Origin: Oopsacas minuta
Taxonomy: Eukaryota > Animalia > Porifera
Assembly (NCBI GenBank): GCA_024704765.1
Contig: JAKMXF010000304.1
Span: 273,909 to 337,908 of the forward strand
DNA length: 64,000 nt
Direction: 5' to 3'
Of this stretch, positions 1 through 64,000 are shown in pieces (position 1 is the first letter of the stretch; every line of letters starts with the position of its first letter). Made by a program: the position numbers and the translations under genes. The notes beneath the pieces are model-generated. The model did not search any database. It had not been told where the DNA came from and saw nothing but the letters and a program-made list of their open reading frames with translations.

Positions 1-214
1 TCAGAGTAGATGTTCCATGTGTCCCTCTTTCATATTTATTACTTTTCCGAGGCGCATAGTAAAGTTTTGCATGACGGACTTCAATATGGGTTTTTTTATC
101 CCATGATAACGGTTCTTATGTTAGCTTTTAGTTCCACCAGTGTCTTAGGGTTTTTCGATAAAACGTGAGTGGTACAAAATATGCTCGGGTACATTTGTTT
201 TTTAGACCACCCTG
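1..214 (-). mobile_element. Tc1/mariner-family internally deleted remnant (one terminus plus transposase C-terminus)
   Basis: The minus strand begins TA|CAGGGTGGTCTAAA and soon reads NPKTLVELKANIRTVIMG*KKPILKSVMQNFTMRLGKVINMKEGHMEHLL*, a typical Tc1/maT C-terminus. The other end lies outside the window. Confidence 0.6.
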
Positions 215-659
215 TATTATTAATATAACTGACAAAACGAAGCTGCAAACGCAATTGGTTGAGTGCTAAATGCAAGGGGTGTTGATATTCTGTGCATACA
301 AATGCGTAAGTTTTACCCAGCTGTCGGATGATGGGCGGGAACTTGCAAATCCACTACCGTACAAATAGTTTGTATTCAATCCTAGCTTGGGATGCCCACC
401 TTTTCCATGTGCTAACAATGGCGCATTCTATATCTAGCGTAGCGTACTAGCCAAACCTAGATCACGCAATAACAAATTTTGAAAACCTTCTATTTCCTTT
501 ACTCTATATATTGCACCCTCTACAATCAAATAATCTGAATCTTCTCGTTTTCTTCCAACACGTCACAATTGTGTATTCCTTCAAAACTTGGATATAATTA
601 AAATGATAATTCTAAGTTTGGTGCTAAATTTATCCTTACTTAATTGTGTAATTATGTGA

Positions 660-2040
660 TAGATCTTCACAAGATGAAAACCTTTTTGTCACTTTGATTC
701 TGATGATATACTTGACACGGAACATACCTTGACATTGATGGTGAGGAGGAAAGATTATTGGTACTGCTGAATGTTCAAAGTCAGATGAGATAGAAGCAAC
801 CAAAATTATATATACTTCATGGTAACTAGTTTGTATAAGTACTGGGCTAGTGTTGTGCGTTTGTTCCCACTGACCAATCCTAAAGCAACAGATTGACCTC
901 CAATTACTCTCGCAAATAATTTCCAATTCTACTCACCCAGTACGAATGTCAAAGCTTCTAATGAAGTATTTTCTAAAATATAATATTACTTCATTTATAC
1001 TTTGTATTCCTTATACTTGCGCGGGAAGATACCAGGAATAATTTTACATATATAATAGTTCGTTTGCTGGGGTACTGGAGACCATTTACACGAGGAAAAC
1101 TAACAGCTCAGACCTTTGGTAGCTTTCGCCATTCAAGCATTGCTCTACCATAACTTGTAGAATATTTCACTGGAGAATGTGGATTCTCTCAAGTATTGTC
1201 ATCATTTATACAAAATGATCCAATTGAACACAATTTTGGATAATATCGACAGATGTCAGGGTCAAACTATAATGTTTCTGTATGTCAAGTACTAGAAAGT
1301 GAAAGGGTACTAAACTATTCAATATTCCCAAGTTATATCATCGGAAAGATTATGACCGTAAAGATAGAGGCTCCTTATGGAATTTATCAGTACACTTCAA
1401 ATCACGAAACGATATTGATCTTGGTTGTAGAGCTAGTTATGGTGATAAGATGTATGTTAATCACTTTACATGTGTTCTCTCTTTTGAAGATTTTCCCCCG
1501 AATTCTGATACAAGCAAGCTCAAGCTTCCTCGAAGGGTATGCAGCTTTTTCTTTGATAAGGAAATCAACTACTAAAACTTCAGAATTGTGCCCAGAATGT
1601 TACTCTTTTACTAACTGAGGATAGGTCTATAGAAATAGAAAATCTAGATACTAATTTCTCGCTGATTCAACTCCTAGATCGTGGCGGACCTAAATGACCA
1701 TCTAAACAAGTTCTTAACTCAGTTTTACAATCTGGAAGGTATTTACAAAGATGGAATATTAGGCATTTCTCAAAGATTTTCTACTATCGGATTCAAGATC
1801 AATTTTAGTGCACCTAACTATTCTTAAACTTGATAGTGAGGAGTTTGAAGACTTGGATTATGAGTGTTTCGATTGCTGTACTGAAGGGAAAGCCTTATTC
1901 CATTCACTTTTGACAACAGTAACAAATTATTTACTTAACAATAAGCAAGAATCTAAATATTCCCACAACAAATTCCAAGAGATCAAAGGAAATATATCAA
2001 ATGATCTTGAAATAATTAAATGTATTCATCATTGTATTTA
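660..2040 (+). pseudogene. P-element/THAP9-type transposase pseudogene (frameshifted, internally deleted)
   Basis: Frame-hopping translation gives FVTLI(LDE)IY, FMVTSLYKYWASVVRLFPL, GKLTAQTF...SFIQNDPIEHNFG*YRQMSGSNYNVSVCQVLESER and CPEC...LIQLLDRGGPK*PS, which match P-element transposase motifs. No TIRs found. Confidence 0.75.
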
Positions 2041-2215
2041 ATCATTTCCTATTTTATACTTGTGCTTGTACTGTGAAGCAATTAAATACCCATACTGCTA
2101 TATTTATGATAATAATACTTATTAGGTATAGGAATAAGTATAAAGTAAGTAATTAAAAAGTCTTCTGGATCTTATCCCTGATCTAAAGTACGTAGTGGAA
2201 TGGCCTTATGTTTAG

Positions 2216-3112
2216 TAGTGGTTCTCAACCTTTTCTGGGCTTCCCCCATGATGTTTAATCTCCCTTTTGACGCCCCACCCTCTCTTCAAATAATTTGAAA
2301 TTTTGTTGTTTTAATTCAAATTCACTGTAATTAATGCAAACCTTGTAATTGCTTATTAGATGCTAATATATCAATATCTGGACTATAACTTGATGTTGAT
2401 ATCCTTAAATCTTCTCTGAAGTCAAGTTGCCTGCGGTGTTTTGACCTAAGAAAATTTCCTGAAGAAAACGTTTTCTCACAAAATATGTTAGAAATGGAAG
2501 CAAAAGCAATCTTTCAGCTGCTGTTTTGAAAAGATTTGGTGTTACCCCTTCACTAAAAACCAGAATTTAGTTTTGTTTGCACAAGAATATTTAGCTTTTG
2601 CCTCCTCATTTGCCTGTAAATATAATGACTCCTCTACTAGTATGTTGTCTAAGTCCATCATATCTTCCAGTGACATATCCATCGGGGTTAGCAGGTATTT
2701 AGAGATTGATGGAACGTCAGAGAAGGGATTGGATGCCATATTATTCATATTATTAGAATTCACATATCGATTACGTATTCACAATTGAAATCATAATATT
2801 TATTGTCATACAAAAGCAATGTATATTTGTCAGATGCATGCCATCTTTTCGAACCCTTATATTGTAGCGCTTACAAAGTATTAACAATAATTATATCTGA
2901 ATACTAACTTTATCGACGTATAATGCAAATGGGTTTGTAAAAGAGCGAGGAACTGAATGCAAAGATATAAAACAAGTAGCGATAGCGAGGAGCCTCCTCT
3001 GACTAAATTATTTACGCAGACCCCAGGTATAGATCACTCCAAATATGTATCCCCCCTCTTCGGTATTGCTCTCCCCCCAATGGGGGGATATTCCCCTGGT
3101 TGAGAAGCACTG
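2216..3112 (-). mobile_element. Non-autonomous hAT (Buster/Charlie-type) with transposase C-terminal remnant
   Basis: TIRs TAGTGGTTCTCAACC (2216-2230) and GGTTGAGAAGCACTG (3098-3112). Minus strand 2330-2790 reads NPF...EESLYLQANEEAK...FWF...LLPF...KHRRQLDFREDLRIS, the hAT dimerization region. Flanking 8-mers do not match. Confidence 0.8.
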
Positions 3113-3368
3113 GGCTATGGTGTAGCTAGCAGTTGTTAGGGGTGCTGGCAACCCTAGTGCAACACTGAATTACTGGGGATGCTAACAACCTCTGTATTGC
3201 TGTGGTCGTTAGAAACGCTAACTATCTTTCAGTATATATTATGCAATATTCTCAACTGAGAGTAAAAGCTAGCAGGTATATGCCAATTCATATCCTAAAA
3301 TTGTTGTTACTGATATGATATATTGTTCAATGATGGGACTGAATGTAGCAGCGACCTATCGTCTACAG

Positions 3369-4451
3369 CAGACTTGTCCAACCTACGACCCGCCAACATG
3401 CTCGGCAACTGTTACCAGTTGGTGGTGATATTTAATTGTATGAAACCTATTTGAGCGAACTCAATTAAGAGAAACCCAATATTCGAAACCAAATTAAATG
3501 AAAGCATTTTCAGAAAAGTGTGATTTCAATAACTTAAAATCCTTAAATAACTTCGTAATTTAGTTTTGATCGAGTAATTATCTGTCACATAACTGGGTTT
3601 CTATCAACTGGAACAGCTCATATAAAATCCAAATAATAAACCACTTAAACAATACTAAAATAACTGCAAAACAAATATGTTAACTCCCGTGATTAAAGCA
3701 AAGAAAAGGAAAATTGATAGTTAATGTCGAGTTTTCAAATCCTCATGGACATTAGATTTTTTCATTGTAGAACACAACGAATGCTTATTGTGCTTGATAT
3801 GTCAGGAGAAGATAGCTGTATTCAAAGAGCATAATATCAAATGACCTGACTCTACTAAACATGCAGATACATTTGACACGCTTACAGGTCAGGTGATCCG
3901 TTTGGAACTGATGCCACTAATGCTCCTGAAATGTTCCAACTGGAACTAATTGAAATACAAAATAACTCGGAGAGAAAGAGAGCTTTTGCAGGGCATGACC
4001 TTCTGACATTTCATGGTCAAAATGTTACATCGGATCAATTTCCTAATTTATCGCCACACTCCCTTCGGTTCCTTTCCTTTTTTGGCAGTACGTATTGCTG
4101 TGAACAGCTTTCTCAATGATGAAAAATATTAAAAGCAAGTCTAGTTCACTCCTGACAGACACGCATCTATCAAGAATATCACGGATTGCGACATCAAGCG
4201 TACGAGCAGATATTGACCCTTTGTGTGAACAAACACAAAGTCAGATATCCCATTAGATATGTTCTTTATCATTAAAGTTTACTATAATTTAATAAAACAT
4301 GTAGTGATTTTTCAATTCTGAAATAATCCGTGTTAACGCCATCCCCAAATAAATAACATCATGCTACCTTAATATATCTAACGTCGTGCGGCCCTCAAGT
4401 AGTTAAAGAAGCCTTTATTCGGCCCGCGAACAAAAAGATTGGACAAACTTG
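3369..4451 (+). mobile_element. Non-autonomous hAT (SPIN/GTF2IRD2-like) deletion derivative with perfect 8-bp TSD
   Basis: Ends CAGACTTGTCCAA / TTGGACAAACTTG; TSD GTCTACAG at 3361-3368 and 4452-4459. Contains the N-terminus (KRKIDS*CRVFK...LCLICQEKIAVFKEHN) joined to the C-terminus (FGSTYCCEQL...LTDTHL...IATSS). Confidence 0.9.
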
Positions 4452-4559
4452 GTCTACAGTAACCATAAATGCATCTTTAGTCTCCCTTGATAAGCGTCCT
4501 AATACCCAGATCCCAAAGAGCTTACTACCGTAGTGGTATTTTCTCTTCTCAAATTTCAC

Positions 4560-6139
4560 TTCTCGGACAGGGCTACGACAATGCAGCAAATATGTCTGGC
4601 AAATATATTGGTACTCAAAAGCATATAATTACCGTCAGTCCTTTATGCTTATACTCTCCTTGTGGCTGCCATTCATTAAACCTGCTTAGAGCGGATTCTG
4701 CTGAAAGCTGCACCGAAGCTGTCACCTATTTTGGCATGGTTCAAACAGTCTACAAACTTTCTCTAGTAGTCCTCACCGATGACACATACTACAACTCCAC
4801 ATTGCATGCTGTCTTCATGGCTTGTCCGGAACAAGATGGATGGATCGTGCTGCTAGTGTACGGCCATTCGCAGCTCATCTATCTGGCCTAAAAGTGGCAC
4901 TACAACAGTTCCTATCTCTGAAATTACTCCGGAGACAACCACCGATGTAAATGGAGTCATAAAGTACGTGTCATCGTTCAGCTGCGTTGTAATGTCTTCC
5001 ATATGGTCAAAAGTCCTAGTGGCAATTGACCAAAGAAATCAAATCCTCCAAGCAAGAAAAGCAACAATTGATGTTGAAGTGTCCAACTTAAAGAGTCTAC
5101 TTAAAGACTCAAAAGAGCTGCGGGAGAAATGGTCTTTGATTTTAAGTGAATGTACTTTGGTGGCCAGTGCTGCGATCATTCCGGCCGAATTTCTAACCAA
5201 GCGTAAAGAAAGCGAAGAGCTTTTTTACAACGAACCACAAGATGAGAAAATGGCGGAATCAACTGCAAATGATCAGAGTGCTGAGAGCGAGGAGGAACTT
5301 GCATTCATGCAAAATGTAATTTACGTGATTGTGGATTCTGTTATAACAGGTCTAACAAAACGCTACGATTCCGCAAATAGCATCAACGATCTCTATAGCT
5401 TTCTTTGGCGATATTTGAATTAATCGGAAGACCAAATTATTTAGGGCTGTGAAGTCTTTGGAAAGAAGTATTCTGATGTTATTTCTCAACACGATTTGAG
5501 AGAGGAGGTGATTCATCTTAAAGCCATCCATATTGCTAATTTTGGAAATGAATCTTTGTGTCCTCTAAATCTTTTGAACACTATTAGAAAATTTAAGTTA
5601 GATGAAATATTTTGCAATATCTGTACTGCATTGAGGATGTTCTGCACATTGCCTGTTACCGTTGCTTCCGCCGAACGTTCGTTTAGTAAGTTGAAACTCA
5701 TCAGGACCTTTCTGAGAAGCACTATGAGTCAGGGATGACTGAACGATCTCGCAATATTGAGCATCGAGGCTGAACTTGCAAAGCGTATTGACTTTCAAGA
5801 CATAATCAATGATTCTGCTATGAGGAAGGCACGCAAAGCTTTCTGTAAATTACACTGACCGTGAATTTGTGTATTTTTCCGTTTGTAACTACAATAACCC
5901 TTGAAGTACTAGCTTTGTAGTATTAGTTTTTTCATTTATACTACTTAACATCATAAACTCCATAGCTATATAGCAATAGGCTATTTGAAATTCATAAAAT
6001 ATAAGAGTAAATAGGATTGTATTTATTTAAATTTTTTAATATATATATAATACGAATGCAATAGTTTGCGTTTTTTTATTCACTTCACGATAACGGAACA
6101 AAATATCAGAGGGGCCCGCTCGCGCTCTCGACGCCCCTG
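4560..6139 (+). mobile_element. 5'-truncated hAT (ZMYM1-like) transposase pseudogene with right TIR
   Basis: GQGYDNAANMSG, SPCGCHSLNL, GTRW and LPVTVASAERSFSKLKLIRTFLRSTMSQ (hAT dimerization domain), stop at 5856-5858. Right end reads GCGCTCTCGACGCCCCTG at 6139. Confidence 0.85.
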
Positions 6140-6948
6140 ATCGGAACAACATTAATTTTGGAACTTGAAATGCGAAATTTGGAATCAGCCCACTCGATTT
6201 CTCTAGTATAATCTTATAAACAAAGTTGCTGGGACTATTTACAATGCTTTTACATTATATACATAAACAACACACACACATCCAGATTACTAGACAATAT
6301 CATATTTGGAATCAGCATACTCAAATATGCTAATGTAGTAATTGTTTACTCCACATATACCACCAACAGAAGGTTAGGTTATTCACTAAATCGATCTAAT
6401 TATAAAAATGCAGAATGTATACTTAAAAGGCGATAAATTAGACTATCCGTGTCAACTCAAGTTTTCTTAGAACTAAACGTGTGCAAAATGTAATCACTTC
6501 ATGGTTTGGCCAAATGCAAACTAAACATGGAAATATTACTTCATCATGAATGTAAAGAAATATCAAAATTTCTAGAATTTTGATATATTTAGAATTCATA
6601 ATACTAGAGGGATAAATTGACCAGATTACTAATTACAAGTCACTTAGAAGCTCGAGGATTATCCCACAAGGCCATTAAATGGAATTTCGATAGAAAATGG
6701 ATAATAAAAATTTAATATTTATGCAAAGAATACCTCAAGATACGTAGGCCGACCCAGTCGCATAGCAACCAAAAGCATCAAGAAATTATGTTGTAGAATT
6801 ATAGAGCTGCCTTGAGCTACTAAGCTGTCGCGAAGCGATCTGGTGTGGGTATACCGATTTCGAGCTAATGAAAATGTCAATACGTGCATACAATCAAGGA
6901 GATATTAATTAAGTAGATAGACATCCCAAGTTAGCGCAAATAACACCT

Positions 6949-9874
6949 CACAGTGTGGCAAAAAGGCGAAAATGAGGGATTAGCCAAATTGTAACTTCAA
7001 ATCGATAATATTTGTATTATACTTATATATGAAATCGACCCCGTACATTTCACTGGACAAGTCAAATTTTTAATTAACCCACTCAAAATATGTGAGGATG
7101 ACGTCATCACTAAAATCACTAATTCATAATTTTAATAGATTATCAGGGATTTATAAAGGGTATCCTGTTCAGATGTTTCAAGCATGCTATCTTCGTTTGA
7201 TTTAGCCTTTCTAATACTTTTGTGACGATTTAAAACCAATACAGGGTCACTGTAGCACAAAAGTCTGACTAAAATATCACGAAAGTTGTCAGAAAAGGAT
7301 GTTTTTCTTGTTAAATTTTCTCTATACCTTCTGACATACTTATTGCAAGCCTCTAAACACTCTTCAGAAAGGTTTTGTAGTCCATAACCATGATTATAGC
7401 AATAAATTATTTGAAAACAATGAGCAAGCAGTTTATGAAGAAAGGGAGAGATGCTTACCCAAGGAAAGTGATTCAAAACAATTTCATACGTTTCCTTGCA
7501 AAGATTTTCAAGACCATGACAATTAATGTGGTCTTTGCTGTTAACTATCCTCAAAATCACCGAGAGGTTGTTTTGAATCATTTTAAGGGTTGGTTTATCA
7601 ACTGGGTTAATAGTGGAGGTAGCGCATCTGAAGAAATCTCTTTTATCTCGAAAACAGTCTCGTGCAACATTGCCAGTTGTTGAAGTCCCCCCTTGACTAG
7701 AAGGAATATCGATTTTGATACTACATTTGGCTTCTATAATTGATCTTATTCGTTTCAAAGAATCCTGTACTTTTGTGCATGTAGGTGACCACTTTTTACA
7801 ACCTGCGTCTAAGTGATATATGAGTAACATATATCACCTAAAGACACAGAGATACGCATGCAATGGAGAAGCTGCTAAGATGTTTATTTCGGAAGTAGGG
7901 TGGTGGGTAATGCCACAGCGTTTTTTGGAAGGTAGGGCAAATATTTCGTCCTCATTAATATCGTCAAATAGTTGATTAGCATCAGCAATGTATCTATTAA
8001 TTGGAAAACCTGATCTGGCCGACTCTAAACTATTGATTTCCTTTCCTGTGGCCGTGCAAAGATGACATGATGCACCACCCGCTCCATCTAATAGACCTGC
8101 CATTTTGGTATCAAATATAGATCGAATAATTTCTACTTTTATGTGACGATTTTCAACTGCAATTCCTTGTTCTACAATTAATTTAGTTGCGGGATTTATG
8201 AGTGTATCCATAATAAATTTAACGTTTTCGTGATTTTCCTTCAACGCAATTAAGCAGACTGCTCTGAATGAAAAAGGTGAATTGGGGGAAGTATTGACGT
8301 ATAATGAGAAACCTGTGTTATCTGTTATACTGAGAACTTTAAATCCGAATAGAATAATACTGTGTGTACCTAAACCTAGATTTGAGTTCACTTGGTTGTA
8401 AGAATTGTGTGAGCCTGATCCATCTAGACCGTCTGCAATTCGAACTGACAAAGGATATTGTGAGTTGTTTACAATGGAATCGAAGCTTAGAAGATGTCAC
8501 TGAATGGTTAGTTCGAGTATTTCGAAATAAGAAACTGATACACCAATAGAGTTACCTTCGGGGTTAGTGACAAATAAAACACTTCGTGAAAGAGAAATTT
8601 CTTGACGGTATTGCGATATTAATTATAGGATGGAAATACGATGTCTTGTTTCAGTAATTTCTTCAACTGTGTGTATTGAATGTTCCAATTTCGAGAAGAT
8701 CTATTATATAACTTGACATAGGTATCTAAACTTACTTTACATTTCCGTAACGTGCCTGTTGCGATTATTTCTTTGCATATACTGGAAGTTTCTCGATCAT
8801 ATTCCTGGATAGAAATTAATTCCAGAGCTAAAGCAGCAACTTTCTTCTCGTCAACCTGCTCCCTTTGGGCAACGAACTGAATATGCTTTAGCAAAACGTT
8901 CAAACGGTTTCGAGCAGCTTTCATTGTGAGTTTGAATAATGGTTTTCTGATCTCTGTTAGATTCTCTTCAATAAATGAGTGCTGCTCAGGGATAGAATCG
9001 ACTGTGTCAATCGACATTTGTGATCCAGAGTTACAAGTAGTGACTGAATAAAACTCCATACCCTCCCAAACATTTAAGTTGTAAATCTTCTGGTAATGAT
9101 CTCTGGATTTTCGAAGATTTCTTAATTTCCAACGAATAGTTTCAAACAGATCATCTGACAAGGAATGAACTTCAATTATCTGACGAGCTGCACCAGAACA
9201 ATTCCAACCATGTGATTTATAAATATCGTATGCTTCTTTTTGTGTAATAAATGTTTAATCCATTGAACTGGTGGAAGGAAGTAATGTCTAGTAAGTATCA
9301 ATAATGGGATAAATAACACAAGTTTGAAATTGAGCCGATCCCAGGGAAATTTGGATTGAAATTCGAAATGGGTGGAGAATGGGGCGCTAAAAATTGTATT
9401 AAATTAAGGGTAGTACAGTACTTTAACATTGTTAAAAATATAGAGGCCCCATATTGTACCCATTTAAAAATCTACCTCTGAGTATGCCGAAATACATCCC
9501 GAAATTTGGTAATTTTCGGGGTTTCGAAAAAGAGTTCTCTCAAAAATTTCTATTAAGTTTGGGAAATATTAATGTTCAAAGTTATGATAGTGAATACTTA
9601 TAAATGAATCACGAATTGAATTACTTGCAAGTAGGCATTTGATTGCATCTACTGCTAGAATTTATGATAACGTAATTATAGTTCGGAAAATGTTTTGAAA
9701 CCTTATAAAATTACGTCATTAGACAATGAGAATTTAAATTCACAAATAGAAGCTGAACCACAGTAAACACAATATAGTTGTATTCTCGACAGACTATTGA
9801 ACAATATTAGAACAATTATAGATAGTTATGAGACCACAAAAAATTTGGCTAATTCTAGATGATGCCACACTGTG
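6949..9874 (-). mobile_element. Transib / RAG1-like transposon with RSS-like asymmetric bipartite TIRs
   Basis: Both ends start CACAGTGTGGCA (6949-6960; reverse complement at 9863-9874). Inner 12-mer ATTAGCCAAATT at 6979-6990 and, reverse-complemented, at 9842-9853. CACCT precedes the left end (6944-6948) and follows the right end after one extra G (9876-9880). Confidence 0.92.
7132..9263 (-). pseudogene. RAG1-core-like (Transib) transposase, about 710 codons, with in-frame stops and at least one frameshift
   Basis: Three track ORFs join into one frame-broken CDS: GLDGSG (RAG1 D600), FDTKM (D708), SCHLCT (C727/C730), SPLHAYL, TTGNVAR, LHKLLAH (H937/H942), SEECLEACNK (E962), C-terminal SDP. 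In-frame TGA at 7834-7836 and near 8500; frameshift near 8620; probable ATG at 9263 is followed by an early TAA. Confidence 0.9.
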
Positions 9875-11395
9875 GCACCTTCCACCAAATACAACATTTT
9901 AGAGAACTTTAATGGCTCTATCACCCAATATATTGTCTAAAAAGATTGTAAGAATGAAGACGTCACCATCATTAAAAAGGTCTAAAATAAACAACGATCC
10001 CTTCAGAATGGAATTTTCTTCAAAGAAATACTTTTATCCAGAATTAAATTGCAGGCAACGAAAATTCAAGAGAAAAAATGAATATAGTTCACAAACACTA
10101 CCAAGCAACTAATTGCTGTTACTAAATAGGTTGTTAAGACATAATATCCTTGCGAAATTGGATTGTCGCATGAAAGTCCACAAGCCTAATACAGAGGAAC
10201 TTCCAGATAGGAGAATCTCCATTAGCTAAACTTTGGAGCAGTTTTCAATGATTCAGGAGAAACTAGCGATTTCCATAATATTATTTCAAGTTGATATATT
10301 AGGGGAGGTGAAGCTGAAAATATTTAGGAAACAGGTGTAATAGACAGAGAGAGAACAGCAGCATCTGATGAAAATCAACAAACATTTTACAAATGAACAA
10401 GAAAGGGCTGGTTTTAGTACAAACTTAGCAGAATCAGGGCCTAGTCTAAATAAAAGTCCTAGAAAAACATCTGATAACTGATCTACAGTACCTCTAATCA
10501 CTTTGTAAACGAAGCACTGATTATGTATTACAATATTCTATAGTAAATTTCATTATAATTACAATATAAATGAAAAACATCAAACGTTTGGTTGGTACTA
10601 AACAAATATCTGATCAGGGCTCTAGCGAGCCAATGGAAAATTAGCAGCTATGTTATGTTAGCTTGGTATTCTACATTAATAGGTAGGGCGGCCCAGGCAG
10701 CACCACATAGGGCGACTCTGGATAAAAATTAAAGTTTGTTCGTGCAGATCATTACAATAGGGGTCCAAACCTTCTTCACAAGTGAAGCCCATTTAACGCT
10801 TTCTCTCTACTCTATGCCATACGCTGCAATACAAACTTTGAGTTCCTATGGGACTACAGACGTACATGAACAAAAAAGGGATAGATGAACCCCAGGTTGA
10901 CCTAAACCACCTTGCATTTAGCATACAACAAGACCCTATAAAATAGACATCATTTGTAGTTGACCATTTCCTTTGTTCTGTGCTTTGTCAGTTATATCAA
11001 GATTAGAGTAATTAGTTTTCAGTAAAAGGCTAATAAATATTCGTCAAATACAACATACTTAACAATAATTATGCTGAATAAATAAACATATAACACAGAA
11101 TATAGATAAATGAGAATAACTTCAATAACTAAGTGAGCGGAGTATTATGATGGTAGTAATAATGCATAAATCAGTACAAATTGACCAAAGTGACTAATGC
11201 AAATAGTAAAATGATTCATCGTTAGAGTTTCACAATAAATGCGTCAAAACAGGTATGCATATGTAAAAAGCAATTCCGGCGAGGAGTCAAATGGACCAAT
11301 AAATATTCTTATGGATTGAATAATTATCTTACCAAACGACAGATAAATAGTACCAATTATCTCCCCCAGAATCTAATCAAATTCGAATTTGAAAT

Positions 11396-11870
11396 AAGTG
11401 TAACCTCTACAAGTGGGGTCCCTACAAATGGGGAACCACTATAAGCGGGTCTAGCTTCATTCATTTCGAGAGAACGAAAATCTGTAGCCAGCGATAGAGA
11501 AGTAGGGCCGACTTCAGGTATAATTATGCCTCATACAATATATATTTACATCTGCAACTGGCGAAATATACAATAAATTTTAGTGAATAATCGATTTTTG
11601 CGTTCATTATGCAAAGAAACACGTTTTGTAGCTATGATGAATTGAAATCTTTGAGGTTTCTCAGAAGATATTCTCCTACAAATTTATATATTCAAGAAAT
11701 AACTTTGGGGCATATTATAACCAGCAAATATCAATGAAAAACAGCGGTTGGCTATACATATTGACTAAAAATCTCTGACTAAAGTAGTTTACATTCAAAA
11801 AATAAATGTGGAATGGGAACTTATCAGGTATTCACCCTCCCGACATCGCCCACTTATAGAGGTTCTATTG
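11396..11870. mobile_element. pogo/Tigger-like MITE
   Basis: Left end AAGTGTAACCTCTACAAGTGGG; right end CCCACTTATAGAGGTTCTATTG followed by TA. The same terminus recurs at 57765-57811. Confidence 0.6.
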
Positions 11871-12178
11871 TATGTGTATGTATATATTGATAATTGAAAA
11901 ACAAAAATAAAATCTAAGCTAAAGAGTAAGTTTGGTGAAAACGCTTCTATTAACTCACTATACTTAATAACCCAATCAGGTATAATTTATACTAAATGAT
12001 CAAAAATATGCAGCTGAAATATATATTAAACCGAGTAAAACTGAAAATACCAAGAGTATGAAATGGCGTGGTGTCACCACCTACACTACCCACGTTGGAA
12101 GGGGCGCTAGAAAAGATGATACCTGGAAGATGATCGATAAAAATAAGGATATATACAAAAAGTCATAATAAGACGTAC

Positions 12179-12371
12179 AAATCTTGGTCATTGTTGGCAT
12201 AATTGTAAGTTTCATCATAACGTCCCATTAATCCACTAATAGAACTGGCTCTGATTAGATGTAATTGAGATTGAAAACGTATAGAAAGTGTCTGTGGAAC
12301 TAAGGTAGGCGGTTTACCAAGTAGTGGACTGGAGGTAGAAAGAGAAATAGAGCAATTTTTCCAATTCTCAC
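12179..12371 (-). CDS. DUF4140/DUF4139 (F37C4.5-like) host gene, exon 4
   Basis: Acceptor TTTTAG|GT GAG AAT TGG completes the phase-1 codon of exon 3, giving QGT-G-ENWKNCSISLSTSSPLLGKPPTL (family motif TGEDW..a.isLSTa.P). Likely donor GTACGT at 12178. Confidence 0.75.
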
Positions 12372-14199
12372 CTAAAATCACAACTAATATAAATACCAAA
12401 TGAATTCTAGAAAGAAATGTGAAAATTAAAGAATAAAGTTATCGGAAATCCCAGAGGCAGCGATAAATCCCCCTCAGGGAGCACAACCGGTCCAAGAGAA
12501 AGTTAGAGGGGCCACACCGAATCCTAACTGGGTTAAGAAACAAATAATTAGGTTGTCAAGATATTTAAATGTGAATAAAAGCAACATTGTAAGATGCTTT
12601 TGAGTCAGCATGACATAAAACAATCCAATATTTCACCATTAACATGTTTCTTTGAATATGTTAAATTATATAAAAGACCTAAAATGAAAAATGTATATTT
12701 GTGCCCTTTGGCACCCCTTATCACTGCTTTTGAGTAATCCCGAAATTATCCACAAAATTTCGAAATAATCACATGAAAATATGTTAAACCAAAAACCACA
12801 AAAAAGGAGGAGCAAATAGGTTACATAACCAAAACTGGCGAGGGTGAACATTGTATAATATATACAAATGGCTCAGAACTCCGGTAGCTTTCCACAAATT
12901 ATAAGATCATGATAATGGCATGAAACATTAGCTCTGATATTAAGAATTATGGAAAATATATTGAATCATAGAGGCCATCGATATGACACCAATGTCGGCC
13001 TAAGTTATCTATTAAATAGTGAGTTATAGAAATTGTCAGTGTTTTTGCATGCCTGCAGAGGTAGCGACAAGGGGATCTTAATCCTGTTAGGACTTCGGTG
13101 TGCCCCCGATAACATTCTCTGGGAACGGTTATGCCTTCGTGAGACGGCGCTCTAGTGCCACCTATGGATGCCTGCAAATGAATTGAATTACTTTCAGATT
13201 AACGTTAATTGATATATTAGTGTTTCGTAACAAATTTCCAGTAATTTGATATATGCATATAATGATAATATTAGAGATTTCCCTGGAAAAGCAAAAAGCC
13301 CTTTGGAATGCAAACATTGCATTCTCAAAACTGACGAACTAAAAAGTGTGATCCCTTGTTCGACGACGCTAGGCTAGCTGGGATATCTAGACATATAAGG
13401 ATCGACGATAGTATCATAAAACTATTTGGTCAAATTTTCCTCCCTGGCCTCGGATATTACTGAAATATAAAAAAATATATTAATGTATCAATGTCAGAGT
13501 CTATTTGGTGAGTACAATCAGTAAATATGTATTATATCCATATTTTCCAAAAAACAATAATCTATACTATTGCAACTAGCTTGCTAGGTCGCTATGCGAC
13601 AGTTTAGTGCCTTAGATTGAAACAAGTATTAAACAGGTATATTTCATAATGCTTTTGGTGGCTTCGTGGCGGGATAAACTCGACACTTTGTGCCACGTGT
13701 GTATAATATAGCAGAAATATTAAGAGTAAATTATCAATGGTGCAACTAAATGACATCTAGTGGCATTGGGTGGTGAAACTGGAGATGATGTGTTGATTTT
13801 GATAAGTATCTAGTTATTTCGTGCCTCGAGTATACAGAAATTCTGAAATTTTTTGTCATTTGGAAAATTTGGATATTTTGTACTGTTATGATGACGAATA
13901 ATCCCACTATGAGTTCGTTTTTGATAATCAGGAAATGTAAAATATTGAGGGGCAGCTGTGATTCAAATTTCAACCTTCTATTGTGTATATTGGCAAAGCA
14001 GTGGTTAATAATGTAATATTATCGAAAATCCAAAGGTAACAATGACGTAATTATTTTGTTATCTTGGTGAATCTTTCGTCTAAGATTCAAGCCTGTACAA
14101 GCAAGGCCCAAAATACCACTGTATGCCAAAAATCAGTATGGGGTCTTCCAGTTTCTTCAATCAATTCTGGACATACAAACATATATATATGTACATATA

Positions 14200-15536
14200 T
14201 CAGGGCGTTCAATAAGTCTTGCCGATCATGATATATCTTAGGAATTAGTCAAGTAATATATCTAACTTTCATATATTATCAGCCCATATAGTTAAACTCC
14301 ATATACTGAAAGTTTCAAGCTTATTCAATACAAATTATGAATTTTTGAGATTGTTACGTGTAGTCATTTTATACCCACTGTTGAATTTATGGCTACATAT
14401 GATGATCATTTCAACCTCAAATGGCGAGCTTACATAGAGTTTCGCACAAAAACTCAAGATCCAGCCAGTACAGATCTTCAGCGAGTTACAGGAGATATTG
14501 TGCGTTGATTGCCCTTACAGATCTACTGTAGAGCGATGGGCTGCCCGTTTTAGATCTGGTGACGCTGATGTCACAGATTTGCCTCGATCTGGAATACCGG
14601 TATCCGCCGCCACTTCAGAGAATATCGCACTCATTGAAAGTATGGTCATGGAAGACAAGTGCATGGCTGTCAATCAATTAGAACAAAGTATGGAGATTTT
14701 TCATCGGGAGCTATTCATACAATTCTGATGACTGAGCTTGGCTACTGATCGATTTGTAGGAAATGGGTCCCGCATAAGCTCAGTGAGAATCAAAGGTTGG
14801 CACGACTGAATATTACCAAGAAACTCCTGGAAACTTATGAGAACTGCGATTCTAGACGCCTAACAGAGATTATTACTGGTGACGAGACGTGGGTATACTA
14901 TTCAACACCCTATAGCAAGTATAAGAAGCGATCATGGGTGAGGGGCGACGAACAACCGGCCAAAATTCCTAGGCCCAACTTCAGAGAACCTAAGATTATG
15001 TATACCATCTTCTTCAGTAGTCATGGAATTGTCTTGCAATTACCTTGTGAGAGTGGCAAGGCTGTTACTGATACTTTCTTTATAGAGCAAGTGCTTCCAA
15101 ATTTGAGAAAAATATAGAAAAGTACCGCCCGAAAACCGGAAGTTGAGGAATGAAGATTTTAATTGATAACACCAGTTCCCATACAGCTAAGCTCACCAAA
15201 TATTTCTTGGATGTAGAAGGGTTAGAATTACTTCCCTATCCACCATACTCACCAGACCTAGCTCCGTGTGATTTTTGGCTATTCCCCAAGCTTAAAATCT
15301 ACCTTCAAGGCAAAGATTTTAACACATTACAAGCACTCGGAATGTGCCTGTTCAAATACTTCAAATCCATCCCCGAAGAAGAGTACAGAAATGTGTTTAA
15401 TAAGTGGGTGGAAAGGTTAAAACTTTATGTATCTGCAGGAGGGGATTACTTTGAATAGATAATATAACGAATTAGTGTGTATAGTGTTTGTATCATATTC
15501 TATGATATCAGCCGCAAGACTTATTGAACGCCCTAG
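14200..15536 (+). mobile_element. mariner (DD34D) full-length defective element
   Basis: TIRs (T)CAGGGCGTTCAATAAGTCTTGC / GCAAGACTTATTGAACGCCCTAG with TA on both sides. Broken CDS 14389-15458 with WVPH, TGDETW, IDN and YSPDLAPCDFWLF; 34 residues between D2 and D3. Confidence 0.95.
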
Positions 15537-15559
15537 TAGTTCACTTTAGCATTGTAATA

Positions 15560-17058
15560 AGTGTGCATAATAGTAAACTTCGCGGATTAGCAAGGAAGAT
15601 TCAAGCAAAACACAATTGTTAATAGGCGATTTCCACATTAGTCAAGTTTGAAAACGACCCACAAACTACTTTCGATTAGTGATCGAGTTGAATAGACAGT
15701 TACGAAGTTCTTGCTAATTACAGTTGAAATCGGGTTATTTTGTATTCAAGTCAATGTAAGTATTCTTTATCAGAAATCCCTATATAAATAATAGGTTGTT
15801 TTGTGTTTGACTTCAAGTATTTTGTCTATCTGAGGGTGTAAACAATTGAAAATCAGTCCGACATATTTTGTATTATATTGTAAATTAGTGATTTTCCAAA
15901 ATACTGGATTAGTCAATGCCCTAATTAATAACAGCTAATATGCGCTCAAGGGTTTATTGTTTGGCGTATATTAGCTATCATTAATTTCTAGGAGTATTTA
16001 GCATAAAGGGTTTGGTCTATCGGCATAATTGTTGTTTCGGAAGCGGAAAAATGGACACGCGATTTCAATTGTACCTGTAAACATTGTTTTCATAGGATAT
16101 CAACTTAGGGTAATTTGTTTGGAGCACCCCAATAATTCCCAGTGTTCGCAGCTGTAGCTAAATTAAGCCCTAACAAAATGGTGGATAAGCATATACATCA
16201 CCCAATGAATTCTGATGGCTAGTAGGTAATCTTTCTGGTTTGGTGGTGCCAGCCACCAAACCTAAATTTCCCGAGAAATTAACATTTTAGGAATCTTCCA
16301 ATAATTAATTGAATGAACAAGATATCTATTGAAAATTAGAATATTTCTAGTACATTGACTGGGAATAACCTGATTGAGCTAGAAATGAGAGGTCCTAATA
16401 TAAAGGACAAAAGTTTTGTGCAGCTAGTCCAAGAAATGGTGGAAGGGTAATTGCCTCAGTTGCCCCATACCCTAAATCAGTCAATAGCCAAACAGGAATA
16501 ACTAGTTGTATCCATTAAATTCTACTTCGACAACGCACATTGTATTTGAAATCAAAATTAGGGATACAATAGCTCACAAGAATGTTAACATACTTTGCAA
16601 GGTTTTGTAGTAACAAATGCCCAAACTTCAGGGATAAGTGAAACAAATCAACTATCTCAACAAGAATTAATGGCAGAGACGTTAATACTTACCTCATGCT
16701 CTTAATATAGTGTATGAATTAGTAATTTAGTAAATGTCAACATATTAAAAATGTATATAGTAACATCATATGCATAATTCAATACTCATCACTTAAAAAT
16801 TACGAAAAGAAAATTGACTAAATATGGTATGAAGGTAGTATGACGTCATTCCAGAAAATTCGAAGCCATATATAAATCTGATAGGTTTGATCGACTAGTT
16901 TGGGGCAATATCCCATAAATAAGTAATACATTATGCAGAGCTAGCAGACACTTAAATAGCTAATCCGCCAATTTTATCATTTTGAGCAACAATAATTCGA
17001 TATTTAAGTTCTAGCTATTAAGCAGCACTAAGGGAAATGAATAAACCATTTCTCCAAT
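15560..17058 (-). pseudogene. Degenerate duplicate of the DUF4139 3' half
   Basis: 66 bp after the exon 3 donor the sequence reads EDWRNGLFISLSAA* with the expected AG acceptor missing. Further downstream are broken matches LATAANTGNY, GTIEI..NNNYA, LG-ID and SSLWVVFKLD*...LTIVF, interrupted by stops and frameshifts. Confidence 0.5.
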
Positions 17059-17124
17059 CTTCAGCAAAAAATATAACAACAGATATTACAAAATCATCGA
17101 AAAAGGAAACGAGACAGAACTTAC

Positions 17125-17560
17125 CAGTGCCCTGCTTAACTATGCCAAAATAATATAATTCTAATTCGTTTTTCTCTGTGCTGAAAGATAGTTGATAAAA
17201 AGGGTTCCATGATGCATTGGAACACAAATAAGTGAAAATTAAACAAATTTTACATTCTTCTTGAGATTCAACAATAACTTTAATAGCCTTGCAAAACTTC
17301 GTGGATTTATCATATTTATTACAAGACAACTGTTGATTTCTATTCAGCTGCAATGCCTTAATTCTATTAGAAACAGAAGAAAGTTCGTTAGATAAAGAAT
17401 TAAATAAATCTTGAGCAGCAAAATAGGAATTAGAAAAGAAACCTAAATAGTTTGACAGGTTATTGAGTGTTGATTTATCAAACATTTCAAAGTAGTCAAC
17501 TCCTGGAGTAGCGAAGGTCTGCTCAGCTTTAACATCAGATAATGGCTTCTTTACGTTGCT
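17125..17560 (-). CDS. DUF4140/DUF4139 (F37C4.5-like) host gene, exon 3
   Basis: Acceptor TTTTAG at 17561-17562 (phase 0), 145 open codons including KAIKVIVES...LIFTYLCSNASWNPFYQL...LELYYFGIVKQGT, donor GTAAGT (phase 1). Confidence 0.85.
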
Positions 17561-17794
17561 CTAAAAGTATACGAAAAATATAATTCGAAATGTGAGAAAT
17601 TCATCCAATGGTGGAAGGGTATTGGGGAATCAGAAGAATATGAAATTTAAAGGAAGAATTTTAGGAGCTACAATTATTCGATTTGAATTTGTGAATACCT
17701 GCGTTACGGCTGCTGTAAATAGCAAATCAATGACACTTATTGCTACTATCTGGCTGGTGGTAATAGCCTTACCCATAAATTAATAGCAATAATA

Positions 17795-19106
17795 CAACGG
17801 GCGTTCAAAAAGTTCAGTCTTGGGTCGTAGAATTTTAACATATAAGATATTATGCATCTGTATTTATAATGAACCTTATTCAATTATCTATTCAGAACTA
17901 CTTTAACTTCACCATATCACCAATAGTTTTCTAGTTACGATTATTTCAAATTCCTCAGTTTTGACTATCCTTGTATTTTCAGTATTTATGGCTTCGAATT
18001 TGAAATTTAAGCAAAGATCCTATATCAAAATTCGCACGCTTTTTGGTATTGGCCCGAAGGATATTCTCATAGACTTGGAAGTCGTTAATAGAGATGCTAG
18101 CCTTTCATATACTACCGTGAAGGAGTGGGCCAAGCGGTTTCGTGAAGGACGAGAGTCACTGGAAAATGAGGAGCGAATCGGGCGTCCCATTTCCGCCGTC
18201 ACTAGCAGTAACACTTCTGAAATTCGCTGGAGAGTGGAAGAAGATCCTCATTTCACTGCTGAGGAGTTAGCTATGAGTGTAGGGATCTCAACGGGAGCTG
18301 TTCATTCTATACTTATCGATGGGCTGAGAGTTACCAAAATTTGTTCGAGATGAATTCCGCATTCCCTAATAAATGACCAAAAAGACCGGTGGGTAACTTG
18401 TGCAAGAAAATGCTCTCCGAGTATAAAGACTCGGACCCAAGAAGGCTGACAGAAATCATCACTGGTGACGAGACTTGGATAAGATACGACGAGCCACTAT
18501 CGAAAGAAAGAAATAAGGTATGGGTCATAAAAGGTGAGGCGCCTCCTCTCAATCATAGGCCGGACTTCAGAGATCAGAAGGTCCTGTACTCAATTTTCTT
18601 TGATGCACATGGCCCAGTTACCAGATTATAATACCAAAAGGAAAACAATTACCGGGGACTTTCATGCCAACAGTTGCCTCTCAGAAGTAGAAAAACAATC
18701 ACGGGAGCGGAGGCGAAAGTCTGGACCGCGAGGCATGCGATTATTGCACAATAATGCACGGAGACATAAAACTAAGCTTGTAAATTCAGAGTTAGATAGA
18801 ATAAGAGTTGTTGAGCTAGATCACCCACCCTACTCACCTGACCTCGCTCATTGTGATTTTTGGCTCTTTGCAAAGTTGAAAAAGGACCTCGCAGGCAGGG
18901 ATTTTGATACATGAATCGACCTAGGAAACGCAAATTTGGAGATCCCGCCCGAAGACTATAAAAATATATTTTTCAAATGGCTAGATCGTCTACAGCGAGT
19001 CATAGACGTTAATGGTGATTATTTCGAGAAATATATCAATTGTACATGTGTATTCTGTATAGTTACAAAATATGGGGTAGGGTCGGGAACTTTTGAACGC
19101 TCGTTG
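17795..19106 (+). mobile_element. mariner (DD34D-type) full-length defective element
   Basis: TIRs CAACGGGCGTTCAAAAAGTTC / GAACTTTTGAACGCTCGTTG with TA flanks. CDS from 17988 with CSR*IPH, TGDETW, LHNNA and YSPDLAHCDFWLF. Confidence 0.95.
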
Positions 19107-19242
19107 TATTCAAAAAAATATTTCAAAGTGGCGAAGAAAGTTGCAATGTGTATGTATTACGAAAATATCAAATAATATTCAATCATTCGATGTGTTCGTG
19201 AATATACAATGCACAGTGTGTTTAAGAACCCTATGGAGGTTT

Positions 19243-21752
19243 TGTTGCAGCGTAGAATCGAGTTAGGTGTGATTGCAATCACACCAACTACTTGTTATAA
19301 TAGTAAGTACACCAGTATTCTGGTGAAATTGTGACTAACAATTCCTATTGCATCATATACAGTAGCGAATTGATTGGTAGAGTATGAAATATATTGTATT
19401 TGGAATGCTAACTTTATGAAAACACAACAAAAAATGTTTTGCTAGGCGTGCACTGCAAAGAAACGTACATACTGGTATGTATTCAAACATATTTGTTTGT
19501 ACAATTTAGTCTTTATGGCATTTTATGGGACAATTCTTTCCAGGTTTCCTACACGAATATCTTGGGTAATACATTCTTTACTTGCATGCGCAGTTCCTGT
19601 GAGCATTTGAATGAGTTCTGTACATGATATTACTCCCCTTGATGTCGCCACTGTGTTTATAACATTTTGTTTATCACGATTTCCTAAGATATTTTCTTGG
19701 ATCAATCGCACATAGTATATCGGGATGAGGGGCTGGGAGAATTAAGCATACAGTACAAGTGGTAGTTTGAGTCTTTTCCACTGGCAATCAGCATCTTCTT
19801 ATGATTTTTTCTTAAGATCGCCTAATACCAGCACGATTATATTACGCTTCTGGTTCCTGCTGTGAACATCACATCTATCACACCACACTTTAGCTCCATG
19901 CGCCTCTTCTTCAGAGCCTCCACAGAGACATGAATACAACCATTACACTTTGGGAGCCTATGTGCGCCACTGGTTTCGTTTCCACACGAAATACAGGAGA
20001 GGGAATGATCAGTTGTATGTGAAAACGATCCATCTGATGTTTAACTTTCCAACTCAGTCACTTCCAAATCTTCACTACCAGGGTCTTTATGTGTTTGAAG
20101 GTTTCATTGAAAAAGGTGGCGGTTTGTAACTAACAATTGTACTACAAGTAATCAAAATTTGTGAAAGACAAGCAAAGTTTCGGCTTGGGATGGAGTATGG
20201 CTAGTTAGGAAGCTATTGGACGAGTAAAGGACTGCGGTTGAATATGTTGATTGGTATCAGATCTAGAATATGAAAAATTGAATATATCACACGTATAATA
20301 TAACAAAATCACAGCATTTGAAATCAAGTATTATATGTACTTATTCAAATCGTCTTCGTAGGGAACCGTAACCCAATCATTCTCAAGAGCTACATGGTAA
20401 ATGGGGCTAAATAACAGTTTTGGGTTATATACAGCTTCACATGGAGATATTCTGATGGTGGTATGATAGCTTGGATTGTGATGAAGATCTATCCATCTAA
20501 GGTACTTAATCAAACCTTGATCATTCTCGTTATCGATCCTCTTTGTGTAGAGTGCATGTTTTATGTGTCTATTCACACGTTCCACAGCACCTTGAGACTC
20601 TGGATGGCGAAGTTTACCATGAACACCCTCACACTTGGCCATATATTTGCAATGGTTGAAAACAAGAGATAATTATTAAATTCGCGGCCATTATCAGAGT
20701 GAAGGATGTGTGCAGGACTATGTTTGCGAAATATAACCAGAAGAAATGAACAAGCTGACATCGTACCAACGGTGCAAGATTGATTTTCTTAGTAAAATGA
20801 TCTATGTATACCAAAGCAATTTGGAAGGGATTTTCCATCTGGAGATAAATTAGCTACCAGTTTCATACTGCTCATATCGATTAAATCGACCTGATCATGA
20901 CTACCAAAGAGTTAGATGAAATAGCCTTGAATACAGGTTGCTTAGCTGATTTTCTGGATCTCTTAAGAACACACAGGTCGGATGTCTTGACGAATAGATG
21001 ACAAACTTGTTCAGTTATCCAATCAAATTACTGAAACTCTCTTATAAAGTTTGGTTCTTCTTGGATGATTATCTTCATATTTATAGAATCTAATCAAAAT
21101 GGTAGATATTTCTGTAATTGGAATACTTGTTTGCGCCATGTCGTGGAGGTTCTATGAGGTCAAAGATGCTACCACAATGACAAATCCGAATAGAGTATTT
21201 GACTCAATTTGTGACCATTTATCTCCATCCATTTTCACACGGGGCTAGGTGATGACAAATACGAAATATATTTCTGGATTTCACCAGGAGTGAAAATAGC
21301 AGAAGTTGAAGATCTGGGGAGCAATTTGATAGAATTTAAAAACGATTCCTCACTGGATTACTTTCAATACCAGCTTCAATCAAGATTAAAATGCGAATAC
21401 ACCCAAAGATAATTTCACTAGTGTTAAGTACAACTAACTATTGAGTATCAAAATGGCAATATCAAGATTGGTTTGAGGATCATGTTACTGTAGAATTGAA
21501 AATTACAACCAAAATATTTAATCAAGAAATGGATATCTGTATTTAGATAGTATAGTTCCATACTGTAATTAACTTCAAATACTTTTTGACAATTATAATA
21601 GGATATGAACATGAAACTAGCAAATTCTAAATACTGAAATAAACGCTAATTAATACCGAATTAACTATATAATACAATAGGATAGGATACTCGCAATTAC
21701 CCAGTAGTTGGAGTGATTGCAATTACACCAAACTCGCTTCTATACAACAACA
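19243..21752 (-). mobile_element. Ginger2/TDD-type DNA transposon (KRBA2-like rve integrase), defective
   Basis: TGTTG...CAACA termini with about 50-bp imperfect TIRs. Minus-strand remnants QVDLIDM, ALVYIDHFTK, ILHSDNGREF, HPESQGAVERVN, YHTTIRISP and a Cys-rich SCISCG...CNGCIH...WCDRC segment. No matching TSD. Confidence 0.85.
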
Positions 21753-21829
21753 TATTCATATTCATGATATTCACATATAGATGTAATAAATATGTATTTA
21801 ATTAATGAATTAATCAGTACCACAATTTT

Positions 21830-22080
21830 CAATTGAAGTATTCATTGCGAAATGATTCTTTTCGAAAACAAAAATCTGGTTATGAAGTAGCCCAAAGTCT
21901 GGATACGATATTCGGTGAACTTGGTCCACCTCACATCCTTCAATCTGAAAACAGTGATGAAATTTGAAATATCTAAACAAGTTCAATATCAAATAATACA
22001 ACTTATCATTCTACTATTGGGTAACGCCGTATGAGGTTCTCTACAATCAAATATTATCTTAGATTATGGTATACAAGACG
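21830..22080 (+). pseudogene. Second Ginger2-like integrase fragment
   Basis: Plus strand reads EVAQSLDTIFGELGPPHILQSENSDEF and YHSTIGVTPYEVLYN. Confidence 0.6.
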
Positions 22081-22383
22081 AACTGGCACAACATATCACA
22101 CTGAAAGATGTTGGAGGTTGTAAGGATGGAAAGTAATGGAATTGGTGTAGCAGGGAATAATCCAACTTGTCTCACCAACTATCTCCAGGTGAGTTAAATT
22201 TTATGATTAATCTGGTTACCCTGCAAATATTGACCATCCGGAGTACTCAACCTGCTAGAATATTGAAGCCAAATGTATAATCCAGAGCAATGTCAGTGAG
22301 AAATATATACATTCCCGTATCAGATTCTTCGAAACTGTCAGTTATCAAGACCATGAATTTCAATTTTAAATGACTCAATATTA

Positions 22384-23695
22384 CAAGGGGTGTTCAATAA
22401 ATAATTAGACTTGTTTTTCATAATTTATATAGTAAATTTATAATTATAATAATTGATTATCAAATGTTTCGATAAAGTCCCCCTTTAACTTTATACATCG
22501 TTTCGATCGTTCTGGTAACTTTTCCAACCCAGTGGTACAGAATTCTTTAGGGGTCCCTTTTCCCACTGTTATATTTCATACTCCAGCCGTTTGAAATCCT
22601 CAAATCTCTTCCCTCGAAGAGGTCTCTTCAGCTCTCCAAACAGCCAGTAGTCGCTGGGAGCCAGGTCTGAACTATACTGGGGATGAGGGAGGCATTCGAA
22701 TCCTAAGTCGTCAATTGCAGCCATTGTCTTGGAGCTTACATGGGCCTTGCGTTGTCATGTTGCAGCAGTACGCCACGTGTCAACTTGCCTCGCATCTGAC
22801 GTTTAATCGCTTGATGCAATTTTTTCAATTCGTCAACGTAATAATCACTGTTTATGGTGGTCTTCTCAGGCAACCAGTCGAGGTGTATAATTCCTTCCCA
22901 TCCCAAATACTGTTGCCATTCTCTTCCCTGCTGATTTTCGGCCTTTACCTTGATGGGTACAGGTTCATCACGTCTCTTCCACTGCTCCGATTGACTATTG
23001 CTCTCTGGTTCATAATAATGAAACCCAGTTTCATCCTCCGTTACTATACGATCCAAAAAGTCTTCCTCTGCATTGTATCTTGAAAGTAATTCTTTGCTAA
23101 CTCTGACCCTTTCGCGTTTTTGTTTTTTTGAAAGAACCTTTGGGACCCAACGCGCAATTACCTTCGATATTTCCAGATCTTCAGTGATAATCGAGTGTAG
23201 TGTGGCTTTTGATATACCTACCCTTTCTTCTAACTCTTGCAGGGTTATTCGTCTGTCCTCGTCTAAAGTTGTTTGGACCCTCTCGATATTACTGCGGGTT
23301 TTGAGGAAGTCGGACGACCTGGACGAGGGTCATCGTGGAGTTCCTCATCGCCATTATTCAAACGTTCGATCCATCTATATATGGTGGCTTTCGAAGGACA
23401 TTCATCACCGAAAATATCCTGCATTTCACGAAGAATGTAAGAGCCAGTCTTCCCCTTTTTCCACAGCTACCAAATTATTAGTCGATTTCCTTCTTTGCTA
23501 AAATCCATTAGTTGAAAACAGTAGCCTATAGAAATGAAACTTTATACTGAAGAAAATATGCTTGTAGAGTAAAGAGCATATTGTATAGAAGTTAGACAAT
23601 CAAGTTAGGCTTGTAATCTGATATTAGGCTTAGAGTTGTATTAAATAGAATATGAATTCGATACATTAGTCTCATTACTTATTGAACAACCCTTG
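22384..23695 (-). mobile_element. mariner full-length defective element
   Basis: TIRs CAAGGGGTGTTCAATAAATAATTAGACT / AGTCTCATTACTTATTGAACAACCCTTG. CDS from ATG 23508 with DDPRPGRP, VTEDETGFHYYEPES and QHDNARP. Confidence 0.93.
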
Positions 23696-23993
23696 TTAAA
23701 TGAAATAGAACAATTCTGATAGTATATTTGAATCTACGGGTGTGTATTACCTAATATTATGGGACAATACAGACCCGTAGAATTCAAATATTGATTTTAG
23801 CAAATCTCGTTGACAATATGATTGTCATATTTGTGCGATACTTAGGCAGTGAATAAAAAATGTGGCAAGTCCGACTATACAATTATTTGCAAGTCAGTTT
23901 AGAGAATCTCACATAAGTTTCATAAGGTATTCCATCCCAGTGACTATATAATAGTAATGCATCACTTCTTGTACAAATATGAAAGTAATAATA

Positions 23994-24158
23994 CAGTAGA
24001 CTCCTGTCAATATATACACCAGGGACTGCCAAAATTCGTACTCCTAATCCTGACTACGTATTATTTGAACTAATTTACATTGAAATGGCATCGAAGGGGG
24101 CTGATAAAGTGTAAAACTTGTACTCCTTAACAGAGTTCGTATTAACGAAACTCTATTG
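23994..24158. mobile_element. pogo/Tigger-like MITE (165 bp)
   Basis: TA|CAGTAGACTCC...ACTCTATTG|TA with imperfect TIRs. Confidence 0.6.
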
Positions 24159-25141
24159 TATGTCAACGAGATTTTCTCCAATCCTTTCGAAATAATCTTT
24201 TGAGGTAATACAGGGCAGTAGAATTAAAATATACTAACAGAATTGTTCCATCTCATCTTAACTTTGTGCAATTTGCAATTGAATATTTAATTAGCCCATC
24301 ATCTCTTCAATGAACAAAGTGTGGCTAGAAAATATATAATGAAAAAATATTCATTTAGTCAGGATAATGTTAACTAACATAGTCAAATTGCTCTTTCAAG
24401 TATATTATCGTGTGCATATTAAATATTAGCCATATTGCCAGGATTTACAATTGAATAGTTGGTGGCGTGAAAGTACTAATGTTAGGTTAACGAAATTTGG
24501 TTGATATACATATCTGGCCACCGATTTCTATTATACAGGGATGAATGACTTGCATAGAGGTGAGAAAAAACTGGAGGCTGAATTTAGGATCGAGGTATCT
24601 ACCAAAATAACTGAGTAAGTTTTACATTTTAACTGTATTATTGATACTTATACTTATCACAATCTATCACTACAAACCTTTCAACTCGAAATGACTCCAT
24701 CTGGTTACTCACTTGGTGAATATGCCAGAAAAATGCTCCAATTCAGCAACACATAAGGGTTAAATTGATAAATAAATCTTCACAAAATTTCTATAATTAC
24801 AAAGTAAAATATTTATTGAAAACATTCTTAAATCCAATGGTATAACACAGTGGGGAAGTAGACATGTAAGTAGCTTCATTGTGTCTGAAATTATGTGTGT
24901 ATAGTAAATCGAAGCAAGAAATTGAATGGAAACACAAAAATTAAAATAGTTGAATTGACTGCGGATAGTGGTCTATTTTCCTAGTTTGTAAACAGGCTTA
25001 CATACTTTCCAGATTAATCAAAAAGTAAGCAATATTGAATTGCCAGTTTGGCAATTGTTTTTCAGATGAATAAAAGAATTATTGAGTCATTTCAAAACGA
25101 TGGCCTAACAAAAGCACGCATATTCTGCAAATTTTATTCTA

Positions 25142-26455
25142 CTTGGGGCATTGAAAATGTTCATCCCTTAGTTTATTGCAGCAAAGCTCTACTCGAATAC
25201 ATGAGATACATAGTATATCCTAATAATCCTATCGAGTGCATACTTAATGCTGTTGAGGAATTCACTCTAGATAATATGTATCTTGATCTATCCTACTTAC
25301 AATTTTACCTATTTTCTAAAGTCAATTTTTCATGGGTCGAAAACACATATCAAGCAAAACCGAATAACGAGCTTACATAAAGATTCGCACCGTAGTCAGT
25401 CGCAAACCACTTCAGACACATGAGGATCTAGTCACCGTTAAGCATGGGGAAGCTTTAGCGTAGCCCACTGTAAAGAAATGGGCATGTAATTCAAGGCTGA
25501 TAGGGGCAGCATTGAAGATACCCCTCGGACCGGAAGACCAACTTCCGCTACTATCACTGAAATTGCCTCTGAATTCTGGAACTATTGGATATTGAACACC
25601 ATTTGAGCGTTGAAGAGATCGCACTAATCCTGAACATCTCATCGGGAAGTGTTCATACAATTCTACACCAGTATCTCGAATATCGAAAGATTTCAGCGCG
25701 ATGGATACCAAAATTCTCACAAATGGGCAAGAAGAGAAGAGGTTTTCATGCGCAAAAAAATTGCTTGAAGAATATAGAGATTGTGATTCTCGAAGATTAT
25801 ATGAAATCGTTACTAGTGACGAAACTTGGATGAAATTTTCTGAACCTCTGCGTAAGGAACAAAGCAAATCTTGGATCCCAAAAGGTACTTATCCCCCAAA
25901 AAGGCACGTCCAGAAGGTTCTCTACAGCATATTTTTTGATGCGTATGGGCCAGTGGCTCAAATACCTGTGCCCAAAGGAGAACGACTCAATGGAGAATGT
26001 TATACAGATAAAAGTCTGAGAAAAGTCGAGGAAGTCTATAAAACACGACGTCCGTGAACAGGAACTCGAGGGATCAAAGTCTCCATGATAATGCCAGGCC
26101 TCATGTTTCACAAAACGTTGGGGAGGTCATCGAGGGTATCGGGTTTGAAACGATGGAACATCTTCCGTATTCCCTAGATCTATCACCTTGTGATTTCGGG
26201 CTATTTCCTGAATTAAAAACCATCTCAGAGGACGGATATTTCATACCTGAAAAGAGCTAGGAAATGGGATTATGAATTACCTCAATTCAGTGGACAGAGA
26301 CGAGTATAAAAAAACATTTTCGAAGTGGGTTGAAAGGCTACAACTATGCATATATGTAGAGGGAGTATTTCGAACATTTTATTTAGAAATTTGATAGTAA
26401 TTTCTTGTAGTGTCAAGATATTTAACAAAGATAGGAACTTTATGAAGGCCCTAAG
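25142..26455 (+). mobile_element. mariner full-length defective element
   Basis: Diverged TIRs CTTGGGGCATTGAAAATGTTC / GAACTTTATGAAGGCCCTAAG (16 of 22 match) with TA flanks. CDS from 25332 with ISARWIP, TSDETW, LHDNARPH and YSLDLSPCDF. Confidence 0.88.
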
Positions 26456-29400
26456 TAATTGCAATAAATTCAAAATGGCGATGTTAATATTCAAAAATCA
26501 TAGGTATACAAAGAACATAAGTGTAATTTTGGTTGCCTTTTGGTGTGGCTCGAGAGTATCGAATATTAATCCGATTATGTTTAGCCTAATTAATATAAAG
26601 AATATACTAACTGGTAACGACTAGTAATTATAAGTTTCACGACTTTGAATGGAAGGGACAGATGTCAGAAATTGTTATTTCTACCCAAATTAAAGTAATA
26701 ATTTCGAAAGTCTAGTGATTAAAACCAACTGTTATATTTTCATAGATACTCGAGAATTTGAATAAACTGTGAATAAAATTCAGGGCAATCATATATATCA
26801 AAATATGATATGGCATATGTAAAGTACATAGAATTTATTATTAACAACAAAAATGCATTTTCGAAAATAGAATTTCAAATTTCCCAAGCATTTGCAATAA
26901 CTCATTGACTTATTTTAACAAAAAACTCAGATTTCTAGCAAATCAAGCATTCAGAAAACAGATATAATGAAATCGAAACATATTAAACAAGTCAAAAATA
27001 TCAATATTTCAGTCTAATTCCGAATGTGGATAAATTTTGTGATTGTAAATCCATTAAAATTTGAATAGAAATCTTTGCAAAATTGGAGCATTATTCTGAC
27101 ACATTCGCTAAGTAAGCAATTTATGAAGTCATTTGGTCTCGAAATAGTATAAATGGATAGATTGAGTGTGGTGTCAAGTATTAATAATAAAGTCATAGTG
27201 CATAACTCAAAAGTTACTATAATAGGTGCTTCGATCCTAAAACTCATCCTACAGTTAATTCCAACTCTTTGCCAGTCACAAGTCAGTGTGTTCAAAAGTC
27301 AGTGATGTAGTATAATAATTTGATCAAATCAGGAACCTCGAGAGATATCAAAACCATTCAAACTCATGGACAAATAGTATTAAATATTCGGAAAAGTTTT
27401 GAGAATGGAAGGTTGACACATTCCTGAAAGAGTATTGCGATGTTATATAAATTTTCGAAATACCGTCAAGTGGTCACCTAAACGACAAGTAAACTTACAA
27501 TGATTACAAAAATGATCATAAAAATGTGAGGTGGCTTCAAATCATAGAAGATAAATCATATTTTATACATTTTCTAGTGCAATCTGCTGGATATACAAGA
27601 TTTCCCAGAAATTTCCCATTAGGTCCAAAGAATGAAAACCCCACCATTGAATAGCTGAGAAAACTTCATTTTCAAAGATATCATATCGAAATATTTATAT
27701 ATATAACCGAGGTCAACCAAAAATACAAAAGGAACACTAATTAGATTATCTCAAAATGTTAAACAATTTGAATGAGAAAATATGCCACAGAAGTGGAATC
27801 CGCGTATTGTGTCAGATCAAAAATTATATATAGAGATGTATACGGACTATGCGAACGGTACATATTGGAAAATTCGATTTTAAACTAATATCACGAATAC
27901 TTGTTGAGCACCGAGCAGTACCTATTAATGTGATTCTCCCTGATCCAAAAAGAGGCCAAGTAAGTCATATTTACGTAAGGATAGGTGGTCAAGAGATGAA
28001 TTAAACCTGAGTATGGACAAAAATGCTCAGGTATATCAAAATCAGCAGTAGAGTCCTCCATTTTCTTCAATCATTTGTGGAATTTATGGATAAGAGCGCG
28101 CTTCGCAACAGAAGGCAGTAATCTTAGCATGTCATTGGTCGGAGTTATCTTAAGTAACTATCCATAAAGCTTTACTCACAAAGCGACGGGAAATACTCGC
28201 CGCAAAGTGCCTTGAATTGAAATAAAATAGGAAATTTGAGAATATATTACCCATTGTCATCCAGATAACGTATAATGGTATATTGTTGTGGCATAGGAGT
28301 TGCTATATGCCATTATCCAAGCAAGGCCCAAAATATTCAGCAGGAGAAAATCAGCCTTTGGGTCTTGTACCTTCTGAAAACGATTCGAGACCATCGTATT
28401 TGCATGTATAGGAATTGTGTTAATTACTGATAAATTCTACTAGTAATTGATGACTGTATCCAAACACCAAAACTCGTTATGCTCGGATAAGCTGCAAGGA
28501 AATGTCCGAATTTGGGTCATTATATAGAGTTATAATTGAATAAGTAGGATAATGAGCAAATACAATATTCAACCTGATGGATCAATGTGACTTCAAATTT
28601 GGATTAAATTGGACAATCAATAAGCATTTAATGAAAGCAAATGATAACAATGCAATACTTATGTCAGACGAACATGAAATCATAAGAGTAATTAACTTTA
28701 TGACATCAAACAATACTATTGAAAAAGAATATGAAGCCTAAATCTGCTAAAAGCCATAATAAAAACGAAAATGATACAACGAAGAATTCTTGGGAAGTTT
28801 TCAAATCCCAAATAAAATTTCGTAGCACTTCAGATCTAGCTCCTTGATGAATAAAATGAATATATTTAATTAGAGGAATTCTAACTATGTACTGAAGAAT
28901 TTGATGAGTTCAGGAAACAAATACCCAATTTAACGAAAGAAACATGAGTAACTAAATTGCATGAAATTTTGAGTTTTCTTATAAAGGGGACAGGGCCAAT
29001 TATCTTAAAGATACACCATAAAATATATTTTCCCAAATTCTAGTAGAACATCAGCCTATGGTCATATTTCACAAGCTAATGTCACAATAGTAATATCTGA
29101 CTATATAACTTTCCATTTATCATTTTTGCTAGAGGCCAGACAAAGGTTTGACCAGTGTGAAATAGTGTCACATGGTGTCCGATTTATTAGCAAAAGGAAG
29201 AAGCACACTTGACAAAATATCTACAATACTTCTCACACCATATATCATCTTAATTCTATCCAATTTGGTTACAGGGGCTTTTACAGAGAAAAAAATGAAA
29301 AAATAATAAAGGCAACCATTTCAATACTGAGCCACTATACTAAAGTATAGTCCGCACAGTAATAGATATTTCAATGAACTTTATTGGAACCTTCCCCACA

Positions 29401-32400
29401 AAGTGAAATTCATGTTAATGGTGTAAGTACATAAAGTGTCCCTTTCCCCCTTTCTAAATATTAGGCCCTGTTTCTATGGAATGAACGAATAGGGAACAAA
29501 ATTGTCCCGAGTATGGGAGTCCTCCATATATCAAGACCACGCTTATAGAAGTTGCACTGTTAGACTTCATAATATTCAATGAATAAATTAAGATCGGAGG
29601 GCCCAATTTCAAATCATATAGTAATTCTAAAAACCCCAACCAAATGGTGTAAAAGTTGGTGTGTGACAAGATATCACAGGTTATTACATCTGTGAAAGTT
29701 GCGTATGAATCTCTAATTTATGTTTCGAGTAATTTTGAATTATTGAATTCCGACATGAAATTCCCTATATAGAAAAGTAGCCAATAGATTACAAATGAAT
29801 ATAACACGCAAATGTTTGGCAATGACTAGGCAAAAATCTCTTCTGATGTGAATTAGTGTATGAGCAATTCAAAAGAGTTGATATAATCTCCGAAAGCTGG
29901 AACGGGGAGTGAGAGCGAAAGCCAAACCGCAACTGAGACGTAGGCCCCGGGATATTATTGGGCTCAGTTTTTCGGTTGTACAATGTCTGTTTTGCAGTTG
30001 AATTATAGAAAAATTCATGGACCCCTCAAATGTTTATAGTGAATTATAGACAAATCCGTTACTTACTCTTTAAGCGCTCAAATTGAAAATCTAGAAATTC
30101 AGCTACCTGCAAACGAGATCGACCCTAAGGACTCATTTGATAACTAGAATCATTCAAAAGTCATCACGTTTTGTCATGATGAGTACATCGCCATTTTTAC
30201 AATTGAATATCTGGCTGAACCACTATGCAGATTCGAGATAGGCTCAGATAATGTATTATCAGTGTAAATATATTGACCCAAAGGAACCTCTTGAGTACTT
30301 ATATCATAACATAGTTAGACATTTCTTCATTATGAGTTCATCGACAAATATTGCAATTGAATACCTGGTGAAATTTCTTATGTAGATTGGAGATAGACTC
30401 ATACAATAACCCAATAATGTCGGGGAAAGGAACATGTATGACGTCAAAAAGGTGCTGAAATCTCGATTCGAGTGGGGGAACTGGTTAAAACGAAGTGAGG
30501 AAATTATCATATTCCTTTTAGTTATGAAAGTAACACTTCGAAAGTAATCTGTTATAGTAGAGAAATTTTGAATATTGCTGTGTCATGAAGAAGTCAATTT
30601 GGGCGCATTTGGCGGCATTGACATAGCAAAAAGAGAGGCCATAGGCATTCCAGGCTCCTTCTAAAATGAGAGAGCTTAGTACACAAAGTTTTTGCGGAAA
30701 ATTAATTCCCAAATCTAATCGAAATTAAGTCTACTCATAGTTAATTTTCTTGAAAAATCATGGTTGAAGAAAAATTGAAAATAGTCGATAGGATTTTAGA
30801 AACCAAAATTTATTGCAATTTCTTGATCTTTGACGTAAACCTAGTTGGGTGTCATAATTTAATGAACAAATTTCAAATTAAATACAGATAGTTTCCAAGT
30901 GTCAAAACTGGTAAAAAACAGGCGGAACACCGGTATTGCTCGCAGTTATGAAAAGTTCATTCTATCACTTTGTATAATTTCAGTGACAAATATCAACAAT
31001 AAATTTCTATTAAAATTCCAACACAATGAAAATAAAATTTTGGCGAATTTCCCAAATTATGGATTTCGTTGCACAAAGGCAGTAATTTAAATCAATTGCA
31101 CTTAGCTGTATATTGCGACGAGAGCTTCATCTAAAGTTATGTAACCCGAGCAACCTATGTGAATTCCATAAATTTATTATAATAAATGACAGCTGAATCA
31201 AATTCAATTGGATAATGGAAGGCACAGTGTGTCATTGCACAGTACACACACATGGTAAGGTTGGAATATTTCAAATATTATATCTTATAAATTAAGACTT
31301 TGAAATATTGATGTGGAGGACCGGATTTCGTAAGAAAAGCTTGCAACAATACAATTACTGTACAAAATGGAAAATTCAATATTCTATATTCAGTAGAAAG
31401 TGGAATAGAAAAATGAAATGCCGCAAAGCAAAATTACACGGATTTATCAGAATGCTGGAGAAGTCTTGAGAAATTTTAGTTAATTAATGTAGCAAAAAAT
31501 GCAGGTTGTTTTCATCCAAAATCTGCATCCAAGGTTTGGGCTAGGTATTCAGAACATTTTACAATTAACAAATAAAACATAAATATATGAATAATTTTCG
31601 AATCTTCACAGAGTTATGACCAAAACTTAAAATGTGATACCTAAAGAGCAATTCATAATGGCAAATTGTGAAAGCATGTGAATGATAGAAGTTATCAACG
31701 AGGTTGCTTAGGCTCGATATACAATACACTGATAATATGTATAATGTGTCTATCTCGATTGTAGGTAGCAAAATTTTAGTGGGTCATTCTTGGTGATATA
31801 AAGAGAAACAAATTATTCAGAGGAAATCTGTTATCAAATTCGTAATTGTGGTACTTTTTGATAAATCAGTATTTAGATTTCGATCATATACTCACTAACA
31901 TTTTTGAAATTTCCAACTCTGTGTGACTTAGTGAAACCCATCACCAAATATATAAGTAGTTAATGAAGGAACTACTTATCATTCTATTGTAAAACGAGGT
32001 TTATGGCCTAGAAAATGTTGCTATCATGCAAACAGTAGACAAAATGGAAATAGACGAACCTCACTGTATATGATAATTAAGTTCTAAGTGAAAATTGGTA
32101 ATACATACAAACAGGCATTTTGATGTGCAATATGAATGCGTTAAACAAAGGGAGAAGCAACTAAAGTGATGTTTCTCAAATCACCAGAAACGTGTTAAAT
32201 TTCTATACAAATAAACATTAGCGATCAGCAAAAACAAGCGAGTCATACTAGGATAACTTCAGAATATAGAATAATGTAATGTAAATATGCATATGTAGTC
32301 CTGCGTATTGTAGTTTTACTACCATGAAAGTTTTAATAATTCTTAATTATGACTTGCTAAGCATAAGTTCCTAATACACGACTAAGTTTTCCTTCTATGA

Positions 32401-32458
32401 TATTGATATTGCTGTACTATTGACATTTTTGGGACAATTGATATCGCCTAGGACCTTA

Positions 32459-33757
32459 CAGGGTGTCTAATAAGTTCGGTCCTCAATGTTTTTGCATGCC
32501 ATATTATCTATATTAGACCAATTTGGTTGATATTTTACAAACTGACAAAATATTTAGTAATAAATTGTTTAGTAAAGTGTTTAGTCAATATATCCTCCCT
32601 TTTGAGAAATTACAGCCTGTAGCCGCGTCCTAAAGTTCCCTACTACATTTCGCAGCTCATATTGTGGTATTTTCTGCCATTCACGCTGAAGGGAGAGCTT
32701 CAGAGAGTCCAAACTCTTGTGAGGTTTAGCACAGGCACTTGCCTCCAGGTTAGCCCAGACGCTAAAATCGAGAGGATTCAAATCTGGACTAGATGGGGGC
32801 CATTCGTCTTCGCTAATAAACTCGATTTTTCTTGCCCTTAACCAGTCTTGAGTGCTTTTGGGTGCATGTGCAGGGCCTGTTGAAAGATCCAAGTGTTATT
32901 TATAAATAAATTTTGCCCAGCTACACTGATGTCTTGTTCCAAAATCAATTCTTGGTATGTCGCAGAGTTGATTTTGACCCCTTGGGGGATAGAAATCAGA
33001 TTTGTCCGTGCATTTGCGGACACACCACCCCAGACCATCACAGACATTGGCTTCTGCACTCTATCGATGTATTTCAGGTTTTCTGAGATTGCTGTGGAAC
33101 TGGTAGCAAGAATCCGATCATTTTGTCTGTTCCAAACCTCTTCAATCATGAAAATTTTCTCATTTGAGAAGAGGATCTGGTCTTGGACCCCAGGAACAAA
33201 CTGCTGAAGAAGTGCTTCGATCTAGCCAGCCTCTTAGTCCGAATACTCGGGTTAAGGTGGTGTACCTTCTTTCTTCTAAAATATTTAAGCCCTAGATATT
33301 CAACTACTAGCTTTCGCATCATTTCATGCTTAACCGATAACTCACGGGCCATTTTCCTGATGGATCTCCGGGGATTCCGAGAAATTCGGCAGTGGACTTT
33401 GTTTTTCAAGGCTGGAGTCCTTACAGACCTTGGACAACCGGATCTAGGTTTGTCACTCAAGCTTCCAGTATCCTTAAATCGTTTTATGGTATGATATATT
33501 AGCTTAGGTGAAACCTTCCATTTTTTAAATTTGAAATTTCCTTTTTTGAGCTACCTATCTCGAAAAGTGCGATAATTTTGGACCTAATTTTTTAGCCATT
33601 ATTTTCACAAGTGTAAATAATATTATGTAGAGCCTATTATAGCGTTAGAAAGAGCCGAAAAAGTGTTACAAATTATGCATCTAAAACTGCTTGTGTGTTC
33701 ATACGTAACTATACAATGAGATGTGATTTATGAGGACAGAACTTATTAGACACCCTG
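32459..33757 (-). mobile_element. maT (DD37D) Tc1/mariner element, full-length defective
   Basis: 27-bp TIRs CAGGGTGTCTAATAAGTTC(G/T)GTCCTCA with one mismatch and TA on both sides. Remnants DKPRSGCPRS, VMVWGGVS and WPPSSPDLNPLDFSVW; 37-residue D2-D3 spacing after restoring the frameshifted D2. Confidence 0.95.
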
Positions 33758-34130
33758 TAGAAGCGTTTAAATGAATTTCAGGATAAGAAATTTCCACCAA
33801 ATCAGGACCATACAATGGTTATTCAATTGGTACTATACTCGACTCTAACTGATAAACAAGATGGCAGACTCTAAATCGAATATTGAAAATATAAATTACA
33901 AGTACGGCCATACATAAACACATTAAAAATATTTGCTTAAGAGATAATAATAAATATCAACCAAAATATATGTAATCGTTGAAAAATAATAAAATCGTTG
34001 TGAACAAATAGCACAACTGTCATGGTAGTAAGATAATCATACTAACTAGAAGAAAATCAAGTGAAGAAATTATACTGACACTAAGTAAATCACGATGTTA
34101 AAATTCAGTTTACAATTTATGAGTCACACC

Positions 34131-34145
34131 GGTTGAGAACCACTG
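34131..34145. mobile_element. Orphan hAT Buster-type right TIR
   Basis: GGTTGAGAACCACTG, the same family as the 2216-3112 element. No partner end identified. Confidence 0.5.
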
Positions 34146-34330
34146 GTCGTAAGTCTAAATTTAGTGGAATTTGAATTAATAGAAACTAGTCAGACACAAA
34201 AATTGTGTCCCATTAGCAAACTATCAGTTACGTAGGTAATATATCGTCGGTATATACATCAGAAAGAAACAGTGGCTTATGATACAGGGCCGGATCATGC
34301 AAGTCCCACTGGAAATTGCTTACTGATTAC

Positions 34331-34537
34331 CTTTACTCTAGTGGAGTGATCATCTTTCAAATTTGAACCAGATGAAAATGAATCCACAAAAGAAGAAAAA
34401 TTTGACAGAGCATTCATTTTCTTCCGAGCGATTCGTATCTTAATTTTAAGAATATCAGAATCTTTTTGCAGGGAAGATATTTCATTTGAGATAACTGAAA
34501 TATTGTCCATAGGATCAGACTCATTAGTAGAAATAAT
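34331..34537 (-). CDS. DUF4140/DUF4139 (F37C4.5-like) host gene, exon 2 (coiled-coil region)
   Basis: Acceptor TTTTTCTCTAG and donor GTAATC; 207 bp, 69 open codons, phase 0/0, which fits exons 1 and 3. Reads ISNEISSLQKDSDILKIKIRIARKKMNALSNFSSFVDSF. Confidence 0.7.
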
Positions 34538-37500
34538 CTAGAGAAAAATATTCACAAAGTAAAATAAATATTACTCATTATGCATAAATACACCTTTTCC
34601 TGTAAAGCGGAAATAGAAATATTTTGTCCAAATGTTTGCATTAATGATAGACAAAATAATCCGATAAAACAAAAGAGTTAGATGACATAATATCCGATTT
34701 CGATTATATCATCAATCCTAGCCTTAACTAAAATTCCTGCAATCGTAATCATTCTAATAATTGGTGTTAAAAAATAGAAATTAAGGACATAAGATCAATT
34801 AATTTTAAATACACTCCAATAGAGATAAATATCCATTAATGGCAGTAAGAGACGGTCCGGTTAGTCAGGTTTCAACCGGAGCAACACTCGGTCTGCTAAT
34901 ACACATTGTATTAGTCAATCCGACCAATTTTTGGTAGCACAATGTATTTTGTATAGGTCAACCAGAACAACAGAACAATGCTTACTACTGACCTGCCAAT
35001 TAGGATCCTATGGGCAGAGATCCACACATCGATATCGAATAAACACAATAATTGTATTAACTTGGAAGCCAAAGGTAATCGCAATCATAATCATAATCGT
35101 AGTAGCTAGAAAGTTAAATATCGTAATGGTAATTAATTTAATATCTATAAGAAATCCTTCAATGGAATGGAATATGTTAACGGTTTGAGACGAGGAATGA
35201 CCGCTACCTAAGAGAATTTTTCTTGTCTTCTCCGATGTATTCAAACGCAAGATCTAACCAAGCTAAAATTTCAACAAATTTAAGTCACACAATGATTTAT
35301 CAGCTTGAATTTTCGATAGCGACGCAGAAACTCCTCAAAAACAACCAAACGCTATATCCTTAAATACTAACGTATCAAGTGAAACCCTGTTCGACTTCGC
35401 ACGATCAATATTAGTCTAGTGTTAAACAAATGAAAACTCTATAAATCTAAGAATATCTGATATGTCCCTACTCACTGTGGCATGATAGTAAACTGTTGGT
35501 ATCATTAATCAAAGAATGTCTAGCCGAAAGGTTGGGAGTGAATCTCGTGATACTCTCCTATTAATCATTCTATCACAAATAATTAGGATTTGGAACAAAA
35601 TTTTTAATATGACTTGAAATTGATCTAAAGAGTTGTGAAATATCACATAAAATCATGCTCATGGTGAGTATGGAATTACAACATTAAAAATTCTATGATC
35701 TTAGCATTCCCAGTTGTATATAAATGTATAGAAGAACATTGTGTAGCTTGACAAATACTATATACATAGTCTACTCTCGTTCATACGAATACAGATAAGG
35801 ATAATAGAAAACATAAGTTAATATGTCCGATTCGTGGTTCACATTTCGCGATTATAGAATAATAAAACTACATCCGTTCGGATAATACGAACGCGAAAAT
35901 ACAATAAGTATAATCAATAAACGGTAAACAAACTTGATTAATACGAACACGGGTAACAGGTATACGGTTAATAAGTTGACTGCCGACTGTGAGATATCTC
36001 TTAATTTTCTCTTTACATGAATGCCACCTACGTGTCACTCGTAAAGTTTTACCAGATAATAAATTGATTCTTATTTACGTTGACACACTAAATGTATCTT
36101 AGTCGGCTGTAAACAAGCCCAGCTACTTAGTCCGGCTACCCTTGCTAATTATAGTAACAAACAAACAAATATAGTGAAAATATTAAGAAAAAATATGGAG
36201 AATACCAAAATTTCAGATAAAATGTAGCATTTTCAAAAACAACAATATCATCAATGACAAAGTTAGTGATAACGAGAAAATGAGGTGGCACCAGGAATGG
36301 GAACAGCAAATTTGGCTGGTAATCAAAGGGTTAATAAGAACCAGACATGGGCAGAGACGATATATTTAATTTAATACATATACAAATAGAAATTTGAGAT
36401 AACACATTGTATCATCCATCATGATTAAAGGAAGAGAATAATAAAGTATAAATATAACTTGACACATATTCTGGAGAATGAGTCGAAATAACTGAAGGGC
36501 ATAGCCACCTTTGATAGTGCTCAAATTCAACAGATATCGTAAAAACAAATACTGTGGGGTATATCTATTTCGAAGTTTTATTCTATCTACATTTTCGTGG
36601 GCCCTTTACTAACTAATTAGGCTTAAAATAGAAGCAAGAATATATAGATAGTAATCATAACATAACTTACAGTAAATACATCCAGCTATAGTTATCAAAA
36701 TATTCAACTGTATTTTGATATGCATCATCAATTAGAAGATCATGGATCCTTTGATTGATGATCATTAATAGTCTAGTACTTTCCAAGTTGATATTAATCG
36801 TGTGCGGATTAATCTTTTTCATATATACCGTTGGGTCAAATACGAATTATCATTTACAAACTGAGAAATACATATAGTTCTATTAAAACAACTGATAGGC
36901 ACGAATATTTCTACTGTTTCTAATGGATCATTGAGTTACAATATAACTCGATTAGTATGTAATTCTCTCCTTTAGGGATTTCATTTTGCAGAATTAGATA
37001 GGAAGAATATACGGATAAGAACATGATTAATAGGAATTCCGATTATTAGTTCCTCTGTTTAGCATGTAGAATTATGCATTCCTCACAGGTAAATGCGTGA
37101 AAATAATTAATTAGGGCGGAAGCAAAGGTTATCATTGAGTATAATCTTACTCAGGATTAAGAGACAGTTTCACCAGTTGCAGTCACACTCCAACGAGATA
37201 CATATGTCACTCGACGTGATTTATGACCCAATATATCAATTAACAAAGACCCACGTCAGCTATGGGTCAATACTGATAACTAACGCAATAAATTCTCAAA
37301 ACGAATACAATTATATACGAAGCGTTAAATTTTAAGCATCATTGACTAAGGGTGTATAATGTAACATAACAGCCCATGTTTTTTGTACTGTAATTGTTTG
37401 ATTGAGGAGGGATCATATTTTAGGAAATTTGCCTAGCATAACATTTTGCAAATATACATTCGAAATTCTTCTCCAACTAACATTGCAAATAGATAAGAAG

Positions 37501-37797
37501 AATAAAGATATTTTCCAATAAGATTATGCAATAGCGATATGTTAGGAATCATTAGAGGTATTAGAATCATTCGATCAAAGATTCTAAGATCCAGATCTAG
37601 ATCCTTTGATCGAAAGAGGATCGTCGATCCACGTAAATAGTAAGATCGTAACCTCGTTCGATGGATAAGCTTTTCAAAAGATCAAGATCAATTCCAATTA
37701 TAAACAAATATGTAATAGTGCTGTATTCAAAAGTAAACTGACTATAGTGCAAAGATCATTACCAGCTCTCAATTCAATCCATGCTTGCGTTAAATTA

Positions 37798-37976
37798 CAG
37801 TAGAACTCGGATAAGACGAGTTCATTAGGTAAACCAAAATTAAACCAAAATTAGTACGTCAAACCTGAAGTATGTTCTGCCCGAATATTTAAAATATATA
37901 ATTGTGCAAAAAATGAAAAAATCCGTATTCAGACAAGTATATACTAATCAAGAGTACGTATTAGACGAACTCTATA
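37798..37976. mobile_element. pogo/Tigger-like MITE remnant
   Basis: TA|CAGTAGAACTCGGATAA left end; degenerate right end TTAGACGAACTCTATA. Confidence 0.45.
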
Positions 37977-38180
37977 TTAGCTCAATGATCCACCATCCCA
38001 GGAAAAGTCGGTAAGTAGAAATATATGAAAAGATGTGAAAAAAGCAAAAATAAATTCCATAAGTAATTTATGGAAATCAATGTGTTTCAAGGGATCGCTA
38101 AATATGACTTCCCACTCCCAAAAACTAAATTTCATATGTTAAAGTCAACTGATGTCAACCTATATGATTAAATCACAATT

Positions 38181-38209
38181 GTTGTTTGTTTGTTTGTTTG
38201 TTTGTTTGT
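38181..38209. repeat. (TTTG)n microsatellite
   Basis: Direct reading of about 6-7 TTTG units. Confidence 0.9.
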
Positions 38210-39009
38210 CCGTTGTCAAGGAAAGGATTTAGGCTATGCAATCTTGAAATTGACGCATTACTAAGTATTTATCGTGTTTTCAAAGATGCGAACAGAATTC
38301 AATAAAACTTAATTAAATATCGAACAAACTGAATCCGATTTTCACTCTTTTGGATTAATCATATCTAAATGATAACTGTCTTTATGAATAATAAATTAAC
38401 CTCATCTCAAAATATTTGTACAGGCTTGCTCCAAAGGCCTAGAGAGGGGTAACTAAGTACGCTGAATCCGATTATCGCATTTCAAGTTTTACTGTCCGAC
38501 TATACTTAAGTATAGTGGTCCAGTATTAAAATGATTGCATATATTATATTTTGCCTTTTTTAATATTATTTTTCCTCCGTGAAAGCCCTGCAGCCAAAAG
38601 TGGACAGAATTAAGGTGATATATGATGTGAGAATTATTGTAGATATTCGTCGGGTGTGCATCCCTCCCTTTGCTAAGCAATCGGACACCACGTGTCACTA
38701 TTTCACACAGGCCAAAGTTTAGTCTGGCCTCTAGCAAAAATTATGAATGGAGAGGTGCCAAAATTTTCACACCTTTCGAAAGAGAAATATTCTACACCAT
38801 CGGATTCTTCTAGAATTATTATATTGGTTATAGCTTTTTGACGAAAGTAAATGAAAATTATCTTTATAGCACTATGCCATCGGTAATAAACCGAAAAATT
38901 GGGAAGTAAAATTTAACATTATAGCTACTCCGTATGAAATACATTGATCATTGTTAAACAATTATTCGGTTAAAAGTAATAATCTTAAAAAGAATACTGA
39001 ACTCTTTAA

Positions 39010-40702
39010 TTAAAGAACATCTAAAAATCGTCTCTTATTTTATTTTCTGTTATGGGATATCAGAGGGCAATCTCGCTAGAGGCTCCAACAGTAATCTGCT
39101 ATCATGTAGGTATCCCACCTGCCTTGATATCACTCTTCACTCTTCAATGACCCTGATATCTTGATGAAACCTTTCCCCCTGTTCCCCACTCAAATCCCTA
39201 GGTTTTCAGGGAAACGATTCAGGTGGCTAAATTGATAGTGAACTTTGATGCTCATGTTCACATCCAATTTTTTAAATTTGTAAAGCATGTCGTTAACCAA
39301 ATCTATGTAGTTGTTAGCTAAATTATTACCCAAGAAGTCATGGACTATCAAAACAAATGCACACCACGCAGAAGATTCTAAATTGGTCATGGATTGGACG
39401 AAACCAGTGTTTCTTATGAGACTGCGAATCTGAGGACCAGCAAAGATCCCTGCTTTCAGTTTTTCATTGCTCATTCCTGGGAATGATCTGCCAATGTACT
39501 TGAAACAGGGCCGTCTTTATCTAGAGATTTCACGAACTGCTTCATTAAACCCGACTTGATGTGGAGGGGTGGGAGAATGATTTTGTCTCTGGGAACAAAT
39601 GGTTCAAACAGAATGTTTGCTTCTCCAACTGTTAGATCAGTTCTCAAGGGCCACACTGTATTTACCCAATGATCTTTGTGGGCTCTACTGCCCCATAAAC
39701 ATATAAAACAAGGGTACTTAGTGTATCTACCTTGTTGGCCAAGTAAAAAGTTTACCATCTTGAGATCAACACATATCAACCACTGGTGTTTATGATGTTT
39801 CAATTTTTGCAGTACCATCAGAATATTTTCATACTCTTCCTTAAGCTTGGTTGAATGTCTAATTGGAACAGATGCATTTTTAGTTCCATTATGCATTAAA
39901 ACATATTTCAAGCTTCTCTTGGAACTATCAATGAATAGATGCCAATCTTCTGGTCTATATTGTGATAGTCACATTTCTAGGAGAAGTCCTCCAATATCAT
40001 TGCAGAAGACGAGGCCTTCTTGTTGGCTAAAGTAATGAAGTAATCCTTCTTCTCTATGACGATAATATGTTATCTTAGTTCCAGGACTAAGAATATTCTT
40101 CTCGTTGAGTTTGGATACCAAAATTTCTGAACACGCTTTAGACAGGTTGAGGTCCCTAATTAGATCATTGAGCTCTTCCTGATTGAATTGACCCGATAAT
40201 GAAGAGCTACCTCAAATTCACTTTCACTGAAATGACATATGTCCAAATCTTCATCTATCCTATCACAATCTATTGAGAGGTCTGGCAAGGGACTAAATTT
40301 TGGCAGAGAAACCTCCTCAAAGTGAAGTACAGGACGCCTGGCAGAGTCCAGGTCAGGGTAACTCCACATCCTTTTCTTATGTCGATTAAATCCTTTCATA
40401 TCGACCATACAAAAAACGCAATTATCATAATGATTCCTCTGTTCTCTCCATAGCATAGGCACGCCAAACTTAAAGCTCTTCCTCTTGCCATTAGTCCACA
40501 GCATTAGATATTCATCACAAGTTTTACACTCAATATGCAGAGCCATGGCTTGTCTTGGTTTCCAAGCTTCACTTCAAAGTAAGCAAAGTATGCCTTTAGT
40601 ACAAAGTCTGAATACCTCTTCTCTATCTTTCAACGTATATTCACCACATATGCAACAGAACGTATTATGACCATTAGAACATTTTCTTCTTGACAATACC
40701 AT
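39010..40702 (-). pseudogene. Chapaev (Chapaev3-type) transposase pseudogene
   Basis: MVLSRRKCSN...FCCICGEYT, CKTC...FGVPMLWRE..NHYDNCVFC, LFIDSSKRSLK, ICVDLKMVNFLLGQQG..TKYPCFIC, PPLHIKSG, KLKAGIFAGPQIR, SIKVHY..SHL and EQGERFHQDI...DYCWSL. TIRs not located. Confidence 0.85.
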
Positions 40703-41220
40703 AGAGTTAGAATATGCTAGATACTTATCATTATAAAAGTATTGATAAAATTGAATATACATTTGAAAAAGGTAACTAATAATATAAACATAAATGTGGA
40801 CCAAATCAAGAGTCTAGCAAAGCCGATGTATTTTCGAACTCAGGACAGCAAATATAGTCAAATTCAATCTAAAATCTTAGGCAACAGAAACAAAAATATT
40901 TTTTATTGGCCTGTATATAATTACAAAACATGTATTTCCCCGATTATTCAACCTTTAATAATGGAAGAAGATTGTTCTAAAAAGCAATAGGGGGAATTCA
41001 ATACGCTGATTCCGAATTTGACACTCTTGAATTTGCACCGATCAAATCTTCCGCAGTATTCCCTTATATCAATATTATTTAGGCAACTGATAATAATTGC
41101 GAACAATTGAACATTTCATGGACTGGATAATCATATTAATTTGTAAATATATTATATGATGGATGTAAAAATCTGAACAGAGCGAGGAAAAAATATGAAA
41201 TGACAACCTGTACCGACTGC

Positions 41221-41356
41221 TTAGTCGATTAAATTCAATTTATTTGAAAAGTGGTACTATTAATTGGAGGCACCATGAGCATTGAAATTACACCTAACCT
41301 TCCATAGTGCCTCAATTAATAGTGCCACTTTAAACAAATTGAATTTAACAGACTAA
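41221..41356. repeat. Imperfect palindrome / fold-back MITE
   Basis: Arm 41221-41277 is the reverse complement of 41303-41356 with a few mismatches. Confidence 0.8.
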
Positions 41357-41399
41357 TCTGCCAGCACATGTTGTAATTATATATTTCTCATACGTAAAT

Positions 41400-41990
41400 C
41401 TATTGTTGTTTTTATGAATTAAAATAAACAAATTAGCTAAACTTCAAAAAATACTTACAGGCTTGCTCTAAACGGCTAGCCAAGGGCAACTAAGTGCACT
41501 GAATCCAAATTTCTCAATTTCAAGTTTATCGTAAGTCAGGTACAGTTGATTTATGAATATGAAGTAAAATTATGCAAATCTTAAAATATTTGTACAGGAA
41601 TACTCTAAACGGCTACCAGGGGTAACTAAGTACGCTGAATCCGAATTTCGCATTTTCAAGTTGCTCATACGTAAATATACTGTTGATTTATAAATATAAT
41701 GTAAACAAATTAGTCGAATTTCAAAGTATATATACAGGTTTGATCTCTACGGCTACGTAATGATAAGAGGGTTTTATAGATGATGTGAGGGTGACAGAAT
41801 GCCCCCCCCCCCCGGTGCTTTGGTCATGTTATACACTTTAGCTCCAAACTATGCCTCCTCTAATCCATAGAACATTAATCAGCCCCCGCTGAAAATTCTC
41901 AAAAATCTAGTGGGGTAACACAATATACTGAACCAGAATTTCGGGCTTTTAAGTTTCTAATATGTAAATTCTTTGTTGATTTTATGAAAA
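41400..41990 (+). repeat. Degenerate tandem array of an approximately 138-bp unit
   Basis: TACAGG...GGGTAACTAAGTACGCTGAATCCGAATTTCGCATTT(T)CAAG recurs near 41457, 41593 and partly 41733 and 41910. Dispersed copies at about 38420-38490, 40990-41030 and (inverted) 6160-6200. Confidence 0.75.
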
Positions 41991-42711
41991 GCATTATATG
42001 ATGCGGGAAATCGCATGGGCAAATATTAACGTGAAACTTTGTAAATATGCAACGCTTTCAGATTAAATTATAGTCATTTGTAAAATTAATCATCACTTGT
42101 TAACTAGATATTGATTTTGCCAGTCATGGCATAATATATGCACGAGTAGCTAAGCAAGGAATTGTCAAAATAATTCCAGGCCATTGATTATATTTTGTTT
42201 GATCTTGAAGAATTACAGTTATCATTACAAATTCAACTGTAAATAGGTTCCTACATACTGCGGAAACACTTAGAATATTTTTGAGAATGGTTTCTCAGTC
42301 CATTTAATTACAATGACACAGCAAAAAATATCATCCATATATGGCAATACACTAATTCTAGATGCATTTGGCTCAATTTTTCCTGAAATTAGTAAGAAAT
42401 ATTGTTTCTATTAACTCCCTACTAAATAGTAGCTACTAAATACTCATCAAAATAGATTTATGATCATATAACATCGTCTTGACTTAGCTTTATAATTGTT
42501 CATATCGAACCATAAATTAAATAATTTGATGAATGTTTAAGATAGATAAAATTCTTTCACAATCATAAAACATTTCCAAATCCTTATTTTAAGTTTTCCT
42601 ACCCCTACAACCCCATAACTAATCTAGTTAAATGTTCTCACAACTTATATGATAAATTTAGGGTTAAAATTCCTATTTAGCATTCAATTCTCATTAGAAA
42701 TCACATTATTG

Positions 42712-44140
42712 ATGCCTAATAAGAATTCTGTTGTTGGTTGCAACTCTGGCTATAAGAATGGACCTAATAACCCATGCTACAAGTTTCCTCAGGACAAAGT
42801 ACTGTCTGGTAAATGGTTACGTTTTCTCAACAGACTTGCAGGCTTTGAAATAACTGAAATACATTCATTTGCTCACTTCATATTGATGATAAATTCTTGA
42901 AAATTGTCCCCATAATTTTACAAGATTGAATTACAACATCAAACAAATTCCTACTATCCATCCACCTTAAACTCCCCTTAGTCAGGCTATTATCCCTACT
43001 ACTTCACTTCTACTTCCGAAAGTCCGCATCTCACAACAAGATCAAATGTCTATCTACAAGGAAAAGTACCGAATTCACAACTTTCAGGATGTTGTTGATT
43101 TCCTCGAAAAATCTCCAAAGTTTGACAGTTTTAAACTACACATAGAAAACAGCTTCGTAACTGCTTACCATTTTGTTATTACCTCGGGCTTGCTAGTGTG
43201 AAGGAATGTATTACTATCTACAAGGGTTTCTAAGTTAAATTAAGTTTTGAGAATTCACAGATTTCTCTTCGTACTCTTATCCAAAATTCTACTGACCACA
43301 AGCTAACACATTTAGATGCTCTTGATAATTTACCAAGTTATTGTTCAAATTTTAACTCTAAGTATGATGTCGATGTTATAAAGGAGCAAATTCAACTTTG
43401 TTATTTCAATCCTCGCTGGAGACATAGGTACTCATCACCGGTTCTGCGTTTCTCTCTACATCTCAATCGCAAGTTCAATTTGTGAGCATACATTGATTGG
43501 TTGTAATCTTGATTTGGATATGTGCACAATCATTTTATGCTTTATGGTAGTATCACTCATGAAGTCGATCCCATTTGTGATCTCAGCAGTACCTCTAGTT
43601 AAAAACACTGGTGATATTGTTAATCGGAATCTGGATAAATGTTTGTTATTAGTCACACAATCTCGGTTCAGAATTGGAGCAATAGTTTCAGATAACCACC
43701 TAAAAAACATGAATTCATACACTCGTCTCGTAACGAATTACAAAACTCAGGACAAAGATTATAAGATCATTAACCCTTACCTTCCTGATGAGCGTATTTA
43801 TCTTCTCTTTGATAGCTGCCACCGATCAAAACATAAGGCCTGTACTTCATTAAACCACAATGCATTGAGTGCAATTTGTTTGCCTGGTGTTTCGGAGAAA
43901 GAAATTAGAAGTTCAAGATATCCTTGGAAATCTCTAGCACAGATACAACTCAGTATAACTACAGTTGAATGGGATTCAAGCTTTGCTTGTGTAGATCACT
44001 CAGAAAATTCAAAATAATTAGTTTACACCGTGTTTCCAACATCCACTTTAATAACTCAAGGAAAAAGGTCTTGTGGAACTCGGGGTAAGGACCAAGTTAC
44101 TGCTTTCAAGTCGAACAAACGAAGTAAATGTCAAACTTAA
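42712..44140 (+). pseudogene. THAP-domain P-element/THAP9-type transposase pseudogene
   Basis: THAP N-terminus MPNKNSVVGCNSGY...FPQDKVLSGKWLRFLNR...(IC)SLH, followed by ILCFMVVSLMKSIPFVISAVPL, AIVSDNHLKN and IYLLFDSCH. Confidence 0.82.
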
Positions 44141-44639
44141 GTGTGTTACAACGGTACATTATATATTTAGTATAGTCAGTTTATTTCTTTTAATGCATCT
44201 CTCCTCATATCTATAAACGATGCTTCTACTCACACCTATGGTTGTTCTTAGTACTAATGTTGTATAAATATATTACCAAATACGTATATTAATGTTAGTT
44301 TTGGCATGTCATTGTGGATAAATTTACTGAGAACGCATTCTCCAAAAGATTCTTGGTGTTTCCGCCTCATGTGGAAACCTATTTACATTTGAATTTGTAA
44401 TGACAACTGCAATTCTTTACGTTCAAACAGAACATAATCAATGGCTTGGAAAGTATTTTGGCAATTCTCTGCTTAGCTACCCTTGTATATAGTAAGCCAT
44501 GAGCCAGTCCTTTTACTACCTATCGCCAAAAATAATGTTTAAGTGTGTGGAACCCACACATAACTTCTTTTCCAAGAGACTTCGTGTGGATACATGCTCA
44601 AGCGATGCGATCAATGATGTTCAGATTGCTATAGTTGAT

Positions 44640-45580
44640 GGAGGAGTGTGCCCAATGACATATCCAAACCAGCTAGAGAAGGACTCACTCAAGTGGAGCT
44701 GCTTAAATACCCAGTAGACACGGACGAGCGTAGGTTTCTCAAAGAATGGTTTAAGGATTCGGGGTAGCTTGAGTATTCTCAAACACGTGACTCTGTGTTC
44801 TGTTATGCTGGCAGACATATTGGCCTGGTTGGCAATTTGAGATCAGCGTGGTGTACGACGGGTTAAGTAATTGGAAGAATGCCGTTGAAGTTTTCTGAGC
44901 ACAACTGTTCGGAGAATCATAAGCTAACAGTCTTGCGCTGGATGCAGTGGAAACTGGAAGACATGATGAATGTACAGCTGAGTTGAGTGGCCAGAACGGT
45001 CACTCACCATAGCTGTGACATTTTTCATGTCGTCCACGACTGCTCCGATGTAGTGAGCGTTCTACTATATATGTGAAGGTTCACATAAAATAGGTGAACC
45101 GTGACTACATCAGGGCAGTTGTGGACGTCGTTTTCGTTATGCTGTAAGCAGGCTATTGCTCTTCGAGATCATCGTGAGTCGCACTAAAGCCATTTATGTA
45201 CATTGTTTTGCCATAGCATGAACATAGTCATCGTCGAGGTTGTGCACGATACAGCCAGGACGGAAGACCTCTTCACACTGCTGCAGTTGTTGCACTTCCT
45301 CTCCCGGCAGATTGTACACGAACTGTACGACAAGGATCAGAGTTCCCCCTTTCCTGAATCCCAACCTCGCGAGATACCCTCTCTTTCCGATACGCCTTGA
45401 GTGTGTCGCCATGATGGCTGTGAGACTCTCTCGGCCACTCTTCCAGTAGTTATCGATGTTCTAGAGGATCTCATTGAAATTTCCAAAGAACGTGGTGCTA
45501 CTGCGGCGGAGCATGATCGCACAGCTGAAACCATGTTCTTGGTCTAGTGGTGTATGTTGAAATTGTAATTGTATATTTGC
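44640..45580 (+). pseudogene. hAT (ZMYM1-like) transposase fragment with internal deletion
   Basis: TTF-type zinc finger (RRFLKEWF...LEYSQTRDSVFC...NWKNA...H), KQAIALRDH, CHSMNIV and SDT(R)WVCRH. Confidence 0.75.
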
Positions 45581-47213
45581 CATTATGGAGTTCCCCCCCT
45601 ATTATACGTCTAGGATAATATGTACACATGCACATTTATTAATGGAGTTAAGTCATTCATTGTTTACCTGCGATAAGTTTGGTTATAAAGCATTCTCCCC
45701 AAATTAATGAGTAACCAGGGCTGTCCTAGCGGTCAAGCACCAACTGGTACTGTTTTCTACAGTTGGTGCAGGAAAGTGTAAATAGTCCATAATCTAAAAT
45801 ACAAAGTACGTATATGAATTTGCAACGAAAATTATCGGTATCCAGTTAGGTGGCTCGAATGCTACCAGTATCTATCTCACTATTTGGTAAAGCTGCAAAT
45901 CATAAAAACTCGTATTCGGCACGAGCTGTTTCAAAATCTTCACTCAGTGTTATCGGTTGAATTATTCAAAAATATAAAGCACAACGTGGTTCAGAAAATC
46001 TGAGTTAGTTCTCTCGTGGCGATGAAAAATAAGAGCTTTCGTTCTTTATGAGAATTGCAGCTGTAAAGTTTAAAACTCACACAATTTTTGTATTTCGGAA
46101 ATAAAAGTGTAATCTATAGACATGGTTCATGCAGCTTCAACATTTTGGACAGCCCAAAGAAATTCTGAGCTATAATATATATTGTTAAAAAAGCGCACTT
46201 CTGGTTTTCAATTTATACCTTTGTTTAGGTGGTTGTGCCACAAACAAAGCCATATAAATCACAAGAGCCCAAATTCTACTTTCTCAGAATTTTCATCAAA
46301 TGGTATGAAATATTTATCCATATGCCATATGCCATATGCACGAGGTTCAAAGATATTACGATTTACAACTTTAGCTATATTTTCAAAGTTTCCAAATTCA
46401 CTAGAGGCTATTATTATTTCGTTTTCAGCTGATCGCTGGAAGTTTGAGCCTCTGTTCCATTGAGTATTTGAATTCTGAGTCTGATGGAAATTGAGTATGT
46501 CTTACCTAATTACATTTAGCCCCATGCATAATCGCCCGTTTTTGTTTTGTGCCCCAGAGGTTGAAATGTAGACACATTTGCTTACGTAATACCAAATGTA
46601 GGAAACGTTCACGAATAATATGATCAAATGTGAGGATAATTTAACTTCTAGATGAAATAAATAATGGGCGACTATTCAAGGGATTAGCTATATAAACATA
46701 TTCAACTATCAGAACCCCTAATCCAATGAACCAGTCTCAAACCTGCAGCGATAATGATGTAAAATAATACTACGGTCCAATAGGAGTTTGATAATTTAGA
46801 CGTACAGGACTTTCAAAATATGGTCCCAATCAATGAGTCACTTTGAACCACGGCATAGGGTGAATGTACCATACACATTCGAGGAAATCCGCTAAAGTCG
46901 AATTAGGGGTAATATGGTAATATTATAGCCACTTTGTTTGCGCCGCTTGTGCATAGATATATCATGAAAACTAGAAGATCAATATAAATTTTGAAAGAGC
47001 ACAAGGTGGCTAAGAATGTCCCAAATGTAAGTTCCAGTCATTTCTGCCTTGTTCATAATCACTGAACTGGGGCCATAAACTAAATTGAGAGGAAATATTT
47101 TACCGTCTAGGTAGAAAATATCGAAAAAGGAAGTCCAAATTACATCAAATGGAAGTATTCCATGATAAAATCACCTGGACTAAAAGCACACAAACAGGTA
47201 ATAACTAACTTAC

Positions 47214-47462
47214 TTTAGAAATATCAAATGAACTGAAGTATATAACATCATTAATAATTGGCTGACAAGATTTGTTTTTATTTTGATAGACGCTTTTACC
47301 TTCTACGCGAATACTTTCAGATTCAATGAAGTGAGGCAATCCGTAAATAAGAATATCATTCTCTCCAGACTTAACATCAAAATGAACAACACGCTTACAC
47401 TCAGAACGATCAGAGTATACAACAACACGTTCAAAAGAACAATCTGATAAATTGACAGCCAT
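47214..47462 (-). CDS. DUF4140/DUF4139 (F37C4.5-like) host gene, exon 1
   Basis: ATG at 47462; RVVVYSDRSECKRVVHFDVKSGENDILIYGLPHFIESESIRVEG matches the DUF4140 N-terminus; 83 codons then donor GTAAGT (phase 0). Confidence 0.85.
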
Positions 47463-48818
47463 AACTAAACGTTGAAAATCTAAATTAAATAATGGTAACT
47501 GATTACGGCCGAAGAAATACGTTAGTAAATGAAAAAGAACAATAAATATTTAACACTTCATTAAAACCAATTCCGGACAAAACAGAGATTTTTGCACCTC
47601 TATGAAGCCAAAAATCAAACATTTCCCAGCTGTATTTGGTCAATAGAAAATGGAGAAACGAAATCACTGCTACTGTTTCCCAAAGAAATTTATAATGAAA
47701 TCTGCCGGCTGTCCGAATTTTCCCTAAATCCGAAAATTTTGAACTTTAATTCTAAAATTTTCTTAGGAAAGTAGCCAAAATTTCCTTCTTATCGAGTTAG
47801 AATTATAATAGAAATGTATTGTTAATATTTGTTAACGAAACTGAGGTTATTGATAAGTTAAGTTTTCAAACACAGGGAAAAGTACCGCCTGTATTTTTCC
47901 AGTTTTGGACAGTAGAATATTCTGTATTACATTGAACTGATTAGGGCCCAAGTTTCACATTCGGATTGAAAAGGAAATATTTACCACTTTGTTATCTCCA
48001 ATTCCCGCACCAAAAACGAGATTTCAGCAACTTTTCGACTTCATAAAATTCTACATAAAACTATTTAGATAGTATGGACACTAGAGTGGTCCAATTTTGG
48101 TGAATTTTTTCCGATTGGCCCTTTACCCATATATTCGAGGTTAGGTATGAAGAGCTCAAGGAAAAGTTTCTGCCCAAAATATTTAATCATCTTACTATTG
48201 GGGGGGGTATATTGTTGATTTATTGTTTATAGACAGACATGTGTTCACTTTTTGGGATATACAAGCCTAAAAGGAGTTAATTATGACGTCATAATGATAT
48301 AATAAAATACGCTAAATCCGAACTTTTTATCACTGCAATAGGGTTAAAATTTGTATGTAAGTGCACGATACTGTATGTCAACAAATATACTACAATTAAC
48401 GATGTTCAATAACACATACCAACCATGGATAAGCAAAATTTGATATAGTATCATCAAAAGAATTTGCGTGATCAAATGGAAGAATTATTAAAATAACAGT
48501 GACCTGTATCGTGGTATGTAATGCACCTGCCCGATACATACGCCTAGAAATAACGGAAAATGTCGAAATGCACCTAACAAATGGCATGTGTGCAATAATT
48601 CAATTGAGGCACCATAATAATCAAAAACATGTAGAAACAAATTACAATATTTTAGACAAGTAGATACTGATATTTCTAACATTCTTAACAGAACAAATTT
48701 GTGGGAGAGTTTTTTGGAATTTAAGCCACTGGTACCGAATGGCTAAAAGATGGTCGCGGAAAAATAGTCGCGAAAATTCGTCGCAAGGAAAATTTGTCGC
48801 GGGGAATATTGGTCTTTG

Positions 48819-48888
48819 GATCTAGGTAGTAGTTGACTACCTGATGGGAGCCAAAACTCCCTTCAGGTAGTCGACTACCACCTAGATC
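48819..48888. repeat. 70-bp near-perfect hairpin
   Basis: GATCTAGGTAGTAGTTGACTACCTGATGGGAG - CCAAAA - CTCCCTTCAGGTAGTCGACTACCACCTAGATC. Confidence 0.9.
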
Positions 48889-51106
48889 AGGGGTCTTCAA
48901 ACTGTGGCTCGCGATATCCGTCAATCCAATGTCCATATTTTTTAAGATTATATTGCTTTGATTTTTCTGTGTATACAGTTGCATTGTTAAATTTGCTAGA
49001 ATTGCATTTGTTTGATTTCATTTAGGCTCTATTTAGTACTGTGATATATAAAATGAAATATAATCTTAACAACACTACAGTATTATATAAATGATTTGTC
49101 TTGTATTTACCAAACTAGCGACATTCTTAATCAAAGATTTTTAAAATTTTACTGAGTTACAAGATGGCATTACATCCGTCCAAAAAGCCTAAGATATCTA
49201 GAGGAAATAGACTCTTCCATGTTGATTGGGTGCTCGAGTTTTTCTTTGTCGAGAACAGAGAGAAAAACATGTTTGAATTGCCTTGATACTGTTGCTTCCA
49301 ATAAGAGAGGAAATCTGGAGAGGCATTATAATACTAAACATGGATAAAATTTCACTAGTATTGTTGGGGAAGCTCGTCAGATTAAACTTGATCAAATGAA
49401 GAAAAGTTTGACCATGGAACAGTCAATCTTCAAGAAAGTGGATACATCTCGAAAGTCGGTAACAGCACCAAGTAATGCCATTAATAATATTATTGAAAGC
49501 CAATGAAACCATTTACAGATGGTGAATATATCAAAGAGTACCTAACTCTGTTTATGAACAATTGCTGTCCAGACAAGAAAGATCTTGCACAACAGCTGAG
49601 TCTTAGTGATACAACCGTTATGCGACGTGTAGAATCAATTTCGAATGATTTTAATGACAACTTTTGGAAAGGGCTTGGGACAATTCTTTCAGCATCGCAA
49701 TAGATGGAAGGAAAGACATTTCTGAAGTGGAAAAATTAGTCATCTGGATTAGGGGAGTTAATAATAATATCAAAATAACTGAAGAAATGTTATCACTCAG
49801 TCCTATTTAAGGAAAAGCCCGTGGGATTGATATTTTTGATGAAGTACAGAAAGTCTTATCCAAAGCTTCTTTACCGGTCACGGAACTGTCTGGGGTTGCA
49901 ACAGACGGAGCGCCGTCCATGCTTGGAATAGGAAGTGACTTTAAGGGACAGTTATCGCGGCGGTTAGTTGCTAATGGCCGTGATGGAGTGATATGGCGCC
50001 ACTTTATTATTCAGCAGGAAGTTTTATGCGCAAAACACTTGGATTGGAAAACATTATGAAACTTATTGTTGAGGCCGTGAATTTTATCCGAGCTAAGGGA
50101 ATCAACCATAGAGAATTCAAACATGTTTTAACTGAGCCAGATTCAGAGTACGGTGATGTACTCTATTTCACAGCTTTTCGGTGGCTTAGTAGAGGAGCAG
50201 TTCTTAAGAGAGTGTGGATGTTACGCGAAGAGATGTCGTGCTTTATGGATGAAAAGGGGAATAAGGTTCCTGAATTTCAAAATCCAGTTTGGCTCAGTGA
50301 TTTTGCATTTTTGGTGGATATCACAACTCATCTAAACAGTTTAAATTCTACTCTTCAAGGTAAAATGAAGCTTATTCATGAACTTTTTGGCACCATATGT
50401 GCTTTTTGAGGCGAAGCTTAGTCTATTTGAGGCGCAGCTGTCAAAAACAACTTCTCAAACTTTTCGGAGCTTCGATCTATGGAAATTCCTGACAGGAAAA
50501 GATTTGCAAGGATAGTTTCACACCTGATAGAAGAATTCAAAACTCGATTTGCTGATTTTAGAAGGGAGGACCAGAAAATTATGCTCCTCACTCAGCTTTT
50601 CTGTTTTGATGTCCAGTGTGCTTCTGATGGAATTCAGTTGGAGCTTCTTGATCTACAAGCAAACATTAATTTTAAGAAAAAGTTTAGGGAGGTAAAATTA
50701 GATGAGATATCCAAGAATCTCAGTATTTTAGACTTCTAGAAAGTCCTACCAACTGATACATATCCATTTATTCTTGAACACGCAAGGAGGATGGCAAGCT
50801 TATTTTGGGAGTACTTATACTTGTGAAGCCCTCTTCTCCAAAATGAAGTATACTAAGAATAGGCATCGGTAAAATATGACGGATGAACATCTACATGATG
50901 TATTGCGTATCGCATCAACTGAAATAGCACCTTGTATGGGTACGCTTTTACAATCCACGAAACAATTTCACACATCACAATAATGTATATAATTCATTTC
51001 ATGTTATAGTAAACGATTTCATCAAGTCTTTCGATTTTCATATTGCTCGGGATTATGATCAAAAGTTATAAAATGGCTCTCAAAGCAAAAAGTTTGAAGA
51101 CCCATG
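48888..51106 (+). mobile_element. hAT (GTF2IRD2/SPIN-like) near-full-length defective element
   Basis: TIRs CAGGGGTCTTCAAACT / AGTTTGAAGACCCATG. Broken CDS 49164-50983 with KPFTDGEYIKE, ATDGAPSM, YFTAFRWLSRGAVLKR, WLSDFAFLVDITTHLN and STYTCEALFS. Flanking 8-mers differ. Confidence 0.9.
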
Positions 51107-52241
51107 GTGTTGCACATGACCTTGCGAATGTGCAAAGTTGCGCAGTGGTTCAGTTTCGCCTCAGTCATGGTAGTGTGAAGACACGTCTTAATCCGCTTGA
51201 GGGCGGAGAAAGAACGTCCTGGGCTGCACGTAGTCGCCGGAGCCACGAGGTAGGTGCAAAGCATTGTGTGAGCATCCTTCGTCATGACAGCTAGCATATC
51301 GTTAGACGCATAGACAACTGCGAGACTTTCGACCGACAGCTTGACCATGTCCATGCGGGCGATGGCCTTCATGTTGTGCAGAGTCGTGATCTGATAGCCA
51401 AAGATGTATTTGGTGTGGTCATCCGAGAGGTCGTCCTTGTAACGTTCAAAAACGGCACTCATCGCTGCGGTCGCCCCAGGTGGGCACTACGCCTCTTCAA
51501 TTTCCTGCAGTACAGTCAATTCTTCACTGGGTCCCGCACGAGAATGAACTGCAGGGCTTTACTGTGGAACATCTCGTAGAGATTGTTATAACTCTGAAAG
51601 GTTTTAATTGACAGTATCCCGATCATCCGTCGTACGCACTGCACAGACATTTTATTACTCTGGATCTTCGTAAGCATTGGATTGGTTACGAGGTAGAGGG
51701 AATCCAACAACCGAACTATAGTAAATATGAAACTTGCGAGTTGGTTGACGAGACTGCGAGCCTTCGATTTAATAGCCGCAGGGACTGTAGTGTCATTAGT
51801 TTGATCTGCCAGCCAGTCGATAATCTCACCGTACTGCTCTAGGAATGACGAGATAGCTGGTCCGCGGATTGTCCAACGAGTAGGCATAGGTCTGAGGCCA
51901 GCAAAAATGTGTCTTTCCCTCTCCTCGTTGAAGCGGTCCATAAAGATTTTGAAAGAGGCCTTACAACGCAGAGACCACAAAATAGATCGACAGTCTGCCC
52001 CAAAGATTCTATAGCATCGATCAGCCACTCATGGGGAAAACTTGCGTCCTTGAATATCAAGTTCTGGGTTGTAACCACTACAGTAACTGAACCTGGCTGG
52101 AGGGATTCAGCCAGGATTTTCGTCTTACCCCGCCCCGGGCGACTCGCATATTCGATGCGCGCCATCATACCCCTGAGCCCTACAGTTCTCCATAGACAAC
52201 CTGTGAGAAGCCACAAGATTCTTGAGTGTAGTGGGTATAGT
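51107..52241 (-). pseudogene. hAT element A (ZMYM1-like), 3' part of transposase
   Basis: CRAQGYDG, PTRWTIRG, APATTCSPGRSFSALKRIKT...LNHCATLHI. Cut at 51107 by the SPIN-like element; continues at 55234 beyond element B. Confidence 0.8.
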
Positions 52242-55233
52242 CAGTAGCGTAGCCAGACCTTGAGCTCAATCTGGGCATACCTGGGGCACTAAATCACTTT
52301 TAGTTCTTGGCAGTACAAGTCATTCAAACAATCAACTATGATAATAATAGTGTATATTATCCAATAAGTAATTCTAACTCTATAAATAATTCTAGCAATT
52401 TACAAAGTATTACTAATCACAACAAGCATATCCTGCGATTCTTGTGCTGAAAAGCAAACCGATCCACAACCACTTCTAATGGAAGACTAGAAGCAATATC
52501 GCTTTCATAGACAAAATGGCTAGATTATTAAGCCTTAATAGGCTCATGGTGAGCGCAGATAAGTCTTCGTTCGTTTGAGAGAGGAAAATGAACGCTCACA
52601 AGCTACACTACTAACAGCAATAGTTAACGCTATGTCTAGTAACCGTAACAACTCTGGAAAGGCTGCCTTCAGTGATCCTAGTTTGTCAATAACGTCATGA
52701 ATATCTTACATGTGTTGATTTCTCAGAACTTTCTTCGCCTGCATCAACTCAATTTGTACATCTTCCTCGAAAATTTTGTAATTTACAAGCATATGCTTGA
52801 TCGTGGCAAAGTCAAAAAAATTATTTGACTTGGGAGTGCAAGCTGAAATTCCTTTCATTCACAACTTTGATTCGTTATTAAAACCCTTGTTTAATTAATC
52901 TGTCATGCAATCAAGCACACGATAATAGATGCCAACGCGGTATTGATCTTCAGTTGAAAGCTCTTCTCGATGTCCAACGGTAGTAGTGAGTAAGACATCA
53001 CACAGTTTAGCAAGTTATTTATGCTTTCTTTTTCGTGGTAAACTGCTTATTTCGATATCGTGATCATCTGCAACCGTTAGAGCTTCATTCAAATTTCTTT
53101 CCACTGTTTCTCTGATCTGTAAGCCTGAAAAGTTTCAATGGTTGCATCAATCAATGAAATTGCAGCACTAAAATCAAGGTCAGGATCCTGAAGTGCCTTT
53201 AACAAACCGTTCGTCATACTGAAAAGATGGTTGAACATCACTAAGCATAATACGAATAGATATTCAAATATCTGAAGAAAAAGTCCTTTGCCTCTATTGC
53301 TCGATCTCGCTGCACACCATCAGAAATGGATCTAAGAGTAGTTAATAGGGCTCCAAAAGTCTCTTTGAAAGTCTTAATCGCCTCAAAACGACATGTCCAA
53401 CGTGTTTCAATTAGGCGTTTGAGCCGGCGTGGCTGTTTCTCTGGCCTTTGTTCCCCTTGAACTTTCTCGAATAGGGCATTAAACTTCCCAAAGGATAGGA
53501 ATACATACACTGCTTCCAATAACGAGAAGAAGTCATGTGCTATAGGTACACCCTTTATGGAGTCGACAAGAACAAAGTTCAAGCGATGTGCACAGCAATG
53601 AATGTAAAGGACCATTGGAGCAGATACTCTAAATCGCGCCTGGACACCTCCGTCGTAGCACTAACACACATAATTTTCTGGAAATAGGTTGCAGCTCTGA
53701 ATCACATTACAAATACACTTATAGAGTGATTCTGCATCCATTTGTTCTGCAAAAGTAACCCAAGAAAACGCTCATAAACCTGCCACTGTTAACATAGCGT
53801 AAGACAATTGAAAGTTGCTCCTTCCGACTGATATCTTTGGTTTCATCTGCGAGCAACAAGTAAATACCGGCCTTTTGTACCTCATTGGATATAGTCTGCA
53901 AAACCATATCGCCCATTACACCCAGAAGCTCGTTTTGATTTCAGGTGAAGTGTACTTTGCATTCTGTGGACCTTCTTTGATACGTTTCCCCACTATCTGA
54001 TCATGATTACCAATAAAGTCAGTAATGATCGAAAATTTCCAGGATTCAAAGACTCTCTGGTCTCATCATGTCCCCTCAGTGCTATTTCTTGGCTTTCGCA
54101 TAGAAGGATGATCTCCGCAATGGTTTTTGTTGTTCCATGCTGAATGTTGACCTTGTATTCTTCCCAAGTATGGACAGCATCCACATGTGCCATACTCTTT
54201 CTGTGCTCAATCAATCTTCCTTTTTGACCAGTAGCATGTTTCCAGTCCCTAAAACCAACTTGTGTGAAAGGTGCATCTGGCCGAATCAAGCGATTGGAAA
54301 ACCATCGACATAGAAATCAATAGGCTGTATCTCGGTTAACAGAATATTCAAGCCAAGAGTAGGTCTTATACCAATCTGGATTAAATGAGCGGAGTTTTTC
54401 TCCAAACTTAGTTGTAGGGAATTTAATACGAGGTTGCTTTGGTATATCAGATAAGTACAGCGCAATATCTATAGTGATACAAATTTGAAATGTAAAGATG
54501 CATATAATGAATATATGTACATAGAGGGTTTCTATGATATCTCACCTTGACATTCCTCAGTTGTATCTGTGGGGATAGTGCCGCTCTCAAACCTTCGCTC
54601 TGCACTGCTCGCTGTTGGTGAATCTTGTAACTTTGCTTAACTATTCTTACATTCGTCCTCACTGGATGAAGTTATTTCAATTTTGATCAACTCGTAGTTG
54701 TGACTCAGTTTACTGAATTTCTTCCTCTGATGTCCTTGAGCATTCCTTACTCGTTCTCCTTGGGTAGAGGCTCTGTACTCCATAAACTAGTCAAGGTAAT
54801 CCTCTTGCCCATTTGGATGATCTAGTTCTAATTACTAAAGGGAATGTAAACTAAGCGATCCTGAATATCCGAACATGCCCACTGGCCTCCAGTTCCTATC
54901 CCATTACATGATTGTTAATCTTTAGAGAGCTTCGATTATCGAAACTTTTGGACTTGTTCCAACGAGTCTGATAATCGAGGTTGCACTTATTTGAAATTAA
55001 CAAAAAAGCACTCGAAAATATCAGTCTATTGTGGTTTTACAAAGCTATGGTTGAACAATAATAGAGCGGTAATGTAGCTGTATCCATTAGAAAAGAATAT
55101 ATTTGGACTCCCTCTTTAGGATGGATAAACCCTTGCAGCAGCCTCTAAGATTGAAATAGTGAGGTCGTGGGCCCCACAATAGGTGCGACAACCGGAGCCT
55201 GGCCCGGCTGACCCCCTCTTGCCTACACTACTG
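52242..55233 (-). mobile_element. hAT element B (ZMYM1-like), full-length defective, nested in element A
   Basis: TIRs CAGTAGCGTAGCC / GCCTACACTACTG; TSD GGTATAGT / GATATAGT (7 of 8). Remnants SWLEYSV, GFRDWK, ALRGHDE, LADETKDISRKEQLS, YIHCCAHRLN, ETRW and ACERSFSSLKR; stop at 52417. GT-AG intron at 54469-54545. Confidence 0.92.
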
Positions 55234-56161
55234 GATATAGTCTCTACCGAAGTATCCCCCGTCAGAGTTCGAAACATTGCCACTCCTCGTGTACTAGAAG
55301 GTCATTCGTCAAATACCATATGCATAGACTAAGCTGCTTAATTATGACATCCTTGTCAGTACACTCGTCCGCCATGATTCCAAAGAACCTGGACTGCTTC
55401 ACTTCCTGCAGAGTTCGGTCTGTGATATCATGCGCCAGAATAGACAAGATTTCATTTTGAGATCACCAGCTGCAGTAGTCGTCCCTGACCGTGGCGTTCA
55501 TGTAGTCGTCATGCTTGTTGTCCCGCAAACACATGAGGTCCACAAGTCGTGTGAAATCTCCGTTGTCGTGACTGTGACCTCGGAGAGGTAGACCTTGTTC
55601 TCCCAAGAAGCGTACACAGTCGAAAATAAACTCGACAGACTTTCTCGCATTCTGCTTCTGACTTGTGATGTATGCCTCTGTCATGGCTTTGGTCTGGAAT
55701 GTCTGCCATGCCATCATACACCCCTTGTGCGGATCTACCTTTTCGTGCTTGTTTAGAGCTTGAACTCCAACTCTGTAGTCGCTCCAACCAATTGTTACAA
55801 GCTTAATGCCAATGATTCTGCTTTTGTCAACGAAACCAGGATCTTATTGTTCTATATAGCCCATATGCATGAACTCACCGAAAGTCATCAGTTTCAGGAC
55901 GATGCTGGAGCCAAGGAGGGGTCAAATCCCAGGCGTTGTGGTTAGTGGCGGCACGGCCGACACGCACACTCGACGATCCCACTAGCTCCACATATGGGAG
56001 AGCAACGTTTCCTTGAGCTGAGGACAGTGTCTGCTGCTACTGATCTATGTATTCAGGCGCCTGAGCAGAGGTGACACGGTTCGGTTTCTTTACCCAGAAT
56101 TTAGCCATTGGAGTGTCACACCGGAGAGCTTGTTTTTCTTTGAATGTGGTTCGTCAGACAT
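55234..56161 (-). pseudogene. hAT element A, 5' part of transposase
   Basis: Probable start MSDEPHSKK at 56161, then QGLPLRGHSHDNGDF and FGIMADECTD...QLSLC; the reading joins across the element-B TSD to the 52241 side. Confidence 0.75.
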
Positions 56162-57319
56162 TGAACAATATCATATGCATTAGAGTCCGATATATCATAC
56201 ATGAAAATACAATAATAAATACTGAAGACAACTTAACGGTTTTAATGAACATAGCTGTGTTCATTTGATGCATTTCCATGAGAATCTTTCACTGTATTTT
56301 TTAAATAAGAGCTCATGTGTCAGTTGTTTCCAATGAAATCTGGTTAGAAGATAACTCTGTCAGCAACACTAAATATATAGTGCAACATTGCATTAATATT
56401 TGCTTGCAACTCCTATATATGATGTCGTTCACACATCACCATACTTGCCAACTGTTCCGATGGCTGGCGGGACATCCCGATTCCTCGCCTCGGATATGTG
56501 TTGACTGCCAATGAGGCTAATATCGTGGCAAAACTTTCCAAAACCCTTAATTATCCCTCTATTTTGTAGTCCAGTCGAATACAAACATGCTACATAGGAC
56601 GACGTCCCGCTCAATTAGAGCATTATGTCCGCGTTTTTCTTAACTCATTGGTAAGTATGCGATTATTAATGAAAATTTCCTTAAATTTTGATTACCTCTC
56701 TCCCTGTGTCATCCATTTTCACCGTTTGCAAAATGAATGGCACTGTCATACTTCAAAAACTACCCCACTCGCCTTGTAACATCAGTTATATTTTGAAAAT
56801 CCCCTGTACATACAGTGGCATCTCGTAAATTCGAGCTCAAGTTGATAGAGTTCCCGGGTAAGGTGCACATGTATTTGTTTTTATTCTGTTACTACAAATT
56901 GTTTAATTTGTATTACCCCCGGCTAAGGCGAATCAATTTTGACCGTTCTTTGGTATTTGTAGCAACGAGGTTTGGTTGTATGTTAGAAACAATTTATGCA
57001 CTATTTAATCGAATTGTTATTGATCCAGCTTCTCTCAAGGTGCGTTAGTGATGTTGGAACAAGGAAAGTCAAACCATTTCAATGGATTGTGAATTACACA
57101 AAAAGCGTACCAGCATCCACTTTTTATAGCAAGAATGCTGACTTAGATGCAGAATAATGATGAAATTTGTAAATTGTTTGCAATTAAATAGGACGCGGTC
57201 CTCTGTGTGCGCGCTGCACCACCTTCCACTCCTGAATCATAAATAGAACGGACTCCTTTAATGCTCTGGATATGATACTATGGGTAGTAGTTATATTTGG
57301 AGTAAATAATTAGTATTAA

Positions 57320-57460
57320 GCAAGGTTGTAACCGAATATTATTTGGCAAATAGTTGAATATTCGGTATTCGGTTGGCTCAAACCGAATATTATCATTAGT
57401 ATTCGGTTGATTCAACTGAATAATATCAATATTCGCTCAGGCTACTATTCATGAATACTG
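57320..57460. repeat. Palindromic ACCGAATAT/ATATTCGGT repeat cluster (MITE-like)
   Basis: Several direct and inverted copies of ACCGAATA within 140 bp. Confidence 0.6.
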
Positions 57461-57599
57461 ACATTAAGTTCGAGCAGTTTCAAACTTGGTATTAAGCTTT
57501 CTGAATACTAATTTATCTACAAATCTCGAATATAACAAATATTTTCACCATTCTAAGCACCCTTAGATTTTTCAGTCAATTTGCATAGTAATACAAATA

Positions 57600-57811
57600 A
57601 GGATAAAAATAGAGGGACAAAGATCTCTACTCCCCCAATTATAGATGTTATTTGTATGAGAATGATAGCTTGTGGAAACTATAGGCCTCCCATTCCCCAC
57701 TTCCCAGTTTATAGAGGGTAATTTGTATGGAAATGAACGAAGATGGTCTAAAATTCCCACACTTTTAGAGGTTCCCTATTTATAGAGACCCCACTTATAG
57801 AGGTTTTACTG
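57600..57811. mobile_element. pogo/Tigger-like MITE remnant, same family as 11396-11870
   Basis: Right end CCCCACTTATAGAGGTTTTACTG followed by TA; 57765-57811 matches the reverse complement of 11396-11445. Confidence 0.55.
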
Positions 57812-57973
57812 TATCATTAATACTTGATAAACTGGTACAAATCAACGTGATAAGTCATTTATTTAAATATCACTGTAAGGATCAATACCTAATACCTATA
57901 CTACAGAAATAATAATGACGGTAATAGTAATTCTAACAAATGTAGATGCTAACAATACTGAAAGATTTGATAA

Positions 57974-59400
57974 TCAAAGGGACACCTTAAAAGCAATACT
58001 TTTAAGGTAGGTATGAATAGGCCTCGTGTGATAGATCATTACTAACCCAACTAAGGTGAATTCCCTTTCCATTGATTTTTGGAATTGGTCGGTGGCATGC
58101 CTGAATAATACTGTGCTTGTTTAAGTTCCACGCTTGATTGTTCTATTTTTAGCGTTTCACAAAACTTCCAAAAGGCAGGATGGTGAGATACAACCGTTGA
58201 TGAGAAGACACGATGTCAAACTTCTACTGAATTTGTTTCAGTAGATTCCATATGCCACCAGATGGTAATTATTCCACATTGAAATTTGAAATAATGGTGG
58301 ATGATAAAGACCGTGTTCATCTTTATTTCCAACATAAATGTCTTGAAAATATATATATACACAGCTAGTGCTTCAGTAGAAAATTGAGACTTAAGGGTTT
58401 CGAATGCTATAAGAACAAATTGAGGAGGTAAGTAAGTCAGTGCTGTCACCGTCCTAACAGTTATTGAGAATTCGGTATTATTATAATATAATGTCTCCAT
58501 TCCTGAACCTTGTGCCTTTCTATAAACAGATTGTGAAAGATGGAAAACAACCCTTAGTGTATGTCCTTGGCCAGATTTCGGTAAATGTTTCTGTTGCAGC
58601 TCTTTAGAAGTCAACCAACAAATATTGTGGATTTGAATCTGGACACAGCTGTTTAATGATCTGCCAAATTTTACGATAGTAAAGAGCTCTTTCCCGACAG
58701 TAGTTTGTAAATAGATGGCAATAAGTATCCATCTCGGAATGGGTAAACTCCTTCAACTAAAGCATGTACCGTATACTGTTGTGCAAATAGGCTAGGAACG
58801 ACCTTAAACGTGCCATCTGCCATGCAAATACTAGAAAACGAAAGAATTTTGTTTTCTTCCGAGCGGACATGATAATTCTATCTATTCCTGGCCGAAAATC
58901 GTTAGTTCAGAAACTAGTTCTACCTAAAGTTTGGATATTTTCATCCACGTGGAGATCAAAAAGATCGGTATGGTTAGTTGGCGAAGGTCGTATTCTTTGG
59001 CAGATTTTTTTAAGCTTTTTTAACGAGTAGAAGAGTTTTCGCATTTGAGAAAGGTTTCCTGACGCTTCTGCAATAATACGGAGAGGATTATCGTGGGATT
59101 CTAGAGTACGTCTCTTGACGCCAACACGAAATTCCAGAACTTCTTCTTTGCCAATCTCTTCCCCATGGCAATGTTGGCCGCTAATTTTCAATATAGATGT
59201 TACAATTGTGTGAATACGGCCATTGGAGTTCAGTATTTGACAGGCCATTGTTGTTTACCATTTGATTCACGTTGGAAATTGAAATATAGGTATTGTATGA
59301 CAGTTTATTCCGGCCTTTCGATGATTTTATTAGTTTAGAATCTGAGTTTTCAGCAAGTGCTGAATTATTTATAGTTGTTACATCAATTGCTTTCGGAGGA
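57974..59400 (-). pseudogene. Mutator-like (MULE) transposase pseudogene with FLYWCH-like N-terminus
   Basis: KSSKGRNKL...WAC...GQHCH, MADGTFKVVP, VDF*RAA...WP..YTKG, FHLSQSVYRK, ALTYLPP and TNSVEV...HPAFWKF. TIRs not located. Confidence 0.85.
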
Positions 59401-59676
59401 ATTGTCAATTGAAGAGTTAATGTTTTCTTCTTGTGGGTAATTCTGAGATAAAAAGATAGAGCTATCCATGGCCATTAGCATGTCTGGAATGATATTATCC
59501 ATATCAACCATTGCATTTTGCAATTCTATTGAATTCTCTCTAACCTCCCTATATAAGATGTCACTTTGTTGTCGCCCACCGTGGCAATAATTGTAGAAAT
59601 CTGACAATTTCTGCTGTATTTCTACATTATCAATGAATGTGATATCATCTTCTCCTATCCCGTAGTATTCCTCCAC
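59383..59676 (-). CDS. Unidentified acidic ORF immediately upstream of the MULE transposase
   Basis: 97-aa track ORF with protein-like composition; no family recognised. Confidence 0.25.
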   Translation of the reverse strand: MEEYYGIGEDDITFIDNVEIQQKLSDFYNYCHGGRQQSDILYREVRENSIELQNAMVDMDNIIPDMLMAMDSSIFLSQNYPQEENINSSIDNSSESN

Positions 59677-61317
59677 ATTCTTGAAAATCTTCCCAATTTA
59701 TCAATGCCACCTTTAAACATTGAGTAGTCAATTTGAATCTGTATCCAACTATGAGACTTGGTGTGGCAAGGGTTACAAAAGTATCATTTAGTCCATGCAA
59801 AATTTGTTGGAGACAGAGTATAACTTCTCTATTTCGAAAAGGAATAAGACTCGCTATCAGCCCTTCAACGGGTTTTCCATCAGCTCGAAATTAGTAGAGT
59901 ATGATTACAATCTAAAGAATTCGGAAGCTCAATTTCAATGAGAAAATCCATTTATTCATCAAAAATCAATGCTATGGAACAATTAAGTATCCATCAAGTA
60001 AAATAATTAAAAATACTAACTGAAATTGTTATTATTTACTAGTGTTGTACTATTATTCCTTATTTCTGAATTATGACTATTTTGTTTGTACACATACGTC
60101 GCATTAACATATACACAAATGTCTCTGTACACAAAGTCATACCCTCATAGAATAACTATTAGTTATAAACCATAGAATAAGGGTAAACAAGATTCATTTA
60201 AGTAGATTGACAGATATCGATGTTTAAGAATAAGAATATCTTAGTTACAAGGGCGAATAAGAATATAACGAAATATTATCAATTCTGAATAGGGCGAATA
60301 CTTTTGTCCTTTAATTGTATATTACACCACATCTTAACTAAATTTTGGAATTATTGATGAAAGACAGTTAGAATGGGAACTATAATTAGTATGATAATCT
60401 GACTTCCCATTACGTAAATGTGTGAAAGTCTTCCAAGTTAGTCATAGTACAAATATACAATACAATTATTAATTAAGAAAGGAAATTGAAAATCAATTAA
60501 ACAAAAGATATTTAGAATAAAAAAGTCTAGAAAACAGTACTAGAACCCCTTGTTTGTTTAAGGGAATTGAATTATTGAATACCAAAGAAGGTATCTATAA
60601 ATTTTGAGGCGATTCTGCAGATAAATAATTTCCAGAATTGAGTCAAAGTTGGGGCTCGCATTCACAAAAAAATAGGGAATTATAGACTTTTAGAAGCTTA
60701 ATGCGGGTGATAATTTTCAGTATTTCTGGATAGAATTGATATAGTTACAAACGTTTACATCTCATCTATTGTTTAATATCAAAATAATTGAGATTCAGTT
60801 AGATTTAGTGTAAGAAATATGAGTTTGAACTGAGCCTACTTTATGTAGTACCTATTAAATACCCACTACCAACTCAAAATTTGAATTGCCATAACTCCGC
60901 GAGTTTTCAATATATTTTAATAAATTTTGATTACATAAACGTTCATATGGCACAAGTGTGTATACGAATTTTCAGAAACGAATTCTGACGTTTAGGTAGT
61001 TTATTTTAATGAATTCGTATAAATGGGTAATTGATATTAAATTGTGATAAAAGTAAAACTTTTTACACAAAATTCATATTGAGTAAAATGTTCGCCTCTC
61101 CTCTTTCGAATGGTATTAATTTCGTCAAAATCTGATAAGTGGAGTGGGTTAAATTAATAATTGAAGTATACATGGTCGAATAGTCTGCTAACTCACACTC
61201 GTGATTTTATACTGAAATGTGTGCAGCGAATAGATAAGTGTATGATGCAGGAATCTAACTTTTAAATGGGCGAGCGATACAAAATTCTGGCGTCCAGGGG
61301 AAATATGTGCTCCTTCC

Positions 61318-61740
61318 AGGGACGTCGCCAGGAGGGTTTGAGGTCACCAGGAGGCCGGACGATGGGCAAAGTGTTTCTTGGGTTTCCCAGGAGCATGCCC
61401 AGTGGCGGATCTATAAATTTTTAGGGTGTTAGACTAGACTGTGGCCTAATAAGTCAGGGGATCCTCTTCATCACAATCTGATGGAACTCCACCATTGATA
61501 TACATGTCGTACTCTTGCTGCAAGTCGAGCTTTGCACCCCTAATGAGTATTAATATTGGAAACTGTCCGCATAGAACCAGAACCAACAATTTTTTTGAGG
61601 TGGTTCTTCTGTTTCTGGGTTGGCAATGAATTCTGAGATTGGAGACGTTGTTCCACAACAGTGGAACAACGTCTCCGTCATATCTCGGATTTGCTCGTTC
61701 AGCTCTTTGTCGACCACAGCCGCCAGTAGAGCTAATTTAA
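61318..61740 (-). pseudogene. Possible hAT (Ac/BED-type) C-terminal remnant
   Basis: LQQEYDMYINGG...EEDPLTY* resembles the start of a hAT dimerization domain; hAT-like terminus CAGGGACGTCGCCAGG at 61318. Confidence 0.4.
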
Positions 61741-62049
61741 CCTCTCAGTTAACTTCTCCGAGAGTTTAGTATAGCTCTCATTGGGGTGCTCAAACGTCCC
61801 AATATATTCAACGAAATAATGTATTCATTAGAGAAGGTGATATATTCCACCAATGAAATATTGGTATTTTGGCATAAAACTATTAATAAAACTTATGTAT
61901 TGGGATCAATCGATGAAGTTATAAAATTCCTACAAGAGTTCGTGATAGTTATCTAATAAATTGAAAGGTAAACACCTGTTGAAATCCAAATAACACGATT
62001 GAGAAGCATCTAACGAATCATTTGACATGAATATTTAAAGATTTGGATT

Positions 62050-63390
62050 AGAAAAACGTTTGTCAAGTTCTCTTATGATCATTGGAATAACATCTGGTTT
62101 CAAAGGCTGACATAACCCGTGCCCTCGAACTTGGCTCTGACACTTTCGACCGAATAGAGAATCTTCATAGTCAGTTTATCTTCCTATCATAGAACACACT
62201 AATTTGGGATCTGTTAACACACATTTTCTATAGATATCTCAAGTAGTATTGTTTTATAGCCAATATTTGTCCAGCAATTAGTGTCCACTTGATTGAATTT
62301 TCTTGCATAGCTAAGTTCAAATATGCATTATACAGTAGATAACACCTCATATAAAAACACTACAGAGATTATAAAGTTACCAGAATACATCTTGTGATGA
62401 AGTCCTGTTGCTATATCTTGTGTATTAGAATGAGATTGCCCAATTTCTTGAAGAGTAAACAACACAGCCTGAATTCTTTTCAATATGGTATGCACTCTAA
62501 AAATTTGCAAGATCACCAAACTTCGATAATTTGCAATGCAGCCATTACTTTTTGGTTGGGATATAATTCTTTCTGTATTATCTCAAACAGCTCTTTATTT
62601 TTTGATACATTGAAAATATTTTTAAGCGGTTTATATATATTAATAACAGAACTTGCAGATTTTACTTGCTTAAAATAAGCAACTACCACTAAATTTAACG
62701 GCGAGTAGCACAGTGTATATAGATCATCTCCGGATACATTTCTTGAATTTTTGCAATCACACCGGAATGCGTCCCACTCATGACCGCAGCTCCATCTGCA
62801 CCAAGCGTTAACAATTTTGAAGTTAACCCCATCTTATTTAATGTTGGAATTACACCTTTTTGTAGTTATCCGTCTGCATCTGTTTCAGCATGTCTAGTTA
62901 GCTGTAGAATCTCTCCTTAATGACCAAATTGTATTTCACCTAGGCTACAAGCAATCAGACTGCCTGTGTTTCCCATTTTATAGTTTGAAACTTGAGAACA
63001 CTCATATAATTTGGATATGAGTTTATGAGTCCTGACCAAGTACGAGTATACAAGAATGGTATTGCTTAGAAGTGCTTGAAGTTCATCAATTCGAGACAGA
63101 AATCCAAGTTCAGAATTGACCGCCTTGTCCATTCGTAGTAGATGTGTAACCACCATAATTACAACACGAATAATACGATCAGATTTTCTGTATGCAACAA
63201 GTGTATGTTAGGCTAAATAACAGCCATTGGAAACTTGGAAATAAGTCTTGGGTTACCATTAAGCTTATGATTTGGTGCCTACCTGTCAACTACACTCAGA
63301 AACACGGAGCTCAATTAAATTGTATATCCTATTTCAGGACAAGTGAATCAAAATTGCTGTCAGAAACAATATTATTGAAACAGTCGTAAT
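62050..63390 (-). pseudogene. hAT (ZMYM1-like) transposase fragment
   Basis: LGADGAAVMSG, MIYIHCA, ILKRIQAVLFTLQEI and FIISVVFLYEVL. Confidence 0.7.
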
Positions 63391-63419
63391 GTATTTTATT
63401 AATTATATATACTGTGTGG

Positions 63420-63900
63420 GCAGGGTTTTTAATCTCGGACTCTTTCTATAATCCTGGGATTTCCATATTTAAAATCCTGGGATCCCAGAAATTTCAAGGA
63501 ATACCTTGAATAATGATGATAGTGATCTCTCTAGCAATCAATAAATTTGTTAAATTATATGATAGTCTGATAGAATGAAAATATAATATAGGGGTACATA
63601 GGGGTACAAGATGAATATGAATGAATAAGAAGTTTTTTAGTTTATCATCATTTTTTTTTCTTGTTCATCTTTTGAATGCTGGCGCATCTAAAGTGCTATC
63701 ACTGAGTCTTGTTCTAAATTTGTTACATAAATATGCCGAACAAGAAAATGCTCCATCCGCTTTGACTGAGGTTCCAGGTATTATTAGTAACATTTGATAT
63801 ACCATTCCAATGACATCCTCGTTTTCCAGTCTGTTCTCTAATAGTAAGTTCATATTCCAATAAATTGAACAATGAATGTTGAACTTGTATATCTTCTGCC
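63420..63900 (-). mobile_element. hAT (hobo/Ac-type) 3' end with dimerization remnant
   Basis: LLIIPGTSVKADGAFS...FRTRLSDSTLDA; subterminal CCTGGGAT repeats at 63420-63490. Confidence 0.7.
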
Positions 63901-64000
63901 GCCGTATTCACTAAGCATACTTAGTACTTAAGTACTAAGTACGTACTTAAGTCGTATTCACTAAGAGTTAAGTACGTACTTAAGTATGTACTTAACTAAG
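63901..64000. repeat. Palindromic TACTTAAGTA-rich repeat, possibly a Harbinger-like MITE (runs off the window)
   Basis: Starts GCCGTATTCACTAAG, repeated at 63952; internal AAGTACGTACTT palindromes. Confidence 0.55.

Follow-up and report, generated by a model that had tools for sequence, protein, structure and literature searches.

A decayed Transib transposon with bipartite 14/23 ends in the glass sponge Oopsacas minuta

[quoted passage not shown] The element is 2,926 bp long and contains a single 2.1-kb reading frame, the transposase gene, which lies on the minus strand and is divided into three pieces. No other ORF of at least 100 amino acids with homology is present inside the element, a RAG2-like gene was not found, and tblastn and blastn searches with the element revealed no second copy elsewhere in the 64-kb window.

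The boundaries were checked in three ways. Homology to the paralogous copies L001 and L009 ends no more than 1 nt from 6949 and from 9874; the depth of Logan contigs rises 10-50 fold at 6949 and falls at 9874; finally, the empty site is represented by a contig from a related organism, in which 6948 is followed at once by 9881. Several different flanks also begin at 6947-6949 in Logan contigs. Compared with the empty site, the occupied one is longer by the element, 1 nt and a 5-nt TSD. Indeed, the pentamer CACCT is found beside the 3' end (6944-6948) and again beside the 5' end (9876-9880), the latter copy being separated from the 5' heptamer by one extra base, a G at 9875. TSDs of 5 bp are also found in L009 (CTCTG, a clean duplication) and in L007 (ACACA), and none is present around L001; L007 also has the extra base at its 5' junction, as the window copy does, but L009 does not. 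A 6-bp TSD carrying a mutation, instead of 5 bp plus an extra base, would be possible for one copy, and it is the less likely reading because L007 displays the same extra-base pattern. The element was thus inserted by cut-and-paste with a 5-bp target duplication, and the orthologous empty site is found in a related organism.

The transposase gene, read on the minus strand, begins with an ATG at 9261-9263. Between this codon and the short end lies a 5' non-coding region (9264-9841), which has no ORF and cannot be aligned to L007. The first segment (9162-9263) codes for the beginning of an N-terminal domain predicted to be HTH-like and is interrupted at codon 3 by a premature TAA (9255-9257), the window ORF starting as MD*TF and the related protein P0248 as MDKTF. 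The N-terminal piece (8619-9161, 180 aa) includes an NBD-like segment (8805-8954, EIRKPLFKLTMKAARNRL...VAALALELISIQ), a region that the Transib profile A1 aligns to the RAG1 NBD; in the last part of this piece the reading frame is shifted by three private 1-nt indels, near 8750, 8678 and 8625. The middle piece (7834-8451, 205 aa) carries the catalytic-D motifs GLDGSG and IFDTK and a CxxC (SCHLC), and it ends at a TGA (7834-7836) that is private to the window copy, position 7834 being C in every other contig, which gives TGG. The C-terminal piece (7132-7830, 232 aa) contains an HxxxxH zinc motif (FLHKLLAHC) and the catalytic-E motif LSEECLEACNK. D, D, E, CxxC and HxxxxH are therefore all present across the pieces, with NBD-like and DDBD-like segments upstream of the core. 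The window copy is dead, given the stop at codon 3, the TGA at 7834-7836 and the three private 1-nt indels, and all five elements examined are broken. L001 and L009, which lie at different loci, have frameshifts in common, indicating mobilisation in trans.

Pfam detected no significant family in the three ORF pieces or in P0248; Pfam being silent, homology was established through PDB sequences and a profile. The C-terminal piece matches HzTransib (6pqn) with an E value of 1.1e-15 and BbRAG1L (6b40) with 4e-4, the middle piece matches HzTransib with 8e-5, and comparison of RAG1 with the transposase pieces gave an E value of 0.16 or no match. The C-terminal piece has 1578 relatives at E<=0.001, and a profile of relatives scores 4e-98 with HzTransib, 1e-58 with BbRAG1L and 8e-45 with RAG1; one distant relative, P0043, passes the Pfam RAG1 family PF12940. 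GLDGSG, IFDTK, LSEECLEACNK, SCHLC and LHKLLAH all align to HzTransib and RAG1 motifs, the window ORF itself being broken. These comparisons suggest that the transposase is nearer to Transib than to RAG1 or RAG1L, and the terminal inverted repeats start with 5'-CAC and an RSS-like heptamer, as is required of a Transib. The sequence-only reading had recognised a RAG1-core-like transposon with a consensus RSS heptamer; this is upheld, and the element can be placed in Transib, with HzTransib of Helicoverpa zea as its best solved relative. The two share the DDE core, the zinc motifs and a DDBD-like region, which can be aligned (PDB 6pqn and related), but identity is about 30% in the best stretch. 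HzTransib is active without RAG2.

The RSS-type heptamers, the asymmetry of the ends, the 5-bp TSD and the resemblance to BbRAG1L would also be in keeping with a RAG-like transposon of the ProtoRAG type, with RAG1L and RAG2L, rather than a Transib. This is highly improbable, however, for an element of only 2.9 kb with one ORF and no convergent RAG1L/RAG2L pair, which scores eleven orders of magnitude better with HzTransib than with RAG1L and has no N-terminal non-core RAG1 region. At its other extremity the transposase is without the C-terminal zinc knuckle of Subgroup I Transibs and RAG1L (CTT1, CX2CX3GHX4C), and its tail, ...NRHKSIRKAKSNEDSMLETSEQDTLYKSLIIY, has no cysteine; the relatives P0043, P0097 and P0079 do carry the knuckle.

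The ends of this Transib element have a composite structure. The outer terminal 12-mer, CACAGTGTGGCA, which consists of the heptamer CACAGTG and TGGCA, is present exactly at 6949-6960 on the plus strand (heptamer 6949-6955), at the 3' or long end, and as an exact inverted copy at 9863-9874 on the minus strand (heptamer 9868-9874), at the 5' or short end; with no more than one mismatch it has four matches in the window, against 0.18 expected. A second 12-mer, the inner box ATTAGCCAAATT, is also exact at both ends, at 6979-6990 on the plus strand and 9842-9853 on the minus strand. It is separated from the heptamer by 23 nt at the long end (6956-6978, plus strand) and by 14 nt at the short end (9854-9867, minus strand; TGGCATCATCTAGA reading inward). 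In other terms, the end plan is a 12-nt outer element, a gap of 9 or 18 nt and a 12-nt inner box; the interval counts depend on the chosen start of the inner box, the difference of 9 does not. The second conserved box thus stands at unequal distances from the heptamer, close to it on the 5' side and some 23 nt away on the 3' side, as in asymmetric 12/23-like Transibs, whereas spacers of 12 +/- 1 and 23 +/- 1 with an A-rich nonamer-like box are not what is found here, the short interval being 14, the difference 9 and the box ATTAGCCAAATT.

The exact heptamers within a common 12-mer at both termini, and the inner 12-mer, spaced 23 nt from the heptamer on the transposase 3' side and 14 nt on the 5' side, had been described correctly from the letters, in every coordinate. 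The accompanying claim that the spacers are unrelated was right only in so far as their resemblance is weak in this Transib family. A MAFFT alignment (A2) of all 5' and 3' ends needs a single 9-nt gap, directly after CACAGTGTGGC, and the 9-10 nt preceding the inner box are partly shared between 5' and 3' ends, at 4/10 positions in the window family and at more in sister families. The two ends therefore differ by one 9-nt insert immediately inward of the outer element, which corresponds to about 6960-6968 (AAAAAGGCG) in the long end and is missing from the short one. A clean 9-nt tandem duplication is a poor fit as the origin of the long end, because the repeated TGGCNAAA unit has a period of 8. 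The other CACAGTG heptamers of the window (19212, 19655, 24846, 31223, 35479 and 62709) have no inner box at any of these positions. When metagenomes were scanned for CACAGTGTGGCA-N(5-30)-ATTAGCCAAA, the single hit was contig L008, with a 22-nt interval, a chance match since it has neither transposase homology nor a partner end.

Comparison with other copies showed that this layout is stable. L001 and L009 are full-length paralogues at other loci of the same assembly (GCA_024704765.1), 97.2% identical to the window element, and sister lineages at 66-76% DNA identity share the 14/23 arrangement; the sample amounts to about five independent lineages, with all loci deriving from one sponge assembly and three ENA assemblies. 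CACAGTG, found at both ends of the window element, is also present in L001, L005, L007 and L009, which keep the entire outer 12-mer, invariant across Logan contigs. The short interval measures 14 nt in 9/9 5' ends (the window and eight other loci), its sequence diverging, and all five 3' ends that retain an intact heptamer have a long interval of 23 nt; the lineages concerned reach as low as 66% identity. In two further 3' ends, whose heptamers have decayed, the interval is 22 nt. The long-end interval has no indels in any Logan contig, and its sequence is kept across lineages as TGGCAAAWWGGCSAWAATGRGGR. The inner boxes of the sister lineages, GTTAGACAAAAT in L007 and AATAGCTAAATG in L005, are related to ATTAGCCAAATT. 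With L007, the terminal 42 nt form a conserved island that can be aligned, next to subterminal DNA that cannot.

Bipartite ends of unequal length, as first read in the window, were thus borne out, their spacing being constant in copies and in sister lineages to 66% DNA identity. The sequence-only reading had also asked whether genomic copies would combine fixed 14/23 spacing with variable spacer sequence: the spacing is indeed fixed (9/9 and 5/5), and the short interval does diverge, but the long one is conserved. It is therefore not a free, variable spacer of the RSS type, and its length may be fixed as a binding site rather than by a spacing rule; the conserved spacing could also be, in part, plain inheritance.

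Inheritance is central to one alternative, in which the asymmetry is a functionless accident: a single 9-bp insertion or duplication occurred in an ancestral 3' end and was passed on, the transposase requires only the outer 12-17 bp, and the inner box is kept for other purposes, for example as promoter or terminator. Exactly one 9-nt insert separates the ends, as a single event predicts, and all the sampled lineages are related and could share it. RAGL-B elements are proposed to rely on the heptamer and TR2. Low sensitivity to TIR asymmetry would favour the accident as well, and invertebrate RAGL enzymes have been argued to be relatively insensitive to it (Martin et al. 2020, PMC7204232). We nevertheless regard such an accident as rather unlikely. 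The inner box is inverted at both ends, so that a one-sided promoter is no explanation; neither interval has suffered an indel at 66-76% identity, although the neighbouring subterminal DNA is unalignable, and the sole two 3' ends of altered length (22) already have mutated heptamers. Moreover, this family has no C-terminal zinc knuckle, the element that binds TR2 in BbeRAG1L.

Each element has one short and one long end, a conserved co-occurrence, and the structures of RAG, HzTransib and ProtoRAG suggest how the two might be used. A transposase dimer would synapse one short and one long end; its catalytic core would read CAC and the heptamer, nick the outer border and convert the flank to a hairpin, and a dimeric NBD-like module would read both inner boxes. 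The additional 9 bp of the 3' end, slightly less than one helical turn, may be absorbed by bending of the DNA or by pivoting of the NBD-like module; this accommodation would distinguish left from right and may favour short/long pairing. It can be suggested, as a tentative and rather doubtful step further, that this RAG2-less sponge Transib lineage might enforce a 14/23 pairing rule of its own, the difference being about 1.5 bp short of one turn, by means of a dimeric NBD-like module without GRPR/K and an inner box that is not A-rich.

The NBD-like segment involved in this proposal resembles RAG1 391-459 in position and fold. The Transib profile A1 matches the RAG1 NBD (3gna) with an E value of 0.0054 and, starting at the GRPR motif, also aligns with complete RAG1 chains. 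An AF2 model is available for P0248, which is 84% identical; in it, residues 104-224 superpose on residues 391-511 of mouse RAG1 with a Z of 7.8, a middling match. The corresponding motif is EIRKP, not GRPR/K, which is present in some distant Transibs of profile A1. In RAG1, the GRPR/K motif contacts the nonamer. The solved chain of HzTransib aligns with the model only from residue 175 and therefore has no counterpart for this segment.

A different reader of the inner box is conceivable, at fairly long odds: the predicted N-terminal HTH domain (residues ~2-68) would bind it in the manner of Tc1/mariner transposases, and the long end would have an additional site in its second TGGCNAAA-like unit. 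The AF2 model has a pLDDT above 90 over residues 10-50 of this region, which resembles the TIR-binding domain of SETMAR/Hsmar1 and homeodomains (Z 3.3-4.0), and the missing GRPR/K of the NBD-like segment agrees with such a role. Conversely, the fold match is weak, the fold itself is widespread, Pfam finds no family, and it is the NBD-like segment that is conserved over Transibs and aligns with the RAG1 NBD.

Compared with vertebrate RAG1-RAG2, the sponge element has the same consensus heptamer CACAGTG, bipartite signals in two lengths and the same protein order of NBD-like segment, DDBD-like segment and DDE core. It differs in having no RAG2 and in being a true transposon with a TSD, and its signals differ from the vertebrate RSS in the offset, 9 nt instead of 11 nt, and in the lack of an A-rich nonamer. 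For RAG the 12/23 rule has been demonstrated; for the sponge element a pairing rule is a proposal.

Among transposons, the layout of the sponge element is no new principle, because asymmetric ends of Transib and RAGL elements, a 9-bp offset included, are already published. Kapitonov and Jurka 2005 (PMC1131882) described Transib ends as a heptamer, a spacer of about 23 bp and a nonamer-like box, some families having an RSS12-like 5' end and an RSS23-like 3' end; Tao et al. 2022 (PMC9435367) reported that TIRs are asymmetric in every Subgroup I Transib and in part of Subgroup II, and that Transibs of both subgroups have an NBD equivalent. Transib5 of Drosophila and Transib2_AG and TransibN1-N3_AG of Anopheles (PMC1131882) share with the sponge element a single RAG1-core-like gene, a 5-bp TSD, ends made of a CAC-heptamer, an interval and a second conserved box, and the same polarity, with the short interval 5' and the interval of about 23 nt 3'. 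The sponge element departs from them in its intervals of 14/23 (difference 9) instead of 12/23 (difference 11 +/- 1), in a ATTAGCCAAATT-like inner box where theirs is A-rich and nonamer-like, in the conserved TGGCA that prolongs the heptamer, in the sequence conservation of its long interval, and in its host, a glass sponge.

The 9-bp offset itself has a parallel in AanRAGL of Aureococcus anophagefferens (PMC9435367), with a 4/13 pair: a 13-bp outer and a 10-bp inner element are separated by 4 or 13 bp, as compared with 12 + 9/18 + 12 in the sponge. AanRAGL, unlike the sponge element, has a RAG2L gene, and the element sequences are unrelated; the sponge family has neither the CTT1 zinc knuckle nor the GRP motif, which sets it apart from AanRAGL and from the Transibs of both subgroups in the same study (PMC9435367). 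PflRAGL-A of Ptychodera flava (Martin et al. 2023, PMC10462144) likewise has ends in four parts, namely heptamer, a conserved neighbouring region (TR2), an asymmetric spacer with a 10-bp difference and an inner box, which can be set beside the heptamer, TGGCA, 9/18 gap and box of the sponge; however, it is a two-gene RAGL-A with a GRPR/K NBD, a CCGHC tail and an AT-rich inner box.

A literature search retrieved no paper linking Transib with Oopsacas, nor one with a sponge Transib as its main subject. What is new is an additional host phylum and a well-documented case, with copies, sister lineages, an empty site and dead copies mobilised in trans. How the 12/23 rule arose is a matter of continuing debate: a "Transib seed" view was reportedly advanced by Yakovenko and co-workers in 2021, and an origin in RAGL-A has been argued against it (Martin et al. 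2023, PMC10462144). A sponge Transib clade with a fixed 14/23 layout, an NBD-like segment and no zinc-knuckle tail offers a clean, RAG2-free system for asking whether the enzyme reads length asymmetry. If the proposed pairing rule were true, signal-length discrimination of the 12/23 type would be independent of the canonical nonamer contact and older than RAG2, and the Transibs of the earliest-branching animals would already have possessed it.

Renewed searching of the window confirmed exactly, in letters and in coordinates, both terminal motifs of the sequence-only reading. The outer 12-mer CACAGTGTGGCA, composed of the heptamer CACAGTG followed by TGGCA, is located at 6949-6960 (+) and 9863-9874 (-), and at up to one mismatch it has 4 matches in 64 kb versus 0.18 expected; the inner box, ATTAGCCAAATT, occupies 6979-6990 (+) and 9842-9853 (-). 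Counted from the end of the heptamer, the left interval (6956-6978) runs for 23 nt before the box begins and the right one (9854-9867) for 14 nt, confirming the 23/14 asymmetry that had been claimed. The minus strand encodes the transposase, which makes the right end the 5', short end and the left one the 3', long end. Another inward-facing pair of CACAGTG heptamers, 444 bp apart at 19212 (+) and 19655 (-), is devoid of the inner box and is probably due to chance, since the window contains 8 such heptamers.

The element contains one broken gene, represented by three minus-strand ORF pieces (8619-9161, 7834-8451 and 7132-7830), for which a Pfam search gave no match. Among solved structures, the C-terminal piece matches the Helicoverpa zea Transib transposase (HzTransib; 6pqn, E 1.1e-15) and amphioxus RAG1L (6b40, 4e-4), while for the middle piece the E-values are 8e-5 (6pqn) and a mere 0.16 (RAG1); these alignments take in the zinc ligands SCHLC and LHKLLAH as well as GLDGSG, IFDTK and LSEECLEACNK, the catalytic motifs. 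An exhaustive search yielded 1,578 relatives at E<=0.001; the relative P0043 gives a passing Pfam RAG1 match. A Transib profile, built from 20 full-length relatives and the sponge N-terminus, matches HzTransib (4e-98), RAG1L (1e-58) and RAG1 (8e-45). The element is 2,926 bp long with a single gene, and no RAG2-like partner was found inside it, nor is there room for one; thus, it is a Transib, and a RAG-like two-gene transposon is rejected.

The family is plainly multi-copy. Two full-length paralogues at 97.2% identity to the window copy are present in the same assembly (GCA_024704765.1), L001 on JAKMXF010000301.1 and L009 on JAKMXF010000349.1, and their homology to the window ends at most one base from 6949 and 9874; L010 and L011 are older copies, at 88-91% identity. 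Word depth summed over the Logan contigs of the sample holding the window, a quantity not equal to copy number, increases 10-50 fold at precisely 6949 and declines again at 9874, and several contigs with differing flanks stop at 6947-6949. In a second, related organism, a contig of Logan run X5 matches the left flank up to 6948 and passes straight into TCCACCAA..., which corresponds to the window from 9881 onward; this 6948/9881 junction is the orthologous empty site. Compared with it, the window has gained the element, an additional G (9875) and another CACCT. The insertion was a cut-and-paste event with a target duplication of 5 bp, the length to be expected of a Transib. L009 shows a clean CTCTG duplication, and L007, a relative from the ENA assemblies, an ACACA duplication with one extra base (T, about 4079) at the 5' junction; at the junctions of L001 no target duplication was found. 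The extra base at the 5' junction of the window copy and of L007 could derive from occasional off-by-one cleavage of the short end, carrying along a donor-flank base, or from mutation of the junction. The left flank contains, at 6668-6801, a separate high-copy repeat unrelated to Transib, where depth reaches 4,900 in run X1 and 14,800 in X5; loose ends are numerous at 6668 and 6706-6710 in each of the two organisms. In O. minuta, Transib loci are found among Tc1/mariner-type genes (HTH_48, HTH_Tnp_Tc3_2, DDE_3; L004:6202-6537, L009:1-1877, L005:1469-1783), and in L004 the 3' part of the Transib is absent beside one of these genes.

The window copy is dead. It carries TAA at codon 3 (9255-9257), where a sister copy has K, a private TGA at 7834-7836, which is TGG in every other contig, and 1-nt indels of its own at three places (near 8750, 8678 and 8625); the remaining fetched copies and relatives are all broken as well. 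L001:3339-6258 and L009:4388-7312, although at different loci, have in common two frameshifting deletions (window-equivalent 7640-7641 and 7485), both absent from the window copy, indicating that this already broken subfamily was mobilised by transposase supplied in trans, and therefore that the ends of the family are working substrates.

Ends were gathered from eight informative loci; the comparison includes L001, L009, L010 and L011, of the same family as the window copy, L002, L003, L006 and L007, from three ENA assemblies (74-85% DNA identity), and L004 and L005, which represent further O. minuta families (about 66%). The 5' interval is 14 nt in 9/9 ends, while its sequence after TGGCA drifts (TCATCTAGA, ACATGTGGA, ACATCCGGA, ATATGGGGA, ATGTGGCGT). 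All five 3' ends that retain an intact heptamer (window, L001, L009, L007, L005) have an interval of 23 nt; one of 22 nt occurs only in L010 and L011, where the heptamer itself has already mutated. A further candidate with a 22-nt interval between outer 12-mer and box, L008:4887-4925 on the JGI metagenome contig Ga0164293_10019754, has neither transposase nor partner end and was discarded as a chance match. In Logan contigs the 3' end at 6949-6991 shows 0 variant letters and 0 indels at a 1% threshold, and at the L007 5' end the terminal 42 nt align at 88%, next to 585 bp that are unalignable. The asymmetry might be an inherited accident; since the intervals are kept across lineages and the terminal 42 nt are conserved beside unalignable DNA, the spacing appears instead to be under constraint, and not merely young. 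Across the last 42 nt of the 3' end (6950-6991), word depth reaches 3-10 times the value of the element interior, which suggests that there are numerous short non-autonomous derivatives, or sister families sharing this end.

A MAFFT alignment of all sixteen ends contains one 9-nt gap, directly after CACAGTGTGGC; the long end equals the short end with one insert added (AAAWWGGCS), which gives it a second TGGCNAAA-like unit. The earlier view that the spacers are unrelated has to be modified, since the two ends have part of the 9-10 nt preceding the box in common, although this sharing is weak in the window family (6-7/9 in L007 and L005). Similarly, the expectation of fixed spacing with varying spacer sequence holds for both interval lengths and for the drifting 5' sequence, but not for the long interval, which is kept between lineages (TGGCAAAWWGGCSAWAATGRGGR) and behaves like a recognised sequence, unlike the variable RSS spacer.

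As for the protein segments that may read the ends, the alignment of the Transib profile to RAG1 begins within the nonamer-binding domain (NBD), at its GRPR motif, and the profile matches the isolated NBD structure 3gna with E 0.0054. Window residues EIRKPLFKLTMKAARNRL...VAALALELISIQ (8805-8954) fill the NBD columns; GRPR/K is found there in some distant Transibs, but not in the window family. An AlphaFold model was obtained for P0248, an N-terminal product of 307 aa encoded by the L009 copy, which shares 84% identity with the window piece; pLDDT averages 72.9 and is >90 in the relevant helices. Its residues 104-224 superpose on mouse RAG1 391-511, comprising the NBD and the dimerization-DNA-binding domain (DDBD), with Z 7.8; the first 18 structure matches are all RAG1 or HzTransib, the next unrelated ones lying at about Z 4, and HzTransib structures match only from residue 175 on. 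A Z of 7.8 is middling by the tool's own caution, and the modelled fold supports, but does not prove, NBD-like and DDBD-like segments. Ahead of them, residues 2-68 (window 9162-9263 and the upstream part of 8619-9161) form a confidently predicted three-helix unit with no Pfam match, whose model has weak likeness to the SETMAR TIR-binding domain and homeodomains (Z about 4); it is possibly an accessory DNA-binding domain, and this N-terminal HTH, rather than the NBD-like segment, might read the inner box. No CX2CX3GHX4C knuckle was found in the C-terminal tail, unlike in the relatives P0043, P0097 and P0079.

The element shows mobilisation in trans, ends whose bipartite, asymmetric layout is conserved, and a DDE core accompanied by NBD-like and DDBD-like segments; a mechanism can be modelled on the biochemistry of RAG, HzTransib and ProtoRAG. 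A transposase dimer would pair one end of each kind in synapsis, nick the outer border of CAC and then hairpin the flank; the 3'-OH ends would be joined to the target 5 bp apart. If the NBD-like segment is the reader, a dimeric module would grip the two inner boxes and, because one box lies 9 bp further in, either the long end would bend or the module would pivot, which would tell the ends apart and may disfavour synapsis of like with like.

Transib ends are known to consist of a CAC-heptamer and a nonamer-like box with a variable spacer of 23 bp between them, and in Transib5, Transib2_AG and TransibN1-3_AG the 5' end is similar to RSS12 and the 3' end to RSS23 (Kapitonov and Jurka 2005, PMC1131882), the same polarity as in the sponge element; such asymmetric Transibs are the basis of the hypothesis of Yakovenko et al. 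2021 (PMC8355894). Asymmetric TIRs are found throughout the Subgroup I Transibs and in some of Subgroup II, an equivalent of the NBD is present in both subgroups, and AanRAGL ends consist of 13-bp and 10-bp elements, 4 or 13 bp apart (Tao et al. 2022, PMC9435367), an offset of 9 bp identical to that of the sponge element. A hemichordate RAGL-A has heptamer, TR2, asymmetric spacer and nonamer, with a 10-bp offset (Martin et al. 2023, PMC10462144). Thus, of the sequence-only interpretation, the conserved asymmetric bipartite ends stand, while asymmetric Transib and RAGL ends, 9-bp offset included, were already published. Particular to the sponge element are the exact 14/23 intervals, an inner box that is not A-rich, the conservation of the long interval, the absence of both GRPR/K and zinc knuckle, and the host; in the paper library searched, no paper was found linking Transib with Oopsacas or having Transib in sponges as its subject. 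The sponge Transib represents a good natural test system for a putative RAG2-independent spacing rule.
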